Source of the DNA: Promethearchaeota archaeon
GTDB taxonomy: Archaea > Asgardarchaeota > Lokiarchaeia > Sigyniarchaeales > SOKP01
DNA: 11,952 nt
Assembly: GCA_048940645.1 (NCBI GenBank)
Contig: JBHLOI010000083.1
Location: 1-11,952 of the forward strand
Direction of reading: 5' to 3'
The number at the start of each line of letters is the position of its first letter. Position 1 is the stretch's first letter. A model generated the notes under the pieces. The model saw nothing but the letters and a program-made list of their open reading frames with translations. It had not been told where the DNA came from and made no database searches. Position numbers and translations under genes: made by a program. Of the stretch, positions 1-11,952 are shown one piece after another.

Positions 1-69
1 TCTACTAATAATTTTAATGATTGTGGTGTGGAACGCTAATATGTTGTTTGTTTAACCTAAATATAGGGA

Positions 70-1587
70 TTAGAGGTTTAAAGTCTGTCCATCTTTTAGA
101 AGAATAGCATTTTCAAACTTTTCTCCAAACCATTGAGGATTCTCTGTATGCACTGGAATTATAACATCTGGATCAATTCTTTCAATTGCCCATCTAATTT
201 CACTCTGAGATAAATGTCCAGAAGCGTGAAAACCTCTGACAAAATCTGGTTTTAACTTTCCATTTTGTTCAATTATTTCAAAACCATGGATTTCAAATCC
301 AAAGTGTTTAAGCCAGTTATTTAATCTTATAAAATCAAACTCTGATTCTTCTTCAAATGCTTCACTCGAGGAATAAATATAAGTACCCTTTACGGGTTTA
401 ATATCAAGCAGATTCTTTACATCAAAGAACGAGAAACATAATAGGTACTGTTCAGGATTTTTGGATATCTCCAGAGGATCAATTAAATTAATGTCCCTCT
501 CATTTTTGAGAAGATAATGTTCCCATCCTTTTGGTCTTACTTTTAACATCTTATATATTAACATATCTTTTGTTCTATTTAATCCATCAACTTTCTCAAG
601 TGCTTTAAGCAAATAGGCATCTTTTGTTGTAATAATTAATTTTCTCCCTACTTTTTTAGCTATCTCTTGAAAGGTTTCAAGTCTTTCAAAATTTCTTGCG
701 GTAAAATCAGCAATTACTAAGTCTTTAGACATCTCAACGAGCTTAAGGCAATTTTGATGAATAATTTCTTCGGGTTCATTAAAATCTTTCTTTATAGCTC
801 TTGTTCCTTCAATTATTAAAACCGAAGCGCTTTTTGCATTTTTTATGAAGTTATTACTGAATTCTGATTTCTTGCCATGAAGTCGAAAATCACCCGAATA
901 GGCAACGGTATTTTCTCCACTAATTATATATGCAGTAGCACCGTATATTGAATGGTCTACTTCAAAGGCTTTAATTTTAAAAGGTGTTGAAAATTCTTTC
1001 AATACGCACAAATCTCCTTTTTCAAATTCCTTTTTTGTAAAACGAATTGATAAAAAATCATCTAAAGTAAGTGGAAAATCACTTGTACTGAAAAATTCTC
1101 TACAATAAACAGTTTTTTTATCAGTTTTTAGAATTCTATCGTCCTCTGCTCTGATTTTTTTAGTAAAGTAAGCAACTTCATTATTCAAGGTAGCTATTGA
1201 ACAATCACGTATAGCTTTTAACAACACTATACTAGTTGGTGACGCGACAATGGGTATTTTTTCATCAAGTAAAGAAATATTTCCAAAATGATCCATGTGG
1301 GAATGACTTAATAAAACAGCATCAATATTTAATGATGGAAAACTGGAAATGTCTAAATCAGAAGGAATTAAATCTCTTCTATAATTCTTCAATTTAGGAA
1401 TTAACTTTAGTTGAATAAGGTCGTAAATGCCTCGTGAATAACGTTCTTGTAAATATTGTTGAAAATAGTCCCGATACTTTTTAAAATTCATTCCAAAATC
1501 GAGAAATAGTCCATGATTTTGCTCATGTAAATATATTTTATTTCCGCCAATAGTTTTAGTTCCATCATATACGGTAATTGATGTCAT
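70..1587 (-). CDS. Metallo-beta-lactamase-fold beta-CASP ribonuclease (RNase J-like)
   Basis: 505-aa ORF with MBL/beta-CASP motifs in the expected order: IGGN, LDFG, HSHMDH (HxHxDH), VDHS, YSGDFR, IIEGT, HASGH, IPVH. The subfamily cannot be fixed without a search. Confidence 0.88.
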   Translation of the reverse strand: MTSITVYDGTKTIGGNKIYLHEQNHGLFLDFGMNFKKYRDYFQQYLQERYSRGIYDLIQLKLIPKLKNYRRDLIPSDLDISSFPSLNIDAVLLSHSHMDHFGNISLLDEKIPIVASPTSIVLLKAIRDCSIATLNNEVAYFTKKIRAEDDRILKTDKKTVYCREFFSTSDFPLTLDDFLSIRFTKKEFEKGDLCVLKEFSTPFKIKAFEVDHSIYGATAYIISGENTVAYSGDFRLHGKKSEFSNNFIKNAKSASVLIIEGTRAIKKDFNEPEEIIHQNCLKLVEMSKDLVIADFTARNFERLETFQEIAKKVGRKLIITTKDAYLLKALEKVDGLNRTKDMLIYKMLKVRPKGWEHYLLKNERDINLIDPLEISKNPEQYLLCFSFFDVKNLLDIKPVKGTYIYSSSEAFEEESEFDFIRLNNWLKHFGFEIHGFEIIEQNGKLKPDFVRGFHASGHLSQSEIRWAIERIDPDVIIPVHTENPQWFGEKFENAILLKDGQTLNL

Positions 1588-1736
1588 TCTTACAAGTTAT
1601 TAATCGTTTACTTATTTTATAATCTTTTTTAAAATAAAATCAAAAACCCCTCGGTTAAGAATTTTTAAATAGCACTTAACCTTAATATTTATTTGTCGAT
1701 TAATAATACAATTATAGAAGTAGATAAGAAAATAGA

Positions 1737-2189
1737 ATGATGTTTTCAAATATGGAAGACTATGAAAGACGGATCAACGAACTGACTAGGCAAATTTCAG
1801 AATTACAGAATCAAGTTTATCAGTTAAAGACATTAATTAGTGAAAAAGATAATCAGATCAATCAATTATATAACGAAAATCAGCAAGCGAAAGCTCAAAT
1901 ACAGAGTCTTCAGCAACAGGCAAGTCAATCTCCTTATTATAACCAACAACCATTACAAGAACCAACACAACAACAATCAGCACAAATTCCGGTTGTTGAT
2001 CAAACAGCAAAATCTATCATAACTTCTAGTAATGAAACAATTACTCTTAATAAAAGAGAATGCCCCAAATGTGGAGCCTTTGGATTTGCTATTAAGGAAG
2101 TTGAAGATAAGTCTCGGTTACTTAGTTATATTCCTCGGAGGATTTATGCTAAAAAGCATGTTTGCACTAAATGTTTTTATGAGTGGTAA
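1737..2189 (+). CDS. Hypothetical protein: N-terminal coiled coil, Q-rich linker, C-terminal Cys4 zinc ribbon
   Basis: Heptad-like L/I pattern at about aa 8-60 (YERRINELTRQISELQNQVYQLKTLISEKDNQINQL), then a Gln-rich segment, then CPKC-x30-CTKC-FYEW*. Alternative ATGs at 1740 and 1752. Confidence 0.85.
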   Translation: MMFSNMEDYERRINELTRQISELQNQVYQLKTLISEKDNQINQLYNENQQAKAQIQSLQQQASQSPYYNQQPLQEPTQQQSAQIPVVDQTAKSIITSSNETITLNKRECPKCGAFGFAIKEVEDKSRLLSYIPRRIYAKKHVCTKCFYEW

Positions 2190-2318
2190 ATTATTCTATA
2201 TATAGAAAAAGTTTGTAATTAGCGGTTATAAACCTCTTCATTTGCTCAGATCGCGTTTGCTTATTATATTTTCTATTACTTAGTCTTCTATTTAATGTAA
2301 TAATCTTAGTTCTATTTC

Positions 2319-2325
2319 TTAAATA
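2319..2325 (+). promoter_or_regulatory. Candidate TATA box for the csp gene
   Basis: TTAAATA lies about 85 nt upstream of the csp ATG and about 33 nt upstream of a hairpin. The AT-rich background makes this weak. Confidence 0.3.
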
Positions 2326-2357
2326 TTTATTTGGAATGGTTACTTTTTACTTATTTG

Positions 2358-2384
2358 TGAGTACATTAATCAAGTATGTACTCA
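2358..2384 (+). promoter_or_regulatory. Perfect 9-bp inverted repeat upstream of csp (5'-UTR hairpin or operator)
   Basis: TGAGTACAT (2358-2366), 9-nt spacer, ATGTACTCA (2376-2384); ends 22 nt before the ATG at 2407. Confidence 0.6.
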
Positions 2385-2406
2385 ATTTGTTCATTAGGTT
2401 TTTTCA

Positions 2407-2658
2407 ATGGTAAAAGGAACAGTAAAATGGTTTGACCGCCGTAAAGGCTATGGTTTTATTACTCGAGACGATGGAAAAGCTGATGTATTTGTACATTATT
2501 CAGCTATTGAAGGTGAAGATGAATTTAAAGCCATCTATGAGGGTGATAAAGTAGAATTTGATATAACTGAAGGATCTAAAGGTCCTCAAGCGAGTAATTT
2601 AAAAATTACAGAAAAAGCGCCTCGACCGAGTTTTAAACCCCAAAGAAAGCGTTATTAA
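2407..2658 (+). CDS. cspA: Cold-shock domain protein (CspA family) with a basic C-terminal tail
   Basis: KGTVKWF, RNP1 KGYGFI, RNP2 VFVHYS, EGDKVEF and KGPQA are canonical CSD motifs. Extra tail [15 protein letters not shown]. Confidence 0.95.
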
Positions 2659-2748
2659 TTAGATCTAATTAATAAAGTAAGAGTAAAAACAAAAGGAATT
2701 TTCAGAAAAGGTAAAATGGTTTCTTACAACTTTTTTATGATTTACTGA

Positions 2749-2790
2749 TTTTTCCATCTTTTTTTTATTATTTTTTTTTATCTTTTTTCT
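2749..2790 (+). terminator. Oligo-T tract, candidate archaeal-type intrinsic terminator for csp
   Basis: Several consecutive T runs (TTTTTCCATCTTTTTTTTATTATTTTTTTTTATCTTTTTTCT) about 90 nt after the csp stop. Confidence 0.45.
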
Positions 2791-2973
2791 CGATAAAAAT
2801 AAAGTCAAAATGAGTTTACCTTCAATTTGACTTAAAAGTTAATATGAAGTTCACTATTTTAAACTACTTAAGGAACTATTCTTAGATTTTAATGAAGATT
2901 TAATAAAAATTTAAAATAAAAAACTAATAAACTTCCTTATTAATAAACATAAGAGTAAAAAGTGGTAAAGAGT

Positions 2974-3777
2974 TTAGAGAAGTCCATCAATCTCTTTGAG
3001 TGTACGAGGGGCAGAACGGTAAAATTTTATGGCAGGATATCCAATAATAAATACTCCAACCCTCTTTCCATTTATATTAGCCAACTTTTTTATGTTAGGG
3101 TTACTATTCATTGCTATTTGAGTCCATCCATTCCAACATGTACCTAAACCTAGCGATTGAGCTGCTAAGCGTCCATATGTAACGATAATTCCAATATTAT
3201 TCATTTCTACCTCATGAGTATAAGGAGAACTTACAAAAATAACATGAGGGGCATCAAAATAAATAGGGCTGCGGAAAACTTTACCTAAAAGATAAAAAAG
3301 TTTCCCATATTGTTCATTCATATATTCATCTTTTAACAACTCTTCAATTACAGCATCATTCAGTCTTTTTATCTGATCAGGATCTGAGAGAATAGAAAAG
3401 GTTTCTGATCTTGCATTGTCACCTGTAGGAGCGTGACTCATAGCAGCAAATACTGAGCGTAAGAGCTCATTAGGTACTTTCTTTTTTCTAAAACGCCTGA
3501 TTGAACGATGTGCGCGCATAAAATTATAAAGAGAATCGTAGGATAGAATGGTATCTGGTTTGCCCACACCCTCAAATTCGGACGCTTCTCCCATATTTTC
3601 ATATAAAATCGCATTTTCAGGGCACTCTGCTACGCATCGTCCGCATAAATTGCAAAAATTCTGTGGATCCTTATAATCAATCTTTTTTGTTTCTTGGTTA
3701 TATCTGAATAATATACAAGTTTGTGAGCAGATCTTACAATTATTACATTTTTGGTAATCAATTCCTATAATTGACAT
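2974..3777 (-). CDS. Nitroreductase family protein with N-terminal 2x[4Fe-4S] ferredoxin domain
   Basis: CNNCKICSQTC and CNLCGRCVAECP ferredoxin motifs, followed by nitroreductase motifs HRSIRRF, APTGDN and AAQSLGLGTCW. Confidence 0.92.
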   Translation of the reverse strand: MSIIGIDYQKCNNCKICSQTCILFRYNQETKKIDYKDPQNFCNLCGRCVAECPENAILYENMGEASEFEGVGKPDTILSYDSLYNFMRAHRSIRRFRKKKVPNELLRSVFAAMSHAPTGDNARSETFSILSDPDQIKRLNDAVIEELLKDEYMNEQYGKLFYLLGKVFRSPIYFDAPHVIFVSSPYTHEVEMNNIGIIVTYGRLAAQSLGLGTCWNGWTQIAMNSNPNIKKLANINGKRVGVFIIGYPAIKFYRSAPRTLKEIDGLL

Positions 3778-3895
3778 AATTATTTTTTATTTTAAACATA
3801 AATGCAATAGTTAAGAGAAGAAATAATTATTAAAATAATATGTTTTTTATTTGAAAGGTTTCTAGTAAAATAATAATAGCTAATTTAATTATGTT

Positions 3896-5119
3896 CTATC
3901 TCCATTGAGCAGCACATTGTCCACATTGATATTTCTTGGCATAAATCTTTGGATAAGCATAAATTAACCGTGTTTTATCATCTATTTCTCTAATTTGTGC
4001 TTTATTGTTATTTCCGCACTTTGGGCATTGCCACTTACGTATAACTTCTCCTTCTTCTGATTCTCCTATTTCACCTGATTTCAAAATAAGGTCAGGAGTA
4101 TCATCAATTTTAGTAGATATTATTTCACTTTCCTTCTCAAATTCTTTCAGGTTCTGCTGCTCCATTTCGAATACGTTTACTTCATGGGCAGTTTCGGAGA
4201 TTTTTATTGATTTAGTAATCTTAGGTTTTAGTATTTGTTCTTCTTTTTTATCATGAAGTTGCAGCGCTGTAATTGTTTTTGCCAATAAAATTGAATCTTT
4301 TTCTCGAAGTTCTTGATTTTTTTTCTGTAAATCTTCAATTTGCCGATTTAAATCTGATATTTTAGATTCATACTTGAACATTTTGAGCTTTTCTCTCTTT
4401 AACGCATCTAATTTTTCGGTTAAATTTCGATTTTCCTCTTCTAGTTCAGAATTATTCTTTTTTAAAGTATCAACAATCCGGTCCAAACTTTCTGTAGAAT
4501 CTTTTTTAGTTCTTAACGTTTCTAAATCTTCCTTAAGTAATTTATTTGTATTCTCAAGTCTTGATATTTTTTGTTCAAGGCTAAAAACCTCATTTTTTAA
4601 TTCTTCATTGATAGGGCTTTCAGATTTTACTCCTGTTAAGGCTTGAGTACTTTGTTCAATTTCTTCTTCTAGCTTAAAAAGTCGATTCTTTAATGATTTA
4701 TTCTCATTTTCTAATTTTCCATAATCTTGAATTAGAGTATTTAAGGAATTTTGAGTTCGTGATAACATCTCATCTTTAATTGTATCAGATAAATTTTCTT
4801 TTACTTCATCTAATTCCAGAGTCAAATCTTCTACTTTATTTTGTAATTGCTCCTTTTCATCATTTTTTTGCTCCAATTTTTGGGTAAGGGTTGAAATCAT
4901 GTCCTTCAAAATTTTAATCTCTTCTGATTCACTTCGTTCCTCAATATGCTTAACAGGTTCAATTTTCAATGAGGCTTTTTGAGCTTCAAGTTTATTTTTT
5001 AACTTAGTAACTTCAAACTTTAATTTTTCAATTGTTTTTTCCAAATACGCTCTGGATTGTTGTTCTTCTTCAGCCTCATCAATCAAATCTTTTAAATCTC
5101 TACTCATTGCATTCCTCAC
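3896..5119 (-). CDS. Hypothetical long coiled-coil protein with C-terminal Cys4 zinc ribbon
   Basis: About 280 aa of E/K/L-rich heptad sequence, an acidic linker, then CPKC-x30-CGQC-AAQWR*. The start may be the ATG at 5107 (MSRDL) rather than the GTG at 5119. Confidence 0.87.
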   Translation of the reverse strand: MRNAMSRDLKDLIDEAEEEQQSRAYLEKTIEKLKFEVTKLKNKLEAQKASLKIEPVKHIEERSESEEIKILKDMISTLTQKLEQKNDEKEQLQNKVEDLTLELDEVKENLSDTIKDEMLSRTQNSLNTLIQDYGKLENENKSLKNRLFKLEEEIEQSTQALTGVKSESPINEELKNEVFSLEQKISRLENTNKLLKEDLETLRTKKDSTESLDRIVDTLKKNNSELEEENRNLTEKLDALKREKLKMFKYESKISDLNRQIEDLQKKNQELREKDSILLAKTITALQLHDKKEEQILKPKITKSIKISETAHEVNVFEMEQQNLKEFEKESEIISTKIDDTPDLILKSGEIGESEEGEVIRKWQCPKCGNNNKAQIREIDDKTRLIYAYPKIYAKKYQCGQCAAQWR

Positions 5120-5304
5120 AGATATAATTTGAAAAATCCAATTCCTCTACAATTAATTATTTTCTTTATTAAAAAATTTAAGTAGTTTCCTATTGTAATT
5201 TTTAATAGATATATAATCTCAAGGTTCTTATTTCTTAATTCTAAATATTGGTTTAAATATTAACTAAGAAAAAGGTTAAAGAATTAATAAATATAGTTCA
5301 CTAT

Positions 5305-6249
5305 TTAATCACTTTTAAGAAAAACGCTTAAATTTCGCGGGAAAACTTCTAAATAGTTAACAAAATCACAGTCCTCTATTTTCTTTTTAGTTTCCGAGGG
5401 AAGATTATCAATAGTTCTTCCATTTAAAAGCAATTTTGTTTCCTCTTCTGTAAAAATAGGTCCAGGTTCGATCCAATTTTTGACTTTCTTATTAGCAGGA
5501 CATATTTTCTGACAATGAAGGCACCCAACAAGACAATTATGCCAAGAAGGGTCAAGCCAATCTGGAAAAGGAACTCCTTCTGGTTGTTCATTATGATATG
5601 TAATACACCGCTCAACCCGCAAAAGGAAACGATCGGTTGGAATTGCTCCTGTTGGACATTTGCGGATACATGCAGAACATTCCTTACACAAATCCATCAT
5701 TTGGAGATCTTGCCAGTTACCATCTTCAATGGGAAAATCTGAATAAAAGGCTGTTAATCGATGAAAGCTACCCATTTCTGGCAGATAAGTAATATTATTT
5801 CTCCCATATTCCGCTAAACCACTCCGCACGGCTAAGGTTTTTAGGGGTAGAATGGCATAAGCTATGTTATATCCTGCTGGTTTGAAAATTTCACTTAAGA
5901 ATTTTGTCATTTGGTCAATAATTTCGCGACCATATAAATAAGTTGGTGGAATAATTAAGGAAATCTTTTTTTTATTCCAGTAGAAAATCGTTTCTGTTTG
6001 AGGCTGAGGAATTGCTATGATAAGAAGAGAATTTATTCGAGCAAAATCTACTTCTGCTTCAAACTCAAAATATGCTTTATATTCATTATATAAGGGGGGA
6101 TAAATAAGATTTTGTTCATGATGCTTTCTGATATCATTCCGTAAATCTGGAATATGTTCTGCATGAACAATTTGCCCTTGATAGCCTTTAGCTTCTAAAC
6201 TCTTATGAAAACGTTTGATTAATCTATTTTCATTCATTATGACTGCCAC
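5305..6249 (-). CDS. QueG/reductive-dehalogenase-superfamily 2x[4Fe-4S] protein (epoxyqueuosine reductase-like)
   Basis: LPLKTLAVRSGLAEYGRNN, GSFHRL, CKECSACIRKCPTGAI, RCITY and GCLHCQKICP follow the QueG-like layout. The start may be the ATG at 6237. Confidence 0.8.
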   Translation of the reverse strand: MAVIMNENRLIKRFHKSLEAKGYQGQIVHAEHIPDLRNDIRKHHEQNLIYPPLYNEYKAYFEFEAEVDFARINSLLIIAIPQPQTETIFYWNKKKISLIIPPTYLYGREIIDQMTKFLSEIFKPAGYNIAYAILPLKTLAVRSGLAEYGRNNITYLPEMGSFHRLTAFYSDFPIEDGNWQDLQMMDLCKECSACIRKCPTGAIPTDRFLLRVERCITYHNEQPEGVPFPDWLDPSWHNCLVGCLHCQKICPANKKVKNWIEPGPIFTEEETKLLLNGRTIDNLPSETKKKIEDCDFVNYLEVFPRNLSVFLKSD

Positions 6250-6328
6250 CCATTTATGTTATTCCAATAATTTTTGAAAACTTATAGATTTACTTGAAAT
6301 TTCCTTAAATTAATTGAATCAATCCAGA

Positions 6329-6808
6329 TTATATTGCAATTGTAGGGTCATCTTTTACAGTCTTAAAGGCTATAACTGATAACATATTCTTAATCCCAGG
6401 GATATGGCTGATTTCTTTTGTGATATCATGCAATACAAGATTATTTTCTACTTTAACTTTTATTAAAATATCCCATTCTCCAGCAATTTCGTGTACTTCC
6501 ATTACTTTTGACCACTTAGCAATTTCATCCGCAAAATCACAACAGTCAGTATCAATTTGAAGGCTTATTTTGATCCAAGCTGTTGTAGATTTACCCAATG
6601 CCGCAGGATCAACTAAAGGAACTATCCCACGTATTACTCCTGCTTTTTTCATTTGTTTAATTCGGGAAAACACTGTTGATGGAGGTATTCCAATTTTTTT
6701 TGCGAGAGTTCTATAACTTATACTAGCATCTTTCTGATATTCTTTTAAAATACGTTTATCAAGATCATCAATTAATTTAGTTTGGACAATATTCATTTTT
6801 TCTATCAA
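6329..6808 (-). CDS. Lrp/AsnC family transcriptional regulator
   Basis: N-terminal HTH (IDDLDKRILKEYQKDASISYRTLAKKIGIPPSTVFSRIKQMKKAGVI) and C-terminal RAM domain (EVHEIAGEWDILIKV). TTG start at 6808 or ATG at 6796. Confidence 0.95.
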   Translation of the reverse strand: MIEKMNIVQTKLIDDLDKRILKEYQKDASISYRTLAKKIGIPPSTVFSRIKQMKKAGVIRGIVPLVDPAALGKSTTAWIKISLQIDTDCCDFADEIAKWSKVMEVHEIAGEWDILIKVKVENNLVLHDITKEISHIPGIKNMLSVIAFKTVKDDPTIAI

Positions 6809-6826
6809 TTACTAGATATTATCTAT

Positions 6827-6840
6827 AATATTTAAATATT
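6827..6840. promoter_or_regulatory. Palindromic (bidirectional) TATA box, copy 1
   Basis: AATATTTAAATATT is a perfect 14-bp palindrome that reads TTTAAATA on both strands, about 20-30 nt from the lrp start codons. Confidence 0.6.
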
Positions 6841-6861
6841 TTGGAACAATGACCAAAATAT
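6836..6861. promoter_or_regulatory. Operator-like inverted repeat, copy 1
   Basis: ATATTTTGG-N8-CCAAAATAT with perfect 9-bp arms, overlapping the edge of the TATA palindrome. Confidence 0.5.
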
Positions 6862-7060
6862 AATGTTGTTTGAAGCGTATCAATAAAAAATAAAAAAAAG
6901 TAAAAATTATGCTAAAAACTTATGTATACCGGATTCTGAATTATAATAATATCAGAAACTCTTACTTTCTTACCTTTATTCATCCCTTTTGCCTCCATAT
7001 TTTCTATTTTTTATTTTTTTATTTAATTTTTTCAATGGTTTATTATTATTTCTTGATTTT

Positions 7061-7097
7061 TTTATTTATTTTAGACCATGTTCATTTTCTCTATCAA
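7061..7097 (-). pseudogene. Relic of the first ~12 codons of an lrp copy
   Basis: Reads (TTG)IEKMNMV* compared with (TTG)IEKMNIVQ in the intact gene; the Gln codon CAA has become TAA. Similarity ends at about 7061. Confidence 0.55.
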
Positions 7098-7163
7098 TTA
7101 CTAGATATTATCCATAATATTTAAATATTTTGGAACTCTATTCAAAATATAATATTATGTGAA
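7061..7163. repeat. Direct repeat copy 2 (promoter of the DUF3795-like gene plus lrp 5' relic)
   Basis: Homologous to 6772-6874. It keeps the TATA palindrome (7116-7129) and the inverted repeat ATATTTTG-N10-CAAAATAT (7125-7150). Confidence 0.92.
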
Positions 7164-7593
7164 ATTTGAAATGAAAAATAAGTATGAATTATTAGGTTAT
7201 TGTGGTATTTTTTGCGGAACTGATTGCATAATTTTTCAGGCGGCAAATTCAGATGATATTAAATTCAAAAGTCGGACAGTAAAAGCAATAAGTCAAGAAT
7301 TAGGAATTAAAATAGATATTTCTGAGTTACAATGCAAGGGTTGCCAAGGTCCTGAAGAAGAAATGTGGTTTGAGTGTCGTTTATGTTATATCCGACATTG
7401 TGGAAAAAAACAAAAAATAAGAATCTGTACTGATTGCAAAGATCATCCCTGTCAAGTATTTAAGATTAGATTTTCCCAATCTGAAAATGCTCCTAAAAAC
7501 CTTCCAAAAATAAGAAAAGTAGGCTTAGATCACTGGATAGAAAAGAAATTATCAATAATGTGTATGATAGAAGCAAGTAAATACGGACATTAG
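7159..7593 (+). CDS. DUF3795-like Cys-rich (probable metal-binding) protein
   Basis: GYCGIFCGTDC ... CKGC ... CRLCYIRHC ... CTDCKDHPC matches the Cys spacing I recognise for DUF3795. The start may be the ATG at 7171. Confidence 0.8.
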   Translation: MKFEMKNKYELLGYCGIFCGTDCIIFQAANSDDIKFKSRTVKAISQELGIKIDISELQCKGCQGPEEEMWFECRLCYIRHCGKKQKIRICTDCKDHPCQVFKIRFSQSENAPKNLPKIRKVGLDHWIEKKLSIMCMIEASKYGH

Positions 7594-7699
7594 GTAATAA
7601 TAATTCTAGGAAATTTAAAGAAGCATTCTAAGGCAAAAATATACTAAGATAATCTATTTAGACCAGCTCATTAACAATAAAAAAGAAAAATAAGGGAAT

Positions 7700-8548
7700 T
7701 TAGGACTTAATTTTTTTCCAGATATATCCATGTACATCAAATAAAATTAAGAGGGCAATTGCGGTTATTATTATACAGAATATAAGTAGATCAAAACTAG
7801 TAATAGGAGAACCAAATAGAGTTTTCAAATTTATAACAAAGTTTTCCATCCAGTACCAATCTGAAGGAAGCGGTTCACCATTTAAAAAGAAGTAAAAAAA
7901 GTCCTCAAGAGTGCTAAATTGTAAAAGAGTTCCAGCCAAAAATATATTCCAGCTTTGTCTTTTAGTACCACCGCCCAATTTCCAGCCAATAGCAATGATA
8001 AGATAGAAAAATGTCATTAAAAGACCCCAAAAGGACAAGTAGTACATCGTTTTATCAGTTACTCCACCATACCAAATATCATCAATTGTAAAATTAACTA
8101 AAATTCCTATAGGGATTATAATTGCAGCAAAAAGAATAGCTAATATTAGAATCCGCATTCGTTTTTTCTTTGGTTGCAGAAAGAAAGCTGGTATTAATCC
8201 AAACAGTATTAATTGGACATATAAGAAAAACCCAGGGGAAATTTCAAGAACTACATAAAAAATAATAGGAATTCCATTGGCAATCAAGAAAAGAATTATA
8301 GCAATTATAAACCATAGTTTATCAGAATCTCCTCTTTCACTTTCTTTATTACCTGCAAGATACATGAATCCCACGGGTAATATTAGACCTAGAGCTAGTA
8401 AACTAATTAGCCATAGAAGTCGTACAGCAATGCCTACTTCATCATGCTCAGCTGCCCAATCTACCTCAGCAGTTAATATTATTACACCTATAAATATTGC
8501 GAGTATAATTAGCTTTTTTATCCAAGGTTTAGAAGTATTCTCGGTCAT
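7700..8548 (-). CDS. Hypothetical polytopic membrane protein (~8 TM)
   Basis: 282 aa with eight hydrophobic segments separated by short charged loops. No family recognised with confidence. Confidence 0.82.
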   Translation of the reverse strand: MTENTSKPWIKKLIILAIFIGVIILTAEVDWAAEHDEVGIAVRLLWLISLLALGLILPVGFMYLAGNKESERGDSDKLWFIIAIILFLIANGIPIIFYVVLEISPGFFLYVQLILFGLIPAFFLQPKKKRMRILILAILFAAIIIPIGILVNFTIDDIWYGGVTDKTMYYLSFWGLLMTFFYLIIAIGWKLGGGTKRQSWNIFLAGTLLQFSTLEDFFYFFLNGEPLPSDWYWMENFVINLKTLFGSPITSFDLLIFCIIITAIALLILFDVHGYIWKKIKS

Positions 8549-8775
8549 TTTAAACTAATCACTTATTATTTTAAAAATATATGTTAATCATAGATTGTTA
8601 GACCTTATAATGTTTTAATACACTATTTTATTATATAATCTTTATTTAGAAATTGACAATCTACTATAAATAATATCACATTATCACTTAAGTAAAAAGT
8701 AATAAAAAAGGCGAAGCATTGATTATAGTTATATTCCATGATTTTTAGAAGCATATGTAAATACGGGGTAATATA

Positions 8776-9927
8776 ATGATAAAGATAAAAGTAAAGTCAA
8801 AAGATCATGATACATTTAAATTCCCATTGTTAGGATATTTGGGATATACTATTGCTAAATTTTTTGACTCATTCAAAAATATCTCATTTTTTCTTGATAG
8901 ATTTGAGACCATACATTTACGTAATCTTATTGATAAAAAAAGTATCGATAGACCAATTTATATTACTGGTCTTGCCCGTGCGGGTACAACAATTATTCTA
9001 GAAATGTTAAGTAAACATCCAGATTTAGCATCACATCGATATAAATATCTAATTATGCCATACATCCCTCATTGGTTTAGTCAGATGGTAAAAGCTTCTA
9101 AATTGTATGCTAAACCGTTTGAGCGGTTCCATAGAGATGGAATATTTGTTACAGGGGAAAGTCCTGAAGCTGTAGAAGAGATATTTTGGCAAAAGTTCTT
9201 TAAAAATACTCATAACGAAAATTCTACCAATATTATTAATGGGAGTGCATCTAATCCTCGATTTGAGAGTTTTTATCGAAATCACATTCGAAAACTCATA
9301 ATAACTCAAAAAAGTTCTCGCTATTTAGCTAAAAATAATTATAATGTAACGAGAATGGAATATTTACTTCGCCTTTTCCCAAGTTCAAAATTTTTATTAA
9401 TTATTCGTAATCCAGTCAATCATATTGCTTCTCTAATTAAACAAACAAACTTATTCGCCAAGTTGGGTAGTGAAAGTCCTTTATTAAATGAGTGGTTAAA
9501 AATAATTGGCCATCGGGAGTTTGGTCGTTATCAAGTATGTATAAACGCTAATAATACAGAACTCATACAAAAAATTCGCAGATTATGGGCAAATAAAGAA
9601 AAATATATAAAAGGTTGGGCTAATTATTGGGTATCAATTTATGATTTCATTGCTAATAATCTTGATGCAAACAAAAAGCTCAAAAAAGCTACCCTTATTG
9701 TAAGATACGATGAGCTATGCGATACTCCCGCAAAAATAATAGATCAGATACTCGAACATACTGAGCTTCCTAAAGCTAAATTTGAAAAAGTTAGAAAATA
9801 TTATATTAACCATCTACATCAACCTACCTATTATACTCCAAATTTTTCTGACCAAGAAATGGCAGATATAGTTGAAATTACTAATAAAACTGCTGCTCGA
9901 TTTGGAGTACATCTTAAGCTAAACTAG
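8776..9927 (+). CDS. PAPS-dependent sulfotransferase family protein
   Basis: 5'-PSB loop PIYITGLARAGTT, 3'-PB motif IIRNPVNHIAS, plus LAKN and VRYDEL, typical of P-loop sulfotransferases. Confidence 0.9.
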   Translation: MIKIKVKSKDHDTFKFPLLGYLGYTIAKFFDSFKNISFFLDRFETIHLRNLIDKKSIDRPIYITGLARAGTTIILEMLSKHPDLASHRYKYLIMPYIPHWFSQMVKASKLYAKPFERFHRDGIFVTGESPEAVEEIFWQKFFKNTHNENSTNIINGSASNPRFESFYRNHIRKLIITQKSSRYLAKNNYNVTRMEYLLRLFPSSKFLLIIRNPVNHIASLIKQTNLFAKLGSESPLLNEWLKIIGHREFGRYQVCINANNTELIQKIRRLWANKEKYIKGWANYWVSIYDFIANNLDANKKLKKATLIVRYDELCDTPAKIIDQILEHTELPKAKFEKVRKYYINHLHQPTYYTPNFSDQEMADIVEITNKTAARFGVHLKLN

Positions 9928-9945
9928 ATTAATTCTTCTTATTCA

Positions 9946-11100
9946 TTATTTTCGAGGAGCAATTCCAGAGTCTGATCTAACTACTTTTTGAAGCTTCTGA
10001 AACGCATTCTGTGATGTTGAGAAAGTTTTTGCATTATATTTTTCAACTAAATTTATTAGTTCTTCATCAAAAATTCTTACAAAAACTTCAATCTGTGGAT
10101 AACGTAATCCAAGTTTAGATGTTAAATACAGTGATTCATCGAATTCCGAGTCTTTTTTCCAACAAATAAATACTTGGGAAACTTCTTCTAAATTCACATG
10201 TATACGCAAATCACTTAAAAAACAAGCGAATTCATTAATGATATGCAATCTTTCATTTACAATAAACTCAATACCATCATGTTTATCATCAAAGAGGAAT
10301 ACTTCGCGGTTTGGTTGCAAGGAAATATGATAAGCAATTCTATGGGTTAAACTATCCCGCCCAATCACTATAACATTACCTGTTTTTCCTTCGGTCCATT
10401 CTTGAATCCTTTCCATTGCCCATTTGGAAGTAGAAAATGAAAATGCATTTAATGGAGGTTGTTTGAGATATTCTTGCACATGATCTTCAAATGCACGAAC
10501 ATAAATTCGGCAATCTGGATTCATATTACGTATTTTTTCAGTACAGATAATGGCAACTCTTACATCATCTATATTAATAAAAACCTCTTTAGCTCGCTTT
10601 GTATTCCCAAAAATGAGATTTGTTGTTTCGGTTGGATCACCTACAACAACTGGGTAGCCTGCATTAATTAAGTCTTCAACTAATTCTTCATAATCTTCAA
10701 TTATGCAAAATTGTTTATCGTTATTTACACAATATTCTACAATTCTCTCAGATAGATGTCGATATCCAATTATTAATGTATGATTACGTTTATGTTTAGC
10801 GATAATCCTACTGGTTATCATTGGATTATATTTTTCCAGAAATTCTCCCATAATGAAGCCAAAAACAATCACTTCCAATAATATAGGCCACACTAAAGAA
10901 TAAAAGCTATCAAAATCTCCTGCGGTTGCGGGTCGGCGTACACCCAAAGAATATAAGATGAGTTCTCCTGCAGTTGCACCCGGAACTGTAATGAAAAAAA
11001 CCATAAAACCGCTGAACCAAAACAAAAATAGAAAGATAAATGCTAATTTATATTGCTTAAGTTTAAGATGGGCTTCGATAAAGAAATTTAGAATACTCAT
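9946..11100 (-). CDS. Two-TM, tandem RCK/TrkA-N domain protein (K+ channel-like, degenerate pore)
   Basis: TM segments at about aa 19-39 and 66-88. First RCK domain: NHTLIIGY...VVVGDPT...IRNMNPDCRIYVRA. Second RCK-like repeat: NVIVIGRD...YPQIEVFVRI. Confidence 0.78.
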   Translation of the reverse strand: MSILNFFIEAHLKLKQYKLAFIFLFLFWFSGFMVFFITVPGATAGELILYSLGVRRPATAGDFDSFYSLVWPILLEVIVFGFIMGEFLEKYNPMITSRIIAKHKRNHTLIIGYRHLSERIVEYCVNNDKQFCIIEDYEELVEDLINAGYPVVVGDPTETTNLIFGNTKRAKEVFINIDDVRVAIICTEKIRNMNPDCRIYVRAFEDHVQEYLKQPPLNAFSFSTSKWAMERIQEWTEGKTGNVIVIGRDSLTHRIAYHISLQPNREVFLFDDKHDGIEFIVNERLHIINEFACFLSDLRIHVNLEEVSQVFICWKKDSEFDESLYLTSKLGLRYPQIEVFVRIFDEELINLVEKYNAKTFSTSQNAFQKLQKVVRSDSGIAPRK

Positions 11101-11151
11101 AACATAAAATAAAACACTCCAATTTAAAAAACATGTGATAATTCCTAGTTC

Positions 11152-11952
11152 TTATGTTAAAGTAACTTTTAACTTATTCAACAAAGAAATTACAAATTCA
11201 TTAGCATATTCTCCTAATCCTAATTGTTCTTCTAAATAATTACTGAACAACTTTTTAAATTCTGAATACAAAAACTCATTATCCAAAATTTCGGCATCCT
11301 TTTTATCATAAATACTTTTTAATTCCAACGGCTCTAATTTTTTAAAAACTAATTCAAACATTAAATTAATAAATATATTGCGGATAAAAGCTTCATCCAC
11401 TTCGTTTAAATCGTAATATTCATAAATTGTTTTCCTTCTAAGTTCTTTAATTTCTAATAAATCCTTTTTTAAAACTTCGGGTATGTCTAAGTTTTTAATT
11501 TTCTCAGAGTATTTTTCATTGCTGATTTTAACATCTTGAATTTCAATATGTTTCAGAATCAGTGAATAAAATCTAATTAGGAACTTAAAAGAATCAATAG
11601 AAGATTCACTCTTCCACATCTTATACAACTTTCCCCAGTGGGCTAGATTTAAATCCTCAAGAGTATTCAAAATATTATGCCTTAGGTCCTCCATTAATAT
11701 TTCATTGTAATATAAAGCTTCCTTATAGGGTTTTTCGTAATCGTGAAAGGAATATTCATAGATATTTCCATTTTCTTTGAATTCCTTAAGATGAAGCAAT
11801 GAGCTAAAATCTGCTAGCATTTCTTTTTTACCAACTTCTGCAGCAAATTTAATAATATATTTACATTTAGGGCAAAAAGTAACCCAAGATCGGCGTACTA
11901 TATTATAAGGTCGGCTATTACCATTTGAATTTTTAAATTTAGGAATTTTAAA
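11152..11952 (-). CDS. Hypothetical protein, 5' end outside the window; CxxC motif plus helical C-terminal region
   Basis: The frame of ORF 11152-11820 stays open for 44 more codons to the window edge (FKIPKFKNSNGNSRPYNIVRRSWVTFCPKCKYIIKFAAEVGKKE-M), so the true start is probably upstream. Confidence 0.75.
   Translation of the reverse strand, partial: FKIPKFKNSNGNSRPYNIVRRSWVTFCPKCKYIIKFAAEVGKKEMLADFSSLLHLKEFKENGNIYEYSFHDYEKPYKEALYYNEILMEDLRHNILNTLEDLNLAHWGKLYKMWKSESSIDSFKFLIRFYSLILKHIEIQDVKISNEKYSEKIKNLDIPEVLKKDLLEIKELRRKTIYEYYDLNEVDEAFIRNIFINLMFELVFKKLEPLELKSIYDKKDAEILDNEFLYSEFKKLFSNYLEEQLGLGEYANEFVISLLNKLKVTLT

Follow-up and report, generated by a model that had tools for sequence, protein, structure and literature searches.

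The Zn domain of Lokiarchaeal gelsolins

The closest described relative of the module studied here is the tail of a Lokiarchaeal gelsolin, for which Akil et al. (2022) coined the name Zn domain (PMC9433394). The domain was found to be confined to C-termini, on gelsolins as well as on unrelated proteins, and was known also as free mini-proteins; the Zn domain of Loki2DGel (KKK44901.1) was modelled in that work, with no experimental structure. This domain did not associate with rabbit F-actin in co-sedimentation and gave no bundling, and in human cells a GFP-tagged tail spread diffusely without concentrating in nuclei (PMC9433394). The authors proposed that the Zn domain probably binds a cellular feature or complex.

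The window analysed here is the whole stretch of 11,952 nucleotides of contig JBHLOI010000083.1 from a Promethearchaeota archaeon, and it encodes two coiled-coil proteins, P0001 and P0002, that end in the same zinc module (Table 1). An earlier note, made from the DNA alone, had presented the pair as a candidate undescribed modular system and had remarked that its architecture would be notable in an Asgard archaeon; the host is indeed one, of the Lokiarchaeial lineage. When PDB sequences were searched with a profile of 148 modules, chain G of 7WHG (Loki 2DGel) was matched over residues 283–333 with an E value of 7.4e-21, and a profile made only from the tails of P0001 and P0002 matched the gelsolin tail of their own genome (E 4.3e-15), the gelsolin concerned bearing two Gelsolin repeats (PF00626, E 7e-27). 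Judged by sequence, P0001 and P0002 end in the Zn domain known from Loki2DGel and MKD1-2DGel, which has been in the literature since 2022 (PMC9433394). Searches of both tails against Pfam and NCBIfam returned no family above cutoff. The Loki2DGel domain and the tails of P0001 and P0002 have in common the sequence family, the (CxxC)2 frame, an extended hairpin in which a Tyr is conserved, the lineage and the position at the extreme C-terminus beyond a linker. They differ in that the host is a gelsolin in one case and a coiled-coil rod in the other, and in that gelsolin tails fall in clade I of the family, whereas the P0001 module belongs to the other clade.

Table 1. Positions in the window of the two zinc-module genes and their parts.
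Feature	Position	Strand	Description
P0001 gene	1737..2189	+	150 aa: coiled coil, Q/P-rich linker, Zn module
P0001 coiled-coil segment	1752..1922	+	~residues 6-62; sub-threshold Pfam matches, heptad heuristic
P0001 low-complexity Q/P/S/T linker	1923..2051	+	residues 63-105; read from sequence
P0001 Zn module	2052..2186	+	residues 106-150; K-R-x-CPKCG, 30 residues, CTKC-FYEW; clade II
P0002 gene	3896..5119	-	407 aa from GTG 5119
P0002 helical rod	4241..5116	-	residues 2-293; AlphaFold2 with 12 orthologues
P0002 acidic low-confidence linker	4040..4240	-	residues 294-360; AlphaFold2 pLDDT
P0002 Zn module	3899..4039	-	residues 361-407; R-K-W-Q-CPKCG, 30 residues, CGQC-AAQWR; clade I

Two dissimilar rods with a common tail

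Both open reading frames exist as the earlier note had drawn them, and a direct count upheld its figure of exactly 30 residues separating the two CxxC pairs of each, so that both tails read CPxCG, 30 residues, CxxC. The motifs that had been claimed as common to them, CPKCG, D-K-[ST]-R-L, P, I-Y-A-K-K and a terminal W, are present in both. The tails are 50% identical, and BLASTP of the whole proteins against each other gave an E value of 1e-12 with the alignment carried by the tails, a likeness far beyond chance. The rods are of very unequal length, ~60 aa in P0001 and ~290 aa in P0002. With the Zn module removed, BLASTP gave only a marginal match of 26 aa (E 0.002), a score that one of 200 shuffles also attained, and a profile–profile comparison assigned the rods a probability of 23% in a register other than that of the BLASTP match. 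Homology of the two rods was rejected on these grounds, the marginal BLASTP match being unconfirmed by the profile comparison; the rods are without demonstrable homology, and the dissimilar N-termini reported at the outset stand.

The coiled coil of P0001 is indicated by sub-threshold Pfam matches to ZapB (residues 1–60) and NET2A (residues 11–97) and spans ~47–60 aa, with a heuristic heptad stretch of 47 aa. Orthologues of 145–154 aa occur in other Asgard MAGs with tails that are 96–100% identical (BLASTP); they open with MMF, MF or MEDY, and from this variation the P0001 start may lie at 1737, 1740 or 1752. The true start of P0002 is probably the ATG at 5107, which makes the protein 403 aa long, because its orthologues (403 aa in assembly L016 and 406 aa in assembly L017) open with MSKDLKDL. 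AlphaFold2 predicts the P0002 rod as three helices (residues 2–48, 66–165 and 168–293), the last of which includes the conserved motif KDSILLAKTITA at residues 274–285, followed by a linker with pLDDT below 50 across residues 290–359 and a ribbon whose β-hairpin is predicted at residues 376–399.

Sequence, charge and predicted fold of the module

Among the 148 modules, three of the four Cys columns show no variation and the remaining one is 99% conserved, forming a predicted zinc site. Outside the cysteines, conservation is highest at D24 (100%), Y37 (99%), K39 (97%), P10 (93%) and K40 (91%). The module is strongly basic, with a median net charge of +6 and a median pI of 9.4, and the 40 aa that precede it contain, family-wide, 67.5% disorder-promoting residues compared with 50% in the background. 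A basic zinc ribbon could equally bind nucleic acid or lipid, a counterpoint to the docking role considered below. The P0001 module is predicted by AlphaFold2 (pLDDT 83) to form a long β-hairpin with strands at E19–30 and E36–43. The nearest Atlas shapes are exclusively Asgard coiled-coil or gelsolin proteins, and an Atlas feature search brought back only the Asgard cluster of the query protein itself. Foldseek against the PDB (E ≥1) and VIA-align wide (Z ≤3.7) each retrieved generic zinc ribbons only and no specific structural relative. A complex of two module copies with two Zn, predicted without controls, scored 0.00, a value that speaks neither for nor against pairing.

Several similarities to known zinc modules were considered and set aside. 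Matches to PRDM9 C2H2 entries in the PDB sequence search (E 1.6e-12) are spurious: they add up partial alignments of K-x-Y-x-C-x2-C-G with the linker and knuckle of C2H2 fingers, each stretch having an i-E of at least 0.4. The rubredoxin matches from that search extend over a single knuckle each. NZF domains have the spacing W-x-C-x2-4-C-x3-N-x6-C-x2-C. The RanBP2/NZF family (PF00641) scored 20.3 bits against a cutoff of 27, on the first knuckle only, the second CxxC being 30 residues away. A zinc hook of the Rad50 kind has one CxxC, set at the tip of an antiparallel coiled coil, and its Zn is shared between two chains; here both CxxC pairs lie in one chain, beyond the rod and a disordered linker, and are modelled as an intramolecular ribbon, so that a hook of this type was rejected. 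The free minis resemble the CPxCG micro-proteins of the HVO_2753 type (PF07754) in being CPxCG-type zinc micro-proteins of 48–66 aa, but they differ in that the Asgard module consists of a single ribbon whose hairpin spans 30 residues and scores 15.9–19.8 bits against a cutoff of 33.2.

Distribution in Asgard archaea

When the source genome was searched with the profile of the two tails, as the earlier note had proposed, seven further copies were found (E 5e-18 to 5.5e-4), and the genome holds nine. Every genome of families f1–f4 in the window's order carries 3–16 copies, compared with 0–1 per genome in other Asgard classes, where the single copies are free minis of 48–66 aa that are present in most classes. 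The public data contain 1,224 longer proteins with the module, and the family comprises 527 clusters at 50% identity; the named sources are all Asgard, although the representative library itself carries no taxonomy. Of 267 proteins, 262 have no more than 10 aa between the end of the module and the C-terminus, and ten of the 267 carry a second copy, so that the predicted "always C-terminal" is essentially correct. Its N-terminal partners are coiled coils, gelsolin, a Ras/Roc GTPase, TPR, unknown domains or nothing at all, and coiled-coil-like N-terminal parts, by a heuristic measure, are found in 39% of module proteins and in 8% of background ORFs. This census of genomes and public data bears out the expectation of a portable, lineage-restricted, multi-copy module on varied N-termini.

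The family splits into two clades, and clade I, which contains the P0002 tail, also holds the gelsolin tails and the free minis. The free mini-protein is likely to be the ancestral form. Subtypes of the module retain their N-terminal partner across families. A gelsolin tail is 62–79% identical to the free mini of the same genome, whereas gelsolin tails across the two families are only 49–60% identical to each other; this closeness to the mini of its own genome would be expected if the two share a partner that evolves, or if gene conversion acts.

Gene neighbourhoods

The P0001 and P0002 genes lie on opposite strands amid unrelated housekeeping genes. Their pairing recurs in two other assemblies with identical gene order, which are probably close relatives, and was not seen in five genomes from other genera that are closed or nearly so. 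Thus, the earlier notion of a system made up of these two genes is not sustained. Neither the window nor the free-mini loci of four Asgard classes showed a conserved neighbour that could be a candidate partner.

Possible functions of the module

The explanation that we favour overall, with moderate confidence, is that the basic Asgard zinc ribbon docks the diverse proteins that carry it at their C-termini to one shared target, and that the tail common to the two rods is probably a docking tag. The tail would be an independently folding basic zinc ribbon of ~47 aa, with one Zn held by four Cys and a long β-hairpin on which D-K-[ST], P and Y-[GA]-K-K are nearly invariant. In the window's order, each genome appears to have added this ribbon to the extreme C-terminus of ~eight different proteins, with a flexible linker, acidic or of low complexity, in between; P0001 and P0002 are two such hosts, both of them coiled-coil rods. 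The rods probably oligomerise in parallel, in which case two or more ribbons would be displayed at one end. The conserved face of the hairpin would bind one shared Asgard-specific target, probably acidic, and would bring rods, gelsolin, small GTPase and other cargo to one place, where the rods may serve as spacers, tethers or cross-linkers and where the free minis, the putative ancestral form, would be potential competitors. We infer a docking role for the ribbon, one target common to all copies and, for that target, a place in the actin or cell-cortex machinery, although the targets could differ between the two clades. The diffuse distribution of the GFP-tagged tail in human cells suggests that the docking target is absent there (PMC9433394). 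In its general plan of a rod, a flexible linker and a terminal zinc module by which the rod is targeted, this arrangement would resemble EEA1-FYVE and NEMO-UBZ, an analogy drawn in the earlier note, but there is no kinship in sequence or fold, and the Asgard module is predicted to hold one Zn with four Cys, unlike the FYVE or UBZ pattern.

The ribbon could instead be a membrane anchor, in which a basic, aromatic-tipped hairpin would sit on anionic archaeal lipids and tether rods, as in EEA1, and gelsolin. The net charge of +6, the conservation of a Tyr and a Pro beside K-K, at the tip of the hairpin or close to it, and the place of the module at the end of a flexible linker are all consistent with such a role, and gelsolin, Ras/Roc GTPase and coiled-coil partners typify cortex and trafficking proteins. 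FYVE domains, however, have eight Cys, two Zn and a basic R(R/K)HHCR motif that binds PI3P. The tail has four Cys only, shares no FYVE features and gave no Pfam FYVE match at E ≤1, and a FYVE identity was rejected. The GFP-tagged tail was also not membrane-bound in human cells, although archaeal lipids differ (PMC9433394). Overall, we consider a membrane anchor unlikely.

A similarly low likelihood attaches to a ribbon derived from TFS/RpoM that binds RNA or DNA and places P0001 and P0002 in RNA or chromosome metabolism. The C-ribbon of TFS/TFIIS/RpoM (PF01096) shares with the module a three-stranded ribbon, the CPxCG...CxxC knuckles and a terminal W-R-E, hhalign aligned the two with 93% probability (E 2.7e-7), and the basic character of the module (pI 9.4) would suit a nucleic acid ligand. 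The hhalign score, however, was unchanged after the hairpin columns were permuted and so derives from the knuckles alone, and a TFS/RpoM origin was rejected on this failed control. The acidic RSADE hairpin of TFS, with a spacer of ~24 residues, is missing and is replaced by the basic Y-[GA]-K-K and 30 residues. The nearest solved folds are ribbons of the nucleic-acid machinery, among them NrdR, TFIIS, TFS4, Rpb9 and Rpp21, and would favour this role, but the matches are all weak (Z <4, Foldseek E ≥1; Z 2.8–3.3 for the TFS/TFIIS/RpoM group). The P0002 tail scored 19.1 bits against PF01096, below the cutoff of 21, and this family is not among the nine Pfam families that match the P0001 tail at E ≤1. 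A genome-wide search with PF01096 found two genes only, both TFS/RpoM, and none of the nine Zn modules. A cold-shock-domain gene lies 3' of P0001 on the same strand in the window, but this adjacency is lost in genome G189, gelsolin and small-GTPase fusions fit work on nucleic acids poorly, and the GFP-tagged tail did not concentrate in nuclei (PMC9433394).

By analogy with the villin headpiece, the ribbon might bind the side of the Lokiactin filament, making dimeric P0001 and P0002 actin bundlers or cross-linkers. The headpiece is likewise a small, autonomous, C-terminal-only module that lies beyond gelsolin repeats and a linker, as the Zn module trails the gelsolin domains (PMC9433394), and it too occurs on unrelated cytoskeletal proteins, but it has an unrelated, all-helical, zinc-free fold that binds F-actin. 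Actin is acidic and the module basic, and Zn-module genes adjoin gelsolin genes in several genomes. Against this, the Loki2DGel Zn domain, unlike the headpiece, neither bound nor bundled rabbit F-actin (PMC9433394). The main text of a Lokiactin co-IP study reports gelsolins, profilins, an ARF GTPase and BAR proteins as enriched, and in that main text coiled-coil or Zn-domain proteins go unmentioned (PMC13716822). The single free mini of most other Asgard classes also offers no actin clue, and direct binding to Lokiactin seems improbable. Homotypic or heterotypic binding between modules, by which the carriers would co-assemble into a network capped by free minis, is very improbable, as most other Asgard classes hold one free copy and no second partner and the published 2DGel work reports no tail-mediated oligomerisation, even though the long exposed β-hairpins could pair, ten proteins bear two modules and the gelsolin tail co-varies with the free mini of its own genome.

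Implications

The module itself was already known; what is added here is the census, the likely Asgard-wide free ancestor, the division into two clades and the exclusion of a TFS origin. One small module links a calcium-regulated gelsolin with coiled-coil rods, a GTPase and other proteins, and for this reason it offers a concrete handle for study, with the 150-aa P0001 as a compact and highly conserved bait in a hunt for partners. Docking to a shared target also has a more far-reaching form, which we put forward tentatively and consider doubtful as yet, in which the ribbon would serve as an address tag throughout the Asgard archaea. An ancestral free zinc micro-protein would bind a conserved hub and would have been grafted onto ~eight Lokiarchaeial proteins per genome, among them gelsolin, coiled-coil rods including P0001 and P0002, a small GTPase and TPR proteins, all recruited to one cytoskeletal or cortical organising site, with the mini as competitor or regulator. 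If true, prokaryotes would possess a tag comparable to the villin headpiece, FYVE and other modules that target eukaryotic proteins from their C-termini. The binding target of the ribbon would reveal where its carrier proteins meet in the cell, and would also tell whether Lokiarchaeia evolved modular targeting like that of eukaryotic cytoskeletal adaptors.

Identity and fold of the C-terminal module

The C-terminal tails of the two window proteins P0001 and P0002 are each made up of CPKCG, 30 residues, CxxC and then 4–5 residues closing in W or WR; the two ORFs with a common zinc tail are present as the earlier note described them. The tails are 50% identical, and they provide nearly all of the score when the full-length proteins are aligned (E 1e-12). 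A Pfam and NCBIfam scan of both tails gave no model at cutoff. A profile of 148 modules, with the P0001 tail first, matches chain G of PDB 7WHG (E 7.4e-21) at residues 283–333 of the 335 in Lokiarchaeota 2DGel. Judged by this profile match, the tail is the Zn domain published by Akil et al. (PMC9433394), and the proposal that the module was undescribed has to be dropped. P0001 and P0002 are therefore further members of a published, functionally uncharacterised domain family; a literature search found no paper after Akil et al. characterising it.

AlphaFold2 modelling of the isolated module gives a long hairpin (pLDDT 83). Foldseek and VIA-align retrieved only generic zinc ribbons (Rpp21, Rpb9/TFIIS, TFS4, and NrdR; E of at least 1, Z of at most 3.7), and the nearest Atlas shapes, with TM values of 0.70–0.84, come exclusively from coiled-coil or gelsolin proteins of Asgard archaea. 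Comparison of the module with 19 TFS/RpoM ribbons by hhalign gave 93% probability, but the score of 32.4 is indifferent to permutation of the hairpin columns (32.0 ± 4.4), and PF01096 found none of the nine module copies in the genome. The TFS/RpoM ribbon has a spacer of 24 and an acidic RSADE hairpin, whereas the Zn module has a spacer of 30 and a basic hairpin. A TFS-like identity was rejected on these grounds, which limit the apparent kinship to the level of the zinc-ribbon frame.

The two proteins and their surroundings

P0002, modelled by AlphaFold2 with 12 orthologues, contains long helices at residues 2–48, 66–165, and 168–293, a linker (290–359) with pLDDT below 50 and a β-hairpin ribbon. 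In P0001 a coiled-coil-like segment of ~50–60 aa leads through a Q/P-rich linker to the ribbon. Without their ribbons the two rods (the helical N-terminal parts) share one 26-residue match (E 0.002), equalled by 1 of 200 shuffles, and the orthologue profiles align with 23% probability in a different register, in agreement with the dissimilar N-termini noted earlier. The GTG start of P0002 is probably wrong and the ATG the true one, because orthologues begin at the corresponding methionine, Met-5, which is invariant in a 12-sequence alignment. The end of the P0002 rod carries the motif KDSILLAKTITA, which most orthologues (proteins 43–84% identical) retain and P0001 lacks; it could serve as a second interaction site particular to the P0002 paralogue.

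The window is one entire contig of 11,952 bp from an assembly of 3.8 Mb with 30% G+C. The two genes lie 1.7 kb apart on opposite strands, with a cold-shock gene and one for a nitroreductase/ferredoxin between them; the flanking genes encode an MBL-fold hydrolase, a 4Fe-4S protein, and an Lrp/AsnC regulator. This gene order, including P0001 followed by the cold-shock gene and the adjacent 505-aa gene (no β-CASP or RMMBL hit), is repeated in two other assemblies, probably close relatives. Comparison with five closed or near-closed genomes from other genera did not show the pairing; with opposite strands and unlike neighbours as well, the two genes do not form the modular system that had been proposed. 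One compared genome, G189, carries two near-identical P0001-type genes in a duplicated segment, together with genes for a small membrane protein and a methyltransferase. There the P0001-type gene has 4Fe-4S/Lrp neighbours and no cold-shock gene: at L038 the neighbours are homologous to the 4Fe-4S and Lrp/AsnC genes flanking P0002, and at L033 the neighbour is a shorter 4Fe-4S homologue.

Coordinates and properties of the features discussed (window positions unless a genome, contig or locus is named)
Feature	Position	Strand	Description
P0001	1737-2189	+	ORF, 150 aa
P0002	3896-5119	-	ORF, 407 aa
P0002 start	5107-5119	-	ATG at 5107, four codons 3' of GTG 5119; orthologue starts match ATG 5107
KDSILLAKTITA	4262-4297	-	P0002 residues 274-285
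Cold-shock-domain protein, bacterial-type	2407-2658	+	PF00313, E 3e-28; 218 bp downstream of P0001
505-aa protein	70-1587	-	weak N-terminal metallo-beta-lactamase match
Zn copy, same genome			279 aa; polyproline tract, coiled coil, Zn module
Zn copy, same genome			292 aa; coiled-coil protein
Zn copy, same genome			171 aa; N-terminus without family assignment
Zn copy, same genome			108 aa
Zn copies, same genome			two free minis, 57 and 64 aa
Zn copy, same genome			337 aa; two Gelsolin repeats, PF00626, E 7e-27
Gelsolin-Zn/mini neighbours	G135 C1:4004430-4004917; G149 C4:17778-18344; G143 C1:1209508-1212233; G138 C1:4779104-4783753		
Gelsolin-Zn/mini loci	L018, L029, L021, L030, L020, L025, L022, L031		
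Free minis, other Asgard classes	L011:1483-1653; L012:1462-1662; L014:1498-1644; L015:1459-1650; L013:1471-1782	+; +; -; +; +	
P0001-type genes, G189	L033:1501-1968; L038:1177-1644	-; +	
Divergent gene pair, G189	L023:173-1018; L023:1192-1668	-; +	281-aa gene; 158-aa coiled-coil protein with clade-I module

Distribution and history of the module

A word-indexed search (E ≤1e-3) returned 1,224 proteins of more than 100 aa, whose named sources are all Asgard MAGs (Promethearchaeota, Lokiarchaeota, and similar labels), and an exhaustive search gave 527 clusters at 50% identity (306 at E ≤1e-10). The protein ends within 10 residues of the module in 262 of 267 retrieved proteins. These counts bear out the earlier view of a portable C-terminal module on varied N-termini, and Akil et al. 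likewise described Zn domains as confined to C-termini, with small free proteins of the domain alone (minis) also existing (PMC9433394). The main exceptions are a subfamily with ~80–125 residues between two module copies, which were found in 10/267 proteins; P0127, P0149, P0154, P0156, P0186, and P0201 (484–586 aa) carry one internal and one terminal module. Pfam matches on 147 representatives are chiefly to coiled-coil families, with one case each of Ras/Roc, TPR, and Gelsolin, and a crude heptad heuristic puts coiled-coil-like stretches of at least 35 aa in 39% of N-terminal parts compared with 8% of background ORFs. A profile of the two window tails alone, as the earlier note had suggested building, picks up another seven copies within this genome.

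Two clades (support 81/93) emerge from a weakly resolved tree built on 39 modules of six genomes plus four outgroup minis. The P0002 tail belongs to clade I, along with the gelsolin tails and the majority of the free minis; clade II contains the P0001 tail, which groups with 154-aa orthologues of another genus (support 96/88), two further coiled-coil types, and the outgroup minis. Module subtypes retain the same N-terminal partner across families, and this together with the two clades argues that the subtypes are old, stable paralogues and that the window genes are not recent duplicates. Of five closed or near-closed genomes in the order, four have a free mini-gene 0.2–4.3 kb from the gelsolin-Zn gene. 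Gelsolin tails are 62–79% identical to the mini of their own genome compared with 49–60% to gelsolin tails of the other family, a closeness that indicates gene conversion or co-evolution; the fusion perhaps arose by capture of the adjoining mini-gene. In the divergent pair at L023 of G189 the 281-aa gene looks, by eye, gelsolin-like at its N-terminus, and if so the pair would be another genomic tie of Zn-module proteins to gelsolins.

Proposed role of the ribbon

The family motif is [RK]-R-x-C-P-x-C-G-[NA]-x3-5-I-[RKH]-E-x2-D-K-[TS]-x-[IVL]-[IL]-S-x-[YI]-P-x1-3-[IM]-Y-[GA]-K-K-x2-C-x2-C-G-x-E-[WF], the modules have a median pI of 9.4 and net charge of +6, and the 40 residues preceding them are rich in disorder-promoting residues. 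A basic autonomous ribbon with a highly conserved hairpin face, flexible linkers, a strict C-terminal place, numerous hosts unrelated to one another, the existence of free forms, and restriction to Asgard archaea make it reasonably probable that the ribbon is a putative docking or address tag whose single shared target would be Asgard-specific and probably acidic, and that the coiled-coil rods would display the tag multivalently. This proposal, a reasonable interpretation, is essentially common to the earlier note and Akil et al. Some evidence speaks against each of its rivals. Membrane binding by the ribbon is unlikely, and a GFP-tagged Zn tail was diffuse in human cells (PMC9433394); nucleic acid binding by the same basic ribbon is likewise unlikely. 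Binding to the side of Lokiactin is improbable, and the Zn domain showed no association with rabbit F-actin (PMC9433394). Self-association of the modules is very improbable.

Phyletic pattern and origin

A scan covering 400 genomes from the phylum counted 3–16 copies per genome throughout the window's order (families f1–f4) and 1–3 in the remaining orders of the class. In other classes, many families show a single weaker match, and some show none (0/22 and 0/19 genomes, for example). The module was found in f1–f7, f9, f11–f14, f18, f20, f21, and f26–f29 and not in f16, f19, f24, and f25. The single copies, present in most other Asgard classes, are free proteins of 48–66 aa, one with a Pro/Glu-rich tail and none with a conserved neighbour, and the MAGs that yielded named relatives carry the labels Jord-, Heimdall-, Frey-, Borr-, Odin-, Thor-, Hod-, Hermod-, and Lokiarchaeota. 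This pattern is new relative to Akil et al., who did not consistently find homologues outside Loki (PMC9433394). With lone free minis in other classes and 3–16 copies inside the order, the ancestral form appears to be an Asgard-wide zinc micro-protein, whose multiplication and C-terminal grafting are peculiar to this Lokiarchaeial order.
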